Notes under the pieces: generated by a model | Told to the model about the DNA's origin: nothing | Databases searched by the model: none | Seen by the model: the letters and a program-made list of their open reading frames with translations, nothing else | DNA from: a virus | Lineage: Duplodnaviria; Heunggongvirae; Uroviricota; Caudoviricetes | Direction: 5' to 3' (one strand) | Virus record (IMG/VR): IMGVR_UViG_2634166457_000023 | Coordinates: 1 to 12,765 of that record | Length of the DNA stretch: 12,765 nucleotides | Position numbers and translations under genes: made by a program | Shown here: piece by piece, positions 1-12,765 of the stretch | How the letters are laid out: every line of letters begins with the position of its first letter | How positions within the stretch are numbered: the first letter of the stretch is position 1

Positions 1-1119
1 TCAAATAACCAACTTAACCCATTCCTGACCTCGAGTATCGTTATAGCGATCGGTGGTTGCCTGGACTTTATGTCCTAGTAATGTTTTTGTATCGATACCC
101 TGTGCACGGTACAGCCGTTCTGATAGAGAGCGTTGTTCATGAAATGTTGGCGGAGTTTTTCCTGCTGGTGGAATTATCCCAGCCAGATCCCGTGCTTTGG
201 CAAAGTAGTCGCTCAGGTTGTCTTTACTCATCGGCTTTGGTTGTTTCTGGTGCCGACTATGGATTAGATATGGACTTAATATTCGGTCTCGGCACCCATC
301 AATAACTTCTTTTAACGTTATCCCAATGGCATCACAGCGTAGTGTAAGCGGTAACGCCAGACGCATTCCGGTTTTTCCCTGGGTGATATGCAAGTGTTCG
401 TTCCACACATCTGAAAAACGCATGTGGCAAATGTCATCACGGCGCTGACCAGTAACAATCGCAAGAAGCATTGCGTTACGGATAAAGTGTTTTTCAGGCG
501 TTGCGTTGTAAATTTTTTGCCAGTCTTCCAGGGGGAGCCTGGCTCTGGTTACTTTAGGGATCGGTTTACGGGTAGCCTCCGGAGGATTCCATCCAGGAGG
601 AACTTCCCCTGCATGCTGTGCTTCTTTATAAATATCAACCCATAATCCGCGATTTACTCTCGCTGTGCTGACCATGTCTTTATCCAGCCACTCATCCAGT
701 ATTAATGCAAAGTCTCTTACTTCCAGTTCTTTCAATGGGTGGTTTCCCAGACGGGAAACCAGGTATGCAGCCATTCGAGTTTTTTCTTTGTGAGTTGTAG
801 CTGCAATATCTCCATTTTTCAGTCGCGTGTCCTGTATTTTCAGATATCGATCAACCCATGCCTTTAATCTGATACCCCGACGTTTTGTTGCTGACGGACT
901 TTCATCAATTTTGCGCATGAAATATTCAGCTTCTGCTGCAGCTATTCGCTGATTGGCTGTGGAAGCGATTTTTTCTGCCTTACCTTTGTCTGTTCCGAGT
1001 CCGTGAAATTTTCCAGTCACAGGATTTTTATACTGGTAGTAAACTCTGCCAGTTCTGCGATCAAACTTTTCGTAAAGACCGGCTACGTCAGTGCTGTTTT
1101 TTCGTGGCCTCGGTGACAT
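1..1119 (-). CDS. int: Tyrosine recombinase, lambda-family integrase (372 aa, complete)
   Basis: Full ORF. N-terminal YYQYKNPVTGKFHGLG arm-binding-like segment; catalytic-domain motifs LLAIVTGQRRDDI, PPTFHEQRSLSERLY and LLGHK...TTDRY. These align by eye with lambda Int as I recall it. Confidence 0.9.
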   Translation of the reverse strand: MSPRPRKNSTDVAGLYEKFDRRTGRVYYQYKNPVTGKFHGLGTDKGKAEKIASTANQRIAAAEAEYFMRKIDESPSATKRRGIRLKAWVDRYLKIQDTRLKNGDIAATTHKEKTRMAAYLVSRLGNHPLKELEVRDFALILDEWLDKDMVSTARVNRGLWVDIYKEAQHAGEVPPGWNPPEATRKPIPKVTRARLPLEDWQKIYNATPEKHFIRNAMLLAIVTGQRRDDICHMRFSDVWNEHLHITQGKTGMRLALPLTLRCDAIGITLKEVIDGCRDRILSPYLIHSRHQKQPKPMSKDNLSDYFAKARDLAGIIPPAGKTPPTFHEQRSLSERLYRAQGIDTKTLLGHKVQATTDRYNDTRGQEWVKLVI

Positions 1120-1357
1120 GAGTTAAAATCTCCTTCAGTGTATCATCATCGCCAGTATGAATTTCCGGCGCAATTCCCGTTTCACCAGGTCCAACAAATA
1201 CTGCTCGGCGATCTATCAGCCAACGCCCACGAATTTTTTGTGGTCTTGGAACGATGTATCCTAGTTTTCCGTATTTCACCAGGGTAGTGTTTGTTATTGG
1301 GAGACTGAACCGTTTTGGCTTCCACTCATCGAGCGTTATCAGGTACTGTTCGCTCAT
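1088..1357 (-). CDS. xis: Excisionase-like protein (Xis), 89 aa
   Basis: Small ORF directly upstream of int, overlapping it by 32 bp as in lambda xis-int. ATG at 1357 preceded by GGAG at about 8 nt. Segment LITLDEWKPKRFSLP...RGRWLIDRRAV resembles the lambda Xis N-terminus. The track start at 1366 is a GTG 9 nt further upstream. Confidence 0.65.
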   Translation of the reverse strand: MSEQYLITLDEWKPKRFSLPITNTTLVKYGKLGYIVPRPQKIRGRWLIDRRAVFVGPGETGIAPEIHTGDDDTLKEILTHVTEATKKQH

Positions 1358-1375
1358 GGCTATCACTCCGGAACG

Positions 1376-1407
1376 CGCCAGTTGCAGAATACCAACGACA
1401 ACTGGCG
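1376..1407. other. Inverted repeat CGCCAGTTG / CAACTGGCG (9-bp arms, 14-nt loop) in the exo-xis intergenic spacer
   Basis: Perfect 9-bp inverted repeat read directly at 1376-1384 and 1399-1407. No U-run follows on either strand. Confidence 0.4.
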
Positions 1408-1418
1408 ACGGTTGAACA

Positions 1419-3815
1419 TTAAAAATCAGCCTGACTCGGGATCAGTTTTTGCCAGATAGCTGAAACGTATTTTGCCTGGTAACGAGCGTCATCAAGTGCA
1501 TTATGGCGCTCACCTTCGAATGGGATAGCCGTTCTGGCATCGAAGTCTATGGCTTTCCCCAGCTCAACGATTGTGCATACATCGCGATCGTTGTGGTAGT
1601 GCCAGGGGCAGGGGATACCCTGTCGTTCGTATGAACGGCGTAAAATCACGTTGTCGAAGTTGGCTCCATTTCCCCAGACCTGAACAAAAAATTCACCGGA
1701 GTTTTCGGCGATAAATTCACGCAATTGCAGTAGTGCATCATCTAACGGGATTTCATCGGTCAGAATGGCAGATTGCGCCTCGCGTGATTGCTTAAGCCAC
1801 CATTTAATGGTGTCACGATCAATGACTCCGCCAGCTGTTTCCAGATCGATGGTCTTACTAAATTCCGGTCCCATATCTCCGGTTTGCGGATCGAAAAATA
1901 TTGCACCTATTGAGATAATTGGGGCATCGGGATTTTTTCCCATCGTTTCAAGGTCGATCATCAGATGAATACCCGCTCTGCTGGTGGATGTACTTTCATG
2001 ATGACCGTTCACCTTAATTGGGTGATCTGCCGCCTCGCCAGTTTCATTATCGCTGGCGTGATACTGATCACCGCCAGCGTCCTCCTTATGAAGATGTTCA
2101 TTGCCTTCCATTTCCTCCGGATTTTTTTCCTGAGATTCAGCCTGATTTTCTCCATTGAATGTTTCCTGGTATGTTGTGTTGCCCATTACCGCACCACAAT
2201 CAGGGCAGCTACCCCCGCCAGCCTGACCGCAGGCGGTACAAACTTTTCCTTCTTCCGGTTCGCTGTTCTGATGCAGTTTTTCTTCTGTCTGCTGTTCATC
2301 ATTTTCCGTTTTTTTAACTTCATTTGAGGGGATGTGATGACCGGGAATCCATTTCGGATCATTCGGGTCGCTAATCCCTTCAACGAACTCACCACGTGAT
2401 GCTGCCAGTAATTTGTCCGCATCGATCGGAGTTTTGGGCGGAATGTTTTTTCTGGCTTCGTGGAGTTCTGCCCGCAGTTCCTGGTATTTCGCATCAACAG
2501 AATTTACCTGTGGCTGAGCATCTATCGACGGTGTGTCCTGATGATGTTCAGTTGCATCCGGTTCCACTGCTTCAGGCGTTGTCTGTTCATTTGCCATTGC
2601 GCCAGATGGTTGCAGTTTTTCTTCATCATCCTGTTTTCCTTCTTCTGTTACACGCTGCGGCATCGGGGCAGAGGATCGACCGCAGGCAATATCCACGATT
2701 TCCGGATCAGGGTTGGCATGATCGGTTTCAGTAAGTACCTTGTTCAGATATTCAGTGACATGCGCAGGGATGACCTCGATACCAATTGGTGCTTCTTTCA
2801 CGGATGCAACCACGATGGCGCGGGAATAATCCAGCCCGCCAGGCATGGTGATGAATTTGTCGCGGAAAACAGAAAAGGGCGGTTTATTTTCAGCGATAAT
2901 TTCCTCGACACGTTTAGCGTGTGCAGGATGAAGGTTATAGATGTCCACGTCCATTGAACGGGCCAGTACGCCAGTGGCTACGTCGCGTGCCAGTGATGCC
3001 TGATCGTGGATGAAACCGTCGCCGCGATCGGTAAGGTTCCCGCCGCCAGCATTAGCACCGGAAGCCGTGCGGGTGATACGCGAAACACGATTCCCTTTCA
3101 TCCACTCTTTTGTCAGCAGACCGCGATCGGTGTAGTCAGCGTCCAGGTATGCTTCGATAAAAGCGGTCATCATCCCAAAATCTGAATTTTTCGGATTAGG
3201 GAAAACTTTGTCAGTATCACGCACCAGTTTGTGGAGGTCGCGAATTTCCAGCGGGTCGAGCAGGCTGGTTTTGTGGGAAACAGCCAGGGCAGTAACTGCC
3301 GGTAGTTCTTCATCTCGTGCAATGTGTAATGTCTGGAGTTCGTCGCGTGAAACGTGCGTTACTGGTTTTTCGCTGCCGTGTTGAGCAAGCCAACGAATGG
3401 GCAGTTCCTGACCGGAAACAGGCAGGAGCATGCTCTCCTCAATCTCAGTCATGTCTTCGCCGTTGACGTTGGTATTGTCAGTGCTTGCTGGTTTGTCCTG
3501 AACAGAGGGGGAAGGGCCGATAAATGTCATTGTGATGCCATCTTTCCCGCCTTTTTCATAGCGGTTGCAGAATTCCGTATCAAACACGCCTTCTGGCGGG
3601 AGGTCATCAACAACGGGCAAATTGACGCGGACGGGTTTTTTAAAGTCGTCTTCATCATAATCGTTGTCATCCATTGCGGTAATGCAGCGGGAGATTGCAA
3701 CAGATAATTTTTTTGCTGTAGTCCAGTAAAAACCACCTTTAATTCCCAGGCGTTTTCTTACTTTGTCATTTTTTGCTTCGCAATATAGTGCAAATTCTTC
3801 TTTATCAGTGCTCAT
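1419..3815 (-). CDS. Exodeoxyribonuclease VIII-like protein (798 aa): RecE-like N-terminal region, acidic/Cys-containing linker, C-terminal DEDDh (DnaQ-like) 3'-5' exonuclease domain
   Basis: N-terminal approx 400 aa resemble the non-catalytic N-terminus of E. coli RecE from memory ([12 protein letters not shown]...[21 protein letters not shown]...). The C-terminal approx 190 aa (coords approx 1419-1990) carry DEDDh motifs: IDLETMG (Exo I), [12 protein letters not shown] (Exo II), [13 protein letters not shown] (Exo III). A CTAC...CPDC pair sits in the linker near 2195-2245. Confidence 0.85.
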
Positions 3816-3908
3816 TATTGATAAACCTCATCACAGATTTAAGGGTGAACAAATCTCTGCCATTGCTGACATATAAGAATGAAACTGGATGTTTATTACT
3901 GTGCTGTT

Positions 3909-4100
3909 TTAAAATCCTGCCGGGATTTCGTTATTATCCTGGTGAATAACTTTATCGACCGGATAACAGTTGCCTGGAATTTTCTGTTCGGTTGCTGCTG
4001 CCATACATTCCTGCATTGTTCTGTGAATACTGACTGCAATATCAACTGGCTCTCCGGAAACAAGAAAAATCGTCAGAATAAGTGCAAATACTGGATTCAT
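3909..4100 (-). CDS. ydfD: YdfD-like small membrane/lysis protein (63 aa)
   Basis: ATG at 4100 overlaps the upstream stop (ATGA). AAAGGA lies 8 nt upstream. N-terminal hydrophobic helix MNPVFALILTIFLVSG. Size and position after dicB match Qin ydfD from memory. Confidence 0.6.
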   Translation of the reverse strand: MNPVFALILTIFLVSGEPVDIAVSIHRTMQECMAAATEQKIPGNCYPVDKVIHQDNNEIPAGF

Positions 4101-4285
4101 TGTGCACATCCTTTTGGCATCAGACGTAAACGGGCCAGCATTGAAACAATGCATACTTTATTTAATAACTCCCGTTCGTGTTTTCTTTTGTTAATGGCCT
4201 CTTCAGTAAATACAGGATTACTGATAGTGACACCAATTTCAAAAAAACCTTCAGACGTATTAACGTTTGGTAATAACATTTTCAT
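4097..4285 (-). CDS. dicB: Cell-division inhibitor DicB (62 aa)
   Basis: Product MKMLLPNVNTSEGFFEIGVTISNPVFTEEAINKRKHERELLNKVCIVSMLARLRLMPKGCAQ closely matches my recollection of E. coli DicB. GAGGG lies 7 nt upstream of the ATG at 4285. Lies immediately downstream of the DicF-like sequence. Confidence 0.75.
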   Translation of the reverse strand: MKMLLPNVNTSEGFFEIGVTISNPVFTEEAINKRKHERELLNKVCIVSMLARLRLMPKGCAQ

Positions 4286-4454
4286 TATCGCGCCCTCAAC
4301 AATGAGTTTTGTGATGCGGTGCCTGGTGCCTCCAGGTGACGTTAACCAGTTAACAATTAACGCCGGATATAGAGAATCCACCCATAACACTGTTTTTGGT
4401 TTTAACTGTTCCGCGTGCGCTCAGCCGCATTCACCGCATCACAAAATTCACTTT

Positions 4455-4512
4455 AAAAAGGGCGGTAGAGCAGTCACGGAGTAAAACTGATACCGCCAAA
4501 CGTCACCAGAAA
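4455..4512 (-). ncRNA. dicF: DicF small RNA (antisense inhibitor of ftsZ translation), with 3' terminator-like hairpin and U-run
   Basis: Minus-strand sequence UUUCUGGUGACGUUUGGCGGUAUCAGUUUUACUCCGUGACUGCUCUACCGCCCUUUUU matches my memory of E. coli DicF almost base for base. It ends in a GGCGGUA...UACCGCC stem plus U5. Located upstream of dicB as in Qin. Confidence 0.75.
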
Positions 4513-4846
4513 ATTGATAACAGAGGGCGTTGCAGCGGGGTTGTCACTTAAGCGTATGGTCAACCTGACAACCCGGTGTCCTCAACGGGGAAGGAATAAC
4601 CCCGCCATACTTACCGCCGCGCCATTTCGCGGAGTGCCACAACCGGAAGCGCACGGTCGACGAAAATTTAACGACAGGCTGTCTATGAACCAGCTACCTC
4701 GCCGTGCGCTTTCGCGTTATGGTCTGACTTTTCAGGGAAATATCCTTTCAGTAAACTGTCAGTGCCGGATGCTCACCCGTGTCCGGCGCACGCACTCCAC
4801 CTCACCCGTGGAGAACTCCTTAATCACCAACCCTCAGGAGGGTGAA

Positions 4847-5122
4847 ATGTCGACTGAAAATGATGAAATCATTAACTCCCTGATACGCCAGATTAATAAT
4901 TTTGATAAAGCATTGCAGCATGCTGCGGCGCGTAGTGATATAACTCTTTTAGCAATTTCATTTCTTGCATCTGTTATGGATAAAAATGAAGTCGTACGAC
5001 AGAGTCTTGTTGATTATATCGACTCGCTTCAACCCGGCACTTTCAATCATGAGAGCTTCAATCATGAGAAAGAGCATGTTAAATCTGTAATTAATTCTCT
5101 TGTTTTGAATCAAAAGAATTAA
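4847..5122 (+). CDS. Hypothetical protein (91 aa), AT-rich cargo gene convergent with the leftward operon
   Basis: ATG at 4847 preceded by GGAGG with a 5-nt spacer. Product looks helical with an in-frame FNHES/FNHEK repeat. Marked drop in GC relative to flanks. The upstream part of track ORF 4514..5122 is Arg-rich and treated as non-coding. Confidence 0.5.
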   Translation: MSTENDEIINSLIRQINNFDKALQHAAARSDITLLAISFLASVMDKNEVVRQSLVDYIDSLQPGTFNHESFNHEKEHVKSVINSLVLNQKN

Positions 5123-5420
5123 TGCTTTTTGTTGCAAAGTAATTTTCAAGGGGGTCTATTCGAATCCCTTTCTTTTTCATTAACAAGCCAAACCCCTTAT
5201 CAATGATGTCCATTAATTCCAGGAAGTATTTTTCATGTAAATCCTGGTTATCAGAGAGCTGCTTCTCTTCGTACAGCCCGATAAAGGCACGACGCACGTT
5301 ACCGGATATAGTATCGATGGTTTCTTTTTCTACGGTACTAAGGTCAAGAGTCGCCAGTTGAGAACGAACTATATTCGATGCCATTTCTTGGAATGGTATT
5401 GGTAAATCTTTAAATTCCAT
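5091..5420 (-). CDS. Hypothetical protein (109 aa), AT-rich cargo gene in the leftward operon
   Basis: ATG at 5420 preceded by GAGG at 6 nt. Protein-like composition with no family recognised. Its 3' end overlaps the convergent gene at 4847-5122 by 32 bp. Confidence 0.55.
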   Translation of the reverse strand: MEFKDLPIPFQEMASNIVRSQLATLDLSTVEKETIDTISGNVRRAFIGLYEEKQLSDNQDLHEKYFLELMDIIDKGFGLLMKKKGIRIDPLENYFATKSINSFDSKQEN

Positions 5421-5455
5421 CGTCAACCTCATCAGTCAGTTATTCACTCGGATAC

Positions 5456-5662
5456 TTAACCATTCTGGCAACATTTAATGCCGCCGCTTCTGTCAGGCTG
5501 GCGATGCTCTGGTCCAGTTCGGCCATTTTTTTTGGCCTGTAGCGTCTTGGAATCATTGACCCATTTCAGGTCCTGCGCAGCCTTAACTTTTTGTTTCATC
5601 CACTCATAAATCTCATCATCGGTATAGCCTGGTGCGATGATGATGGGTTCTGGTTTCTGCAT
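5456..5662 (-). CDS. ydfC: YdfC-like small protein (68 aa as read); probably frame-disrupted at an A8 tract
   Basis: ATG at 5662 with GAGGAA RBS. After the homopolymer (plus T8 at 5526-5533) the read frame encodes low-complexity NGRTGPEHRQPDRSGG, while the neighbouring frame encodes helix-like MAELDQSIASLTEAAALNVARMVKYPSE ending at 5440. Position after ydfB matches Qin ydfC. Confidence 0.5.
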   Translation of the reverse strand: MQKPEPIIIAPGYTDDEIYEWMKQKVKAAQDLKWVNDSKTLQAKKNGRTGPEHRQPDRSGGIKCCQNG

Positions 5663-5691
5663 AATGATTCCTCGCGGTGCTGTTTCGCTTA

Positions 5692-5820
5692 TTAGCCGTT
5701 AGATTTTGCCGAACTGGAAAGCGCCTCTTTAAACTCACTAAAGCTGAGAGCGTCTTCGCCTTCGGCAAGGCCTTCGAAGTATTCTTCGTAAGCCTTTTCC
5801 ATGATTGCGTCGAAATCCAT
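5692..5820 (-). CDS. ydfB: YdfB-like small acidic protein (42 aa)
   Basis: ORF below the track threshold, found by hand: MDFDAIMEKAYEEYFEGLAEGEDALSFSEFKEALSSSAKSNG. Strong AGGTGA RBS. Lies between the YdfA-like and YdfC-like genes. The track ORF 5616..5825 is in a different frame. Confidence 0.55.
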   Translation of the reverse strand: MDFDAIMEKAYEEYFEGLAEGEDALSFSEFKEALSSSAKSNG

Positions 5821-5821
5821 A

Positions 5822-5977
5822 TCACTCACCTGAGTTTCTTTCCAGCCAGCGACGCGCGCCAGATTCGGTTTTAAACGTGGTGCTTTTGGTATACGTCATC
5901 GCGGTGAACGTACCGTCCTGGTTTGGGAACACGCCGCACACCAGAGATTCGTTGTTGCCAAGATCGATAGTATCCAT
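5822..5977 (-). CDS. ydfA: YdfA/YdaF-like small protein (51 aa, DUF1391-like)
   Basis: Hand-found ORF MDTIDLGNNESLVCGVFPNQDGTFTAMTYTKSTTFKTESGARRWLERNSGE. GAGG RBS 7 nt upstream. First gene downstream of the PL-like promoter. Family assignment is from memory. Confidence 0.6.
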   Translation of the reverse strand: MDTIDLGNNESLVCGVFPNQDGTFTAMTYTKSTTFKTESGARRWLERNSGE

Positions 5978-6149
5978 GCTGACCTCATTTCCCCTTAACG
6001 CCGGGGTAGCGGAACAAAAACCTGCTGCATAGTTAAAAGTTGAACCCCGCCGTCACTTTCGAATGCCTCGGGCTGGCTACATTGACCCCTGACCACTGCC
6101 TGGTAACTCGAAGTATTGCCCGGCGTTCTGTGGGGCGGGGTGGGTTGGT

Positions 6150-6200
6150 ATCTTTAGTTTAATAAACATTAAACTTAAGTCAAGCAAAAACTAAACCGCG
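6150..6200 (-). promoter_or_regulatory. OL/PL-like operator-promoter for the leftward early operon
   Basis: Minus-strand -35 TTGACT (plus 6178-6183) flanked by half-sites TTTAGT (6153-6158) and ACTAAA (6190-6195). The 11-mer GTTTAATAAAC is the exact reverse complement of GTTTATTAAAC in the OR region. Confidence 0.5.
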
Positions 6201-6214
6201 GGGCGTAACAAACA

Positions 6215-6237
6215 CAACGCTTTTGATAAAGTCGTTG
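6215..6237 (-). terminator. Weak terminator-like hairpin (CAACG...CGTTG) downstream of the toxin gene
   Basis: 5-bp inverted repeat 6215-6219 / 6233-6237 with a 13-nt loop, followed on the minus strand by UGUUUGUU. Sits between the toxin stop (6268) and the PL region. Confidence 0.25.
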
Positions 6238-6267
6238 CGGTTGTTATGTTTCTATTGGTAGTGAAAG

Positions 6268-6546
6268 TTAGGGAAACTGGCGTCTTGCGTGGATCACGTT
6301 TACTACTTCAACGCTTGATGTTGTTACGCGGTATAGAATTATATAGTTAGGGTGGGCCACAATCTCACGCAAGCCAGGTACTCTGTCGCTTGGTGGGTAT
6401 AAATACGGATGTTCGGATAATGGCAGCACACAACCCCTTAATCGCTGCCATAAGCGTTCAGCCGCATCTATGTCGAAACGAGCAATATAACTAGTTATAT
6501 CATCTAGGTCGGTATCTGCGCTTTCAAGCCATAACACGGGTAACAT
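6268..6546 (-). CDS. parE: ParE-family toxin (92 aa), ParE2-like, of a three-gene repressor-antitoxin-toxin operon
   Basis: C-terminal LREIVAHPNYIILYRV...VEVVNVIHARRQFP is typical of ParE/RelE-fold toxins. ATG at 6546 lies 1 nt after the antitoxin stop. The track start at 6642 is rejected. Confidence 0.8.
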   Translation of the reverse strand: MLPVLWLESADTDLDDITSYIARFDIDAAERLWQRLRGCVLPLSEHPYLYPPSDRVPGLREIVAHPNYIILYRVTTSSVEVVNVIHARRQFP

Positions 6547-6547
6547 T

Positions 6548-6739
6548 TTACTGCTTGCTCCGTTCCTTCCGCATTTTAGCAAAGCGTTCTGCCATTCTGC
6601 GCTCAACTTCGTCATGGGGAATTGCTGGGCGCGGATCTGCAAGGCTCGTTGCTACTTTCGCACGCAGCCATTCGTTGTAACTGTTTTCTTGTTCAATGGT
6701 TTCAAATTCAGAAACCATTGGTGAAAGGGCTCTATTCAT
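6548..6739 (-). CDS. Small antitoxin (63 aa), PaaA-like partner of the ParE toxin
   Basis: ATG at 6739 preceded by GGAGGA at 5 nt. Size and position match the PaaA-type antitoxins of paaR-paaA-parE operons described in E. coli O157 prophages (from memory). Starts 20 nt after the repressor stop. Confidence 0.65.
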   Translation of the reverse strand: MNRALSPMVSEFETIEQENSYNEWLRAKVATSLADPRPAIPHDEVERRMAERFAKMRKERSKQ

Positions 6740-6759
6740 GTTTCCTCCGGTTTTATAAC

Positions 6760-7131
6760 TCAGGCGCGGCGGCATTTTTGCGCCGCAATCCATCTCGCTA
6801 TGAGATCTTCCATTGATTCTTTTTTCTGCTTTAACTCGTTGATTATCTGGCGTTGCTCATCCTCAGGGAAGGCTGAAAAAATCTGCAATAATTCCAGTTG
6901 ATTAGACGTTAACCCTGCATGTGGTGGAGAAACCTCCGGTTGTTCTGCGTATTCCGCATCCAGATACCCTTCCGGCATCCCGTATGTTTGCTCTATTCTT
7001 CTGGCAGCCTTTTCTCCAAACGAGGCTCTCCCACTCATTAGTTGAGATAGGTAGCTCTTCTCTTTGGGTGGCAGAGTTTTATCTTTAAACCACTCCTTGA
7101 GACGTAAACGGCGAATTTCTTTTTTTTGCAT
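6760..7131 (-). CDS. HTH (XRE-type) prophage repressor, CI/DicA-like, lacking a peptidase S24 domain (123 aa); possibly also the PaaR-type regulator
   Basis: N-terminal HTH KEKSYLSQLMSGRASFGEKAARRIEQTYGMP. C-terminal LTSNQLELLQIFSAFPEDEQ resembles DicA as I recall it. Divergent from the cro-like gene. ATG at 7131 has no SD but sits 6 nt after a GATAAT -10, so likely leaderless like lambda cI. The track GTG start at 7194 is rejected. Confidence 0.75.
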   Translation of the reverse strand: MQKKEIRRLRLKEWFKDKTLPPKEKSYLSQLMSGRASFGEKAARRIEQTYGMPEGYLDAEYAEQPEVSPPHAGLTSNQLELLQIFSAFPEDEQRQIINELKQKKESMEDLIARWIAAQKCRRA

Positions 7132-7137
7132 GTGGTA

Positions 7138-7220
7138 ATTATCTTTAGTAATCACTAAACAAGCAAATACTTGACTTAATGGTTTATTAAACACTAAACT
7201 CGCAAAAAAACACTAAACCG
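7138..7220. promoter_or_regulatory. OR-like region with back-to-back divergent promoters (PRM-like leftward, PR-like rightward) and three ACTAAA operator half-site positions
   Basis: Palindrome TTTAGTaatcACTAAA at 7144-7159 sits in the spacer of the PRM-like promoter (-35 TTGCTT as plus 7161-7166, -10 GATAAT as plus 7138-7143). PR-like -35 TTGACT at 7171-7176 with -10 near 7194-7200. ACTAAA recurs at 7193-7198 and 7212-7217. Confidence 0.55.
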
Positions 7221-7228
7221 AGGAAGGT

Positions 7229-7531
7229 ATGACATTAAAAGAGTTTATTAAATCATTGAGGGTTGGTGATGCTAAGAAATTCGCGGCCAGACTAGGTGTA
7301 TCGCCATCTTACTTATCGCAAATGGCGTCTGGACGAGCAGCTATATCTCCAACCCGCGCCCTTATGATCGAATCTGCGACGGAAGGCCAAGTAAGTAGGG
7401 CGGAGCTACGACCCCATGATTGGGAGCTTATTTGGCCTGAGTATGCGAGCGGCATTCGTTTGGGGCAAACGCATGTAGTTCATGCTGAAGGTGATTGTAG
7501 AGCATGCTTATCTGATGGAGTTGATTCATGA
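7229..7531 (+). CDS. ydaS: Cro-like HTH protein, YdaS family (100 aa)
   Basis: GAGGAAGG RBS. HTH AKKFAARLGVSPSYLSQMASG and ELRPHDWELIWPE motif typical of YdaS-type proteins. First gene of the rightward operon. Confidence 0.75.
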   Translation: MTLKEFIKSLRVGDAKKFAARLGVSPSYLSQMASGRAAISPTRALMIESATEGQVSRAELRPHDWELIWPEYASGIRLGQTHVVHAEGDCRACLSDGVDS

Positions 7532-7953
7532 AAATCAAGCATGAACACATCCGCATGGCGATGAATGCCTGGGCGCATCCTGATGGCGAAAAAGTACCGG
7601 CTGCGAAAATTACCAAAGCGTATTTCGAACTGGGAATGACGTTCCCGGAACTGTATGACGACAGCCATCCCGAAGCCCTGGCTCGCAATACCCAGAAAAT
7701 TTTCCGCTGGGTAGAGAAAGATACCCCTGATGCTGTTGAAAAAATTCAGGCGTTGTTACCTGCGATCGAAAAGGCAATGCCGCCTCTGCTGGTGGCCCGA
7801 ATGCGCAGTCACAGTTCAGCCTATTTTCGGGAACTGCTGGAGACGCGGGAGCGGCTGGTGAGGGATGCAGATGATTTTATTGCGGTGGCAATTACTGGTT
7901 TCAACCAGATTAATCGCGGTGGCCCGGCAGGAAATGCCGTGGTGATGCACTAA
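7528..7953 (+). CDS. ydaT: YdaT-family protein (141 aa), CII-like position
   Basis: ATGA overlap with the ydaS-like stop. Size and position match Rac YdaT. Family assignment is from memory. Confidence 0.7.
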   Translation: MKIKHEHIRMAMNAWAHPDGEKVPAAKITKAYFELGMTFPELYDDSHPEALARNTQKIFRWVEKDTPDAVEKIQALLPAIEKAMPPLLVARMRSHSSAYFRELLETRERLVRDADDFIAVAITGFNQINRGGPAGNAVVMH

Positions 7954-7976
7954 AAGCACGGTGTTCGGGGTTTTTT

Positions 7977-8909
7977 ATGAGCAGCAAGCTTCATGGTCTT
8001 GTCTGGGAAGGGTGCGCCTTCACCGGCATGATCTTATCCAGGGTGGCAGTGATGGCTCGTCTTGCAGACTACAGCAATGATGAAGGTGTGTCATGGCCTG
8101 CAGTAGAGACCATTCGTCGTCAGATTGGGGCAAAGAGTGAATCAACGGTTAAAGCGGCGATAGCGGAACTGGAAAAGAGCGGCTGGCTGACAAAGGAAGA
8201 GCGTAAGGTTGGTGGACGTAACGTAAGCAATATCTACCGGCTTAATGTGGAAAAACTCGAAGCTGCAGCAGCGGCAGCGCGAGAGGCATATAAACCGAAA
8301 AGAAAAATTAGCCCGGCAAAAAATGACCCGTTAACGGTTGACCCGTCAAATTTTGATGGATCAACCGTTGATAAAAAACGGTCGGTTAGGGGGGCGATGA
8401 TTGACCCCGATCCGTCAGTATTAAAATCTGATCCGTCAGATAAAAGATCTTCTTGTCCGGACGCTTCGCAACCGGACCCGCAGACGGCTGAACAGGATTT
8501 TTTAACCCGACACCCTGACGCGGTTGTGTTCAGTGCGAAAAAACGCCAGTGGGGAAGTCAGGAAGATTTGGCGTGCGCACAGTGGATCTGGGGACGAATC
8601 GTGAGTCTTTACGAGCAGGCAGCCAGCGATGATGGCGAGATCACTCGACCGAAAGAACCAAACTGGACCGCGTGGGCCAATGACGTGCGCACAATGCGGA
8701 TGCTGGATGGCAGAACTCACAGACAAATTTGCGAAATGTTTGGGCGGGTACAGCGGGATCCATTCTGGGTAAAAAACATCATGAGCCCGTCAAAGCTCCG
8801 CGAAAAATGGGACGAACTGGTCATCCGCCTGGGGCGTTCGCCTGTACAGCGTTGTGTGAATCACATTTCTGAACCGGACACCGAAATTCCACCGGGCTTC
8901 AGGGGGTAA
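7977..8909 (+). CDS. Phage replication initiation protein (310 aa): N-terminal HTH, repeat-rich middle, C-terminal DnaT-like region
   Basis: N-terminal VSWPAVETIRRQIGAKSESTVKAAIAELEKSGWL is typical of phage replication-initiator HTH domains. The middle encodes DP/DPS peptide repeats over DNA iterons. Lies in the lambda O position. Confidence 0.7.
   Translation: MSSKLHGLVWEGCAFTGMILSRVAVMARLADYSNDEGVSWPAVETIRRQIGAKSESTVKAAIAELEKSGWLTKEERKVGGRNVSNIYRLNVEKLEAAAAAAREAYKPKRKISPAKNDPLTVDPSNFDGSTVDKKRSVRGAMIDPDPSVLKSDPSDKRSSCPDASQPDPQTAEQDFLTRHPDAVVFSAKKRQWGSQEDLACAQWIWGRIVSLYEQAASDDGEITRPKEPNWTAWANDVRTMRMLDGRTHRQICEMFGRVQRDPFWVKNIMSPSKLREKWDELVIRLGRSPVQRCVNHISEPDTEIPPGFRG
8325..8442. repeat. Iteron-like repeats and palindromes inside the replication gene (putative origin of replication)
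   Basis: Four copies of GAYCCGTYAR (8325-8337, 8340-8350, 8409-8420, 8430-8440). Palindromes CCGTTAACGG, TTGACCCGTCAA and ATCTGATCCGTCAGAT. A-rich tract just upstream at 8291-8324. Confidence 0.4.
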
Positions 8910-8949
8910 GTGTTTATTTCAGGTCATGAGGTAATTTTCAGGAGGACTT

Positions 8950-9369
8950 GTGGCAAAAGTTTTTACACAAGAAGAGCGGGAAAAAATTAAAGGGCAGGTT
9001 GTTGAACTCGTACGCCAGAGTGGGCGCGAGACGTTACGACAACTGGAAGCTAAAACCGGGGCAACAAGATATCTGATGAGCGTTCTGGCCAGAGAACTGG
9101 TTGCCAGTGGCGATGTATACAACTCCGGCTACGGGTTATTCCCGTCTGAACAGGCTCGTAAGGACTGGCAAAACGCCCGCAAAAAACTCTCGAGGGCAAA
9201 GCTGAAGAAACCATCTGTGGTTGATCCGGACCTTATCTGGTCATTACCAGACGGAGAGATACGTCGCTATGACAGACGTCTGAACATAATCTGTCGCGAG
9301 TGCCGGAAGAGTGAGGTTATGCAGCGAGTTTTGGTGTTTTACAGGGGTAATAACGGATCAACGATATGA
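8950..9369 (+). CDS. Hypothetical protein (139 aa), possible winged-helix N-terminus
   Basis: GTG start at 8950 with GGAGG 4 nt upstream. The stop overlaps the next start (ATGA). No family recognised. Confidence 0.55.
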   Translation: MAKVFTQEEREKIKGQVVELVRQSGRETLRQLEAKTGATRYLMSVLARELVASGDVYNSGYGLFPSEQARKDWQNARKKLSRAKLKKPSVVDPDLIWSLPDGEIRRYDRRLNIICRECRKSEVMQRVLVFYRGNNGSTI

Positions 9370-9659
9370 GGGTTTATATTGCAGGGCTGATGACCGGGTA
9401 TAAAAATTTCAACCGTGAGGCATTTCACAAGGCGGAAGAGGAGCTGAAGCGGGAAGGGTATACAGTCTTAAACCCGGCAGTACTTCCGGACGGGCTGACA
9501 CAGCCACACTACATGGATATCTGCATGGCAATGATTCGTTGTGTGGATGCGATTTACATGCTGAAAGGTTGGCAGCGGTCAGCAGGCGCTAAGGCAGAGC
9601 TGGCACTGGCGGAGAAGCTGGGGCATGCAGTTATTTTTCAGGAGGTAATCAGTGAGTGA
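9366..9659 (+). CDS. DUF4406-family protein (97 aa), nucleoside 2-deoxyribosyltransferase-like fold
   Basis: MRVYIAGLMTGYKNFNREAFHKAEEELKREGYTVLNPA...DAIYMLKGWQRSAGAKAELALAEKLG matches the DUF4406 pattern from memory. Confidence 0.75.
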   Translation: MRVYIAGLMTGYKNFNREAFHKAEEELKREGYTVLNPAVLPDGLTQPHYMDICMAMIRCVDAIYMLKGWQRSAGAKAELALAEKLGHAVIFQEVISE

Positions 9660-10069
9660 AATTAATTACCAGGCACTGCGTGTTGCAGGCATTTGCATCA
9701 AAGGAGAGTGACGTGGAAATAAAACCAGAAGATGAGTTAAGTAATATTGTTTTATTTCCTGTAAAAGAGGATGACCCGCGTAATCAGGTTAATTTTCTTT
9801 ATGAGCCATCGGAAAGACCATATTGCCATCACGCTTCTGTCCGGGTTGATGAAAAAGAGCGTCAGGTCCGATGCAAAATCTGCGGTGCGGTTGTGGAGCC
9901 ATTTGACTGGATGCTCTCTGTGGCGAAAAGAGAAACCAGACTGGCAGATGATGTAAGGCTCTTGCGCCAGGAGGAACGGGAAAGGCGGAAAAATATAGAA
10001 AAGTTAATTCAGATTGAGCGTAACGCGAAAGCGCGGATACGCAGGGCGACAAAATCCAGAACTGAATAA
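9656..10069 (+). CDS. Hypothetical Cys/His-containing protein with basic coiled-coil C-terminus (137 aa from GTG 9656; 118 aa if from GTG 9713)
   Basis: CHH...CKIC motif then a Arg/Glu-rich helical tail. GTG 9656 overlaps the upstream stop (GTGA), with GGAGG 10 nt upstream. Alternative GTG 9713 has AAGGAG at 6 nt. Confidence 0.55.
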   Translation: MKLITRHCVLQAFASKESDVEIKPEDELSNIVLFPVKEDDPRNQVNFLYEPSERPYCHHASVRVDEKERQVRCKICGAVVEPFDWMLSVAKRETRLADDVRLLRQEERERRKNIEKLIQIERNAKARIRRATKSRTE

Positions 10070-10161
10070 TTAAATTTAGTAGTGTTAAAAATTTAATCCT
10101 TAACCGGAGGGATTTCTGTACCCTCAGAACATCAGGAGGCAGCCCGAAAGGGCGGTAAGAA

Positions 10162-10380
10162 ATGGCTACATTATTCAGAAAAGAATATCTGCGAAGAAGC
10201 AGGGCTATAGAACTCTTGTTTCTCATTCTGTTTATCGTGTTGATGATACCGATATCCCCGTTAATTCTGGTATGGGGAATTGGGAAAATAATTGAGCCAG
10301 TTATTGAATTGTATACCGACGTTGTATGGGCGTCGTTCAACACACTGCACAACAAAATCAACCCATATAAGGAAAGCTGA
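10162..10380 (+). CDS. Small membrane protein (72 aa), one predicted transmembrane helix
   Basis: Hydrophobic stretch LLFLILFIVLMIPISPLILVWGIG. The next gene starts 1 nt after its stop. RBS region is structured (see hairpin finding). Confidence 0.5.
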   Translation: MATLFRKEYLRRSRAIELLFLILFIVLMIPISPLILVWGIGKIIEPVIELYTDVVWASFNTLHNKINPYKES

Positions 10381-10381
10381 T

Positions 10382-10747
10382 ATGGCACTGACGAAAAAAC
10401 AACGCGCAGAACTGCGCATGAAGTTCGGTGGTCGCTGCGCTTATTGCGGCTGCGAACTTGGCGAAAAGTGGCATGCAGACCATGTCAAACCGGTCATTCG
10501 TTTTGATGGAAATATGCTTCACCAGGAACGTGACGATATATCCAACATGGTTCCGGCATGCCACCCATGCAATCTGCACAAGCATTGCAGTAGCCTGGAA
10601 GATTATCGGCGAATTATCAGTGATGGTCGTCGTGAATTCCTTGCGTCCGGGAAAGGCAAAGCGCTGGTTCGTATGGGATTGGTTGAAATGAAATCTGACC
10701 CGGTTGTGTTCTGGTTTGAAAAATATCAAGAAGGGGCTACAGCATGA
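10382..10747 (+). CDS. HNH endonuclease (121 aa)
   Basis: [20 protein letters not shown] ... [10 protein letters not shown]: Cys pairs around an H-N-H core. AAGGAAA RBS. The track start at 10292 is rejected as a non-coding extension. Confidence 0.8.
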
Positions 10748-11091
10748 CCACTTTTACCAGAGAGCAGTTAATAGCTCACGCAGAGGAGACTATTGAAGCA
10801 CAGAGACTGTGCATACCGGGCACAATCGACCATGACATCATCCGCACATATAAGATGGATATTGCTGTTCTGGAAATCGCACTGGCATCGCTGGCAGCAG
10901 AGCCAGCCGGTAAATTGCATGAATACAAACCAGTGGGATATCAGCGTCTGGTCGATGAGTTAACCATGCTGGTAAAGCAGTTAACCTGGCAACTGAGGAA
11001 AGCGAAGTCAGACTGCAAATTACCGGATAAGGCGATGAGTTATCTGGAGCGGAACGGACTGATAAGCGTGGAAGATGATATTTTACGATGA
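10744..11091 (+). CDS. Hypothetical phage protein (115 aa)
   Basis: ATGA overlap with the HNH stop. Protein-like composition with no family recognised. Confidence 0.55.
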
Positions 11092-11171
11092 CCTGGCCTG
11101 AGGCATTCACAACGGTAGGAATTGCAATGGCGGTGGCGCTGGTGGTGTATTCGATTTGCCGCTGGGGATAA
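11088..11171 (+). CDS. Possible tiny hydrophobic peptide (27 aa)
   Basis: [31 protein letters not shown] overlap with the upstream stop. Ends just before a terminator-like hairpin. Below normal gene-calling thresholds. Confidence 0.3.
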
Positions 11172-11181
11172 ATCGCCGAAA

Positions 11182-11215
11182 AAAGATCCCGACACAAACA
11201 TGAGCCGGGATCTTT
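11182..11215. terminator. Bidirectional terminator-like hairpin between convergent transcription units
   Basis: 10-bp perfect inverted repeat AAAGATCCCG / CGGGATCTTT with a 14-nt loop. T/A-rich flanks give a U-run on either strand. Lies between the rightward operon end (11171) and the convergent ParE gene end (11296). Confidence 0.45.
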
Positions 11216-11295
11216 GATTTATATAGCCTACGAATCCGCCAGTAAGAGAGGGGGCGGACGGTTTATTCTAACACCGGAATGATGTGGGTAAAAGT

Positions 11296-11595
11296 TTATA
11301 AGAAATCGGTTTCATAACTTTGCCCACCATGATAGATACCGACAATAAAGACTTTTCTGCCATCAACGGCAAAAGCAATAATCGTTCTGTGGCGGAAATG
11401 AGTTACCCGCATCCCCTGGCGAATATCATCGCGTTTATTGCCCCGATGCGGGAATGTAGAAAACCCATCAAGATAATCAAGAAGCGCATTGGCATAATTG
11501 TCAGCAATGACGTTCCCTGCTTTCTCCGTTATATATCTGTGCAGGTTGATTATTTGTTGTTCGGCCTCAGGAGTAATGATGACTTCATATGTCAT
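11296..11595 (-). CDS. parE: ParE/RelE-family toxin (99 aa)
   Basis: Size, composition and position (start 5 nt after the stop of a ribbon-helix-helix antitoxin) are typical of ParE. C-terminal RKVFIVGIYHGGQ-type strand motif. Confidence 0.8.
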   Translation of the reverse strand: MTYEVIITPEAEQQIINLHRYITEKAGNVIADNYANALLDYLDGFSTFPHRGNKRDDIRQGMRVTHFRHRTIIAFAVDGRKVFIVGIYHGGQSYETDFL

Positions 11596-11600
11596 GCAGA

Positions 11601-11858
11601 TTACTTCCCGGATCGAATCGCGGCGCGAACCTGTGAAATGGAGCGTCCGTTGTTTGGATTTTCACGGATAGAATCAAGAGAGGGGGCGGCTGAATGCGTT
11701 AACCACGCTTCGATTGCTTTATCGCGCTCATTCAGTGCGCGAAGCCCTTCACGAATGACCTCGCTTTCTGAAGCATAGGCACCGGAAGCCACACGGGCGC
11801 GCACCATGTCAGCCATCTCGTTAGTTAATGTAATGCTGAATTGTTGGGTTGTACGCAT
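11601..11858 (-). CDS. parD: ParD-family antitoxin, ribbon-helix-helix (85 aa)
   Basis: FSITLTNEMADMVRARVASGAYASESEVIREGLRAL is a classic ParD/RHH signature. ATG at 11858 with GTGAGG RBS. The track start at 11921 is rejected. Confidence 0.8.
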   Translation of the reverse strand: MRTTQQFSITLTNEMADMVRARVASGAYASESEVIREGLRALNERDKAIEAWLTHSAAPSLDSIRENPNNGRSISQVRAAIRSGK

Positions 11859-11886
11859 GGTAAACCTCACGGAGTAGGATAGAACA

Positions 11887-11924
11887 CTATTCGATGATAG
11901 CACGCTGCCTGTTGACGACAACAG
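11887..11924 (-). promoter_or_regulatory. Putative parDE promoter with palindromic operator
   Basis: Minus-strand -35 TTGTCG (plus 11916-11921), 16-nt spacer, -10 TATCAT (plus 11894-11899). The 16-bp palindrome CTGTTGacgaCAACAG (11909-11924) overlaps the -35. Confidence 0.4.
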
Positions 11925-11993
11925 AAATCAGAGACAATATTGCCGCACGCCAGCCTGAACAACTGGCACCTGCTGCGCCAGCAGAGAAAACAG

Positions 11994-12272
11994 ATGGCGC
12001 ACAAGACCAAATTACACAATTCTGATAATTCAGCCGCCTTTGCCAGCAGGCACGGGCGGCGTTCTCATGCATTCAAATATGACTGGTACCAGCATGACCC
12101 ATGCACTGAAGAACAGGCAGAGTGGCTGATTCAGAACTACCGCAGACGTGGTTACGAGTTTCAGAAAGACCTCAGTCTTGACTTCCGACACTGGATAATT
12201 TCAGTCAGGCTCCCTTATTCCGAACGCCCACCGCGTCCGTCCCGCACATTCCAGCAACGGATCTGGAGGTAA
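11994..12272 (+). CDS. Hypothetical protein (92 aa from ATG 11994)
   Basis: ORF with a weak RBS. The track start at 11940 is a TTG. Its stop is followed by GGAGG and the next ORF start. No family recognised. Confidence 0.4.
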   Translation: MAHKTKLHNSDNSAAFASRHGRRSHAFKYDWYQHDPCTEEQAEWLIQNYRRRGYEFQKDLSLDFRHWIISVRLPYSERPPRPSRTFQQRIWR

Positions 12273-12273
12273 C

Positions 12274-12765
12274 GTGCGGGTATTGCTTCGACCTGTTCTG
12301 GTACCGGAACTCGGGCTGGTGGTCCTTAAGCCGGGCCGTGAGTCCATGCAGGTATTTCATAATCACCGGGTGCTGGTGGAGTCAGAACCGAAAAGCATGC
12401 TCGGTCTGCCGTCCGGAGTCGTCCCTGCCGTTCGCCAGCCGCTGGCGGAGGATAAATCATTACTGCCATTTTTCAGCAATGAGCGTGTGATTCGTGCTGC
12501 TGGCGGCGCTGGCGCACTGTCTGACTGGCTCTTGCGTCATGTTAAATCCTGCCAGTGGCCTCATGGTGATTATCACCACAGCGAAACCGTCATACATCGT
12601 TACGGTACCGGCGCGATGGTGTTGTGCTGGCACTGCGACAACCAGCTGCGTGACCAGACATCCGAATCACTCGGGCAACTTGCTCATCAAAACCTGTCAG
12701 CATGGATGATTGACGTCATACGCTATGCAATGAATGGCACACAGGAGCGTGAATTATCGCTGGCT
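12274..12765 (+). CDS. Hypothetical Cys/His-rich phage protein, 3'-truncated by the window edge (possibly DUF968-like)
   Basis: Frame open from GTG 12274 (GGAGG 4 nt upstream) to the window end. Alternative ATG at 12346. Motifs CQWPHGDYHH and CWHCDNQ suggest metal binding. Family guess is low confidence. Confidence 0.5.
   Translation, partial: MRVLLRPVLVPELGLVVLKPGRESMQVFHNHRVLVESEPKSMLGLPSGVVPAVRQPLAEDKSLLPFFSNERVIRAAGGAGALSDWLLRHVKSCQWPHGDYHHSETVIHRYGTGAMVLCWHCDNQLRDQTSESLGQLAHQNLSAWMIDVIRYAMNGTQERELSLA

Follow-up and report, generated by a model that had tools for sequence, protein, structure and literature searches.

The gene at positions 1419–3815 on the minus strand of the window, by which we mean the whole 12,765-nt stretch of viral DNA analysed here, is an intact open reading frame (ORF) with an ATG start, and its 798-aa product fuses a RecE-type non-catalytic scaffold to a DEDDh 3'-5' exonuclease domain (ORF list, translation, Pfam PF06630 and PF16473). 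In our view, this RecE-scaffold protein probably serves as a lone 3'-5' DNA exonuclease of the early lytic phase, which would process or degrade 3' ends in a DexA-like fashion and not act in RecET-type recombination. The first ~600 residues, with PF06630, two domains predicted to be helical, a zinc-ribbon-like motif and an acidic linker, correspond to the non-catalytic scaffold of RecE, and a DEDDh domain of the DexA/Rv2179c family begins at the point where RecE continues into its PD-(D/E)XK 5'-3' nuclease. By homology, the DEDDh domain is predicted to be a metal-dependent enzyme that removes nucleotides from 3'-OH ends; it would do so without a single-strand annealing partner, and its most likely role would be to process or degrade the 3' ends of DNA, in the manner of DexA, in the course of lytic development.

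A RecE scaffold joined to a DEDDh exonuclease domain

The RecE-derived part of the protein accounts for most of its length. PF06630 (Exonuc_VIII, the RecE N-terminal family) was matched by aa 57–189 (positions 3249–3647, on the minus strand like all parts of the gene; Pfam, 8.7e-36), and aa 58–602 (2010–3644) are homologous to the non-catalytic residues 50–592 of K-12 RecE, with 76% identity in BLASTP; PF06630, the zinc ribbon and the acidic linker all lie in this homologous stretch. An earlier note on this DNA, made from the sequence alone, had recognised a RecE-like N-terminus of about 400 aa; the homology is real, but its extent is about 545 aa (58–602). An N-terminal alpha/beta domain (aa 1–100; 3516–3815) yielded no informative fold match. 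The best-conserved part of the scaffold is a helical block at aa 130–385 (2661–3428), for which AF2 predicted two domains (aa 130–250 and 265–385) with pLDDT values mostly between 75 and 95, and a fold search on the AF2 models returned no significant match for these two domains. The likeness to RecE ends abruptly: BLASTP against K-12 RecE found no similarity beyond aa 602, in megablast, the gene aligns with K-12 recE only as far as gene nucleotide ~1792 (~aa 598), and aa 1–598 match only positions 1–600 of the 877-position NCBIfam RecE equivalog profile NF007259, scoring 1032 bits, which is under the curated equivalog cutoff of 1269 bits. Consistently, no Pfam match to the PD-(D/E)XK nuclease family PF12684/DUF3799 was obtained for the 798-aa protein, whereas K-12 RecE does match it, and the PF12684 domain of RecE (~606–866) is replaced here by the DEDDh domain.

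The junction lies at ~aa 598–616, inside an acidic low-complexity linker (aa 547–616; 1968–2177; 23% D+E) in which the RecE similarity stops at aa 602. This linker is preceded by a zinc-ribbon-like CxxC-x7-CxxC motif at aa 526–540 (2196–2240; cysteines C526/C529 and C537/C540), which is common to the 798-aa protein, K-12 RecE and the exonuclease of phage mEp460. Both elements had been placed between the two parts of the protein in the earlier note and both are present, but not as products of the fusion: judged from K-12 RecE, which has CNACGQTGGDNCPDCG, the putative zinc ribbon and the linker are inherited from RecE. The zinc ribbon does not define the protein type, a possibility that we considered and rejected, since many of the more distant homologues, whether of one nuclease type or the other, lack it.

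The C-terminal part, aa 617–788 (1452–1967), is a Rv2179c-like/DexA-type DEDDh 3'-5' exonuclease domain. Its match to PF16473 (Pfam, 1.3e-66) covers positions 2–177 of the 177-position profile and scores 224 bits, where the gathering cutoff is 27, and PF00929 (RNase_T) was matched weakly. The catalytic residues D621 (codon 1953–1955), E623 (1947–1949), D721 (1653–1655), H771 (1503–1505) and D776 (1488–1490) align with D7, E9, D119, H186 and D191 of T4 DexA, and this pentad is invariant when the domain is aligned with DexA and with five further homologues from phages. These results bear out the proposal that a C-terminal DEDDh exonuclease stands in place of the RecE nuclease, and the profile searches that had been suggested as a check matched both the DEDDh and the Exonuc_VIII N-terminal families. 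T4 DexA (PDB 8KEL, 9.4e-6) was the sole match in a sequence search of solved structures. As to the RNase H-like exonuclease fold of this family, the AF2 model of the domain, calculated from a 17-sequence alignment, is poor (mean pLDDT 54), and the best Foldseek match of this model, a 3'-exonuclease, is below significance (E=0.056). Purifying selection acts on the domain, for which five comparisons gave dN/dS values of 0.10–0.15.

T4 DexA (exonuclease A) is a 3'-5' DNA exonuclease (PMC12153337). It belongs to the same DEDDh family as the domain described here (8KEL/8KEN), with all five catalytic residues aligned, but the identity between the two is only about 25–27%, and DexA, with 227 aa, stands alone and has additional loops, whereas a 600-aa N-terminal scaffold is present here. 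From this homology we infer polarity and a DNA substrate, and the polarity is predicted to be opposite to that of the 5'-3' nuclease of K-12 RecE. The high-scoring full-length profile match places the domain in the Rv2179c-like PF16473 family, together with standalone phage homologues of PHROG 255 (~190 aa), whose aligned records are 32–59% identical to it; unlike these, it forms the C-terminal module of an ~800-aa protein. The standalone homologues that were aligned came from Escherichia phage LLS and from Providencia, Xanthomonas, Vibrio and Pseudomonas phages, and a homologue from a P2-like Klebsiella phage was 34% identical (tblastn). In both temperate and lytic phages, the standalone homologues neighbour early or DNA-metabolism genes.

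Position in the early operon and absence of RecT

Leftward from the repressor side, the gene order is DicF, DicB, DUF1482, exonuclease, xis, int. Pfam identified the upstream genes DUF1482 (3909–4154) and DicB (4097–4390), which together occupy 3909–4390 on the minus strand. Immediately downstream of the exonuclease gene, the ORF list contains an excisionase (1088–1366, minus strand; a relative is annotated as 'excisionase'), followed by a tyrosine integrase at the prophage end, the ORF of which reaches the window edge (1–1119, minus strand; the phage integrase of a relative lies beside potC). A crude promoter scan found no sigma70-like promoter on the minus strand of the 93-bp gap (3816–3908) upstream of the exonuclease gene. 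Because the gene is the last one of the leftward early operon, we expect the exonuclease to be produced on induction or infection and not in the repressed lysogen, as suggested by gene order together with the promoter scan. In the K-12 Rac prophage, recE has the same position, being the last large gene of the early leftward operon, close to xis-int, but recT, ralR and rcbA of Rac are absent from the locus described here.

No recT is present between the exonuclease gene and the excisionase gene, and profile searches for recognised annealase families detected none in the leftward or rightward ORFs of the window, in agreement with the claim that the window holds no partner annealase. The same note had stated that no leftward ORF between 3909 and 6000 exceeds 109 aa; the largest is in fact 113 aa when counted from its first ATG, and the figure of 109 aa corresponds to its PHROG match, which starts at residue 5. 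A search for an annealase elsewhere in the prophage had also been advised, and none is annotated across a complete related prophage. Similarly, RecT, the one annealase type sought there, was found at 0 of 80 related loci on IMG/VR viral contigs. Comparison of nine annotated contexts revealed that the presence of RecT co-varies strictly with the PD-(D/E)XK version: in six of them (the window, E. coli 2022H047, phages mEp460 and vB_EcoS-640R1, Salmonella and Citrobacter) a DEDDh-type gene is directly followed by xis-int with RecT absent, and in the other three (K-12 Rac, Citrobacter and Salmonella) the gene is of the PD-(D/E)XK type and is followed by RecT each time. An annealase gene next to the exonuclease gene or in the same operon, by which a two-component recombinase is recognised, was thus not found here.

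In Red/RecET resection, annealases as well as RecA need 3' tails, which a 3'-5' exonuclease strips. Because the exonuclease appears to work without a single-strand annealing partner, the genomic context supports the conclusion that the protein is not part of a RecET/Red-type two-component recombinase. The earlier judgement that classical RecET-type recombination is probably not its function stands, given that xis-int follow directly, that RecT is missing from all 80 related loci and that RecT accompanies the PD-(D/E)XK types.

Alternative functions

The gene might still serve homologous recombination by way of host RecA/RecFOR, a RusA-type resolvase or an annealase of an unrecognised family elsewhere in the prophage. 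The whole RecE scaffold and the operon position of RecE are kept, a related prophage encodes RusA, and T4 DexA contributes to intron homing, which is a recombination-dependent process. We nevertheless regard this as very unlikely, since the predicted activity would remove the 3' tails on which annealases and RecA depend, since no annealase was detected in the window or annotated in the complete related prophage, with RecT at none of the 80 loci, and since, across the nine annotated contexts, RecT goes only with the PD-(D/E)XK version. It is also unlikely that the enzyme trims or degrades the 3' ends of RNA, such as host or phage transcripts, primers or small RNAs, instead of DNA. RNA could be a substrate because the best-matching Pfam family is named 'Rv2179c-like 3'-5' exoribonuclease domain', and '3'-5' exoribonuclease' appears in many database names, including those given by PGAP; such names, however, are homology transfers, the only solved structure matched by sequence is that of a DNA exonuclease, the domain stands in for a DNA exonuclease on the RecE scaffold, and standalone homologues are found among DNA replication and nucleotide-metabolism genes. 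Decay, in which a non-functional chimera was left after deletion of the RecE nuclease domain and recT, is extremely improbable. Many prophage elements of this kind are cryptic, and in K-12 Qin a related gene seems to survive as the remnant ydfE, the domain PF27432 (YdfE_C) being present in relatives. Against this, intact ORFs of ~790–900 aa occur in E. coli, Salmonella, Citrobacter and phage records including mEp460, ~16 distinct clusters at 50% identity pair RecE-N homology with a C-terminal DEDDh domain, and the low dN/dS of the DEDDh domain is accompanied by intact catalytic residues; on the basis of dN/dS and intact ORFs, we rejected the pseudogene reading.

A different role is suggested by work on EcD, a DexA homologue of E. 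coli which is reported to digest T4 DNA and to protect cells when carried on a plasmid (PMC12153337). By analogy with this HREX-type defence, the DEDDh domain would selectively digest the hydroxymethylcytosine DNA of incoming T-even phages, so that the lysogen is shielded from superinfection. In addition to the EcD precedent in E. coli, the domain described here falls into the DexA family, DexA being its sole PDB sequence match, the gene is prophage-borne and very widespread, and Escherichia is where DexA homologues occur most often (PMC12153337). The residues tell against it: of DexA W152 and D169, which have been assigned to 5hmC recognition (PMC12153337), the former corresponds to H741 here, in an alignment anchored by the adjacent conserved N-x-R-D motif, and the latter to A755, at a less securely aligned position. 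Furthermore, the tetramer-forming D90 of DexA is lost in EcD, which has Ala there (PMC12153337), but retained here as D693, an assignment of moderate confidence given the low identity of the alignment. EcD is, moreover, a different protein, since its cloned ORF, as judged from the primers, begins with MIDTET and lacks a large N-terminal scaffold, and a 20-mer scan of viral contigs with the primers for EcD (HAK9828821.1) gave one chance match, with the forward primer missing. The gene lies behind DicB in the repressed early operon, where the scan revealed no separate promoter-like site for it, and PADLOC returned just a weak generic match to a CRISPR-associated DEDDh protein. EcD and the 798-aa protein resemble each other as DexA-family DEDDh exonucleases encoded in E. 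coli, but differ in that the HREX signature residues are not found here, as judged via the alignment with DexA, EcD being known to us from its primers, and in that the operon position here argues for expression in the lytic phase. For the 798-aa protein, our data give no support to an anti-T4 function of the EcD type, and we regard such an exclusion function as unlikely.

Distribution and the RecE N-terminal region

The novelty implied by the earlier note did not hold up: gene, family and architecture are already known, catalogued and very common in E. coli prophages. A protein 100% identical to the product is present at NCBI (P0001, named 'exonuclease [Escherichia coli]'), and a survey from 2014 had listed such "exodeoxyribonuclease VIII" DEDDh proteins. 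Among 5,426 complete E. coli genomes, DNA encoding the DEDDh domain was detected in 4,046 (75%) and DNA encoding the canonical RecE nuclease in 1,730 (32%), so that in this species the RecE scaffold is more often combined with the DEDDh form. Our literature searches (Rv2179c, PF16473, ydfE and RecE/RecT topics) found no functional study of the RecE-scaffold/DEDDh fusion. The 823-aa exonuclease of the mEp460/CP-933P type shares aa ~465–798, i.e., the mid segment, zinc ribbon, linker and DEDDh domain, the last being 96% identical in mEp460, as well as the int-xis-exo-DUF1482-dicB arrangement. It differs in its N-terminal ~460 aa, which are unrelated and lack PF06630, and this mEp460-type N-terminus is found in the majority (60/80) of close IMG/VR relatives.

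These data carry a warning for annotation transfer, as many records read "exodeoxyribonuclease VIII" although the RecE nuclease and RecT are missing, and the DEDDh proteins so labelled are predicted to have a polarity opposite to that of RecE. The strict co-variation of nuclease type and recT amounts to a clean natural experiment in the assembly of recombination modules, and may also help to uncover what the RecE N-terminal region does. To our knowledge, no role has been established for this region of ~600 residues. As a tentative idea to which we assign a low but appreciable probability, it could be a nuclease-agnostic targeting or assembly scaffold to which lambdoid phages attach either a 5'-3' PD-(D/E)XK nuclease together with RecT or a lone 3'-5' DEDDh nuclease. 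If so, the DEDDh form would have a task of its own at the same cellular target, independent of any annealase. It might destroy the 3' tails of competing or host DNA, act against recombination or defence, or exclude phages with modified DNA, and the natural domain swap could reveal what the RecE N-terminus binds. With a possible third nuclease type on this scaffold in mind, we analysed ten RecE-N proteins that carry neither nuclease domain: in these, PF06630 was found alone, apart from one additional sub-threshold match to PF12684, and many such PF06630-only proteins are labelled as partial in databases.

Domain architecture and catalytic site

The minus-strand gene at 1419-3815 is intact and encodes a protein of 798 aa. 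In Pfam searches, aa 57-189 matched PF06630 (Exonuc_VIII, the RecE N-terminal family) and aa 617-788 a full-length PF16473 domain (Rv2179c-like 3'-5' exoribonuclease; E = 1.3e-66, 224 bits against a cutoff of 27), with a weak match to the generic DEDDh family PF00929. The NCBIfam RecE equivalog covered only aa 1-598 (profile positions 1-600 of 877) and scored below its cutoff, and in PHROGs the protein matched several "exonuclease" families, each representing a separate module. BLASTP aligned aa 58-602 with residues 50-592 of K-12 RecE at 76% identity and found no similarity beyond; from there on K-12 RecE carries PF12684, a PD-(D/E)XK domain, whereas the window protein carries the DEDDh domain. 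The earlier note's description of a RecE-like protein with a DEDDh exonuclease domain is thus confirmed by the junction and by the HMM searches that it had proposed, in which both families were found and the DEDDh profile did not fail. The cysteine motif and acidic linker that it had placed between the two domains lie inside the RecE-homologous part: a CxxC-x7-CxxC motif at C526/529/537/540, and a linker at aa 547-616 (23% D+E). Since K-12 RecE carries counterparts (CNACGQTGGDNCPDCG at the equivalent position in the BLASTP alignment), both elements come from RecE and are not products of the fusion. Among more distant homologues, many lack the zinc ribbon, and they include both nuclease types. 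AF2 modelled the N-terminal 470 aa with three confident segments, none of which significantly matched a solved structure.

Among solved structures, the DEDDh domain had sequence matches to 8KEL and 8KEN only, a 227-aa "Exodeoxyribonuclease" that is T4 DexA, as judged by its residue numbering and by the S87A/D90A variant, as in PMC12153337. The pentad D621, E623, D721, H771 and D776, corresponding to DexA D7, E9, D119, H186 and D191, was invariant in an alignment with T4-like DexA and five standalone phage homologues. Pairwise dN/dS against E. coli, mEp460, Salmonella and Citrobacter relatives was 0.10-0.15 for this domain and 0.25-0.49 for the scaffold regions. The domain is therefore an enzyme under selection and presumably active, and by homology it should be a metal-dependent 3'-5' exonuclease. 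Its AF2 model (pLDDT 54) was too poor to use.

Gene context and the annealase question

The window covers the half of a lambdoid prophage that lies nearest to int. Its leftward block comprises the integrase, excisionase, exonuclease, DUF1482, DicB, small unknown ORFs, DUF1391, a ParE/PaaA2 toxin-antitoxin pair (6268-6642 and 6548-6793, minus strand) inserted between the repressor and the remaining leftward operon, and the repressor itself. As in the Qin prophage of K-12, this operon also encodes a full-length DicF sRNA (4460-4511, minus strand; Rfam RF00039, 74 bits, gathering score 48), placed immediately upstream of dicB. Two plus-strand ORFs of 201-202 aa opposite this operon are probably spurious: that at 4514-5122 had no match in Pfam or PHROG, and that at 3879-4484 overlaps the DUF1482 and DicB genes.

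The rightward block contains a YdaS/Cro-like regulator, YdaT, an HTH_36 protein at the replication-initiator position, DUF977, a replication-proximal DUF4406 protein (9366-9659, plus strand; Pfam 4e-37) and, directly after it, a zinc-ribbon protein with no assigned function (9656-10069, plus strand); neither of the latter two matched a defence model. An HNH endonuclease (10292-10747, plus strand) matched Septu PtuB models weakly in PADLOC (2.7e-8 at best), with no PtuA-like ATPase adjoining. A ParE/ParD pair (11296-11595 and 11601-11921) lies within this block on the minus strand, making it the second, separate ParE-family toxin-antitoxin pair in the window.

No annealase was found among the identified window genes on either strand, in agreement with the earlier note, which had seen no partner annealase there. 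In the closest complete relative, a prophage between potB and potC of E. coli 2022H047, RusA is encoded but nowhere is a RecT, Bet or Erf annotated. The arrangement of exonuclease, xis and int without an annealase recurs in four further contexts, namely mEp460, vB_EcoS-640R1, a Salmonella prophage and a Citrobacter prophage. Using tblastn, neither RecT nor the RecE nuclease was detected within flanks of up to 6 kb at 80 IMG/VR loci with a 93-96% identical domain, most of these contigs ending 1.4-2.3 kb past the stop codon, which leaves room for xis and int only. By contrast, three relatives of the PD-(D/E)XK type, one each from K-12 Rac, Citrobacter and Salmonella, have recT directly behind them. 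Nuclease type and recT thus move as a unit, the 3' end of a shared scaffold gene carrying one alternative cassette or the other.

Proposed function

In Red- or RecET-type resection, annealases need 3' tails, which a 3'-5' exonuclease destroys rather than creates. With no annealase and removal of 3' tails expected, the earlier suggestion that the gene does not serve classical RecET-type recombination is supported. The gene is separated from the preceding DicB and DUF1482 genes by 93 bp in which its strand has no promoter-like site. Its expression therefore probably accompanies that of the early-left operon upon induction and does not occur in the lysogen. On the reading with the best support, the protein would act as a lone DexA-like 3'-end DNA exonuclease of the lytic programme, built on a RecE-type scaffold. 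Alternatively, the DEDDh domain may act on RNA. A defence role of the HREX type, the 5hmC-selective anti-T4 activity reported for the E. coli DexA homologue EcD, is possible but not favoured, given that the residues assigned to 5hmC recognition differ here (H741, A755), that the tetramer Asp is kept (D693), that EcD is a different, standalone protein and that the operon position speaks against constitutive expression.

Distribution and modularity of the family

The gene is a ubiquitous prophage gene that has already been catalogued. An identical protein is recorded at NCBI as "exonuclease [Escherichia coli]", and the 120 relatives listed of 8,000 scored (82-100% identity) all combine PF06630 with PF16473, those named being called "exonuclease" or "3'-5' exoribonuclease". 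DNA for the DEDDh domain occurs in 4,046 of 5,426 complete E. coli genomes (8,056 places, up to 7 per genome), and the canonical RecE nuclease segment in 1,730. A DEDDh cluster of "Exodeoxyribonuclease VIII enzymes" was listed by Majorek et al. 2014 (PMC3985635); literature searches found no experimental paper on the fusion.

Similarity between the window protein and the 823-aa exonuclease of mEp460 is confined to aa ~465-798 of the former; the first 460 aa of the mEp460 protein are unrelated and lack PF06630, and this type of N-terminus accounts for the majority (60 of 80) of close relatives in IMG/VR. The other N-terminal module is seen in the mEp460 gene (L003:7001-9472, minus strand) and a Citrobacter relative (L015:7001-9688). 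A Salmonella relative (L014) is 96% identical to the window gene in the DEDDh domain against 53% in the N-terminal 385 aa, a contrast indicating that genes which are diverged elsewhere have recently exchanged the nuclease cassette.

Against a representative library of 50%-identity clusters, the query gave 11,421 matches at E<=1e-3, most of them standalone DEDDh proteins ~180-200 aa in length. The long proteins homologous to RecE-N fell into ~16 clusters with the DEDDh domain, ~12 with the RecE nuclease and ~18 with neither. Five such proteins of 716-814 aa (P0160, P0163, P0177, P0205 and P0229; PF06630 in four), with neither nuclease domain recognised at the C-terminus, may represent either truncated gene calls or a third type of cassette. 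Standalone homologues occur in temperate phage LLS, where the gene directly adjoins xis-int, in a P2-like Klebsiella phage, and in lytic Providencia, Xanthomonas, Vibrio and Pseudomonas phages, where better-annotated records place them among DNA-metabolism genes with no annealase annotated nearby. The homologue of the P2-like Klebsiella phage ST16-OXA48phi5.4 (L006:3995-4561, plus strand) reads MIDLINVS where the family has D-x-E; lacking the first-motif glutamate, it may be catalytically inactive. Since some relatives carry PF27432 "YdfE_C", ydfE of the K-12 Qin prophage is probably a truncated remnant of such an exonuclease gene.

Follow-up and report, generated by a model that had tools for sequence, protein, structure and literature searches.

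A dicF gene and its structured leader in the early-left operon of an Escherichia coli lambdoid prophage

A stretch of viral DNA of 12,765 nucleotides (nt; hereafter the window) very probably carries, on its minus strand at positions 4455–4512, a bona fide dicF gene. The gene would lie in an early-left (pL-type) operon, followed by dicB and ydfD, and would act by the mechanism described for Escherichia coli K-12, and the antisense open reading frame (ORF) called beside it would be an artefact. The DicF/DicB locus is known biology, and the module, which has been under study since 1989, is already well studied. Immediately 5′ of DicF lies a conserved RNA domain, here termed block B, that we tentatively propose, at somewhat less than even confidence, to be a distinct class of structured RNA: a pseudoknotted leader module of the early operons of Enterobacterales lambdoid prophages and P1-like phages, which would be coupled to a terminator, carry interchangeable small RNA (sRNA) ‘seeds’ and have a cis function of its own in processing, stability or read-through.

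DicF, DicB and their operon

The preliminary description of this DNA had named a DicF-matching sequence on the minus strand and, as the check, a covariance-model scan. Run over the whole window at Rfam gathering thresholds, that scan returned a single match, to the DicF family (RF00039), which passes at full length (4460–4511, minus strand; model positions 1–52 of 52; 74.1 bits against a gathering score of 48; E = 3.5e-15). Once the U-run and the additional 5′ U annotated in K-12 are counted, the gene occupies 4455–4512, exactly the span that had been named, and the mature 53-nt RNA corresponds to 4512–4460. The GC stem and U-run described at its 3′ end are there as well: the arms (4497–4491 and 4467–4461) pair, UUUUU follows at 4459–4455, and the hairpin folds at -15.9 kcal/mol to give the DicF terminator. 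The RNA is identical at 52 of 53 positions to E. coli K-12 dicF, the allele that has been tested genetically for target pairing (PMC5069750). The one change, G47A, lies in the 3′ stem arm, where it turns a U-G pair of the K-12 terminator stem into U-A, and the variant is absent from the 35 types of downstream sequence that were collected. An RNAduplex prediction for DicF and the ftsZ leader was equalled by 146 of 500 shuffles and so adds nothing to the identity with K-12.

Downstream lies the DicB-like gene that had also been named. The 62-amino-acid (aa) cell-division inhibitor encoded at 4097–4285 (minus) passes the Pfam DicB family model over its full length (PF05358; residues 1–62 of 62; 124.5 bits against a cut-off of 27; E = 1.3e-36), is identical to K-12 DicB at 57 of 62 residues (92%) and has a RefSeq homologue annotated dicB. 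Its ATG stands 174 nt past the last C of DicF and 169 nt past the U-run, in keeping with the gap of about 170 nt originally estimated. The start of the next gene, ydfD (DUF1482; 63 aa; 3909–4100, minus; PF07358, E = 7e-24; phrog_1092), overlaps the dicB stop codon. The spacer between dicF and dicB is itself structured (4301–4452, minus): it is closed by a helix of about 20 base pairs (4452–4432/4321–4301), in which both K-12 substitutions yield G-U pairs, and its fold of -58 kcal/mol (z = -5.2) was equalled in stability by 0 of 200 shuffles. Most of this spacer (4308–4448, minus) also resembles STnc100 (RF02076), matching model positions 21–154 of 206, but falls short of the score required for that family (39.7 bits against a gathering threshold of 47; E = 6e-7 in a 1-kb search). 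STnc100 hits are common in lambdoid prophages, and STnc100 has been linked to the PasD prophage sRNAs (bioRxiv 10.64898/2026.05.13.724894).

The window as a whole is the early region and early-left arm of an E. coli lambdoid prophage. Its minus strand encodes an integrase, an excisionase-like ORF, a 798-aa exonuclease VIII-like gene, ydfD, dicB, DicF, two extra ORFs, ydfC, ydfB, ydfA, a ParE toxin with a PaaA2-type antitoxin and a repressor-like gene; the plus strand encodes a cro-like gene that faces the repressor, a YdaT-like gene and replication genes. This order agrees with that of annotated E. coli prophages and induced phages. Transcribed as ydfA–ydfB–ydfC–(two extra ORFs)–dicF–dicB–ydfD on the minus strand, DicF has the position expected in a dicBF-type operon, between ydfC and dicB. 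Of 5426 complete E. coli genomes, 4744 contain a match to some part of the 1.7-kb DicF region, at a median of two places per genome.

The ydfA–ydfC block (5440–5977, minus; DUF1391, E = 5e-28) comprises ydfA (5822–5977) and ydfB (5692–5829), both named from the annotation of homologues, and a frameshifted ydfC (5440–5662), identified by alignment with the genes of K-12 and strain QA-1986. Relative to those two, ydfC has an extra A in the A8 run at 5526–5533, which leaves ORFs of 68 and 38 aa; it is either a pseudogene or the product of a homopolymer sequencing error. Inserted between ydfC and the DicF leader are two convergent ORFs, 4847–5122 (plus) and 5091–5432 (minus), whose 3′ ends overlap by 32 nt. 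The latter is a 113-aa ORF of the early-left operon that matches phrog_6937 (E = 1e-67; function unknown) and a RefSeq hypothetical protein, has no match in Pfam or PADLOC and is missing from K-12 Qin. It is conceivable that the former, a 91-aa ORF facing the DicF operon, causes transcriptional interference with dicF and dicB, and the two extra ORFs together with the frameshifted ydfC upstream could alter transcription into dicF.

A promoter scan identified a candidate pL-like promoter (TTGACT, 16-nt spacer, TAAACT) at 6152–6183 (minus), where the consensus sigma-70 match (6183 to 6156) overlaps an operator-like palindrome. Palindromes of the TTTAGT-N4-ACTAAA type are common to 6152–6180 and to the repressor/cro intergenic region (7144–7206). 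The consensus promoter match and the shared palindromes are what suggests control by this prophage’s repressor, with 6152–6183 as the putative repressor-controlled pL. The repressor-like protein (6760–7194) has no Pfam match, and the pL region has no homology to K-12 dicBp past the last ~45 nt before ydfA, the immunity region being unrelated to dicA/dicBp. Between the repressor gene and ydfA lies the ParE-family toxin (PF05016) and PaaA2-type antitoxin (PF21217) pair (6268–6793, minus), about where phage lambda carries rexAB; the pair is probably expressed in the lysogen.

The Qin prophage of K-12 (ydfABC–dicF–dicB–ydfDE) has the same gene order from ydfA to ydfD. It is collinear with the window at ~98% DNA identity from about position 4835, in the leader, down to dicB, with homology ending upstream of ~4835, and has the same predicted hairpins at the published processing sites. 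Unlike Qin, the window prophage retains int, xis, exoVIII and replication genes; its repressor/cro/promoter region is dissimilar, with the ParE/PaaA2 pair between repressor and ydfA; and it has the two extra ORFs between ydfC and the leader, the frameshift in ydfC and DicF G47A.

In K-12, transcription of dicBF begins upstream of ydfA. The 5′ end of a 190-nt DicF species is generated by RNase III and that of the 53-nt form by RNase E, and a derepressed operon leads to filamentation through DicF and DicB, the latter a MinC-dependent inhibitor of FtsZ ring formation (PMC10448788 and K-12 work cited there). The 3′ end of DicF is made either by the intrinsic terminator (53 nt) or, when transcription has read through, by RNase III cleavage (72 nt) (PMC5069750, PMC9438474). 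The sRNA represses ftsZ by pairing of its 3′ region with the ftsZ ribosome-binding site; xylR, with which the 5′ region pairs, and pykA are also targets (PMC5069750). Northern blots of wild-type K-12 show mainly the terminated ydfABC–dicF transcript; the read-through form builds up only after RNase E has been inactivated (PMC10448788).

Processing, targets and phenotype are thus known from K-12 experiments, and we placed the processing sites in the window by identity with K-12. A long hairpin (4647–4711, minus; arms 4711–4699/4660–4647; fold -27.7 kcal/mol, z = -2.2), in which a C-to-U change of K-12 in the 5′ arm still pairs, as G-U, is the putative RNase III site, because its 3′ base abuts the start of the 190-nt species (~4644–4649). 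The A/U-rich single-stranded linker GCCCUCUGUUAUCAAU (4513–4528, minus) would contain the RNase E cut that sets the 5′ end of the 53-nt form, and the 3′ end of the 72-nt form would fall at ~4441, within the spacer helix. The predicted hairpins coincide with the expected ends of the published 190-nt and 72-nt species.

By a K-12-type mechanism, inactivation of the prophage repressor would produce a polycistronic transcript from a presumed start upstream of ydfA, and some transcripts would end at the DicF intrinsic terminator while others would run into dicB, ydfD, exo, xis and int. Cleavage by RNase III at the upstream long hairpin would yield the ~190-nt species made of block B and DicF, RNase E would release the 53-nt Hfq-binding sRNA by cutting in the A/U-rich linker, and RNase III cleavage at the spacer helix of read-through transcripts would yield the 72-nt DicF. 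At the ftsZ ribosome-binding site DicF would then block translation, with xylR, pykA and manX as further targets, DicB would bring MinC to the septum, and the two would jointly cause filamentation. Because the immunity region differs from that of K-12, filamentation on derepression, which is shown in K-12, is a prediction for this prophage.

The leader upstream of DicF had been described as a GC-rich stretch (4513–4846) in which a direct repeat and a hairpin might serve precursor processing. The stretch does stand out in GC content (0.52–0.56 against 0.31–0.43 in both flanks). The repeat, CTCACCCGTG, has two copies as claimed, the only occurrences of this 10-mer in the window (0.01 expected by chance); they lie at 4772–4781 and 4801–4810, however, and not at 4776–4785 and 4799–4808, coordinates that were off by 2–4 nt. 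The GCCGGA/TCCGGC hairpin is present on the minus strand (4788–4783/4769–4764). Together with the two CACGGGUGAG copies on that strand (4810–4801 and 4781–4772), it forms an element of the upstream leader (4764–4810) that is partly conserved in K-12, where one CTCACCCGTG copy is mismatched and the closing pair of the hairpin is lost. The suggestion of a processing structure upstream of DicF holds for the stretch, which contains some, but not for this hairpin and repeat, which coincide with none of the published processing sites; in the window, the RNase III and RNase E products described in the literature map to the hairpin at 4647–4711, the linker at 4513–4528 and the dicF–dicB spacer helix.

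Reading frames opposite DicF and its leader

A mechanically called ORF on the plus strand, 4514–5122, begins with TTG and would encode 202 aa. The preliminary description had held its first third unlikely to be translated; the 5′ part does appear non-coding, but its share is larger, amounting to 333 of 609 nt (55%). This part (4514–4846, plus) is antisense to the leader of the DicF precursor. It is extremely improbable that the ORF genuinely encodes a 202-aa protein and that the DicF match is incidental antisense sequence. All 202 codons are open and the frame is also open across the homologous K-12 leader, for which we estimate a chance of ~1% for one frame at such GC; yet K-12 carries the leader stretch without the 3′ part of the ORF, and RefSeq has at the matching place only a 276-nt gene, equal to 4847–5122. 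Some gene callers do lengthen the 91-aa ORF to 103–145 aa, but the lengths called in the protein collection run from 82 to 145 aa and never reach 202, with the start in dispute among callers, and a strong Shine–Dalgarno sequence with an ATG is found only at 4847.

The N-terminal 111 aa, translated from 4514–4846, have no PHROG match. Of the leader core there are 65 distinct homologues, 24 of which lack any open antisense frame, and the frames that are open in the others differ; the leader elements of homologues differ in length by non-multiples of 3, and the DNA of 4514–4846 shows RNA-type covariation on the minus strand. With no PHROG match, no preserved antisense frame and no 202-aa product called, we reject the plus strand of 4514–4846 as coding.

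At most the remainder of the ORF (4847–5122, plus) may be a gene. This possible 91-aa orphan has GGAGG 5 nt before its ATG and is followed by a terminator-like hairpin (5148–5171) and a T-run. It is low in GC, is missing from K-12 Qin and belongs to an E. coli-only family of 15 clusters; searches of Pfam, PHROG and PADLOC gave no match, nor did tblastn against 50,697 phage records. In the largest public cluster for this ORF (481 member sequences), the protein is a 145-aa version whose N-terminus reaches into the DicF leader, which would mean that public records misannotate it systematically. Across the equivalent leader, ‘hypothetical proteins’ are annotated in several phage records.

Further mechanical ORFs on the plus strand, 3879–4484 (201 aa) and 4396–4551 (51 aa), are antisense to ydfD, dicB and DicF, have no PHROG match and are likely to be miscalled as genes. 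These calls and the 5′ part of 4514–5122 are not reportable as proteins, and public annotations are inconsistent here.

Block B, a conserved RNA domain 5′ of DicF

Block B (4529–4643, minus) is a 115-nt structured RNA domain that forms the 5′ part of the 190-nt DicF precursor. Its outer closing helix, P1 (4643–4637/4535–4529), encloses a hairpin, P2 (4632–4628/4621–4617), a second hairpin of variable length and sequence, P3 (4603–4600/4590–4587), and an 8-bp helix, Pb (4573–4566/4546–4539); in the pseudoknot, Pa (4610–4605/4559–4554), a segment upstream of P3 pairs with the Pb loop. The set of copies comprised 65 distinct ones from viral contigs, with divergent ones from Trabulsiella, Citrobacter, Erwinia, Izhakiella and Serratia genomes. 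Standard pairs occupy 94.6% of cells in a 40-sequence alignment, against 33–55% when the partners are slid, although the cells are not independent events because the sequences are related. In 12 of the 30 block-B pairs both partners change, a number that none of 500 shuffles attained. Covarying pairs make up 6 of 8 in Pb and 3 of 4 in P3, with one more in Pa, and P2 is invariant; one paired change is that from GGUUGUCA/UGACAACC in E. coli to GGUAACCA/UGGUUACC in Izhakiella. The nested helices were fitted by the model from which the alignment was built; Pa stands outside that model, yet is paired in 99.6% of cells. Unpaired nucleotides are also highly conserved. The resulting covariance model, R1, scores 164 bits at the window copy.

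A distant-similarity search of phage genomes showed the leader to be a mosaic, in which block B recurs at 77–89% identity in phages without DicF proper. These include Stx2c phages, cdtI, Ayreon, 2H10, a Salmonella phage, an Actinobacillus phage and P1/P7, for which the GenBank record labels part of block B ‘dicF-like region’. The domain is always sense to the repressor-controlled early transcript, in lambdoid phages within the pL leader and in P1/P7 45 nt past the C1-controlled ban promoter, before a strong terminator and the tRNA/ban genes. Every variant is followed within ~10–45 nt by an intrinsic terminator with a U-run, and the ‘seed’ and terminator sequences vary by group. The 190-nt DicF consists of block B and DicF, and DicF seems to be one among the cargoes of a broader modular family. 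A genome-wide 18-mer scan gave mostly chance matches in unrelated phyla, and filtering with the model left Enterobacterales and two metagenome-assembled genomes (MAGs). The latter, labelled Veillonella parvula and Bacillota, contain block B with a DicF-type sequence near-identical to that of E. coli and most likely reflect binning contamination by E. coli prophage DNA.

Block B has no Rfam match at E ≤ 5, and in the leader Rfam finds only DicF and the sub-threshold STnc100, other matches (E = 0.5–4.3) being attributable to chance. A tRNA- or tmRNA-like identity was discarded, as ARAGORN finds neither in block B. The literature on this leader element, as we found it, consists of the ‘190-nt DicF’ species and the P1 ‘dicF-like region’ note, and an earlier description is possible.

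Candidate roles of block B

With modest confidence, we favour block B as a processing or stability module for terminator-linked sRNAs. Such a module might position the RNase E cut, protect the 190-nt intermediate or have a trans function of its own, and would release sRNAs with interchangeable seeds; taken in this full form, we regard the proposal as plausible but short of probable. It fits a published 190-nt species that equals block B plus DicF (PMC10448788) and a linker that is A/U-rich, and it fits seeds and terminators that vary while block B is more conserved, with block B and the terminator folding as independent domains in most types. RNase E sites, however, usually need no elaborate upstream fold, and the conserved unpaired nucleotides suggest a specific partner, which the proposal leaves unnamed.

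The put elements of phage HK022 provide a comparison. They promote read-through of terminators that follow them, through the zinc-binding domain of the RNA polymerase β′ subunit. As with putL and putR, block B is a folded RNA encoded in cis, placed in an early-operon leader under repressor control and followed by intrinsic termination, and it could be pictured as a cis-acting, put-like antiterminator for read-through of the DicF terminator into dicB and the early-left operon. We consider this improbable. The position of block B would suit such a role, given its sense orientation to a repressor-controlled early transcript and a terminator ~10–45 nt on whose sequence varies by phage group, as would that of the P1/P7 copy, 45 nt after the ban promoter and ahead of a terminator and the tRNA/ban genes; but in Qin-type prophages block B lies 1.3 kb from the promoter. 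Read-through is also not obviously efficient, because wild-type K-12 shows the terminated transcript (PMC10448788). An incidental reading of annotation tables revealed no N-like gene beside block B.

The fold and the unpaired nucleotides of block B are conserved, and it contains a few short motifs common to putL and putR, but homology is not detectable. We located putL and putR in HK022, where the deduced transcription start reproduces the residue numbering of PMC9378689, and searched the HK022 immunity region with R1 with filters off; neither element was matched at E ≤ 10. The put sites come as two copies, downstream of pL and of pR, whereas block B is a single copy, with none on the pR side in the window, and its five helices and pseudoknot in ~115 nt differ from the two stem–loops of put in ~70 nt (PMC9378689). 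Homology of block B to HK022 put is rejected on these three grounds, the missing putL/putR match, the single copy and the different architecture; functional analogy to put is possible.

A pseudoknotted domain with a variable peripheral hairpin, conserved junctions and a close terminator in an operon leader is also the classic layout of a riboswitch, so that block B might sense a ligand or signal and attenuate the adjoining terminator. This is highly improbable: in most phage types the minimum-energy fold separates the P1-closed block B from the terminator and shows no alternative pairing that is conserved, the sequence between the two varies in the manner of an sRNA seed, and block B matches none of the known riboswitch classes. 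Folds of 13 representatives thus give no support to a competition of block B with the terminator, since in most of them each forms a domain of its own.

DicF resembles the operon-internal and 3′-UTR-derived Hfq sRNAs SroC, CpxQ and SdhX in having a 3′ end set by an intrinsic terminator and a 5′ end set by RNase E cleavage of a longer mRNA (PMC9438474). Unlike these sRNAs, it has RNase III-dependent 190-nt and 72-nt forms and, fused to its 5′ side, a conserved structured domain that recurs with other seeds.

The locus in the window adds a further copy to a module that most E. coli genomes carry. Block B is the only part of it for which we found no description in the literature, and it can be tested in K-12, where genetic tools are in place. 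If the proposed RNA class is real, DicF biogenesis, and perhaps read-through in the early-left and ban operons, would hinge on an uncharacterised RNA element.

Follow-up and report, generated by a model that had tools for sequence, protein, structure and literature searches.

A variable gene slot opposite the dicBF operon in Qin-like prophages of Escherichia coli

Opposite the dicBF operon of related E. coli prophages lies a slot that holds at least five alternative small genes, one of which, ORF91, occupies it in the 12,765-nucleotide stretch of phage DNA analyzed here (the window). We think it fairly probable that ORF91 has its own transcription, directed head-on against the dicBF operon, that expression of the two is mutually exclusive, and that in this Qin/Rac/e14-type lambdoid prophage the site serves as an accessory slot prone to recombination. 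We read the anatomy of the locus, the coding status of its genes, the allelic series, and the homology or analogy to the ymfJ/ymfI and ydaF/sieB pairs from sequence, and from these we infer ORF91 transcription, mutual exclusion, and phenotype. A first-pass annotation had proposed that ORF91 and its convergent neighbor ORF109 form a two-gene cassette, potentially an undescribed system. They are instead two separable accessory genes that are physically interlocked, with the minus-strand gene widespread without a partner and ORF91 carried in a separate 290-nucleotide block. The slot pair in a dicBF prophage is new; its convergent architecture is already known from ymfJ/ymfI and ydaF/sieB.

When the window was aligned to the K-12 Qin prophage (L002) by blastn, positions 3824–4832 and 5438–6015 matched, and the 605-nucleotide segment between them (4833..5437, without strand) was represented in Qin by 15 nucleotides. 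The segment is a clean indel relative to K-12 Qin, and its ends agree almost exactly with the 4847–5435 assigned from the sequence at first pass. It is also AT-richer than its surroundings, as had been noticed: its GC content is 0.38, compared with 0.55 for the dicF leader (4512–4832), 0.49 for ydfC–ydfA (5438–6015), and 0.476 for the whole window. The backbone common to the window and K-12 Qin consists of ydfA, ydfB, a ydfC-like gene, the leader, DicF, dicB, and ydfD, and the K-12 operon (ydfABC-dicF-dicB-ydfD) contains neither ORF109 nor ORF91. Two other differences from K-12 Qin are that the window carries a RelE/ParE-type pair upstream and that its ydfC is frameshifted. A search with Rfam returned DicF as the sole match in the window (RF00039, 4460..4511, minus strand; 74.1 bits, E = 3.5e-15). 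The DicF leader (4512..4832, minus strand; ~320 nucleotides, 95% identical to K-12 by blastn), which lies between ydfC and dicF and is untranslated in K-12 (PMC5069750, PMC10448788), forms on its antisense strand the region upstream of ORF91. The first-pass statement that ydfC is directly followed by dicF in K-12 was mistaken, as a 340-nucleotide untranslated leader separates them (PMC5069750) and is kept in the window.

Within the segment, blastn against L003 together with junction alignments delimited a 290-nucleotide sub-block bearing ORF91 (4811..5100, without strand), which is replaced by 61 nucleotides in prophages that have a 124-aa minus-strand gene alone. The block is found in 198 of 5,426 complete E. 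coli genomes, which, with the absence of the segment from K-12 Qin, confirms the suspected polymorphism. Among its carriers is ETEC H10407, whose ORF91 is 99% identical, and RM8082 is another. We rejected a mobile-element or MITE origin because each carrier genome has just one copy of the block, which lacks terminal repeats.

ORF91 (4847..5122, plus strand; ATG at 4847, stop codon ending at 5122) encodes 91 amino acids and corresponds to a PGAP 'hypothetical protein' of the WP_000102679 type. Its predicted ribosome-binding site, AGGAGGG at 4836–4842, lies 4 nucleotides 5′ of the ATG. The frame was intact in all 50 loci, which comprised 13 nucleotide alleles in two clades, and its indel variants were all in frame. 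Among these is a 15-nucleotide tandem duplication (HESFN ×2; 5042..5071, plus strand; repeat D2) present in one to three copies among alleles, with a single copy in variants P0004 and P0005 and three in a 96-aa allele. Comparison with an 85%-identical allele gave a dN/dS of 0.31, the lowest of the six frames, with 41 substitutions and no stops, which is about the same as the value for ORF109 (about 0.32). In addition, when 4801–5480 was randomized 5,000 times (Markov-1), both strands carried ORFs of 91 aa or longer in just 0.06% of cases. These features argue that ORF91 is a genuine protein-coding gene. RefSeq start-site calls for it disagree, giving 91 or 145 aa. A 202-aa plus-strand ORF (4514–5122) was rejected as the true gene because the 4847 ATG is the exact point of divergence for all cargo types and the 5′ extension is interrupted elsewhere, at various points (giving 188, 145, or 117 aa).

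The protein is predicted to be soluble, acidic, and helical (pI 5.4, GRAVY −0.31), and with a maximum 19-residue Kyte-Doolittle hydropathy of 1.43 it has no membrane segment by that measure. Its family is narrow in range (Escherichia and Salmonella), with most copies >97% identical. A phmmer search of 1.84 billion representative proteins returned fragments of ORF91 itself and one spurious repeat-protein match, tblastn of ORF91 and ORF92 against 50,697 phage records returned nothing, and a Pfam scan at E ≤ 1 found no family. By hmmscan, ORF91 matched phrog_18692 end to end (residues 9–88 against 6–89 of 92) at E = 0.018, and hhalign with ORF92, an intact member of that family, gave E = 8e-4 and 31% identity over 78 columns at a probability of just 24%; blastp found nothing. 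The two genes have the same site, strand, and Shine–Dalgarno (SD)–ATG, and nearly equal length. ORF91 is thus likely a distant relative of phrog_18692/ORF92, which falls short of demonstrated membership.

By its sequence, the minus-strand gene, ORF109 (5091..5420; ATG at 5420, stop at 5091), is a common lambdoid early-operon gene of phrog_6937 and a co-directional member of the dicBF operon. It matched the phrog_6937 profile at E = 1e-67 (residues 1–107 against positions 1–107 of 124) and is the 109-aa form of the commoner 124-aa protein. Its predicted ribosome-binding site, GAGG at 5430–5427, lies 6 nucleotides 5′ of the ATG; an in-frame ATG at 5432 would make it 113 aa. The first-pass description thus held for both ORFs, including their ribosome-binding sites, the orientation of the plus-strand gene against the operon, and the 32-nucleotide overlap of their 3′ ends (5091–5122). 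Between 233 and 284 homologs of ORF109 were found in Escherichia and Salmonella, all annotated as hypothetical. The AlphaFold2 (AF2) model has three helices, with pLDDT of about 80 in the N-terminal half and a disordered tail (residues 94–109). An alignment (A1) showed an invariant N-terminal domain (residues 1–53, MEFKDLP…NVRRAFIGLYEEK; 5262..5420, minus strand), followed by a variable C-terminal module that we designate type A (5094..5261, minus strand), a boundary also indicated by PHROG domain splits. The N-domain is common to phrog_1363, phrog_2151, and phrog_9419, has 40–44% identity to its counterparts in Stx phages (PA2 and ArgO145, for example), accounts alone for some blastn matches (those spanning window 5261–5435), and has a stand-alone 52-aa homolog in phage phi191. 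In other prophages the ORF109 position carries unrelated C-terminal modules, in 122-, 133-, 135-, and 147-aa forms; the module found in the 133-aa form and the N terminus of e14 YmfJ have 75% identity across 40 aa, and the module of the 122-aa form matches the YmfJ C terminus. The family combines a fixed 53-aa helical N-domain with shuffled C-terminal modules.

Neither ORF91 nor ORF109 fell into a characterized family in profile HMM, PDB, or Foldseek searches, as had been anticipated, and neither proved to be a core gene of all Qin-like prophages or a member of a housekeeping phage family. Searches of Pfam, NCBIfam, and PADLOC with both proteins and six other slot proteins returned nothing meaningful. 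The best PADLOC-DB v2 match of ORF91, to BrxA (E = 0.014, 12.8 bits), was below threshold and counted as noise, as was a RelB-like match at E = 0.011; ORF109 and the other slot proteins had no match in that database. The suggested toxin–antitoxin or defense function found no homology in its favor, since no toxin, antitoxin, or defense family matched ORF91 or ORF109 at or near threshold in Pfam, NCBIfam, or PADLOC. A type I toxin–antitoxin or antisense-RNA locus does not fit two soluble products of 91 and 109 aa in a window where Rfam finds DicF alone, and a type II system organized as a co-transcribed bicistronic operon does not fit convergent genes of which the ORF109 family is often partnerless. 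PDB profile searches with both proteins gave noise, and their AF2 models were of low confidence (pLDDT 64–66). Foldseek found no match in PDB or BFVD at E ≤ 0.001, its one real match being the phi191 homolog of the ORF109 N-domain.

Where the window has ORF91, related loci carry ORF73 (L053/L069), ORF77 (L007), or ORF92 (L088-90). Junction alignments showed that the four cargo ORFs have a translation-initiation region in common (…CTCCTTAATCACCAACCCTCAGGAGGGTGAA-ATG; 4815..4849, plus strand) and diverge right after its ATG. K-12 matches this region up to about 4832 only and lacks the SD. A fifth gene, ORF100 (L091), has its own, different leader and SD and is 56% identical to e14 YmfI; this allele is unannotated among the RefSeq records listed. 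ORF73 and ORF77 have no homology to ORF91, and ORF92 is frameshifted in a minority lineage. Among the 5,426 complete E. coli genomes, ORF77 was found in 650, ORF91 in 198, ORF92 in 126, ORF73 in 88, and ORF100 in 65, and the slot was occupied in 650 to about 1,100, O157:H7 included. That a moron had inserted into a conserved operon, as suggested, is not established. Like lambdoid morons, the segment is present or absent (here between ydfC and the dicF leader), has a distinct base composition, and has its own orientation; unlike them, it is not simply inserted; it belongs to an allelic series on one translation start, and it overlaps the neighboring gene. Because there are two 'empty' alleles with different breakpoints and four cargo types on one SD–ATG, K-12 may have lost the segment with no less probability than the window gained it.

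Several arrangements distinguish the two genes of the window. The 124-aa form of the minus-strand gene occurs without a plus-strand ORF in L003 and 30 IMG/VR loci and beside ORF73 in 5 loci, and the 109/106-aa form occurs beside ORF91 in 45 loci, so that a type-A gene may be partnered by ORF91, by the unrelated ORF73, or by nothing. ORF92 adjoins the C-terminal module of the 133-aa form, which is unrelated to type A; the 135-aa form is paired with ORF77, and the 122-aa form with the YmfI-like ORF100. ORF91 is always accompanied by a type-A gene (198 of 198 genomes), a co-occurrence that we attribute to linkage, although dependence could also explain it. Physical linkage would give this pattern of partners, which would not be expected of a cognate toxin–antitoxin or defense pair, and we regard the two genes as separable.

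Upstream of ORF91, on the antisense strand of the dicF leader, a position weight matrix identified a candidate sigma-70 promoter (TTTTCA-17-TAAACT; 4729..4757, plus strand) with a score of 10.2 bits, which places it among the best 0.06% of window positions; for comparison, the dicBp-like site at 6183 reaches 11.5 bits. By chance, the 335-nucleotide leader should contain about 0.2 sites of this strength. The candidate was not picked up by a consensus scan; every allele keeps it, K-12 and the divergent leader of L091 among them. By our mapping, its K-12 counterpart lies near position 1,649,130 of NC_000913.3, where it would read on the minus strand. A second candidate (TTAACA-16-GAGAAT, 4350–4377) matches the consensus at 9 of 12 positions. 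Both are modest, and both are present in K-12, where the cargo gene is absent. The sequence from 4758 to 4850 is strongly structured and the SD of ORF91 is partly paired, such that its translation may be restricted. At the other end, an AT-rich palindrome spans both stop codons (5090..5123, without strand; inverted repeat I1) and is followed on the plus strand by GCTTTTTGTTGC. Its plus-strand RNA folds at −10 kcal/mol (z −2.2) and its minus-strand RNA, which lacks a U tract, at −12.4 kcal/mol (z −4.1). With the U tract, the palindrome resembles a weak terminator of ORF91 that is embedded in ORF109. Downstream of ORF91, a GC-rich candidate intrinsic terminator (5148–5171) was rejected because it folds weakly (z −1.1) and also occurs in cargo-free alleles, and a search for a minus-strand terminator between ORF109 and DicF found none. 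For the moron trait of an own promoter and terminator, the segment offers candidate promoters (10.2 bits; 9/12) and weak AT-rich hairpins.

The arrangement has two counterparts in K-12. In e14, ymfJ comes first among the early-left genes beside the repressor and converges on ymfI, a small gene of the opposite strand (ymfK<-ymfJ<- ->ymfI), with a 3′ overlap of 63 nucleotides compared with 32 for the window pair. YmfI resembles the slot occupant ORF100 and is dissimilar to ORF91 itself. YmfJ is assembled from modules that also form the C termini of two ORF109 relatives, the 133-aa and 122-aa forms. The MEFKDLP N-domain is absent from YmfJ, and a YmfJ-C-like module occurs together with a YmfI-like gene both in e14 and in L091. 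Unlike the window, e14 has no sRNA or division-inhibitor gene downstream, and no sequence upstream of ymfI is common to the slot SD–ATG. YmfI and YmfJ are themselves uncharacterized. In the SOS response, ymfJ rises about 16- to 28-fold, late, with ymfI little changed (PMC11002266). Rac corresponds to the window gene for gene, with a repressor, small genes including a DUF1391 gene, an opposite-strand gene, an sRNA, a division inhibitor, and an exonuclease. Its order is racR<-ydaG<-ydaF<- ->sieB, then the kilS sRNA and kilR (the counterparts of DicF and dicB), with a 3′ overlap of 4 nucleotides. SieB is a larger membrane protein. ORF91 had no homology to it in Pfam, NCBIfam, or PHROG, and the sequences upstream of the two genes are unrelated. 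The sieB analogy is therefore positional only, because ORF91 has neither SieB similarity nor a membrane segment. Both ymfI–ymfJ and sieB–ydaF are among the 165 convergent excludons reported for E. coli MG1655 by RNA-seq (PMC12288877), so their overlapping transcripts are documented, whereas the window pair is known from its sequence.

ORF91 lies wholly inside the ydfA-to-dicF transcription unit as defined for K-12, and given its 3′ overlap with ORF109 we expect the pair to act as a convergent excludon. While the prophage is repressed, ORF91 would be the only gene of the pair transcribed, yielding a small soluble protein from its strong conserved SD–ATG independently of the operon, and its transcription would meet leaky dicBp transcription head-on before the toxic dicF and dicB. 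Once the DicA-like repressor is lifted, ORF109 would be transcribed from dicBp with ydfABC, DicF, and dicB, and operon read-through would make a full-length RNA antisense to ORF91, which might then be silenced as polymerases collide and RNase III cleaves the RNA duplex. By analogy to the position of sieB, our best guess is that lysogens express ORF91 as an exclusion factor or to modulate the host; ORF109 is probably an early host-interaction protein, a role we infer. A bolder and quite tentative proposal, which we consider unlikely as a whole, is that the slot, between the first early genes and the DicF leader, is an undescribed hot spot of dicBF-type prophages where non-homologous small effectors expressed by lysogens are exchanged, each antisense to the toxic operon, with ORF91/ORF92 a new small soluble anti-phage (exclusion) or anti-defense family that is off when the operon fires and the ORF109 family an early-phase counter-measure.

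That ORF91 is a moron acting on its own in defense or superinfection exclusion, flanked by a promoter and a terminator of its own and oriented incidentally, without regulatory interplay with the operon, we regard as possible though doubtful. Such a gene would explain the presence/absence polymorphism, the AT-rich composition relative to the flanks, and the location at the position of sieB in Rac, and a slot with many unrelated small genes recalls the P2/P4 defense hot spots as described in PMC9122126. However, ORF91 has no homology to known defense proteins, no convincing terminator insulates it from ORF109, and the K-12 analogs are pairs with documented overlapping transcripts; moreover, interplay with the operon is hard to avoid because the operon transcript covers the gene entirely. 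This alternative overlaps with the excludon reading as to the role of the protein. We give even less weight to a cognate two-gene module (toxin–antitoxin, toxin–immunity, or two-component defense), in which the ORF109 C-terminal module and the opposite-strand protein interact and are exchanged as a pair, which seems improbable. Its appeal is that each unrelated C-terminal module has its own opposite-strand ORF (135/ORF77, 133/ORF92, 122/ORF100), that the YmfJ-C-like module and the YmfI-like gene travel jointly in e14 and L091, that ORF91 is never found without a type-A gene, and that a constant N-domain with polymorphic C-terminal domains recalls polymorphic toxin loci. Yet type A occurs with ORF91, with the unrelated ORF73, or partnerless, ORF91 and its homolog ORF92 stand beside unrelated modules, and no toxin–antitoxin or defense family was matched in PADLOC, Pfam, or NCBIfam. 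Overlapping 3′ ends suffice for co-inheritance, and the two genes cannot share one promoter because they are convergent and one belongs to a repressed operon.

Least probable of all, to a degree that we would be surprised to see it borne out, is that ORF91 is non-functional, the 290-nucleotide block being a non-coding remnant or antisense RNA with a fortuitous or recently dead frame. The family is narrow enough that intactness could partly reflect recent ancestry, a strong promoter is absent, a minority lineage has a frameshift in the related ORF92, and the frame is open upstream through the GC-rich antisense leader, which implies that long open frames arise here by chance. Set against this are the intactness of the frame across an allele 15% divergent in nucleotides at that low dN/dS and in 50 of 50 loci with exclusively in-frame indels, a near-consensus SD at optimal spacing before an ATG where four independent cargo ORFs begin, end-to-end similarity to a separate PHROG family of equal length at the same site, and the rarity of such ORF pairs in randomized sequence. 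The head-on, mutually exclusive arrangement of ORF91 and the operon is thus the reading that we prefer.

Parts of the window region match in 4,597 of the 5,426 complete E. coli genomes, and most E. coli carry dicBF-type prophages. Cell division, metabolism, phage resistance, and EHEC virulence are all influenced by DicF and DicB (PMC5069750, PMC6832061; Melson & Kendall 2019, as cited in PMC10448788). With a variable gene on the opposite strand between the operon promoter and the toxic dicF and dicB, the tightness of their silencing could differ from strain to strain. The slot places the unstudied K-12 genes ymfI and ymfJ in a context, its allelic series on one translation start is a natural design for cargo swaps at a fixed site, and it could be a source of small uncharacterized lysogeny factors.

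The window covers the early-left part of a lambdoid prophage of the Qin type, whose dicBF operon is encoded on the minus strand. Along that strand run the genes for a DicA-like repressor (7194..6760) and a RelE/ParE-type pair (6793..6268), ydfA (5977..5822), ydfB (5829..5692), a ydfC-like gene (5662..5440), the 109-aa gene ORF109 (5420..5091), the DicF leader and then DicF (4511..4460; identified by Rfam, 74 bits), with dicB, ydfD and a gene for a 798-aa exonuclease downstream of DicF in operon order. On the plus strand lies ORF91 (91 aa; 4847..5122), whose 3' end overlaps that of ORF109 by 32 nt. The AT-rich segment with two convergent ORFs that the first-pass annotation had described was confirmed: GC content was 0.38 over 4833-5437 vs 0.55 and 0.49 in the flanks, both ORFs had Shine-Dalgarno (SD) sequences, and only 0.06% of randomisations gave an open frame of 91 codons or more on each strand.

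Two neighbors of this segment also differ from K-12. The RelE/ParE-family toxin gene and the small gene upstream of it (6268-6793, minus strand) sit between the DicA-like repressor gene and a dicBp-like promoter (TTGACT-16-TAAACT, 6183-6156, minus strand); K-12 Qin has none at that place, and the annotation of RM8082 lists the homologues as a type II RelE/ParE toxin and a hypothetical protein. The ydfC-like gene (5440-5662, minus strand) is a divergent allele; compared with the 72-aa YdfC of K-12 and RM8082 it is apparently frameshifted in an A8 run (T8 on the plus strand, ~5526-5533), with ~40 N-terminal residues in one frame and the conserved C terminus (…AAALNVARMVKYPSE) in another, which makes it either a pseudogene or the product of a homopolymer sequencing error.

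Alignment to K-12 Qin (blastn) paired 3824-4832 (95%) and 5438-6015 (88%), leaving 605 nt in the window where K-12 has 15 nt. The first-pass statement that ydfC directly precedes dicF in K-12 was nearly right: no gene intervenes, but a 340-nt untranslated leader, conserved in the window, lies between them; within it are the sites at which RNase III and RNase E free DicF from the polycistronic dicBp transcript (PMC5069750; PMC10448788). Relative to the O111 prophage L003, homology resumed at 5101, such that only 4811-5100 was extra in the window; there the minus-strand gene encodes 124 aa and abuts the leader directly, and the plus-strand ORF is absent. Surveying the partners of the minus-strand gene at 80 IMG/VR loci, we found the 109/106-aa form always with ORF91 (45 loci), and the 124-aa form with no partner in 30 loci and with an unrelated 73-aa opposite-strand ORF (ORF73) in 5, which does not fit the single two-gene system originally proposed. 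Of 5,426 complete E. coli genomes, 198 carried the 290-nt ORF91 block, each in a single copy, and 1,562 matched some part of ORF109. The locus is a polymorphic accessory locus rather than a self-contained two-gene system.

Unrelated opposite-strand ORFs of other prophages start at the same conserved …CTCCTTAATTACCAACCCTCAGGAGGGTGAA-ATG, and sequence similarity ends directly behind it. ORF91 shares this SD-ATG with ORF73 (phrog_7249; 88 of the 5,426 genomes), ORF77 (phrog_10348; 650 genomes; found in O157:H7, O111 and O145), which adjoins a 135-aa variant of the minus-strand gene, and ORF92 (phrog_18692; 126 genomes), which adjoins a 133-aa variant. ORF100 (phrog_8894; 65 genomes) has a different leader and adjoins a 122-aa variant. 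Empty alleles were of two kinds (that of K-12 and the 124-aa-only type), and because their breakpoints differ, the window may have gained the segment or K-12 may have lost it. ORF92 is intact (92 aa) at locus L095 (1460-1738), and alignment lengths suggest that it is also intact in most of its 126 genomes; the lineage represented by loci L088-L090, corresponding to ~5 genomes at ≥99% identity, carries a 1-nt frameshift (~3558-3641). In the six RefSeq records listed, the stretch matching ORF100 (L091, 3293-3595) overlaps no annotated feature. One public source names the 77-aa ORF77 protein 'dGTP triphosphohydrolase', almost certainly an annotation error, as the protein is too small.

ORF91 is a real gene. 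The possibility that it is a spurious ORF is disfavoured by its being intact in 50/50 loci (13 nucleotide alleles in two clades), by a dN/dS of 0.31, the lowest of six frames and about equal to that of ORF109 (0.32), and by indel variants that stay in frame, including a 15-nt repeat at 1–3 copies; the 41 substitutions separating it from the 85%-identical clade created 0 stops. At least 1,000 contigs of E. coli, E. albertii and Salmonella enterica encode the exact protein, which is predicted to be soluble, acidic and helical without a membrane segment and is labeled 'hypothetical' on all of them; an exhaustive search of 1.84 billion representatives returned nothing besides the protein itself. 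By profile comparison it is probably a remote relative of phrog_18692 (end-to-end hmmscan match, E 0.018; hhalign E 8e-4 with the intact member ORF92, WP_000358771, at 31% identity over 78 columns). A 202-codon open frame (4514-5122, plus strand) in frame with ORF91 crosses the antisense of the GC-rich dicF leader, and RefSeq gives 91 aa in some genomes and an extended 145 aa in others (e.g., WP_001317923, WP_001387733); the extension is broken at varying points in other loci and is therefore probably not coding.

ORF109 belongs to phrog_6937 as a full-length member (E 1e-67), with no match in Pfam, NCBIfam, PADLOC, PDB or fold searches. Its residues 1-53 (MEFKDLP…NVRRAFIGLYEEK) are nearly invariant and the remainder is modular, the C-terminal parts of the 122-, 133-, 135- and 147-aa forms being unrelated. 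At 40–44% identity, the N-terminal domain is also present in the early regions of PA2 and other functional Stx phages, and phage phi191 has it as a free-standing protein of 52 aa. An AF2 model has three helices, with pLDDT ~80 over the N-terminal half, and ends in a disordered tail, so the difference between the 109- and 124-aa forms is confined to the tail. YmfJ of K-12 e14 (L096, 4998-5585; P0118, P0111) is itself a mosaic of modules: its first 40 residues share 75% identity with the C-terminal module of the 133-aa relative, and its C-terminal part matches the corresponding module of the 122-aa form. Across prophages, early genes appear to exchange small helical modules.

That ORF91 and ORF109 form a cognate toxin–antitoxin or defence pair is disfavoured: the C-terminal module of ORF109 has three partner states, one of which is no partner, ORF91 and ORF92 adjoin unrelated modules, and ORF91 and ORF109 are unable to share a promoter. 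A plain insulated moron is a possible description of ORF91, one that overlaps with the reading we prefer, an excludon-type arrangement (a convergent pair with overlapping transcripts and mutually exclusive expression). ORF100 is a YmfI-family protein (NCBIfam E 8e-32; 56% identity to K-12 YmfI), and in e14 ymfI converges on ymfJ, which lies next to the repressor gene ymfK, in a layout like that of the window, with a 63-nt overlap. In Rac, racR, ydaG and ydaF oppose sieB, beyond which lie the kilS sRNA, kilR and recE, and the window is the same gene for gene in position. RNA-seq defined 165 convergent excludons in MG1655, sieB–ydaF and ymfI–ymfJ being two of them (PMC12288877), and during the SOS response ymfJ is strongly induced late while ymfI is hardly altered (PMC11002266). 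Going by its position, ORF91 may serve, like SieB, as a lysogeny factor, although it resembles the SieB family neither in sequence nor in membrane segments.

ORF91 lies wholly within the operon's transcription unit, and no minus-strand terminator was found between ORF109 and DicF. The stop/stop overlap of the two genes is an AT-rich palindrome, followed on the plus strand by a U tract. Candidate plus-strand promoters for ORF91 are TTTTCA-17-TAAACT (4729-4757; 10.2 bits) and TTAACA-16-GAGAAT (4350-4377). The latter promoter-like element points against the operon and occupies one conserved position between DicF and dicB in three loci (the window; L095, 2232-2205; and the ORF77 locus L007, 5115-5088) and would drive transcription antisense to DicF. 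Just upstream of ORF91, plus-strand RNA from the conserved stretch 4758-4850 folds very stably (-37.8 kcal/mol, z -4.4), with the SD partly paired in a small hairpin; this structure could belong instead to the sense-strand DicF leader, an RNase III substrate.

We infer that the repressed prophage would transcribe ORF91 independently and that, once dicBp fires, RNase III and head-on transcription would silence it; conversely, ORF91 transcription would oppose leaky transcription toward dicF and dicB. The locus is an instance of a known prophage architecture, in which the early-left operon encloses a gene of the opposite strand; ORF91 and ORF109 probably form an excludon-type pair, and a new feature of the locus is an allelic series with one common translation start.

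What the first reader, a model, noticed from the sequence alone, without database searches (positions are those of the whole stretch)
5440..5662. Homopolymer A8 tract splits the YdfC-like gene into two frames
The frame starting at 5662 is protein-like up to the run of eight A (plus T8 at 5526-5533), then encodes Gly/Arg/Pro/Cys-rich junk until its stop at 5456. The adjacent frame encodes a helix-like 28-aa tail ending at 5440, 12 nt before the next SD. Deleting one A would fuse them into a 73-aa protein, close to the 72 aa I recall for K-12 YdfC. This is a sequencing or assembly homopolymer error, a real pseudogenising mutation, or slippage-prone phase variation. The tract is also flanked by GGCC...GGCC and can form a small hairpin.
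Basis: seen in the sequence. Interest (0 to 1): 0.4.

Follow-up and report, generated by a model that had tools for sequence, protein, structure and literature searches.

The report
Frameshifted prophage ydfC gene copy
A small prophage gene of unknown function (ydfC) in E. coli M114 carries one extra base in a run of eight A's that scrambles the last third of its protein; this is an ordinary frameshift mutation, not a new mechanism.

Summary
On the minus strand, a YdfC-family gene starts at 5662. It is protein-like for 45 codons and meets an A8 run at 5533-5526. It then reads 23 Gly/Arg/Pro/Cys-rich codons to a stop at 5458-5456. The family's conserved C-terminal helix lies in the +1 frame (ATG 5526-5524, stop 5442-5440). 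A profile of 32 intact homologues matches frame A at positions 1-45 (88.7 bits) and frame B at 42-71 (E 3e-10), so the break lies inside the run. With A7, a 73-aa protein aligns without gaps to the 71-72-aa family and keeps its invariant I53, L56 and L62.

The window is 100% identical to E. coli M114 (GCA_001186315.2). The same A8 appears in a separately assembled SRA run, so a sequencing error is unlikely. None of 33 distinct ydfC DNA alleles has a run longer than A5. No A7, A9 or A10 product of this allele exists in about 15 billion public proteins. Conserved recoding and tract-length variation are therefore unsupported.

Restoring the frame needs a one-base deletion or two-base insertion in the mRNA, or a +1 ribosomal slip, and no stimulatory element is present.

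Verdict: a real, non-programmed frameshift allele in a lambdoid prophage. Low interest.

The parts
5528..5662 (-). Codons 1-45 of the ydfC-family gene (MQKPEPIIIAPGYTDDEIYEWMKQKVKAAQDLKWVNDSKTLQAKK), the intact N-terminal part
   Evidence: ORF list. Matches positions 1-45 of a profile of 32 intact homologues, 88.7 bits, E 3.5e-29. Matches PHROG 1744 positions 1-44.
5669..5673 (-). Shine-Dalgarno-like GAGGA, 6 nt upstream of the ydfC ATG
   Evidence: Read directly from the sequence. Conserved in K-12 and in strain 2013C-3181.
5526..5533 (-). A8 homopolymer. It is the site of the net +1-nt frameshift, covering codons 44, 45 and the first two bases of codon 46.
   Evidence: The DNA alignment to intact ydfC shows a single 1-nt gap here. 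Homology changes frame within this run. No homologue has a run longer than A5.
5456..5527 (-). Out-of-frame continuation in frame 0: NGRTGPEHRQPDRSGGIKCCQNG plus the stop at 5458-5456
   Evidence: It has no similarity to the family in the alignment with homologues.
5440..5526 (-). The +1 frame segment encoding the family's C-terminal helix (MAELDQSIASLTEAAALNVARMVKYPSE) plus the stop at 5442-5440
   Evidence: Matches profile positions 42-71, 28 bits, E 3e-10. Keeps the invariant I53, L56 and L62. Lies within the predicted long helix 15-69.
5521..5537 (-). Inverted repeat GGCCA / UGGCC around the run: a predicted 5-bp stem with a 7-nt A loop
   Evidence: Absent from all homologous alleles. Probably incidental.
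5091..5420 (-). Next gene of the operon (109 aa, PHROG 6937, unknown function); SD GAGG at 5430-5427
   Evidence: Gene call in the M114 record. PHROG match E 1e-67.
5692..5977 (-). Upstream operon genes ydfA (5977-5822, DUF1391) and ydfB (5820-5692)
   Evidence: Same order as in K-12 and other prophages.
4460..4511 (-). DicF sRNA gene downstream in the same operon
   Evidence: Rfam RF00039, 74.1 bits against a gathering score of 48.

Best explanation
This is a genuine, non-programmed frameshift allele of the prophage gene ydfC. The gene is a small protein of unknown function, third in the ydfA-ydfB-ydfC-dicF-dicB early operon of a lambdoid prophage in E. coli M114.

The likely origin is inferred, not shown. 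Substitutions in this divergent allele (AAA AAC CTG-like to AAA AAA ATG) created an A7 run, and replication slippage then added one A. The ribosome therefore reads 45 correct codons and then 23 out-of-frame codons. It stops 16 nt before the normal stop. The product is a 68-aa protein that keeps the highly conserved N-terminal motif. It has lost the distal 24 residues of the predicted long helix (residues 15-69).

The gene is thus either inactivated or reduced to its N-terminal part. Because the false stop lies so close to the true one, downstream expression (the 109-aa ORF, DicF, DicB) should be barely affected. Any full-length YdfC would arise only from low-level error frameshifting or slippage.
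For: Shown by tool results:
- The window is 100% identical over 11,662 nt to E. coli M114 contig KQ241478.1, and over 1,041 nt to a Logan contig assembled from SRR28921530. Both carry A8.
- The 68-aa product is already deposited as KNA40317.1 / WP_054250475.1, 'hypothetical protein'.
- The DNA alignment to intact ydfC of K-12 and strain 2013C-3181 has exactly one extra base, at the run.
- The family profile matches frame A at positions 1-45 and frame B at positions 42-71.
- The PHROG 1744 score rises by 29 bits and coverage goes from 44 of 68 to 68 of 68 profile positions after removing one A.
- The corrected protein aligns without gaps and keeps every invariant column.
- Of 78 IMG/VR loci analysed, 76 hold a complete gene, and 74 of these encode 71-72 aa. 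None of 33 distinct DNA alleles has a run longer than A5.
- Other sporadic disruptions of ydfC exist: P0015 (50 aa, extra T), L072 (extra A) and L081 (stop lost). This fits relaxed selection in prophages.
- A syntenic prophage in E. coli 2022H047 has an intact 72-aa ydfC at the same place.
- An in-frame A8 run in the neighbouring repressor-like gene (7120-7127) is identical in that related prophage, so A8 runs are assembled and maintained stably here.
- AlphaFold model, pLDDT 88: one long helix spanning residues 15-69. The shift at residue 46 therefore removes the distal 24 residues.
Against: - No read-level data could be inspected.
- The number of truly independent isolates is unknown. The tool reports 2 and 3 samples for the two contigs.
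- No intact A7 version of this particular allele exists anywhere searched, so the ancestral state is inferred, not observed.
- The tail remains an open, family-like reading frame. That fits a recent mutation, but also a recoded gene.
- dN/dS of the tail (0.22-0.85) is not clearly higher than that of the head (0.11-0.75), but the segments are too short to be informative.
- A8 is close to the length at which RNA polymerase slippage becomes appreciable (PMC1088944). Error frameshift suppression of 1-10% has been measured in E. coli for single-base deletions (PMC10861913). Some full-length protein cannot be excluded.
Confidence: 0.8

Rival explanations
1. Sequencing or assembly homopolymer error: the real genome has A7 and an intact 73-aa gene.
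For: Homopolymers are classic error sites. The allele is rare, and its corrected form would be a perfectly normal YdfC. No reads could be inspected.
Against: The same A8 occurs in the NCBI assembly of M114 and in a Logan contig built independently from SRR28921530, 100% identical over 1,041 nt. The exact 73-aa A7 product is absent from about 15 billion predicted proteins, which include the Logan assemblies. A second A8 run in the window is assembled in frame and is identical in a complete genome.
Confidence: 0.07
2. Recoding ('pseudo-pseudogene'): full-length YdfC is made on purpose or usefully. The route would be transcriptional slippage on the A8 run (mRNA with A7 or A10) or a +1 ribosomal slip of tRNA-Lys (AAA AAA A to A AAA AAA, then AUG).
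For: - A and T runs are slippage-prone. Selection against them becomes evident at about 9 nt, and some IS elements use 8 A (PMC1088944).
- The tail ORF is intact and family-like.
- The A7 and A10 readings give complete proteins.
- tRNA-Lys on A-runs is known to be slippery (established knowledge).
Against: - The run is not conserved: 0 of 33 alleles have it.
- The two-frame layout is found only in this allele.
- In E. coli, slippage at A and T runs is overwhelmingly +1 insertion. Here that gives A9 and a 56-aa dead-end product. Single-base deletions in runs are rare, making up fewer than 1% of transcription deletions (PMC5574713).
- There is no slow or stop codon in the A site (AAU) and no SD-like stimulator upstream, as prfB-type +1 frameshifting requires.
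- The hairpin has the run in its loop rather than lying upstream or downstream of it.
Confidence: 0.05
3. Slippage-driven phase variation: the tract switches between A7 (on) and A8 (off) in the population, as at a contingency locus.
For: An A8 run is a replication-slippage hotspot, and a single-step change restores the gene.
Against: Every public occurrence is A8. No A5, A6, A7, A9, A10 or A11 product of this allele appears among the hits or clusters. E. coli with intact mismatch repair is not known for homopolymer contingency loci (general knowledge). The gene is a cytoplasmic-looking prophage protein of unknown function, not a surface or restriction-modification gene. Only a handful of samples exist, so the test is weak.
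Confidence: 0.05
4. Split gene: the 28-aa (from ATG 5526) or 38-aa (from ATG 5556) tail is translated on its own and works together with the 45-aa head.
For: An ATG opens the tail frame right at the run, and an A-rich leader precedes it.
Against: There is no Shine-Dalgarno sequence. The AUG lies in the 3' arm of the predicted hairpin. Ribosomes in frame 0 pass over it and stop 70 nt later, so termination-reinitiation is not available. Neither peptide is called anywhere in the public collection. No homologue is organised this way.
Confidence: 0.02

Closest known systems
YdfC of the E. coli K-12 Qin cryptic prophage (72 aa; PHROG 1744; dicBF operon ydfA-ydfB-ydfC-dicF-dicB)
   Same: Same operon position, between ydfB and DicF/dicB and downstream of a cI-like repressor. 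Same N-terminal motif, MQK(P/R)EP(I/V)IIAP(G/D)YTDDE(I/L)YEWM. After correction, 60% identity over the full length.
   Different: One extra base in an A-run puts the C-terminal 28 codons out of frame. The allele is divergent, with at most 81.5% DNA identity to any ydfC in 5,426 complete E. coli genomes. An extra 109-aa ORF and an antisense 145-aa ORF lie between ydfC and dicF. The function of YdfC itself is unknown (PMC5069750).
'Pseudo-pseudogenes' rescued by transcriptional slippage at A9/T9 runs (Baranov et al. 2005, PMC1088944; Thermus dnaX A9; IS elements with A9 or A8)
   Same: A disrupted ORF whose frame change coincides with a poly-A run, with an intact single-ORF homologue elsewhere.
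   Different: The run is 8 nt, not 9. It is not conserved in any homologue. Rescue needs a deletion of 1 nt or an insertion of 2 nt, whereas E. coli RNA polymerase mostly inserts 1 nt (PMC5574713). No expression data exist.
Sporadic frameshift and stop-loss alleles of ydfC in other prophages (P0015, L072, L081, P0002)
   Same: Single-base insertions or stop-codon changes that alter the C-terminus of an otherwise conserved small prophage gene.
   Different: Those sit at runs of one or two bases or at the stop codon. This one sits in the only long homopolymer seen in the family.

Membership tests
YdfC family (PHROG 1744; PGAP 'protein YdfC') | N-terminal conserved motif MQK.EP.IIAP.YTDDE.YEWM | tested here: met
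   Profile positions 1-45 matched at 88.7 bits. PHROG 1744 E 2.4e-20. Invariant columns are kept.
YdfC family (PHROG 1744; PGAP 'protein YdfC') | A single ORF of 71-72 aa with the conserved C-terminal helix (I53, L56, L62) in the same frame | tested here: not met
   The frame-0 product is 68 aa with an unrelated tail. The helix is encoded in the +1 frame. The feature is met only after deleting one A.
YdfC family (PHROG 1744; PGAP 'protein YdfC') | Synteny: ydfA-ydfB-ydfC upstream of dicF/dicB, next to the prophage immunity region | tested here: met
   DUF1391 (ydfA), ydfB, DicF (Rfam, 74 bits), DicB and DUF1482 lie in order. The order is comparable in K-12 and other prophages.
Programmed transcriptional slippage sites | A or T run of 9 or more (8 in a few cases), conserved in length and position among homologues with the same two-ORF layout | tested here: not met
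   The run is 8 nt. 0 of 33 distinct ydfC alleles has a run longer than A5. No other two-frame homologue turned up in the protein search. The criterion is taken from PMC1088944.
Programmed transcriptional slippage sites | Heterogeneous mRNA run lengths that produce the alternative-frame product | not testable with these tools
   This needs RNA sequencing of the locus. Only A7 or A10 transcripts would restore the frame.
Programmed +1 ribosomal frameshifting (prfB type) | Shift-prone P-site codon plus a slow or stop A-site codon, an upstream SD-like stimulator, and conservation | tested here: not met
   The P-site AAA can re-pair in +1. However, the A-site codon is AAU, no SD-like element lies 3 nt upstream (the sequence is CUACAGGCC), and the site is not conserved.
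Simple-sequence-repeat phase variation (contingency locus) | Tract-length polymorphism among isolates or within populations | tested here: inconclusive
   Only A8 is found in public data, and no product of any other tract length is present. Very few samples carry the allele, and no read-level data were available.
Sequencing artefact | Not reproducible in an independent data set | tested here: not met
   The identical A8 is present in NCBI GCA_001186315.2 and in the Logan assembly of SRR28921530.

The most novel reading that the evidence does not exclude
The A8 run makes this ydfC allele a 'pseudo-pseudogene'. Most translation would yield the 68-aa N-terminal fragment. A small, possibly condition-dependent fraction of full-length YdfC would be restored by a -1-nt transcriptional slip or a +1 slip of tRNA-Lys. 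One prophage gene would then give two products, or a throttled dose.
Probability: 0.05. Interest if true: 0.35.

Novelty: new member of a known kind. Interest (0 to 1): 0.1.

Why it matters
It matters little biologically. It is one more decaying or truncated accessory gene in a lambdoid prophage, and YdfC has no known function.

Its practical value is for annotation. WP_054250475.1 / KNA40317.1, now labelled 'hypothetical protein', is a frameshifted YdfC and should be flagged as such.

It is also a clean natural test case for measuring how much frame restoration E. coli achieves at a run one base short of the usual slippage threshold. The A8 run, the +1 requirement and the intact tail make it suitable for that.

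Tried and rejected
- **Search for an intact (A7) or otherwise length-variant copy of this allele: none found.**
  - 5,426 complete E. coli genomes: best full-length identity 81.5%.
  - GenBank phages and plasmids.
  - IMG/VR by DNA pattern and by protein.
  - JGI metagenomes by two DNA patterns.
  - GTDB species representatives by protein and by alignment. Both returned no confirmed relative, because the back-translated patterns were specific to the MQKPEP/DDEIYEW variants.
  - Exact look-up among about 15 billion proteins.
- **Pfam and NCBIfam:** no model for YdfC. Only sub-threshold chance hits appeared.
- **Antisense intrinsic terminator.** On the plus strand, a hairpin at 5510-5525 is followed by the T8 run, as flagged by the consensus scan. 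I rejected it: 3 sites were found against 2.3 expected, the fold is not better than shuffles (z = -0.22), and it competes with the GGCCA/UGGCC hairpin.
- **dN/dS of head versus tail against five homologues:** too few sites to date the frameshift or to detect relaxed selection.
- **Foldseek of the AlphaFold model against the PDB:** no match. This is expected for a single long helix, so it gives no clue to function.
- **Alternative origin by a 3-nt insertion plus a 2-nt deletion.** It would give AKKNLAEL and 74 aa. I rejected it as less parsimonious, because the A7 reading reproduces the family's exact spacing.

Full report
**Observation.** On the minus strand, an ATG at 5662 is preceded by GAGGA at 5673-5669. 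It opens a 68-codon ORF that ends at 5458-5456. The run of eight A occupies 5533-5526 (T8 on the plus strand). Up to the run, the product reads MQKPEPIIIAPGYTDDEIYEWMKQKVKAAQDLKWVNDSKTLQAKK. After it, the product reads NGRTGPEHRQPDRSGGIKCCQNG. The neighbouring frame reads, from the ATG formed by the last A of the run (5526-5524), MAELDQSIASLTEAAALNVARMVKYPSE, with a stop at 5442-5440. The next gene has GAGG at 5430-5427 and its annotated ATG at 5420. The only corrections are the distance to the next Shine-Dalgarno sequence (9 nt, not 12) and the hairpin geometry (5 bp and a 7-nt loop). An A8 run in itself is unremarkable: 2 occur in the window against 1.72 expected.

**What the gene is.** The window is the early region of a lambdoid prophage. 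On the minus strand it carries, in order:
- integrase (1-1119), excisionase-like ORF and exonuclease;
- DUF1482 and DicB (4285-4097);
- DicF sRNA (4511-4460; Rfam 74.1 bits);
- a 109-aa ORF;
- the gene in question;
- ydfB and ydfA (DUF1391);
- a ParE/PaaA2 toxin-antitoxin pair;
- a repressor-like gene and its divergent cro/YdaS-YdaT-replication genes.

This is the dicBF operon layout of the K-12 Qin prophage (PMC5069750). RefSeq annotates the homologous ORF in K-12 and many other strains as 'protein YdfC', 72 aa. YdfC has no Pfam or NCBIfam model. It belongs to PHROG 1744, of unknown function. The literature calls ydfA, ydfB and ydfC small proteins of unknown function (PMC5069750; bioRxiv 10.1101/2025.03.22.644768).

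**Where the frame breaks.**
- A DNA alignment of the window with intact ydfC of K-12 and strain 2013C-3181 contains a single 1-nt gap, at the run.
- I built a profile from 32 distinct intact homologues. It matches the 5662 frame at profile positions 1-45 (88.7 bits, E 3.5e-29). It matches the other frame at positions 42-71 (28.0 bits, E 3e-10). The third frame matches nothing.
- The overlap consists of the Lys codons that the run encodes in both frames. The switch is therefore confined to 5533-5524.
- Deleting one A raises the PHROG 1744 score from 73.2 to 102.6 bits and the coverage from 44 of 68 to 68 of 68 profile positions.
- The corrected 73-aa protein aligns with 15 homologues without any gap through the junction. 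It keeps the invariant I53, L56 and L62.
- A net insertion of one base in the run is therefore the most parsimonious description.

**Is it real?**
- The window is 100% identical over 11,662 nt to contig KQ241478.1 of E. coli M114 (GCA_001186315.2).
- The 68-aa product is deposited as KNA40317.1 / WP_054250475.1, 'hypothetical protein'.
- A 1,041-nt contig assembled independently by Logan from run SRR28921530 is also 100% identical, run included.
- The look-up reports 2 and 3 samples for the two contigs.
- A second A8 run, at 7127-7120, lies in frame at codons 2-4 of the repressor-like gene. It is identical in a related prophage of a complete genome. A8 runs are therefore read and maintained stably in this material.
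- I could not inspect reads, so a systematic error is not strictly excluded, but it is unlikely.

**Is the run conserved or variable?**
- Neither. I analysed 78 of the 79 IMG/VR loci. Of these, 76 hold a complete gene and 74 of those encode 71-72 aa.
- Adding K-12 and strain 2013C-3181 gives 33 distinct DNA alleles. The longest A run anywhere in the gene is 5.
- The equivalent site reads GCT GAA AAT CTG TCC or GTC AAA AAC CTG TCA.
- The allele in the window is divergent and rare. Its best identity to any ydfC in 5,426 complete E. coli genomes is 81.5%. The closest intact protein is 73% identical.
- It was not found in phages, plasmids, IMG/VR, JGI metagenomes or GTDB representatives.
- The A7 product is absent from about 15 billion proteins. 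The cluster of the 68-aa protein has one member, and no A6, A9 or A10 product appears among the hits.

**Origin (inferred).** Compare the window with the nearest alleles: CAG GTC AAA AAC CTG TCA GAA CTG against CAG GCC AAA AAA (A)TG GCC GAA CTG. Two C-to-A substitutions (Asn45Lys, Leu46Met) would have joined an A5 run into A7. Such a run is a replication-slippage hotspot, and a one-base expansion gives the present A8.

Other ydfC copies carry unrelated sporadic lesions:
- an extra T in P0015 (50 aa);
- an extra A in L072 (79 aa);
- a lost stop codon in L081 and in P0002.

This is what one expects of an accessory prophage gene under weak selection. A syntenic prophage in E. coli 2022H047 is about 95% identical in the flanks. 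It has a standard intact ydfC in the same slot, so the ydfC module here is a mosaic replacement.

**Consequence (partly inferred).**
- AlphaFold2, run on the corrected sequence with 11 homologues, predicts a short N-terminal strand and one long helix spanning residues 15-69 (mean pLDDT 88.1).
- The conserved tail positions (46, 53, 56, 60, 63) fall with heptad-like spacing, which suggests a coiled-coil interface. This is inference.
- The frameshift at residue 46 replaces the distal 24 helix residues with a Gly/Pro-rich sequence.
- The most conserved part of the family, residues 1-22, is untouched. The product may keep a partial activity. This cannot be judged because no function is known.
- The false stop (5456) lies only 16 nt before the true one (5440). 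Translation therefore still covers almost the whole cistron, and polarity on the downstream ORF, DicF and DicB should be negligible.

**Could the frame be restored during expression?**
- Only A7 or A10 in the mRNA, or a +1 ribosomal shift, gives full-length protein. A9 gives a 56-aa dead end.
- Genome-wide measurements in E. coli show that slippage at A and T runs is almost entirely single-base insertion, rising exponentially with run length. Deletions within runs are rare (PMC5574713).
- Selection against such runs becomes evident at about 9 nt, with 8 used in only a few IS elements (PMC1088944).
- For a prfB-type +1 shift, the site lacks a slow A-site codon (it is AAU) and an upstream SD-like element.
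- The hairpin GGCCA-A7-UGGCC is locally stable (-7.8 kcal/mol). However, the run sits in its loop, which is not the geometry of known stimulators. The hairpin is absent from all homologues.
- Error frameshifting in E. coli can be higher than once thought: 1-10% aggregate for suppression of single-base deletions (PMC10861913). A trace of full-length YdfC is therefore possible, but nothing indicates that it is programmed.

**Other readings checked.**
- The consensus scan flagged a terminator-like hairpin followed by the T8 run on the plus strand (5510-5533). The number of such sites is at chance level, and the fold is no better than shuffles.
- Independent translation of the tail has no Shine-Dalgarno sequence, and its AUG lies in the hairpin stem.
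- dN/dS of head and tail against five homologues is uninformative at this length.
- Foldseek of the model against the PDB found nothing.

**Verdict.** It is best explained as an authentic, non-programmed +1-nt frameshift in a homopolymer of a divergent ydfC allele in an E. coli M114 prophage. It is a new instance of a very familiar kind of lesion. Its main use is to correct the annotation of WP_054250475.1. The residual chance that the run serves recoding or phase variation is about 5% each.

Noticed in passing
window 7120-7127 (minus strand): A second A8 run lies in frame at codons 2-4 (ATG CAA AAA AAA GAA) of the 123-aa repressor-like gene (7131-6760). The sequence is identical in the related prophage of E. 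coli 2022H047 (L084). A slippage-prone run right after the start codon of an immunity-region gene might affect its expression.
   Followed up: partly
window 4460-4511 (minus strand): A complete DicF sRNA gene (Rfam RF00039, 74.1 bits, model positions 1-52 of 52). It lies downstream of ydfC, as in the K-12 Qin prophage, but is separated from ydfC by extra ORFs.
   Followed up: partly
window 4685-5122 (+) and 5091-5420 (-): Between ydfC and dicF, a 109-aa ORF (PHROG 6937, unknown function) converges on a 145-aa ORF annotated on the opposite strand, and the two overlap by 32 nt at their 3' ends. A terminator-like hairpin for the plus-strand gene (5148-5171) lies inside the 109-aa ORF. K-12 has neither gene.
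   Followed up: no
window 6268-6793 and 11296-11850 (minus strand): There are two separate ParE/RelE-type toxin-antitoxin pairs in one prophage: PaaA2-like antitoxin with ParE toxin next to the repressor, and ParD with ParE near the right end (Pfam labels).
   Followed up: no
P0015, P0002; L072:1501-1740; L081:1501-1860: Other ydfC copies carry independent lesions: an extra T giving a 50-aa product in a complete genome, an extra A giving a 79-aa product, and lost stop codons giving 86 aa or a fusion with the next ORF. In the IMG/VR sample, about 2 of 76 complete copies are disrupted.
   Followed up: partly
window 4847-5987 versus L084: The ydfA-ydfB-ydfC-109-aa block is a mosaic replacement. 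The flanks are 94-96% identical to the prophage of E. coli 2022H047, while ydfC is only 78% identical and its neighbours do not align. The block resembles other prophages at about 89% (L001, L005).
   Followed up: partly
window 5510-5533 (plus strand): A terminator-like motif (5-bp hairpin followed by the T8 run) lies antisense to ydfC. It is at chance level and folds no better than shuffles.
   Followed up: yes

Follow-up and report, generated by a model that had tools for sequence, protein, structure and literature searches.

Operators, promoters and a probably leaderless repressor gene in a CP-933P/Sp12-type prophage immunity region, and their conservation in related loci

The window, that is the whole 12,765-nt (12.8-kb) stretch of viral DNA analysed here, contains two operons that diverge from a 97-bp intergenic region (7132-7228). 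The leftward operon comprises three genes, paaR2-paaA2-parE2, with the repressor gene first (recognised by Pfam matches and PDB identity), while the rightward operon comprises ydaS and ydaT. Pfam families found in this gene set were PaaA2, ParE_toxin, YdaS_toxin and YdaT_toxin. The start of paaA2 was placed by sequence and by a 192-nt PGAP call ('RelB family antitoxin') in a homologous locus, L067. The features are listed below in map order.

6149..6197, no strand: OL region, with TATCTTTAGT at 6149-6158, an 18-bp palindrome (halves GTTTAATAA and ACATTAAAC) at 6157-6174 and the half-site AAACTAAAC at 6188-6196
6156..6183, minus strand: PL promoter from a consensus scan, TTGACT (6183..6178), 16-nt spacer and TAAACT (6161..6156), the same hexamers as PR
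6268..6546, minus strand: parE2, toxin of 92 aa (Pfam ParE_toxin, 4.9e-16; 279-nt PGAP call in L067)
6548..6739, minus strand: paaA2, antitoxin of 63 aa (Pfam PaaA2, 1.7e-19), with a GGAGGA Shine-Dalgarno sequence upstream of its ATG at 6739
6760..7131, minus strand: paaR2, open reading frame for a CI-like repressor of 123 aa, ATG at 7131, no Shine-Dalgarno sequence upstream
7143..7138, minus strand: PRM -10 GATAAT, followed by 6 nt (7137..7132) and the ATG (7131..7129)
7143..7160, no strand: IR1, 18-bp palindrome (halves CTTTAGTAA and TCACTAAAC) that fills the PRM spacer, positional analogue of lambda OR3
7144-7159, no strand: OR palindrome core TTTAGTaatcACTAAA, from sequence and pattern search
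7161..7166, minus strand: PRM -35 TTGCTT, 17-nt spacer, a weak consensus match as expected of an activated promoter
7171..7176, plus strand: PR -35 TTGACT, from a consensus scan
7172..7180, no strand: IR2, degenerate right half-site TGACTTAAT overlapping the PR -35
7182..7199, no strand: IR3, 18-bp palindrome (halves GTTTATTAA and ACACTAAAC) overlapping the PR -10, positional analogue of lambda OR1
7195..7200, plus strand: PR -10 TAAACT, 18-nt spacer, from a consensus scan
7208..7218, plus strand: IR4 right half-site AAACACTAAAC, an exact copy of 7189-7199, within the short ydaS leader
7229..7531, plus strand: ydaS, Cro-like regulator (Pfam YdaS_toxin/HTH_3), Shine-Dalgarno sequence GAGGAAGG at 7220-7227
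7521..7538, no strand: YdaT primary operator OM, TTGATTCATGAAAATCAA, a perfect match to TTGATTN6AATCAA at the ydaS/ydaT junction
7528..7953, plus strand: ydaT, CII-like activator (Pfam YdaT_toxin; matches PDB 3C4R and 8BT1)

Positions 6150-7953 almost certainly make up a lambdoid prophage immunity region of the CP-933P/Sp12 type with its PaaR2/YdaS/YdaT switch, a system described in EDL933 (CP-933P) and Sakai (Sp12) (Hallez 2010; Jurenas et al. 2021, PMC8630535; Prolic-Kalinsek 2023, PMC9986795). The region had 98% identity with phage Evi as well as with 590 E. coli genomes, and in the A-tract that separates IR3 from IR4 a single base differed from Evi. Identity to the EDL933/Sakai region was judged via published primers, PDB sequences and phage Evi, with OR positions 7157-7183 lying outside primer coverage. 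When the published primers (PMC8630535) were mapped onto the window, 17 of 21 matched exactly and the other four were off by one base; one PL primer and one footprint primer were among the latter, while the OR reporter and EMSA primers were exact. PaaR2 residues 1-65 were 100% identical to PDB 7NKV/8C3K/8C3L and YdaS matched PDB 8C7K at 98 of 100 residues. Gene set and order, the PaaR2 DNA-binding domain, the 97-bp intergenic region, primer-defined OR sequences, half-sites, -35/-10 hexamers, leaderless geometry and the YdaT operator were the same as in CP-933P/Sp12, whereas two YdaS residues, several YdaT residues and position 6152 differed; the last is C in the window and T in the EDL933 PL primer, so that OL departs from EDL933 by at least one base. 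The flanking prophage genes were mosaic, with at most 81% of the 12.8-kb window covered by any complete E. coli genome.

The intergenic region was previously shown to hold 18-bp palindromes with the half-site consensus GTTTAGTAA (PMC8630535), which is the reverse complement of the ACTAAA core picked out in an earlier note on this DNA, made from the letters alone. Operator repeats with this half-site were found in OR (four sites of 18 bp), and a second set (two or three sites) with a PR-like promoter lay beyond parE2. All motifs listed in that note were present where it had placed them, as judged by sequence check and pattern search. It had described two further ACTAAA half-sites at OR, at 7193-7198 and 7212-7217; both positions held, but the former is not a lone half-site, since 7182-7199 forms a full palindrome. 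The implication of its switch model, that the repressor binds ACTAAA-containing DNA, agrees with EMSA and DNase I footprints published for the near-identical CP-933P region, where both PaaR2 and YdaS bound the 97-bp intergenic region, the PaaR2 footprint spanned ~78 bp, and IR1 (the name used in that paper) lay inside the footprints of both proteins (PMC8630535). IR2 was described there as lacking a conserved left half. PR was recovered by an independent consensus scan (7171-7200, TTGACT-18-TAAACT); its start by 5' RACE agrees with the predicted promoter, and the published PR reporter fragment corresponds to 7131-7204 (PMC8630535). We infer which site plays which role of lambda OR, and likewise the exact bases contacted by PaaR2 and YdaS.

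The window geometry of GATAAT, 6 nt and ATG, with no Shine-Dalgarno sequence, fits a leaderless paaR2. The earlier note had predicted a leaderless repressor mRNA from a GATAAT ending 6 nt before the repressor ATG, and the hexamer indeed occupies 7143..7138 on the minus strand. The prediction is borne out in near-identical CP-933P (EDL933), where 5' RACE placed the start of PRM933P at the paaR2 ATG and sequencing of the PaaR2 N-terminus gave MQKKE (PMC8630535).

About 1 kb away, OL repeats the parts of OR as that note had claimed: TTTAGT at 6153-6158, TTGACT on the minus strand at 6183..6178, ACTAAA at 6190-6195, and an 11-mer, GTTTAATAAAC (6157-6167), that is the exact reverse complement of GTTTATTAAAC (7182-7192). 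Two 10-mers are also shared, namely TTAAGTCAAG at 6175-6184, the reverse complement of 7170-7179, and TATCTTTAGT, found at both 6149-6158 and 7140-7149. OL lies inside the PL933P reporter fragment (6150-6267 by primer mapping). Published work describes PL933P as carrying the same -35/-10 as PR933P together with OL1-3, and reporter data gave ~100-fold repression by PaaR2 and by YdaS (PMC8630535). The three promoters proposed earlier (PRM, PR and PL) are supported, PR and PL by the scan and the regulation of all three by published reporters. The earlier note had not recognised the ParE-type toxin-antitoxin pair that Pfam places within its 'repressor operon'. Folding of the PL leader (5975-6151, 177 nt, minus strand) for put- or nut-like RNA showed it to be no more structured than shuffled sequences (z +0.79), and a terminator scan of 5900-7700 gave no convincing terminator between parE2 and OL.

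On the rightward side, the YdaT operator has been footprinted (PMC9986795) and falls, by primer mapping, within the PRE933P reporter fragment (7437-7556); PRE is activated by YdaT, and the order of site occupancy is reported to be opposite for YdaS and PaaR2 (PMC8630535). This YdaT/PRE arm, with a fourth promoter and the YdaT operator at 7521-7538, was absent from the earlier note. Experiments on near-identical CP-933P DNA cover PRM and PR starts, leaderless translation, binding and footprints, and PRM, PR, PL and PRE reporters (PMC8630535). The switch to which the ACTAAA repeats, three promoters and leaderless repressor gene belong is that of CP-933P, already mapped experimentally and published in 2021 (PMC8630535); the lambda-like reading of the region is supported, but it is not new and goes no further than Jurenas et al. 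2021.

ACTAAA was clustered far beyond chance. Six of its ten sites in the window fell within the OL and OR regions (~50 and ~75 bp), and all four copies of ACTAAAC in the 12.8-kb window were in OL/OR and on the plus strand. None of 2000 dinucleotide-preserving shuffles of the window reached the observed clustering of four ACTAAA within 80 bp; when the AT-rich intergenic segments alone were shuffled, P was ~0.0002 for OR and ~0.015 for OL.

The comparative set consisted of 64 related loci; conservation was measured over 28 distinct relatives, and a YdaS-like neighbour was sought in 65 loci. Across the 64 loci the core AGTTTATTAAACACTAAAC-N5-GTCAAG-TATTTGCTT-GTTTAGnnATTACTAATCAAAAT-N6-ATG was conserved across genera, and the features kept from Enterobacterales to Burkholderiales were the pair of palindromes, the back-to-back -35 boxes and the -10 placed 5-7 nt before the ATG. 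In 35 of 64 loci (36 if L012 is included by eye) the gap between an upstream -10-like hexamer and the ATG was exactly 6 nt, and in three others it was 5 or 7 nt; 38 loci (39 with L012 by eye) combined a hexamer at 5-7 nt with the lack of a Shine-Dalgarno sequence. Leaderless repressor expression would accordingly be an old, conserved trait of this family. A YdaS-like gene lay opposite the repressor in 54 of 65 loci, and many relatives had a second operator cluster or PL module after the repressor or its cargo. The conserved layout occurred both with repressors that end in a PaaR2-type domain and with those that have an S24 peptidase at the C terminus, some homologues that share the PaaR2 N-terminal domain carrying PF00717. 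Among the 28 distinct relatives, IR1 was conserved family-wide and across classes, IR3 was also conserved, and TTTGCTT at the PRM -35 position was at least 80% conserved; GTCAAG, the reverse complement of the PR -35, was conserved family-wide. At the IR2 position conservation was limited to the -35 itself and at IR4 there was none, so the role of IR2 and IR4 is less certain. The comparison thus sets IR1, IR3 and the two -35 boxes, constrained throughout the family, apart from the lineage-specific IR2 and IR4, a pattern that bears on the question, left open by the authors of PMC8630535, of what PaaR2 and YdaS recognise. A literature search for a later paper on PaaR2-DNA recognition found none, while PDB entries 8C3K, 8C3L and 8C7K exist.

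The recognition units might be same-strand direct repeats, AAAC(A/t)(C/T)TAAAC ('pseudosymmetrical operators'), read by an octamer on an array of half-sites in one orientation, rather than 18-bp palindromes. The five 11-mer copies in OR and OL are all on the plus strand despite the opposite orientations of PL and PR, IR2 and IR4 have a right half-site only, and the authors left this option possible, noting that direct repeats might be no less important than inverted repeats (PMC8630535). We nevertheless consider it unlikely, because both operator blocks conserved in the 28 distinct relatives (GTTTAG..A.TACTAA and GTTTATTAAACACTAAAC) are palindromic, whereas IR4 and the part of IR2 outside the -35, both surplus right half-sites, are unconserved. 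Most relatives have the better half of IR3 where the window has the poorer one, and vice versa, as fits a symmetric but not a directional site. Moreover, HTH repressors of the PaaR2 class normally bind dyads as dimers.

Two further accounts were rejected. That the ACTAAA clusters are a by-product of AT-rich duplicated promoter DNA, in which TAAACT is simply the -10 and the regulators read other bases, draws on the overlap of the PR and PL -10 with a half-site and on the low GC content of OR and OL (31-37%). It is very improbable given the composition-matched shuffles above, the conservation across classes of IR1, which lies outside any -10 or -35, the published footprints over the sites (PMC8630535), and a repressor recognition region (KSYLSQL...FGEKAARR) that is near-invariant in loci keeping the sites. 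Scarcely credible at all is classical type II autoregulation, in which the PaaA2-ParE2 complex would bind the palindrome with PaaR2 as an accessory. The operon does carry a ParE-family toxin with its antitoxin, and type II toxin-antitoxin systems as a rule show conditional cooperativity at palindromic operators. However, the only match that PaaA2 gave was to the short PaaA2 'stability determinant' motif, and the protein lacks a DNA-binding domain (Pfam; discussion of PMC8630535), PaaR2 alone binds and regulates (PMC8630535), and paaA2/parE2 were absent from all other loci with the same operator module. For this last reason the operators predate the toxin-antitoxin cargo, which lends support to the authors' view that paaA2-parE2 was inserted later, into an immunity cassette that already existed.

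On the reading held here to be almost certain, PaaR2 stands in for lambda CI: the weak PRM expresses it as a leaderless mRNA that begins at the paaR2 ATG itself and also carries the toxin-antitoxin genes paaA2-parE2. The divergent Cro analogue YdaS competes with PaaR2 for the 18-bp palindromes (half-site GTTTAGTAA, core TTTAGT/ACTAAA), with IR1 placed in the PRM spacer, IR3 over the PR -10, and the presumably weaker IR2 and IR4 over the PR -35 and the PR transcript start. At low level PaaR2 would switch PR off and stimulate PRM, whereas YdaS would fill the PRM side first, and a bistable switch would therefore result. PL/OL (6149-6197), ~1 kb away and just past parE2, is a second copy of the PR promoter with operators, is repressed by PaaR2 and YdaS, and would drive the leftward early genes. 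PaaR2 is reported as an octamer (PMC8630535), and looping between OL and OR by the octameric repressor is inferred here as well. YdaT, as the CII analogue, binds 7521-7538 and turns PRE on, thereby boosting the repressor operon.

Whether the PaaR2 N-terminal domain, a YdaS-type Cro and the operator/promoter DNA form one portable immunity cassette is a proposal on which we are evenly divided, taking its parts jointly. Under it, a unit of two 18-bp palindromes, a back-to-back pair of -35 boxes and a -10 placed ~6 nt from the ATG would be nearly unchanged at the base level from Enterobacterales to Burkholderiales and Nitrosomonas; the C-terminal domain would be interchangeable between a non-cleavable PaaR2 type and an SOS-cleavable S24 type; and the start would have become leadered and Shine-Dalgarno-dependent in Pasteurellaceae/Orbaceae and in Photorhabdus/Xenorhabdus. 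If it is true, cross-immunity is to be expected between an inducible prophage of one genus and a non-inducible one of another. A cassette of such breadth was not found described in a literature search. Among the 50,697 records of a phage collection, the PaaR2 repressor domain occurred in four, with no characterised phage among them.

The earlier note had called the region a lambda-like switch. This stands for the architecture, given the published CP-933P experiments: divergent PRM/PR, a distal PL/OL and the geometry of a leaderless repressor mRNA were all found, in line with PMC8630535. It does not stand for induction. The lambda-type combination of an N-terminal HTH with a C-terminal S24/LexA-type autocleavage domain was not found in the repressor, as PaaR2 (123 aa) gave no Pfam match and has no S24 domain, a point that the earlier note had missed, and induction is therefore not lambda-like; PaaR2 has no peptidase motif and is reported to be unresponsive to mitomycin C (PMC8630535). 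Lambda and the window share back-to-back PRM/PR with common operators and a PL operator/promoter duplicate past the repressor-operon cargo, and a leaderless repressor mRNA, a Cro analogue on the same sites, a CII analogue activating PRE and a repressor octamer are common to lambda and the CP-933P-type switch. In contrast, the proteins have no sequence similarity, lambda has three 17-bp operators per side, 23-24 bp apart, where the window has four about equally spaced 18-bp sites 19-20 bp apart, OL and OR are separated by ~2.4 kb in lambda and by ~1 kb in the window, the lambda cargo is rexAB rather than a toxin-antitoxin pair, and the lambda repressor has the S24 peptidase domain that PaaR2 lacks. 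A tool-free reading of raw sequence can thus recover a real, experimentally validated switch.

The Rac (RacR/YdaS/YdaT) and Qin (DicA/DicC) prophages of E. coli K-12 have the same layout of a repressor, a divergent YdaS-type Cro and a YdaT-type CII. Identity to the Rac proteins is only 26% for YdaS and 31% for YdaT (PMC8630535). RacR and DicA are repressors distinct from PaaR2, presumably with operators of their own. An Rfam scan of the whole window matched DicF only, with no match in the 6150-7220 region; in the window, as in Qin, DicB and DicF are found on the side of PL.

By Pfam, the repressor gene is followed by genes for PaaA2 and a ParE toxin, and the divergent pair encodes YdaS and YdaT. 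Residues 1–65 of the repressor were identical to the solved N-terminal domain of PaaR2 (PDB 7NKV, 8C3K, 8C3L), YdaS was identical to PDB 8C7K at 98 of 100 residues, YdaT matched PDB 3C4R and 8BT1, and the 1.6-kb region shared 98% identity with Escherichia phage Evi and 590 complete E. coli genomes. These matches identify it as the CP-933P/Sp12 (lambdoid prophage) immunity region. We read positions 5900–7500 directly and confirmed the position of every motif that the earlier note had listed in OR (the operator region between paaR2 and ydaS) and OL (the second operator region, past parE2):

7144–7159, OR, dyad TTTAGTaatcACTAAA (direct reading)
7143..7138, minus strand, PRM -10 GATAAT, followed by six bases and the paaR2 ATG at 7131
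7171–7176, OR, PR -35 TTGACT
7193–7198 and 7212–7217, OR, ACTAAA (two copies)
6153–6158, OL, TTTAGT
6183..6178, minus strand, OL, PL -35 TTGACT
6190–6195, OL, ACTAAA

A blind consensus scan recovered PR (TTGACT-18-TAAACT, 7171–7200) and PL (TTGACT-16-TAAACT, 6183–6156), the hexamers of which were identical, and missed PRM, which had a weak -35 box (TTGCTT, 7166..7161; 17-nt spacer), as expected of an activated promoter. The PRM and PR -35 boxes were back to back, separated by 4 bp. PL/OL repeated the PR module in inverted orientation ~1 kb from OR, and GTTTAATAAAC (6157–6167) was the exact reverse complement of GTTTATTAAAC (7182–7192). A repeat finder detected two exact 10-mers common to OR and OL, a 28-bp OL dyad centred at 6165/6166, and an 11-mer family, AAAC(A/t)(C/T)TAAAC, with all five members on the + strand. 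This clustering of motifs was not an effect of composition: all four ACTAAAC sites in the window and 6 of its 10 ACTAAA sites fell within OR/OL, four ACTAAA within 80 bp occurred in 0 of 2000 dinucleotide-preserving shuffles, and shuffles restricted to AT-rich intergenic segments gave P ~0.0002 (OR) and ~0.015 (OL). A perfect 11-nt inverted repeat, GCGAATTTCTT (7111–7121) / AAGAAATTCGC (7274–7284), flanked OR with one arm in each of the 5′ coding ends of paaR2 and ydaS; it is probably a coincidence, because ~0.2 such pairs per 1.4 kb are expected by chance (rough estimate).

The switch is already known in detail from EDL933 (Jurenas et al. 2021, PMC8630535), where PRM933P and PR933P lie within a 97-bp intergenic region, both promoters fit the starts mapped by 5′ RACE, and the PRM start is the paaR2 start codon, with leaderless translation confirmed by N-terminal sequencing (MQKKE) and mass. 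The 97-bp fragment was shifted by PaaR2 and by YdaS, with footprints of ~78 bp and 65 bp, respectively, that overlapped both promoters. The authors described four 18-bp inverted repeats at roughly equal spacing (half-site consensus GTTTAGTAA), with IR1 over PRM, IR3 over PR, and IR2 and IR4 lacking a conserved left half (PMC8630535). Beyond parE2, PL933P has -35/-10 boxes identical to those of PR, together with OL1-3, and was repressed ~100-fold by PaaR2 and YdaS. Low levels of PaaR2 activated PRM and repressed PR, YdaS preferred the PRM side, and YdaT activated PRE933P; PaaR2, which has no peptidase motif, did not respond to mitomycin C, and looping by an octameric repressor was put forward only as a suggestion (PMC8630535). 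Binding and footprinting assays on OR and start mapping for PRM and PR (EDL933), as well as reporter fusions to the three promoters (CP-933P system), all proposed in the earlier note, had been carried out; the note's observation is confirmed, and its reading of a lambda-like switch with a leaderless repressor mRNA is supported.

The YdaT/PRE arm was absent from that reading. The primary YdaT operator, TTGATTN6AATCAA (PMC9986795), had a perfect match, TTGATTCATGAAAATCAA, at 7521–7538, spanning the ydaS stop and ydaT start and falling within the published PRE933P fragment. We mapped 21 primers of PMC8630535 onto the window; 17 were exact and four were one base off (R-PL, at 6152; Footprint1; F-CP933P; R-YdaT). 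In the Evi alignment, the operators differed only at 6152 (C/T) and at one A-tract base between IR3 and IR4. Primer mapping placed the published fragments as follows:

7132–7228, EMSA fragment
7082–7270, footprint fragment
7131–7204, PRM/PR reporter
6150–6267, PL reporter
7437–7556, PRE reporter

In the proposed mechanism, PRM would give a leaderless mRNA encoding PaaR2 together with its PaaA2-ParE2 cargo, and PaaR2 and YdaS would compete at the dyads. Assigning lambda roles from geometry, IR1 may correspond to OR3, as it occupies the entire 17-nt PRM spacer, and IR3 to OR1, as it covers the PR -10. The degenerate IR2, over the PR -35 and adjoining the PRM -35, may correspond to OR2 and probably serves as the activating site. 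IR4 spans roughly +3 to +12 of the PR transcript.

The only new material here is a family-wide conservation analysis, which is incremental. A protein search returned PaaR2 homologues of two kinds, ~123-aa PaaR2-type proteins and ~212-aa proteins with an S24 peptidase domain, which have the N-terminal domain in common (identity up to ~80%); KSYLSQL...FGEKAARR was almost invariant in both. A genome scan (one genome per species) yielded 65 loci, and upstream regions were analysed for 64. These had a very well conserved module, AGTTTATTAAACACTAAAC-N5-GTCAAG-TATTTGCTT-GTTTAGnnATTACTAATCAAAAT-N6-ATG, present in Escherichia, Klebsiella, Raoultella, Yersinia, Proteus, Erwinia, Brenneria and Arsenophonus, and also in the betaproteobacteria Pandoraea, Massilia, Undibacterium, Dechloromonas and Nitrosomonas. 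A -10-like hexamer ended exactly 6 nt upstream of the ATG in 35 of the 64 loci and 5 or 7 nt upstream in 3 more, none of these 38 having a Shine-Dalgarno sequence; one additional locus (L012) was assigned to the 6-nt geometry by eye. Most loci had a second half-site cluster after the repressor or its cargo, and those inspected were PL modules of the form GTTTA....TTGAC-N17-TAAACT. Of the 65 loci searched, 54 had a YdaS-like gene opposite the repressor and none had paaA2 or parE2, the latter supporting the authors' view that the immunity cassette is older and acquired the toxin-antitoxin pair by insertion (PMC8630535).

Whether the repressor recognises dyads or direct repeats was left open by those authors (PMC8630535). 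Family-wide conservation was confined to IR1, IR3 and the -35 boxes and did not extend to IR4 or to the part of IR2 outside the -35. In most relatives, the half of IR3 that is stronger in the window was the weaker one. Both observations favour dyad over direct-repeat recognition.

Judged by geometry, the repressor gene is predicted not to be leaderless in two lineages. Ten Pasteurellaceae/Orbaceae loci (L034, L039, L043, L047, L050, L053-L055, L059, L060) had a 15–25-nt leader with TAGGAG before the ATG, and ten Photorhabdus/Xenorhabdus loci (L003-L010, L016, L017) had a 60–80-nt insert between the operator/-10 and the ATG. Two C-terminal domains, the S24 peptidase (~210 aa) and the short PaaR2 type, occurred on the same N-terminal DNA-binding domain with nearly the same OR DNA (L020, L023, L024, L026-L029, L036, L038, L042 vs L002, L011, L013, L014, L022, L037), which suggests that domains were swapped while the operator/Cro cassette stayed the same. 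The S24 type is presumably SOS-cleavable, and cross-immunity is possible from the shared domain and OR DNA. Gene callers often overextended paaR2 to 144 or 150 aa (window 6760–7194, minus strand) by calling GTG at 7194 as the start, so that the ORF crosses the operators, and two large protein clusters (P0001, P0002) had these lengths; the likely reason is a leaderless true start lacking a Shine-Dalgarno sequence. Three of four phage records carrying the repressor domain had no annotation at the match. Many relatives (L011, L014, L020, L021, L026, L027, L029, L003, L005) had a loosely conserved stretch, CATCAACA...(A/C)GGCAGG, immediately after the PL -10, at the beginning of the predicted PL transcript, which might be an early-transcript signal; the window has ACCAACCCACCCCGCCCC instead, and its PL leader showed no unusual structure.

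The window runs int, xis, large exonuclease, DUF1482, dicB, DicF, small ORFs, DUF1391 gene, PL/OL, parE2-paaA2-paaR2, OR, ydaS-ydaT, replication gene, DUF977, DUF4406, HNH gene, second ParE/ParD pair and DUF968 gene. Among 5,426 complete E. coli genomes, the best coverage of the window was 81% (95% identity), whereas the immunity core alone was found at 98% identity in 590; the cassette therefore sits within a mosaic prophage backbone, with mosaic flanks. The 798-aa exonuclease (1419–3815, minus strand) combines an N-terminal Exonuc_VIII (RecE-like) segment with a C-terminal Rv2179c-like 3′-5′ exoribonuclease domain (Pfam, 8.7e-36 and 1.3e-66). The antisense sRNA DicF is present at full length (4460–4511, minus strand; Rfam RF00039, 74 bits, E 3.5e-15), immediately upstream of the cell-division inhibitor gene dicB (4097–4390, minus strand); both belong to a leftward operon that would be under PL control, an arrangement like that of the Qin prophage. 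A second ParE-family toxin (11296–11595, minus strand; Pfam ParE_toxin, 3.2e-10) adjoins an antitoxin ORF (~11601–11860, minus strand) annotated by PGAP as ParD family in the homologous locus L067, so the prophage segment carries two ParE-type toxin-antitoxin modules.

Follow-up and report, generated by a model that had tools for sequence, protein, structure and literature searches.

A further copy of the paaR2-paaA2-parE2 operon in the immunity region of a lambdoid prophage of Escherichia coli

The closest described relative of the locus reported here is the RAE2 operon of prophage CP-933P (Sp12) of E. coli O157:H7. In CP-933P, PaaR2 is a CI analogue that is translated from a leaderless mRNA (Jurenas 2021, PMC8630535). 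The footprints of PaaR2 and YdaS cover a 97-bp region over the promoters PRM and PR; PL933P, which lies beyond the operon together with OL operators, has hexamers of the PR type and is repressed by both PaaR2 and YdaS; and a PRE-like promoter is activated by YdaT (PMC8630535). The CP-933P locus is bistable, with PaaR2 and YdaS forming the switch, and ParE2 is not released in either state when the transcriptional state switches (PMC8630535). The locus is also addictive, i.e. it stabilises an unstable mini-F plasmid, and PaaR2 is without a peptidase motif (PMC8630535). As cited in the same paper, Hallez 2010 described a three-gene operon that is repressed by PaaR2, induction of SOS by ParE2 and a Clp-dependent turnover of PaaA2. 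ParE2 has been reported not to bind GyrA59. In a later study, the toxin-antitoxin pair was explicitly described as a substitute for rexA and rexB, and the YdaT operator was placed at the ydaS/ydaT junction (Prolic-Kalinsek 2023, PMC9986795). Thus, a CI-like leaderless repressor, a pair in the rexAB slot, its coupling to a bistable switch and addiction have all already been published for CP-933P.

Here, we analysed a stretch of 12,765 nucleotides, referred to in the following as the window, that is identical to the E. coli draft contig KQ241478.1 (GCA_001186315.2). Among complete E. coli genomes, the best match covers just 81% of the window at 95% identity and, therefore, the window is not CP-933P itself. 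Rather, it is a mosaic relative in an E. coli draft genome. The interval 6268-7131 extends exactly from the stop of parE2 to the start of paaR2 and contains three genes on the minus strand. In the order of transcription, these are paaR2 (6760-7131, 123 aa), paaA2 (6548-6739, 63 aa) and, directly after the antitoxin gene, parE2 (6268-6546, 92 aa). The gap between paaR2 and paaA2 is 20 nt (6740-6759) and that between paaA2 and parE2 is 1 nt (6547). An initial annotation of this DNA had given the same coordinates and gaps and, judged by the list of open reading frames and the sequence, it was exact to the base.

The initial annotation had also proposed that the last gene encodes a ParE-family toxin, that the 63-aa protein is an antitoxin and that the three genes match paaR-paaA-parE modules in size and order. 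The searches bear out all three proposals. In a search of the PDB, the 92-aa protein is 100% identical to E. coli O157:H7 ParE2 (5cw7_B and 5cze), and it matches the Pfam family ParE_toxin (PF05016, E 1.9e-16). Over residues 2-63, the 63-aa protein is identical to E. coli O157:H7 PaaA2 (3zbe_A and 5cw7), with the tagged construct beginning at residue 2. It matches the Pfam family PaaA2 (PF21217, E 1e-19) and not ParD_antitoxin, and is an antitoxin without a DNA-binding domain. Residues 1-65 of the product of the first gene are identical to the crystallised N-terminal domain of PaaR2 (7nkv_A and 8c3k), which was deposited as “Phage repressor protein CI”, and the start of the protein, MQKKE, is the one obtained by published N-terminal sequencing. 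PaaR2 matched no Pfam family at E <= 0.01 and hence no S24 peptidase domain. In its C-terminal domain, the PaaR2 of the window carries a private substitution, S98N, in comparison with six other variants. Hence, regulation in this exact copy would presumably follow that of the published PaaR2. Co-transcription, toxicity of ParE2 and neutralisation by PaaA2 would be as in the publications on CP-933P, from which we take them, the toxin and the antitoxin being identical.

Thus, the operon is a further copy of the known paaR2-paaA2-parE2 operon and not a new system. It shares with the RAE2 operon of CP-933P the same three genes, their order, sizes and spacing, and identical sequences of ParE2, PaaA2 and PaaR2 residues 1-65; the 97-bp OR region, the PL/OL copy, the divergent ydaS-ydaT genes and the YdaT operator are shared as well. 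By contrast, the prophage is a different mosaic in another E. coli strain, with S98N in PaaR2, two substitutions in YdaS and about 10 in YdaT. Its set of replication genes is also different, and it carries a second pair, ParD/ParE. The latter, at 11296-11921, matches ParD_antitoxin, unlike PaaA2-ParE2. Canonical ParD-ParE systems (e.g. those of RK2 and Caulobacter (3kxe) and Vibrio ParDE2) have in common with PaaA2-ParE2 the ParE fold and Pfam family and a role in stabilisation or addiction. However, PaaA2 does not belong to the ribbon-helix-helix ParD antitoxins and lacks autoregulation.

The initial annotation had reported Shine-Dalgarno sequences to be in place, and this stands only in part. 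The site of paaA2 is strong (GGAGGA, 4 nt ahead of the ATG), while parE2 has just GGAG 11 nt upstream and the leaderless paaR2 has no such site. The missing site of paaR2 would agree with the leaderless translation that has been published. Because the paaA2 stop codon is 1 nt ahead of the ATG of parE2, it is likely that translation of parE2 is coupled to that of paaA2. The promoter scan returned no minus-strand promoter-like site at 6740-7131, and downstream of parE2 the terminator scan detected no terminator of canonical form. In the stretch that separates the stop of parE2 from PL, the minus strand has a hairpin (6205-6245) with a folding energy of -19.8 kcal/mol (z -3.6), and none of 200 shuffled sequences folded equally well. 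This hairpin is without a canonical U-run and was not called by the terminator scan; possibly, it is the terminator of the operon or a processing site. At gathering thresholds, DicF at 4460-4511 was the sole Rfam match in the whole window, and at E <= 1 no RNA family was identified over 5900-7300; neither search placed an RNA family within the operon or next to it. A candidate for a structured nut-like or sRNA element in the G+C-rich PL leader (5975-6150, minus strand) was dropped because it folds no better than shuffled sequences (z +0.67).

Upstream of paaR2 lies an OR region of 97 bp (7132-7228), which is the length published for CP-933P. It contains four operator repeats (7143-7160, about 7162-7180, 7182-7199 and 7201-7218) at a spacing of roughly 19-20 bp, which belong to two families of direct repeats, D1 and D2. 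The sequence CACTAAAC is present in three exact copies in the 12.7-kb window, all of them within 7153-7218; by our own arithmetic, chance would give about 0.4 such copies over the whole window. On the plus strand, the promoter scan identified the PR-like promoter of ydaS-ydaT (7171-7200; TTGACT, 18 nt, TAAACT), which corresponds to PR933P as mapped by 5' RACE in the literature. On the minus strand, a PRM-like promoter (7138-7166) with a -35 hexamer TTGCTT, a 17-nt spacer and a -10 hexamer GATAAT was read from the sequence; it scores below the threshold of the promoter scan. Transcription from this promoter would begin with the A of the start codon of paaR2 (7131), and a start at this position is consistent with the published coincidence of the transcription and translation starts.

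On the other side of the operon, a PL-like promoter identified by the promoter scan is located on the minus strand just beyond parE2 (6183 to 6156; TTGACT, 16 nt, TAAACT). It is overlapped by OL-like operators (6152-6196) that comprise the inverted repeats I1, I3 and I7 and repeat family D1. PL and PR have identical hexamers, and 24 nt of the PR promoter/operator (7169-7192) are repeated in inverted orientation at 6157-6180. The OR-like and OL-like sites flank the operon and, therefore, the three genes lie between them. This is the arrangement that the initial annotation had recognised, and the D1 and D2 repeats, the three copies of CACTAAAC, the inverted PR copy and the PL promoter found by the scan confirm it. 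The length of 97 bp, the motif descriptions and the identity of about 99% to many E. coli copies lead us to infer that the operators of the window are the same as the sequence footprinted in CP-933P.

The genes that diverge from paaR2 on the plus strand encode analogues of Cro and CII. ydaS (7229-7531, 100 aa) encodes the Cro analogue, which is 98% identical to PDB entry 8c7k, “Phage antirepressor protein Cro”, matches the Pfam families YdaS_toxin and HTH_3 and differs from the studied protein in two residues. ydaT (7528-7953, 141 aa) encodes the CII analogue, which matches PDB entries 3c4r (E 7e-88) and 8bt1 as well as the Pfam family YdaT_toxin, and about 10 of its residues differ from those of the studied protein. 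The YdaT operator OM (TTGATTCATGAAAATCAA, 7521-7538) is located in the PRE region, where ydaS and ydaT meet; it agrees exactly with the published motif TTGATTN6AATCAA, which has no second exact occurrence in the window. In other words, the region has the features by which a lambdoid immunity region is recognised, i.e. divergent repressor and cro-like genes, operator repeats, OL and PL, and a CII-type gene with a site at the position of PRE.

This region has several features in common with the immunity region of lambda. In both cases, a leftward repressor operon carries two passenger genes between OL and OR, as in cI-rexA-rexB; Cro-like and CII-like genes are divergent from it; the repressor mRNA is leaderless; and the switch is bistable. 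The initial annotation had placed the pair in the slot equivalent to that of rexAB, and both the location between OL and OR observed here and the published description of the pair as replacing rexA and rexB (PMC9986795) argue for this placement. However, the two systems differ in several respects. PaaR2, PaaA2 and ParE2 have no sequence homology to CI, RexA and RexB. There are four operator repeats in the PaaR2 system and three in lambda. The passengers are a toxin-antitoxin addiction pair in place of a known exclusion system. Lastly, lambda CI and LexA-like proteins have a C-terminal S24 autocleavage domain while the 123-aa PaaR2 does not, and because it lacks this domain, PaaR2 is not directly inducible by RecA/SOS.

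Based on these data, we consider it very probable that the locus is the RAE2 operon of a lambdoid E. coli prophage of the CP-933P type, located in its immunity region, and that it works according to the following model. In this model, PaaR2 would be a CI-type prophage repressor synthesised from the leaderless PRM transcript. Its binding sites would be the operator repeats of the 97-bp OR region and a second set at OL, and it would repress PR (ydaS-ydaT) and PL (the ydfA-dicB-dicF-exonuclease operon) and autoregulate PRM. YdaS would compete with PaaR2 for the same operators resulting in a bistable switch, and YdaT would activate a PRE-like promoter at the ydaS/ydaT junction giving rise to more leftward transcription. 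The transcript of the repressor gene would also carry paaA2 and parE2, which take the slot of the lambda genes rexA-rexB. The labile PaaA2, itself without a DNA-binding domain, would neutralise the DNA-damaging and SOS-inducing ParE2. If the locus were lost, the resupply of PaaA2 would stop, ParE2 would be freed and the cell would die. Because loss of the locus would kill the cell, the pair would be an addiction module, and both the immunity region and the prophage would be stabilised by it. The gene structure, sequence identities, operators, promoters, synteny and distribution in this model are those seen here. We took DNA binding and leaderless translation, co-transcription and bistability, as well as toxicity, the Clp-dependent turnover of PaaA2 and the stabilisation of a plasmid, from publications on proteins that are identical or nearly so. 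No feature of the window speaks against the RAE2 explanation.

Two functional suggestions of the initial annotation can be related to this model. The first, that the immunity repressor is also the regulator of the toxin-antitoxin pair and ties its expression to the lysogeny switch, is supported by the PaaR2/YdaS bistability described for CP-933P (PMC8630535). Because ParE2 is not released by switching of the state, expression tied to the switch does not mean that the toxin is activated by the switch. The second, a role in prophage maintenance, is supported by the addiction shown by plasmid stabilisation (PMC8630535).

The initial annotation had also suggested exclusion of infecting phage, and the pair could act mainly as a Rex-like exclusion or abortive-infection device, a function that is compatible with addiction. 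In this case, PaaA2-ParE2 would be expressed from PRM in the lysogen, and an infecting phage would shut off host transcription or degrade PaaA2, and as a result ParE2 would be freed and the infection aborted. The position of the pair in the rexAB slot after the repressor and inside the OL-OR interval points in this direction, as do the presence of the module in a live, isolated temperate coliphage, Evi, and the instability of PaaA2, which is degraded by ClpAP and ClpXP (PMC8630535). However, the two proteins have no homology to RexA or RexB, as Pfam gives just ParE_toxin and PaaA2, and neither the toxin nor the antitoxin matched a defence model in PADLOC. This search returned nothing for either of the two toxin-antitoxin pairs of the window, and a match of PaaR2 was below the threshold (E 0.006). 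Moreover, our literature search found no paper that reports exclusion by the module, and no activation of ParE2 was observed in either transcriptional state (PMC8630535). Nothing relevant came from searching the literature for a link of PaaR2 to phage defence or superinfection; “PAAR2” in a paper on a Burkholderia prophage refers to a type VI secretion cluster and is irrelevant. Overall, a mainly Rex-like function seems unlikely to us.

In a related scenario, paaA2-parE2 would go beyond addiction and serve as a rexAB-like guard of the immunity region in inducible phages such as Evi. A heteroimmune superinfecting phage would stop transcription from PRM or PRE, or recombination would replace the immunity cassette, and either event would result in release of ParE2. 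That the pair guards against recombination of the immunity cassette has been proposed in print (PMC8630535). If the scenario were true, the cell would be killed and the competitor phage excluded. We give it a low probability.

Returning to the RAE2 operon as an addiction module in an immunity region, its distribution shows how widely this arrangement is present. The same architecture was found in 595-633 of the 5426 complete E. coli genomes (roughly 11%), and the 1-kb module is present at >=99% identity in 578 records. The exact sequences of ParE2 and PaaA2 are each present in at least 1000 contigs, and the exact PaaR2 sequence of the window is rare (3 contigs). Escherichia phage Evi, which was isolated from infant faecal samples, has the same module at about 99% identity, with parE2 unannotated. 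The paaR1-paaA1-parE1 genes of CP-933M in E. coli O157:H7 EDL933 have the same architecture (ydaT, ydaS / repressor, antitoxin, ParE / ydfA, ydfB ... dicB). Compared with the window, ParE of CP-933M is 67% and PaaA about 70% identical. The CP-933M repressor has a conserved C-terminal domain and a far less conserved N-terminal HTH region; its alignment begins only at residue 28, with 42% identity up to residue 123. This divergence of the HTH suggests that the CP-933M repressor may have a different immunity specificity.

The distribution also bears on the nature of PaaR2. In an alternative proposal, PaaR2 would be a dedicated toxin-antitoxin regulator, i.e. the split-off DNA-binding domain of an antitoxin, and not an immunity repressor, while the resemblance to lambda would be coincidental. 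This “split antitoxin” idea was raised by the authors of the CP-933P study themselves (PMC8630535), and it would account for a PaaA2 without a DNA-binding domain in an operon that is repressed by PaaR2. However, PaaR2 operators are also present on PR and on the distant PL, and the latter drives genes that are not part of the toxin-antitoxin system. Moreover, the repressor and the pair occur separately. For instance, a PaaR2 homologue with 45% identity takes the cI position in Klebsiella phage 5 LV-2017, opposite ydaS-like and cII-like genes, and neither ParE nor PaaA follows it. Phages with the same flanks as the window have other repressors at this place and lack the pair: vB_EcoM-606R7 carries a 214-aa cI together with cro, and a further locus (L004) a 158-aa repressor. 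Conversely, plasmids of the Pseudomonas syringae group carry a pair of a PaaA2-like antitoxin (70%) and ParE (72%) without PaaR. In these modules (e.g. that of pPsv48C), the antitoxin, named “stability determinant”, is equally short (61 aa) and the gene order is the same, with the two genes overlapping or directly adjacent. By contrast, the modules adjoin the plasmid repA and a HU-family gene outside a phage immunity region. Thus, the proposal of a dedicated toxin-antitoxin regulator is already largely refuted by the PR and PL operators and by the separate occurrence of repressor and pair, and we consider it highly improbable.

Because the repressor and the pair are each found without the other, these observations support that the pair is cargo that was inserted into the immunity operon. 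On the basis of these comparisons, we argue that PaaR2 would primarily be an immunity repressor and the pair stabilisation cargo inserted into the PaaR2 operon. The comparisons also suggest that the antitoxin was already short and devoid of a DNA-binding domain before it came into its prophage context. The PaaR2 homologue without the pair in the Klebsiella phage and the pair without PaaR on the Pseudomonas plasmids are modest additions to the published picture. That the copy in the window is inert, having been left over from a decayed prophage, and has no present regulatory or toxic activity, as might be supposed from the description of CP-933P as cryptic (PMC8630535, PMC9986795) and from the position of the window at the end of a draft contig, where the completeness of the prophage cannot be judged, has very little probability given that the three open reading frames are intact, that the toxin and antitoxin are identical to experimentally active proteins, and that the operators, PR, PL and the YdaT site as well as the integrase, excisionase and replication genes in the window are also intact.

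The RAE2 operon exemplifies that a repressor-linked toxin-antitoxin operon and its operators can be recognised from raw sequence alone. Because the paaR2-paaA2-parE2 module is present beyond the cryptic CP-933P, including in an isolated temperate coliphage, a live phage would allow one to study how the module influences a functioning lysis-lysogeny switch.

The PL transcription unit carries a full-length DicF antisense sRNA at window positions 4460-4511 on the minus strand; it matches Rfam RF00039 at 74.1 bits, where the gathering score is 48. Downstream of DicF come a dicB homologue, at about 4097-4285 on the minus strand and assigned to Pfam DicB, and a DUF1482 gene; this set is a Qin-like dicBF division-inhibition operon within the PL unit. 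Because of this location, the dicBF operon is presumably under the control of PaaR2. Between the parE2 stop codon and the PL/OL region, a stable hairpin is found at 6205-6245 on the minus strand (-19.8 kcal/mol, z -3.6). This hairpin lacks a canonical U-tract and may mark where the repressor operon ends or serve as a processing site. Other prophage cargo in the window includes an HNH endonuclease (10292-10747, plus strand), a DUF4406 protein (9366-9659, plus strand) and a 798-aa protein (1419-3815, minus strand) in which the N-terminal region of Exonuclease VIII is fused to an Rv2179c-like 3'-5' exoribonuclease domain.

A second toxin-antitoxin pair, of the canonical type, is located in the same prophage, in the region that separates its replication genes from its late genes. 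It comprises a 99-aa ParE_toxin protein (11296-11595, minus strand; family match E 3e-10), for which a PDB search returned no relative at E <= 0.001, and a ParD_antitoxin protein (11601-11858/11921, minus strand; family match E 2e-7). Thus, with this ParD/ParE pair at 11296-11921 and the parE2 operon, one prophage contains two ParE-family toxins with unlike antitoxin types.

Plasmids of the Pseudomonas syringae group have a two-gene module consisting of a PaaA2-like protein (61 aa, 70% identity) and a ParE (72% identity), from which PaaR is absent; in pPsv48C (NC_019292.2), it spans 1616-2094. The module directly follows repA and a gene of the HU family, and its antitoxin is not DNA-binding.

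By tblastn, ParE2 is 100% identical in coliphage Evi (LR597642.1, 6167-6445, minus strand). Evi is an isolated phage, and parE2 is unannotated in its GenBank record; as a consequence, the annotation of a live phage does not show the toxin in its immunity region. PaaR2 of the window (6760-7131, minus strand) has Asn98, and six other PaaR2 variants, including that of Evi, have Ser at this position. The exact 123-aa protein was found on only three contigs. Residue 98 is in the C-terminal domain, outside the coverage of the PDB entries.

A paaR1-type repressor of 132-133 aa is encoded in EDL933 (NZ_CP124741.1, 1881-2788; also protein P0019). The 287-kb record is labelled a 'plasmid', yet it contains prophage and chromosomal-type genes. 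The paaR1-type repressor and PaaR2 have the C-terminal domain in common (...ELLQ.F.AFPE.DQ...KDKK..ME..I.RW.AA.K..RA), while conservation is far lower in the N-terminal HTH region. This pattern of sequence conservation suggests that the two would be heteroimmune repressors built on one common oligomerisation domain.

Follow-up and report, generated by a model that had tools for sequence, protein, structure and literature searches.

A predicted lambda-style replication origin inside the initiator gene of a Rac/Qin-like prophage of Escherichia coli

Origins embedded in initiator genes

In phage lambda, the replication origin (ori-lambda) comprises four iterons of 18-19 bp (ITN1-4) and a 38-bp AT-rich tract, which lie within gene O and are bound by the O protein. 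The C-terminal domain of O is the part that recruits P-DnaB, and the lambda ori-minus mutations r93, r96 and r99 are small in-frame deletions between iterons. Origins are likewise found inside the initiator gene in P22 (gene 18) and SPP1 (oriL in gene 38). The number of iterons is not the same in all relatives of lambda. The Stx phages 933W and P27 carry six, their O protein is 13 aa longer than lambda O, and this natural variation in iteron number therefore alters the length of the initiator as well (PMC7466680). Cloned lambda iterons can also silence the replication of related phages (PMC3349717). For P1, oriL was postulated to lie within repL (PMC9948254).

Here, we focus on a stretch of 12,765 nucleotides (the window) which represents a Rac/Qin-like lambdoid prophage of E. 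coli. Its replication initiator gene, taken from the list of open reading frames (7977-8909, + strand), encodes an O-like mosaic protein of 310 aa, which RefSeq labels a 'helix-turn-helix domain-containing protein' and nothing further. The gene is anything but rare: of 5426 complete E. coli genomes, more than 3000 have a prophage that it matches, and about 1500 carry most of its length. An earlier note on this DNA had proposed that iteron-like repeats and palindromes within the gene form an origin arranged as in lambda. Such an arrangement is well known, but apparently no report of it exists for this family of HTH_36 initiators: a search of the literature on oriJ, ydaU, SfII/SfIV and prophage-initiator iterons, exclusive of Potrykus et al. 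(2000, Plasmid 44:111), found no published account of the family's origin.

The initiator begins with an HTH_36 winged-helix N-domain, followed by a linker whose coding sequence holds the repeats, then by a C-domain of the lambda O type and lastly by a DnaT-like tail. The helix-turn-helix core of the N-domain, the presumed reader of the iterons, is encoded at 8049-8189 on the + strand (Pfam HTH_36, aa 25-71, E 9e-8). N-domains of the same type are found in SfII, SfIV and phiP27, and relatives show weak matches to the DnaD_N, RP-C and MarR/GntR winged helices, those to DnaD_N and RP-C being sub-threshold. HTH_36 is the sole Pfam match of the window protein. Phage_rep_O (PF04492), which lambda O itself matches with an E-value of 6e-36, is absent from it, and the Rep_3-type double winged helix of iteron-plasmid Rep initiators (Rep_3, RepA or pi type) finds no Pfam match at E 0.01 or better. 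BLASTP detects no similarity between the N-terminal parts of the window initiator and lambda O, whereas the C-domain (8490-8825, + strand) is homologous to that of lambda O, with aa 172-283 aligning to lambda O aa 171-270 at 39% identity over 112 aa (E 2e-25). The protein as a whole matches PHROG 391, 'replication initiation O-like' (E 1e-115). Its C-terminal tail, RCVNHISEPDTEIPPGFRG (8850-8906, + strand), is almost the same as the final 19 residues of E. coli DnaT. A single-sequence AlphaFold2 model of the initiator had a mean pLDDT of 38 and was unusable.

The likeness to lambda proposed in the earlier note stood up well. The repeats span codons 117-158, flanked by the HTH_36 match on one side and the O-like domain on the other. 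Codon 117 is also where the annotated iterons of lambda begin (lambda O codons 117-145), and the same repeat finder recovers these iterons as a positive control. In both phages the individual repeats are dyad-symmetric, and the gene is found downstream of cro and cII-like genes in a rightward early operon; as in lambda, the DNA that would melt most readily, in the window a candidate element, is situated on the right of the repeats. The differences are equally clear. Besides the HTH_36 winged helix in place of Phage_rep_O, the window has a 10-bp core with an exact 15-bp period where lambda has spacings of 20-24 bp, a candidate AT-rich element much weaker than its 38-bp high-AT counterpart in lambda, and two conserved GATC boxes. 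Furthermore, no P gene follows the window initiator, and its DnaT-like tail has no counterpart in lambda O.

Comparison with other systems gives a similar mixture. Alleles of the window family (310, 315 and 320 aa) vary in length much as the O proteins of the Stx phages do, but 933W and P27 carry a true lambda-type O with its iterons, whereas the window belongs to a different N-domain/iteron family. The Rac prophage of K-12 is of the same type and has the same gene order (repressor, ydaS, ydaT, initiator), and its YdaU protein shares the C-terminal IPPGFRG tail and also has repeats in the middle of its gene. However, the N-domain of YdaU is DUF1376 rather than HTH_36, and its repeats (AACAGATGTTCAA, with 33-bp spacing) are unrelated to those of the window. 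The initiator was therefore rejected as an orthologue of K-12 YdaU, the N-domains being unrelated and only the last 19 residues alignable, and for the same reasons the oriJ literature is not directly transferable. With HannyBb and mEp460-type phages the window shares the C-terminal half of the gene and a DUF977/Ren-like gene next to it, but HannyBb has an unrelated N-domain and 23-bp repeats of its own. P22, SPP1 and P1 resemble the window in that a cis site is embedded in the gene for its trans factor, although their initiator families and repeat architectures are different.

Layout of the repeats and alleles of the array

The earlier note had drawn attention to four copies of GAYCCGTYAR, and these indeed all lie at 8325-8439 and are the only occurrences in the 12.8-kb window (4 observed against 0.22 expected, a number reached in 0 of 200 shuffles). 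The longer TTGAYNNRTCAA is present in two copies, at 8338 and 8353, where 0.10 would be expected, and Tandem Repeats Finder reports a 21-bp tandem at 8409-8450. Three palindromes had been named as well. They are present, but they are interrupted or imperfect, and the emphasis placed on one of them, CCGTTAACGG, was not borne out: most close alleles read CCGTTAACAG instead, and a palindrome which is not conserved even among close alleles is best regarded as incidental.

The true repeat unit is a 10-bp interrupted palindrome, TGAYNNRTCA. It forms an array at 8324-8363 with an exact period of 15 bp (five codons), and two GATC boxes follow at 8408-8438. A scan with the core pattern places core 1, a degenerate TGACCCGTTA with 7 of the 8 specified bases, at 8324-8333; core 2, TGACCCGTCA inside TTGACCCGTCAA, at 8339-8348; and core 3, TGATGGATCA inside TTGATGGATCAA and containing a GATC, at 8354-8363. 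In the same 15-bp register, a decayed fourth unit (TGATAAAAAACGGTC, 8369-8383) has kept its left half-site only. Box 1 (CGATCCGTCA, 8408-8417), recognized from the codons of homologues, is part of a family-wide GATCCRTCAGTA element, while the core scan finds a full core, TGATCCGTCA inside ATCTGATCCGTCAGAT, in box 2 (8429-8438); both boxes contain a GATC, and their cores at 8408 and 8429 are 21 bp apart. Cores with at least 7 of the 8 specified bases number five in the window allele and seven in the common allele. The loosest core pattern taken by itself is not significant in the window (3 against 1.0 expected, with 18 of 200 shuffles reaching 3), and the repeats owe their significance to the longer patterns, to their phasing and to comparative evidence. 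A promoter scan found nothing inside the repeats. A perfect DnaA box, TTTTCCACA, is present at 8246-8254 on the - strand but was dismissed, since the window has about as many matches to the DnaA box as chance predicts (29 against 26 expected), and this site is not conserved in homologues.

The gene is a mosaic. To the right of a junction at 8440-8445, defined by a three-way alignment and by a megablast match that starts at query position 466 (window 8442), the DNA is about 90% identical to that of phage HannyBb. HannyBb has the same C-domain, an unrelated N-domain and, at the equivalent place, five 23-bp repeats of the form CATCGGGTCAAAATGnnnCGATG, and the junction between the two falls at the right edge of the repeats. 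The repeats thus change when the N-domain changes and the C-domain stays. Within the HTH_36 type, subgroups with different recognition helices likewise have different repeats, and the DUF1376 N-domain of YdaU is accompanied by yet another. From these comparisons, the iteron sequence appears to be specific to the initiator N-domain and inherited with it.

The repeats are very probably iterons, that is, putative initiator-binding sites of a lambda-style origin inside the initiator gene. We predict, with a probability of roughly 0.8, that 8324-8458, in the linker-coding part of the gene, is the replication origin of the prophage. Every computational test capable of refuting an origin within the initiator gene came out in its favor.

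Whether the copy in the window is still a good origin is a separate matter. Initiator alleles of 320, 315, 313 and 310 aa differ by 15, 30 or 21 bp, always whole units in frame; with an iteron period of exactly five codons, units can be added or removed without ever disturbing the frame. AACGGTTGACCCGTCAAAT has a single copy in the window and two copies, spaced by 30 bp, in the common 320-aa allele, and alignment with JP538, ARS-C301 and UMNF18 places the scar of a 30-bp (two-unit) deletion at 8333-8351. The window allele is therefore left with three array cores instead of five, and with two of the usual five units lost the origin may be weakened. The gene directly after the initiator is a DUF977 gene, at the position where JP538, UMNF18 and GN02050 carry a gene for a DnaC-like ATPase, and neither the gene neighborhood nor Pfam reveals a helicase-loader gene after the initiator in the window. 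With three cores and no such gene, the origin may not fire at all.

It is accordingly conceivable, if on the whole unlikely, that the array is the origin of the family but that the window holds a dead or weakened remnant of it. The 30-bp deletion resembles the in-frame iteron deletions of lambda ori-minus mutants, and the allele is rare: among the 80 closest IMG/VR alleles, 63 encode 320 aa, 13 encode 315 aa and none 310 aa. A 74-nt query across the deletion junction points the same way. Of the 1475 records that it matched in complete E. coli genomes, 17 reach the top band of identity, the only informative one since the repeats allow alignment in a shifted register, and about 7 of these 17 match without a gap. 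However, the frame is unbroken, and neither the cores that are left nor the two boxes have been mutated. Two independent 30-bp deletions are found among the alleles, so that two-unit-short forms have arisen at least twice, and they persist in different prophage backgrounds. Natural homologues have anywhere from 2 to 8 array units, and lambda with four iterons and the Stx phages with six are both functional (PMC7466680). Active phages such as HannyBb likewise have no loader gene beside their O-like initiator.

Constraint on the repeat DNA

The A-rich tract which the earlier note had placed upstream of the repeats (ATAAACCGAAAAGAAAAATTAGCCCGGCAAAAAAT, 8290-8324, + strand) is real, with an AT skew of 0.65-0.68 and a GC content of 0.375-0.45, but the weight given to it was not borne out, since other DNA in the gene is less stable. 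Stability is lowest over 30-40 bp at 8414-8458, a candidate unwinding element which overlaps the 21-bp tandem and adjoins the array on its right, as in lambda. In the nearest-neighbor profile it is among the least stable 2% of 30-40-bp windows, although it is only 65% A+T (GC 0.35) and intergenic DNA elsewhere in the window is less stable. Four GATC sites are clustered here (8359, 8409, 8430 and 8446), the last two within the candidate element. The cluster is unexceptional in the window alone, which has a similar one at 2674-2723, and gains weight only from its conservation across homologues: 33 of 37 have two to three GATC per 72 nt at this place, against 0.24 expected.

Clustered and conserved GATC sites, in an array over which the early rightward transcript has to pass, could also be expected if the sites were bound by protein in a role other than initiation, such as autoregulation or a roadblock to rightward transcription, handcuffing or the exclusion of related phages, or SeqA/Dam control. 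The silencing of related phages by cloned lambda iterons provides a precedent (PMC3349717). In known systems, however, this is a secondary use of origin iterons and not an alternative to it. The position of the array is identical to that of ori-lambda, its repeat patterns occur nowhere else in the 12.8 kb, and no second repeat-bearing origin candidate was seen there. We therefore consider an exclusive role outside initiation improbable.

Further evidence comes from 42 homologues, chosen so that their N-domain DNA is less than 95% identical pairwise. At the protein level their N-domains are 43-100% identical to that of the window, and their genera include Erwinia, Edwardsiella, Proteus, Providencia, Yersinia, Kosakonia and Gilliamella. 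The repeats are not missing from these relatives. The same kind of array is found with 0-11 sites per gene, most often 4-9, and 36 of the 42 have at least four sites in the same linker. Adjacent sites are spaced by exactly 15 bp in 111 cases, and the linker has 2.09 sites per 100 nt compared to 0.13 elsewhere in the genes.

Could the repeats nevertheless be a mere by-product of a tandem D-P-S-x-x peptide in a disordered linker, multiplied by slippage in DNA that has no function of its own? The units are always read in the same frame, they encode D-P-S in a low-complexity, probably flexible segment, and their copy number is unstable. Moreover, concerted evolution could hold codons identical within an array, and the constant frame means that conservation of protein and of DNA are partly confounded. 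Comparison of repeat conservation with synonymous-site variation, a check suggested in the earlier note, nonetheless revealed strong constraint at the DNA level. In the D-x-S units of the linker serine is encoded by TCA in 180 of 204 cases (88%), compared to 91 of 647 (14%) in the remainder of these genes (Fisher p 1e-86, from counts inflated by the shared ancestry of array units). The residue over the center of the palindrome varies (P, A, G, T and others), with a purine as its third base in 168 of 204; thus, the bases needed to complete the palindrome persist even though residues at the center and flanks change.

The box GAT-CCR-TCA-GTA (GATCCRTCAGTA) is nearly invariant across genera between which nearby synonymous sites have been randomized. 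At conserved residues of the N-domain the commonest codon is used only 51% of the time, whereas in 37 diverse homologues the box has GAT in 37/37, CCG or CCA in 37/37, serine as TCA in 30/30 and valine as GTA in 33/34. Where Gln, Leu or Tyr has replaced the serine, the final A is still retained. Close relatives agree: among 35 distinct 963-nt alleles, 2 of the only 28 third-codon positions in half-sites are variable compared to 96 of the 258 situated elsewhere in the gene (p 0.0012), a fivefold lower polymorphism. In addition, the repeats switch with the N-domain and not with the neighbor of the linker on its C-terminal side. At the level of codon choice and polymorphism, these comparisons show selection to act on the repeat DNA itself, and a by-product of the peptide is highly improbable.

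Least probable is an element which acts as a folded single strand (an mRNA hairpin for translation, a DNA cruciform or a primosome assembly site), for while the predicted ssDNA fold (-27 kcal/mol, z -3.98) is much better than that of shuffled controls and includes an 18-nt inverted repeat (8333-8350 with 8352-8369) that is 89% complementary, it is the half-sites TGAY and RTCA themselves that are conserved and not their pairing through compensatory changes, the central dinucleotides are variable and not self-complementary, no two genes need form the same long hairpin, as their units vary in number and arrangement, and the initiator gene has no Rfam match.

A proposed mechanism and its implications

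If 8324-8458 is an origin of the lambda type, we infer initiator binding, unwinding, helicase recruitment and firing as follows. Dimers of the initiator would bind the TGAYNNRTCA palindromes through their HTH_36-type N-terminal winged helix, occupying the three phased cores at 15-bp spacing and the two GATC-box cores. The resulting nucleoprotein complex would strain the adjacent, easily melted DNA at 8414-8458, which holds two of the four clustered Dam sites. The lambda-O-type C-domain, possibly together with the DnaT-like tail, would then bring in the DnaB helicase by way of a DnaC-like loader, encoded by the phage itself in relatives but necessarily that of the host for the window prophage. 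Rightward transcription from the cro/ydaS promoter would cross the site, as it does in lambda.

Since a single unequal crossover would change both the number of cis sites and the length of the trans-acting linker, the array might serve as a dial on origin strength. The window would then carry a weakened origin, in a prophage which has also lost its own loader and relies on an initiator tail mimicking DnaT to recruit host DnaB-DnaC; this is a speculative extension, which we think rather unlikely to hold as a whole.

The general picture of lambdoid replication is unchanged by these observations. They do offer a concrete origin candidate for a class of Rac/Qin-like prophages that is very common and for phages such as SfII, SfIV and phiP27, and they identify a frame-neutral iteron design with a 15-bp period. 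An O-type initiator that carries its own origin would explain the length polymorphism of the protein. Alongside lambda, the lambdoid series gains further pairs of N-domain and iteron, namely the HTH_36 type, the HannyBb type and the YdaU candidate, and such pairs would be useful for studying how the specificity of initiators evolves.

The prophage and its initiator gene

The window belongs to a lambdoid E. coli prophage of the Rac/Qin-like kind. With annotated close relatives as guide, an integrase (1-1119) and a RecE-type exonuclease (1419-3815) were identified, both on the minus strand, as is the DicF antisense RNA at 4460-4511 (Rfam RF00039, 74 bits). Because dicB and ydfC homologues adjoin DicF in related annotated loci, this region is marked as Qin/Kim-like. 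By coordinate transfer from a 95%-identical annotated locus (L137), the immunity region (6268-7131, minus strand) was assigned a putative RelE/ParE-family toxin, RelB-type antitoxin and small regulator, a set resembling the paaR2-paaA2-parE2 module of O157 cryptic prophages; these genes lie upstream of the ydaS-like cro gene and divergent from it. The cro-like YdaS gene (7229-7531) and the YdaT gene (7528-7953) precede the initiator ORF (7977-8909), and directly downstream is a DUF977 gene (8950-9369; PHROG 'Ren-like exclusion protein'). None of the complete E. coli genomes of the collection contains the whole window, the best match having 81% coverage and 95% identity.

The 310-aa initiator has three recognisable parts. 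Its N-terminal part matches Pfam HTH_36 (aa 25-71), and aa 172-283 are 39% identical to aa 171-270 of lambda O (E 2e-25); when both proteins were compared, no similarity was found between their N-terminal parts. The full length matches PHROG 391 'replication initiation O-like' (E 1e-115). Pfam Phage_rep_O, in contrast, is matched by lambda O and not by this protein. It is thus an initiator of the O type, with a DNA-binding head of another kind, and by its sequence is outside both the lambda O N-domain family and the YdaU family. Its RefSeq name is only 'helix-turn-helix domain-containing protein'.

At its very C-terminus, E. coli DnaT reads RDVNTVSEPDSQIPPGFRG (PDB 2ru8, 9zbt), and the last 19 residues of the initiator (8850-8906), RCVNHISEPDTEIPPGFRG, match this almost exactly. 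K-12 YdaU, the O-like protein of phage HannyBb and the initiator of a further compared locus (L005), whose N-domains are unrelated, also end in this tail; it is missing from lambda O. It may be a short motif by which prophage initiators are linked to a primosome partner of the host; the way in which DnaT recruits DnaB/DnaC is not yet understood (PMC13377028).

A candidate origin within the gene

An earlier note had pointed to four clustered copies of GAYCCGTYAR. All four in the 12.8 kb do lie at 8325-8439, with 0.22 expected and none of 200 shuffles reaching four. TTGAYNNRTCAA occurs twice (0.10 expected), and a 21-bp tandem spans 8409-8450. The palindromes of that note are present as well, although interrupted, and CCGTTAACGG is unconserved even among close alleles. 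The underlying unit is instead a 10-bp core, TGAYNNRTCA, with a period of exactly 15 bp: array cores start at 8324 (one mismatch), 8339 and 8354, followed by a decayed unit at 8369, and two further cores, at 8408 and 8429, are 21 bp apart.

This arrangement is reminiscent of the lambda origin, in which iterons and an AT-rich tract lie mid-gene in O and are bound by O (PMC7466680, PMC3349717). Besides the O-type C-domain, the two share the position of the first repeat, codon 117 in either gene; the four annotated iterons of the lambda record (39034-39118) cover O codons 117-145 and were recovered as ITN1-4, a positive control, by the repeat finder used for the other genes. Spacing differs, being 20-24 bp in lambda, 23-24 bp in HannyBb and 15 bp in the window array. 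From sequence comparison, we consider it probable (roughly 0.8) that these repeats serve as the sites at which the initiator binds the putative origin of the HTH_36 family, an origin that appears to be undescribed in the searchable literature. Secondary uses of the sites, such as a transcriptional roadblock or the exclusion of related phages, which has been seen with lambda iterons (PMC3349717), would go together with an origin and do not compete with that reading.

The gene's stability minimum over 30-40 bp lies at 8414-8458, directly beside the array on its right, and falls within the lowest 2% in stability of stretches of that length in the 12.8 kb. At only 65% A+T, this candidate unwinding element is far from the 38-bp high-AT tract of lambda (PMC3349717). 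Four GATC sites fall within 91 bp (8359-8449). A similar cluster occurs elsewhere in the window, but this one is conserved: of 37 homologues, 33 carry two or three GATC sites in the 72 nt surrounding the boxes (the cores at 8408 and 8429), against 0.24 expected. Where the 21-bp tandem ends, the bottom strand of 8446-8458 (GATCTTTTATCTG) agrees with the oriC 13-mer consensus, GATCTnTTnTTTT, at 9 of the 11 specified bases; it is conserved in the closest subgroup only and may be a chance match. Just right of the candidate element, an inverted repeat (GTCCGG-N10-CCGGAC, 8456-8477) has a position that recalls the palindrome to the right of lambda's AT-rich tract. In the alignment, 8456 to ~8510 is conserved as DNA even in phages with a different N-domain; since the inverted repeat encodes the invariant peptide PDASQPD, the protein alone may account for this conservation.

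The window's own copy may no longer fire. Its array is down to three cores from the usual five and, unlike the related loci of JP538, UMNF18 and GN02050, it has no P-like or DnaC-like helicase-loader gene after the initiator (8910-9369); in these and in 2017C-4173W12, a DnaC-like 'ATP-binding protein' gene and a DUF1627 gene are inserted there. The loader-less layout is shared with ARS-C301. HannyBb, an isolated phage, has it too, which speaks against decay of the window copy. The short allele is itself unusual. Among the nearest 80 IMG/VR loci, the product has 320 aa in 63, 315 aa in 13, 313 aa in one (a single 21-bp box lost) and 310 aa in none. Close alleles differ by whole units, and with a period of five codons their gain or loss never breaks the frame. 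The window allele lacks 30 bp found in the 320-aa allele between two copies of a 19-bp direct repeat, AACGGTTGACCCGTCAAAT. The short form is rare: for the junction, 17 of 1475 matching genomes are in the highest identity band and ~7 show an ungapped match. Its size class recurs in E. coli GN02050, with the same units kept, and in 2017C-4173W12, where different units are kept and the deletion is therefore independent; the immunity regions of these two differ.

Conservation and constraint

The earlier note had counted homologous initiators without repeats against its reading; this objection fails, because the linkers of relatives carry cores, most commonly at 15-bp spacing. Phages vB_EcoM-720R4 and vB_EcoS-733R5, with an N-domain of the window kind (58-64% whole-gene protein identity), have five to seven 15-bp units, TCTGAYNNRTCAAAA, at the place of the array, and share with the window the pair of GATCCGTCAG boxes. 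A scan of one genome per species gave 48 loci with 43% to 77% N-domain identity to the window, found in Erwinia, Edwardsiella, Mixta, Kosakonia, Enterobacter, Yersinia, Proteus, Providencia, Serratia and Gilliamella, among others. In a comparison set of 42 genes (N-domain DNA <95% identical), 36 have at least four linker cores; per 100 nt, the linkers contain 2.09 cores and the rest of the genes 0.13. Neighbouring cores are most commonly exactly 15 bp apart (111 cases), then 21, 24 and 33 bp.

As a single strand the region folds well (z -3.98), which would favour a folded strand as the functional form, but homologues keep the half-site sequences and not the pairing, and the core centres are not self-complementary.

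Since the units always share one reading frame, Asp-x-Ser, constraint on DNA had to be tested against constraint on protein, and four results point to DNA. For D-x-S tripeptides picked out in the linker by protein sequence, TCA encodes the Ser in 180 of 204 cases, versus 91 of 647 Ser codons elsewhere in the same genes (Fisher p ~1e-86, inflated by the units' shared ancestry). The residue over the palindrome centre varies (Pro 97, Ala 42, Gly 21, Thr 14 and eleven others of the 204), and in 168 its codon has a purine as third base, the base with which the right half-site begins. Residues flanking the cores also vary; the base before is T in 129/204, and that after is A or G in 193/204. At 45 conserved N-domain residues the most frequent codon accounts for only 51% of occurrences, and synonymous sites are therefore largely randomised across the homologues; codons of the box downstream of the array are nearly fixed (GAT 37/37, CCG/CCA 37/37, TCA in 30/30 Ser, GTA in 33/34 Val), and where Gln, Leu or Tyr replaces Ser there, the codon-final A is kept, a single Tyr (TAT) excepted. 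The comparison with synonymous-site variation that the earlier note had proposed likewise indicates DNA-level constraint: among 35 distinct close alleles of 963 nt, 2 of 28 half-site third-codon positions are polymorphic versus 96 of 258 in the remaining gene (p 0.0012), and the central dinucleotides at 4 of 14 positions. These codon data contradict an explanation of the repeats as peptide repeats only.

Repeats and N-terminal domains

In megablast against phage genomes, matches were confined to the 3' half of the initiator gene. The HannyBb-type match begins at query position 466 (window 8442), the right edge of the repeats. HannyBb has ~90% identical C-domain DNA and the same DUF977 neighbour, but its N-domain is unrelated, with no Pfam match, and at the linker position, in place of the window's array, are five 23-bp repeats, CATCGGGTCAAAATGnnnCGATG (locus L004, 2346-2461). 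These and the O-like gene are probably another undescribed iteron/initiator pair.

Within the HTH_36 family, two members (L126, from a MAG labelled Proteobacteria bacterium, and L129, from Citrobacter braakii) have a different recognition helix. TGAYNNRTCA cores are absent from their initiator genes; instead, at gene nt 340-500, there are three or four repeats of 33 bp, each based on the palindrome CCTCCAGAATCTGGAGG. Most of the remaining family has one copy of a related element, CCNCCAGAATCTGGNGG, on the upstream side of the GATC box; the window lacks it. YdaU of K-12 Rac resembles the window initiator in its last 19 residues only and has a DUF1376 head. Its gene has mid-gene repeats of its own, four copies of AACAGATGTTCAA spaced 33, 33 and 12 bp apart (locus L007, 2972-3063), which are candidate iterons of oriJ, the known but poorly mapped Rac origin. 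As read from these sequences, every head type is paired with repeats of its own at one place, which is classically what marks a replication-specificity module in lambdoid phages.

Follow-up and report, generated by a model that had tools for sequence, protein, structure and literature searches.

A ParD–ParE gene pair and its toxin fold

Two minus-strand genes, parD and parE, lie next to each other in the window (the whole 12,765-nt stretch of viral DNA that was analysed) and are its only minus-strand genes from the cro-like gene (7229) to the window's end. They, the signals around them and a second ParE module in the immunity region are as follows.

About 11173–11943: parDE cassette in full, 771 bases, from the terminator through parE, parD and the operator to the promoter, with limits placed where homology to related prophages ends
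11182–11215, minus strand: predicted intrinsic terminator hairpin of parDE, an inverted repeat flanked by an A-tract and a U-tract
11244–11257 and 11676–11689: 14-nt exact direct repeat AAGAGAGGGGGCGG, one copy in the parE 3′ untranslated region and the second inside parD
11296–11595, minus strand: parE toxin gene, 99 aa, WP_000220600.1, RefSeq name RelE/ParE family toxin
11601–11858, minus strand: parD antitoxin gene, 85 aa, WP_001260977.1, RefSeq name ParD family antitoxin
11865–11868, minus strand: Shine–Dalgarno motif GAGG, 6 nt 5′ of the parD ATG, read from the sequence
11874–11889, minus strand: best operator candidate, TAGTGTTCTATCCTAC, the window copy of the family-wide palindrome TAGGATTNAATCCTAC
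11894–11921, minus strand: predicted sigma-70 promoter, with −35 TTGTCG (11921–11916), a 16-nt spacer and TG-extended −10 TATCAT (11899–11894)
11909–11924: imperfect palindrome with 7 of 8 pairs, CTGTTGACGACAACAG on the plus strand, overlapping the −35
6268–7131, minus strand: PaaR2–PaaA2–ParE2 module (paaR2 6760–7131, paaA2 6548–6739, parE2 6268–6546)

Both reading frames, 11296–11595 and 11601–11921, were present in the program-made list of open reading frames. The longer parD frame begins at a TTG codon at 11921 and would give a protein of 106 aa; we rejected this start because PGAP and all homologues begin with MRTTQQ at ATG 11858, with GAGG upstream, and because the extended frame would run into the promoter. 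The ATG at 11858, as used by PGAP in identical loci, is most likely the parD start. Only 5 nt separate the parD stop from the parE ATG, forming an antitoxin-first bicistron. Its first product, ParD, has an N-terminal ribbon-helix-helix (RHH) domain (residues ~6–51) and a C-terminal toxin-binding tail.

An earlier, sequence-only reading of this DNA had proposed an RHH ParD antitoxin and a ParE toxin on the minus strand, and the profile, PDB and structure matches agree on that identification. First, HMM searches assign both proteins above the model cutoffs: ParE matches PF05016 (ParE_toxin; E = 3.2e-10, 40.9 bits, cutoff 23), and ParD matches both PF03693 (ParD_antitoxin; E = 1.6e-7, 32.1 bits, cutoff 21) and TIGR02606 (E = 1.5e-14, 53.8 bits, cutoff 46.2). 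The corresponding PHROG matches are phrog_5232 ('toxin', E = 3.4e-43) for ParE and phrog_6494 (E = 1.7e-56) for ParD. Second, residues 3–51 of ParD match the ParD structures 3KXE, 7YCV, 7B22, 6X0A, 8C24 and 5CEG in the PDB. Third, the AF2 model of ParE (pLDDT 83.7; elements E4–7, H9–26, H28–46, E61–67, E71–78 and E81–89) was compared with the PDB using Foldseek, and the best 23 matches are all ParE-type toxins (TM 0.62–0.71). The matches include ParE of M. opportunistum, P. aeruginosa, M. tuberculosis, V. cholerae and C. crescentus and O157 ParE2; PfiT and PrpT, which are prophage- or plasmid-linked ParE-type toxins, are also among the structural neighbours. With a ParE-fold toxin, an RHH antitoxin of the ParD/CC2985 family and adjacent genes in antitoxin-first order, the pair is a type II ParD–ParE system.

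Family membership by itself leaves room for a different toxin activity, as PF05016 takes in RelE-type proteins as well as ParE, and the PGAP name of the toxin goes no further than 'RelE/ParE family'. A search of NCBIfam models with ParE returned no match and no equivalog, and the protein is at most 24% identical to any characterised ParE. ParE might on these grounds be a RelE-like ribosome-dependent mRNA endonuclease, or have a ParE fold with a non-gyrase target, within the same operon logic. We consider this quite improbable. The structures of RelE, YoeB, YafQ and HigB reach a TM of at most 0.5 against the model, below all ParE structures, and the model contains the long N-terminal α-hairpin (H9–26 and H28–46) that is typical of ParE. 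The partner antitoxin, moreover, is a ParD-family RHH protein and not RelB. On this ranking and this partner, we rejected membership of the RelE-type mRNA interferases.

Gyrase poisoning by the ParE toxin would follow from its fold-level resemblance to gyrase-targeting ParE proteins, and its toxicity is expected by analogy with them. Gyrase targeting is a long-distance extrapolation, because solved ParE toxins resemble it only weakly in sequence (best 6X0A, E = 0.007). The structurally characterised pairs, which include C. crescentus ParD1–ParE1 (3KXE), M. opportunistum ParDE (5CEG and 6X0A), V. cholerae ParD2–ParE2 (7R5A) and M. tuberculosis ParDE1 (8C24), share the RHH N terminus, the ParE fold and the antitoxin-first order with the window pair, but toxin identity to them is only 12–24%.

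The sequence-only reading had also counted two ParE-type toxins of different subfamilies in this prophage, one of them in the immunity region, and this count stands. ParE2 and PaaA2 from the immunity region are 100% identical to the crystallised CP-933P PaaA2–ParE2 (PDB 5CW7 and 3ZBE; profiles PF21217 and PF05016), and BLASTP detected no pairwise similarity between ParE and ParE2. Like parDE, CP-933P PaaR2–PaaA2–ParE2 has a ParE-fold toxin on a lambdoid prophage. By contrast, its three genes form one operon, which is controlled by the CI-like PaaR2 and wired into the lysis–lysogeny switch, and its antitoxin PaaA2 is unrelated to ParD, being intrinsically disordered and without a DNA-binding domain. 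Because the toxins have no BLASTP similarity, cross-neutralisation between the modules seems unlikely, and a natural prophage with two unrelated ParE modules is a convenient system in which to test cross-talk.

Transcription signals and candidate operators

Upstream of parD lies a predicted TG-extended sigma-70 promoter (scan score 9/12 with TG), the only plausible minus-strand promoter, in line with the earlier proposal that the pair has a putative promoter of its own. The scan by itself performs at chance level (3 matches versus 1.9 ± 1.1), and the promoter call relies on position and orthologue comparison rather than on the scan score; across orthologues the −10 looks functional despite substitutions (TATCAT, TATTAT and TAAAAT). 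From this predicted promoter parDE runs opposite to the rightward early operon, confirming its proposed antisense placement, and judging from these signals it would be transcribed independently of that operon.

The sequence-only reading placed a 16-bp palindromic operator at 11909–11924. A palindrome is indeed present there, over the −35, but its role as the main ParD operator is probably to be given up in favour of a second site. Of 18 homologous loci compared across proteobacteria, 17, the window among them, have a family palindrome, TAGGATTNAATCCTA, 31–44 nt upstream of the parD start, against a background of 3 matches in 92 kb and an expectation of 0.002 per 60-nt zone. The sole match to it in the whole window, on either strand, is at 11874–11889 (3 mismatches), just 3′ of the −10 and spanning the predicted transcription start; the left half of this copy is degenerate (5/8 positions). 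The window's variant of the motif, TAGTGTTCAATCCTA, recurs in Yersinia and on pSymB of S. meliloti.

The relation of the palindrome to the promoter differs between clades. In the distant homologues the −10 hexamer coincides with its left half, TAGGAT, at a 17-nt spacing from a TTGACN −35, whereas the enterobacterial prophage clade appears to have a new TG-extended −10 ~5 nt upstream of the palindrome, which lies over the transcription start instead. We rejected TAGTGT (11889–11884) as the window's −10 in the manner of the distant homologues, as there is no acceptable −35 16–18 nt upstream of it.

The palindrome at 11874–11889, and not that at 11909–11924, is thus likely the better candidate for the ParD operator, and autoregulation would occur by ParD binding at this site, by analogy with systems such as VcParDE2, for which autoregulation by the antitoxin or the complex is established (PMC10776004). 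The operator sequence TAGGATTNAATCCTA was not found in the papers searched. With this site, an uncharacterised ParDE subfamily, with members in enterobacterial prophages, on IncP-1 plasmids (kluAB) and on rhizobial replicons, gains a precise and testable candidate operator.

The palindrome at 11909–11924 could still serve as the main or a second ParD operator, repressing by occlusion of the −35: this palindrome, CTGTTGTCGTCAACAG, overlaps the −35 hexamer TTGTCG, and RHH repressors often bind more than one site. The copies of E. coli and Salmonella and the 87%-identical Stx2a-phage copy agree in its central 14 nt, with both flanks varying, but this conservation may reflect the −35 alone. The palindrome is broken in Yersinia similis (CTTATCGTCGTCAACAC) and absent from distant homologues, even though the N-terminal strand with which ParD reads DNA (RTTQQxSITL) hardly varies among them, and its half-site TGTTG is unlike the family motif TAGGAT. 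Palindromes of the same 7/8-pair quality occur in the window at about chance frequency (7 versus 5.4 ± 2.2 in Markov shuffles), and the chance expectation for one in the 136-bp intergenic region is 0.058. We regard an operator role for this element, conserved only in E. coli and Salmonella and barely above chance, as doubtful; it is possibly a second operator or merely the −35 region.

Downstream of parE, the hairpin at 11182–11215 has a folding energy of −20.7 kcal/mol (z = −4.8) and a UUUUUU tail in minus-strand RNA; in plus-strand RNA the energy is about −18 kcal/mol and the U tract, UUUGAUUU, is weaker. Given the A-tract and U-tract on its flanks, the hairpin is possibly bidirectional, and it had been proposed to end both convergent units. 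From fold and tail, the case for a terminator is convincing for parDE and moderate for the rightward transcript, which must run on past the hairpin to the downstream Q antiterminator gene. RNA folding was used here because the loop exceeds the limit of our terminator scan, which missed the hairpin; the scan's sole match (11374–11355) is inside parE and was disregarded. Rfam and tRNA scans of the cassette found nothing.

The cassette and its prophage slot

The limits of the cassette emerge from comparison with related prophages. In blastn against the hokD-bearing prophage L004, homology ends at 11172 and resumes at 11944, with L006 it resumes at 11948, and in ArgO145 and the Stx2a phages homology to the window is lost past 11941. 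The block belongs to a lambdoid E. coli prophage, where it lies in the nin-type region with replication/HNH genes on one side and a DUF968–RusA–Q block on the other. Other prophages carry hokD in the same slot and K-12 Qin carries relB–relE–hokD, just 5′ of a small hypothetical gene and DUF968 (ydfU).

That the slot upstream of DUF968–RusA–Q is filled by other cassettes supports reading parDE as a moron, as had been suggested from the sequence. The junctions are sharp (11172/11173 and about 11941–11948), the block is absent or replaced in related prophages, and the predicted promoter (11921–11894) and predicted terminator (11182–11215) both lie inside it, consistent with an autonomous unit. 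A base composition unlike that of the neighbours is common in morons but not required of them; GC content shows no clear contrast between cassette and flanks (0.43–0.51 versus 0.48–0.55), and no compositional mark of horizontal acquisition was found for the cassette.

The relBE–hokD cassette and the hokD cassettes of O157 and other lambdoid prophages are, like parDE, self-contained toxin–antitoxin units with their own terminators. They differ in mechanism, RelBE being a type II mRNase and Hok/Sok a type I system, and in orientation, as they run with the rightward operon rather than antisense to it. The K-12 relBE–hokD locus, the hokD cassettes and the parDE cassette stand in for one another at a single prophage slot, which, on this comparison, appears to be a toxin–antitoxin hot spot.

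A more elaborate reading would make the slot a dedicated, recombination-delimited hot spot with parDE, hokD and relBE–hokD as its alleles, and the antisense parDE perhaps also a sensor of induction or loss. In lytic growth, antiterminated rightward transcription would collide with PparD over the ParD operator, cutting the supply of labile ParD and freeing ParE at a defined stage, with the operator TAGGATTNAATCCTA as the control point. Taken as a whole, we hold this proposal to be speculative and improbable.

Conservation, relatives and proposed role

Both proteins are 100% identical to their RefSeq entries (WP_000220600.1 and WP_001260977.1), and of 5426 complete E. coli genomes 324 carry the pair, as does phage ArgO145. 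Against the Salmonella orthologue, dN/dS is 0.06 for parD and 0.11 for parE, pointing to purifying selection on parDE. A ParD homologue lies directly 5′ of the toxin in 15 of 17 related genome loci and in both plasmid loci; the remaining two loci have partial toxin matches and no callable upstream open reading frame.

The toxin gene has been lost in some relatives, with a frameshift in parE of Yersinia similis and a lipoprotein-like gene in place of parE in Stx2a phages, so the toxin is not under selection everywhere. These losses raise the question of whether parDE has decayed in this prophage and ceased to work as a toxin–antitoxin pair. We find this very hard to credit: both reading frames are intact and encode proteins identical to those in hundreds of genomes, dN/dS is about 0.1, and the predicted promoter, Shine–Dalgarno motif, candidate operator and terminator are all intact.

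Among relatives, the toxin–antitoxin pair of ArgO145 and of PHROGs 5232 and 6494 has identical proteins, and E. coli Stx-type prophages share both its gene order and its antisense placement. The neighbourhood is mosaic, as the right flank in ArgO145 differs from that of the window and the immunity region of RM10466 is of LexA type, without paaR2. The closest non-enterobacterial homologues are KluA–KluB of IncP-1 plasmids and the ParDE pairs of rhizobia and Burkholderiaceae (toxin identity 43–53%), which share with the window pair its gene order and the conserved palindrome upstream of the antitoxin. Unlike the window pair, they reside on plasmids or chromosomes and not on phages, and the left half of the palindrome is the −10 hexamer in most. 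We rejected an identification with ParDE-I of IncI/IncF plasmids (PMC6614396), which is apparently another subfamily because nearly all plasmid homologues of the window toxin are in other bacterial groups.

The pair is an ordinary one: hundreds of genomes already carry a correct annotation of it, and its kind of toxin–antitoxin system is among the best known. Literature searches for both RefSeq accessions and for the ArgO145 toxin–antitoxin genes found nothing, and the papers found on kluA/kluB and the nin region include none that characterises this parDE pair.

We think it highly probable that 11173–11943 is a self-contained type II ParD–ParE cassette, antisense in the nin-type region, in which ParD would repress the operon and neutralise a gyrase-poisoning ParE, stabilising the prophage segment. 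ParD dimers would bind the family palindrome at 11874–11889, over the transcription start, and the C-terminal tail of ParD would wrap ParE. Should the supply of ParD cease, whether because the prophage segment is lost, transcription is blocked or proteolysis intervenes, unbound ParE would poison DNA gyrase, leading to arrest or death, and the module would thereby stabilise the segment that carries it. It may additionally act against infecting phages.

A primary role in anti-phage defence (abortive infection) or in control of prophage induction, rather than in simple addiction or stabilisation, seems to us possible but unlikely. The variable accessory slot is also used by hokD and relBE–hokD, PHROGs places both genes in the category 'moron, auxiliary metabolic gene and host takeover', PfiT and PrpT are structural neighbours of the toxin, and the convergent layout would let antiterminated rightward transcription disturb PparD at induction. 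However, PADLOC defence models gave no match to the parDE module, and the neighbouring PaaA2–ParE2 module, in the same prophage type, is addictive and has been proposed to limit rearrangements, not to serve in defence (PMC8630535).

The cassette also contains the 14-nt exact repeat AAGAGAGGGGGCGG, for which 0.01 matches are expected by chance and two matches were seen in 0 of 200 shuffles. We rejected its origin as a parD remnant, as the similarity stops at 14 nt; the repeat is restricted to the E. coli copies of the cassette.

The ParD–ParE cassette and its slot

The window is the early region of an E. coli lambdoid prophage in which all genes from 7229 onward run rightward, except for two minus-strand ORFs, parD and parE, separated by a gap of 5 nt. 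This two-module prophage, with both ParE systems and adjoining potC, is annotated in full in E. coli 2022H047.

Features of the window
1–1119, minus strand: integrase, at the left end beside an excisionase-like gene and a large exonuclease
4460–4511, minus strand: DicF antisense sRNA (Rfam RF00039, 74.1 bits, E = 3.5e-15) in the leftward operon, the same arrangement as in Qin-type prophages
6268–7131, minus strand: paaR2-paaA2-parE2 operon, on the immunity side
Right of that operon, rightward block: cro-like gene (YdaS), YdaT, replication genes and HNH endonuclease
About 11173–11943: cassette of 771 bp, comprising exactly the predicted terminator, parE, parD, operator and promoter
11296–11595, minus strand: parE, 99 aa
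11601–11858, minus strand: parD, 85 aa, with its realistic start at ATG 11858 and GAGG 6 nt upstream
Right end: DUF968 gene

An alternative parD start proposed by the ORF finder, TTG 11921, was rejected, as it is used neither by PGAP nor by any homologue.

The cassette boundaries are set by homology breaks in related prophages. By blastn, homology to the hokD-bearing prophage of strain MLI109 runs to 11172, one base beyond the stop codon (11169–11171) of a 27-codon small ORF, and resumes at 11944; that to an O157:H7 prophage resumes at 11948, and in ArgO145 and the Stx2a phages, which have different right-hand neighbours, homology is gone after 11941. The slot lies directly 5′ of a small hypothetical gene and DUF968 (ydfU). 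In other prophages it is filled by hokD together with a terminator of its own, and in Qin of a K-12 derivative (L005, 2230–3800) by the classic relB-relE-hokD(-rem), a pattern that shows a putative toxin–antitoxin hot spot. Together with the block limits, these replacement cassettes support the proposal, made in the sequence-only reading, that parDE is an autonomous moron. The base composition of the cassette added no signal.

The small ORF bordering the cassette (11088–11171, plus strand) is hydrophobic, and its start codon shares bases with the stop codon of the preceding gene (ATGA). It is without PGAP annotation, and its coding status is doubtful because a 1-nt deletion in strain MLI109 breaks the frame from its ATG.

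Two ParE-type toxins

Profile searches bore out the assignment of the two proteins to the ParD and ParE families, with all matches above cutoff: the toxin hits the ParE_toxin family of Pfam at 40.9 bits against a cutoff of 23 (E = 3.2e-10), and the antitoxin hits two profiles, ParD_antitoxin of Pfam (E = 1.6e-7) and, at 53.8 bits against a cutoff of 46.2, TIGR02606 of NCBIfam, entitled ‘ParD family antitoxin’. Their PHROGs families, 5232 (‘toxin’) for ParE and 6494 (‘antitoxin’) for ParD, are both classed as ‘moron’. Residues 3–51 of the antitoxin align with the ribbon-helix-helix region of ParD proteins of known structure (3KXE, 7YCV, 7B22/7R5A, 6X0A, 8C24 and 5CEG). At the sequence level, the toxin resembles ParE proteins of known structure only weakly (6X0A, E = 0.007). 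When its AlphaFold model (20 homologues as input, pLDDT 83.7) was searched against the PDB, the best 23 matches were all ParE-type toxins (TM 0.62–0.71), with RelE, YoeB, YafQ and HigB ranking after them (TM ≤ 0.5); because of this ranking, we file the toxin, as modelled, in the ParE branch and not the RelE branch. We infer that it poisons gyrase.

Modules of this type are very well known, and this one is already catalogued: RefSeq has named entries with 100% identity to both proteins (WP_000220600.1, RelE/ParE toxin; WP_001260977.1, ParD antitoxin). Of 5426 complete E. coli genomes, 324 carry the 901-bp locus at a coverage of at least 80%, and it is also present in phage ArgO145. Both genes are under purifying selection, with dN/dS against the Salmonella orthologue of 0.06 for parD and 0.11 for parE.

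The module on the immunity side matches the crystallised PaaA2–ParE2 (5CW7, 3ZBE) with 100% identity; published work on CP-933P (PMC8630535) describes the module as addictive and regulated by the CI-like PaaR2. ParE and ParE2 both match PF05016 and have no BLASTP similarity to each other, in line with the earlier claim of two ParE toxins from different subfamilies. Their antitoxins are unrelated, PaaA2 on the immunity side versus the ribbon-helix-helix ParD at 11601–11858. A probable OR-type operator, TTTAGTAATCACTAAA (7144–7159), with 7 of 8 pairs palindromic, occupies the intergenic region between paaR2 and the cro-like gene, just 5′ of where paaR2 starts. The parE2 coding sequence contains a perfect palindrome of 16 bp, ATATAACTAGTTATAT (6485–6500).

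Predicted promoter, terminator and operator

The sole credible minus-strand promoter consists of TTGTCG (11921–11916), a 16-nt spacer and a TG-extended TATCAT (11899–11894). The promoter scan alone was at chance level (3 hits versus 1.9 ± 1.1); the key −10 positions survive substitution in orthologues (TATCAT in E. coli, TATTAT in Salmonella and TAAAAT in Yersinia). A weak plus-strand promoter-like match, TTGACG-18-AATATT (11912–11941), also at chance level in the scan, is directed into the downstream rightward genes and shares a palindrome at 11909–11924 with the minus-strand −35.

On the 3′ side of parE, the minus-strand RNA of an inverted repeat (11182–11215) has a folding energy of −20.7 kcal/mol (z = −4.8) and runs into six U, by sequence a standard intrinsic terminator of parDE. 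It had been proposed to terminate both convergent units, a claim that needs toning down for the plus strand, where the stem is followed by a weaker tail, UUUGAUUU. RusA and a Q-type antiterminator sit further right, within the reach needed by the rightward transcript; because that transcript must get to them, plus-strand termination must be partial or overridden, for which the lambda nin terminators are a precedent.

Across 17 related genome loci and 2 plasmid loci (IncP-1 kluAB and S. meliloti pSymB), the sole conserved block 5′ of parD is a palindrome, (A)GTAGGATT(A/T)AATCCTAC(T). With at most three mismatches, 17 of 18 loci, including the window, have this cis element 31–44 nt 5′ of the parD start; 92 kb of background gave 3 hits, which corresponds to an expectation of 0.002 per 60-nt zone. 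The window copy, TAGTGTTCTATCCTAC (11874–11889, minus strand), 31 nt before the ATG, is the single match on both strands of the 12.7 kb and is most likely the ParD operator. Its asymmetric left half is a recurring form and not random decay, because the TAGTGTTCAATCCTA variant recurs in Yersinia and S. meliloti. The N-terminal β-strand of ParD (RTTQQxSITL), which reads DNA in ribbon-helix-helix proteins, is nearly invariant across loci, fitting a shared DNA target. Within the literature library searched, no paper was found to give the operator sequence.

In distant homologues (L008–L016 and L025), the left half-site, TAGGAT or TATGAT, doubles as the −10 hexamer, with a TTGACN-like −35 at a distance of 17 nt, so that operator and promoter core are fused. 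In the enterobacterial prophage clade the promoter lies a few bases upstream of the palindrome, which covers the predicted transcription start, suggesting that this clade has moved its promoter relative to the operator.

The sequence-only reading had placed the operator at the 11909–11924 palindrome, CTGTTGACGACAACAG. This palindrome is real, with 7 of 8 pairs, overlaps the minus-strand −35 and is mildly unusual in position (0.058 expected in the 136-bp intergenic region). An operator role is disfavoured because palindromes of its quality occur at near-chance frequency (7 in the window versus 5.4 ± 2.2 expected) and because its conservation stops at the E. coli and Salmonella copies, the Yersinia similis orthologue having it in broken form and more distant homologues lacking it; at best, it may be a second ParD site. 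Apart from this reassignment and the bidirectional terminator, the original observation is confirmed and its interpretation essentially right.

Proposed mechanism and toxin loss

By analogy with characterised ParDE systems, ParD dimers would repress at 11874–11889, with ParE modulating binding, and the ParD C-terminus would neutralise ParE; once ParD is no longer replenished, free ParE would poison gyrase. Overall, the module would stabilise the DNA that carries it, and as a secondary role it may act in defence or in the control of induction. PADLOC defence models gave no match for the module.

In most of roughly 38 matching Stx2a-converting phage records, only the parD–promoter part of the query aligns. 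The one record examined, Stx2a_JNE122398 (L003, 1799–2960), has an 87%-identical parD (dN/dS 0.16) with the same promoter and operator and, in place of parE, a 93-aa lipoprotein-like ORF (phrog_9924, without a Pfam hit) followed by a HigA-like HTH gene; the locus would amount to an orphan ParD driving different cargo. In Yersinia similis Y228 (L018, 2501–2784), a frameshift interrupts the toxin orthologue after about 23 codons and parD is intact, an example of toxin decay with the antitoxin kept.

One copy of a 14-nt exact direct repeat, AAGAGAGGGGGCGG, lies in the parE 3′ UTR (11244–11257), where the minus-strand RNA folds into a small hairpin whose loop holds the repeat; the other lies inside parD (11676–11689). 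About 0.01 such repeats are expected by chance; the similarity ends at 14 nt, and the repeat is found in E. coli copies only.
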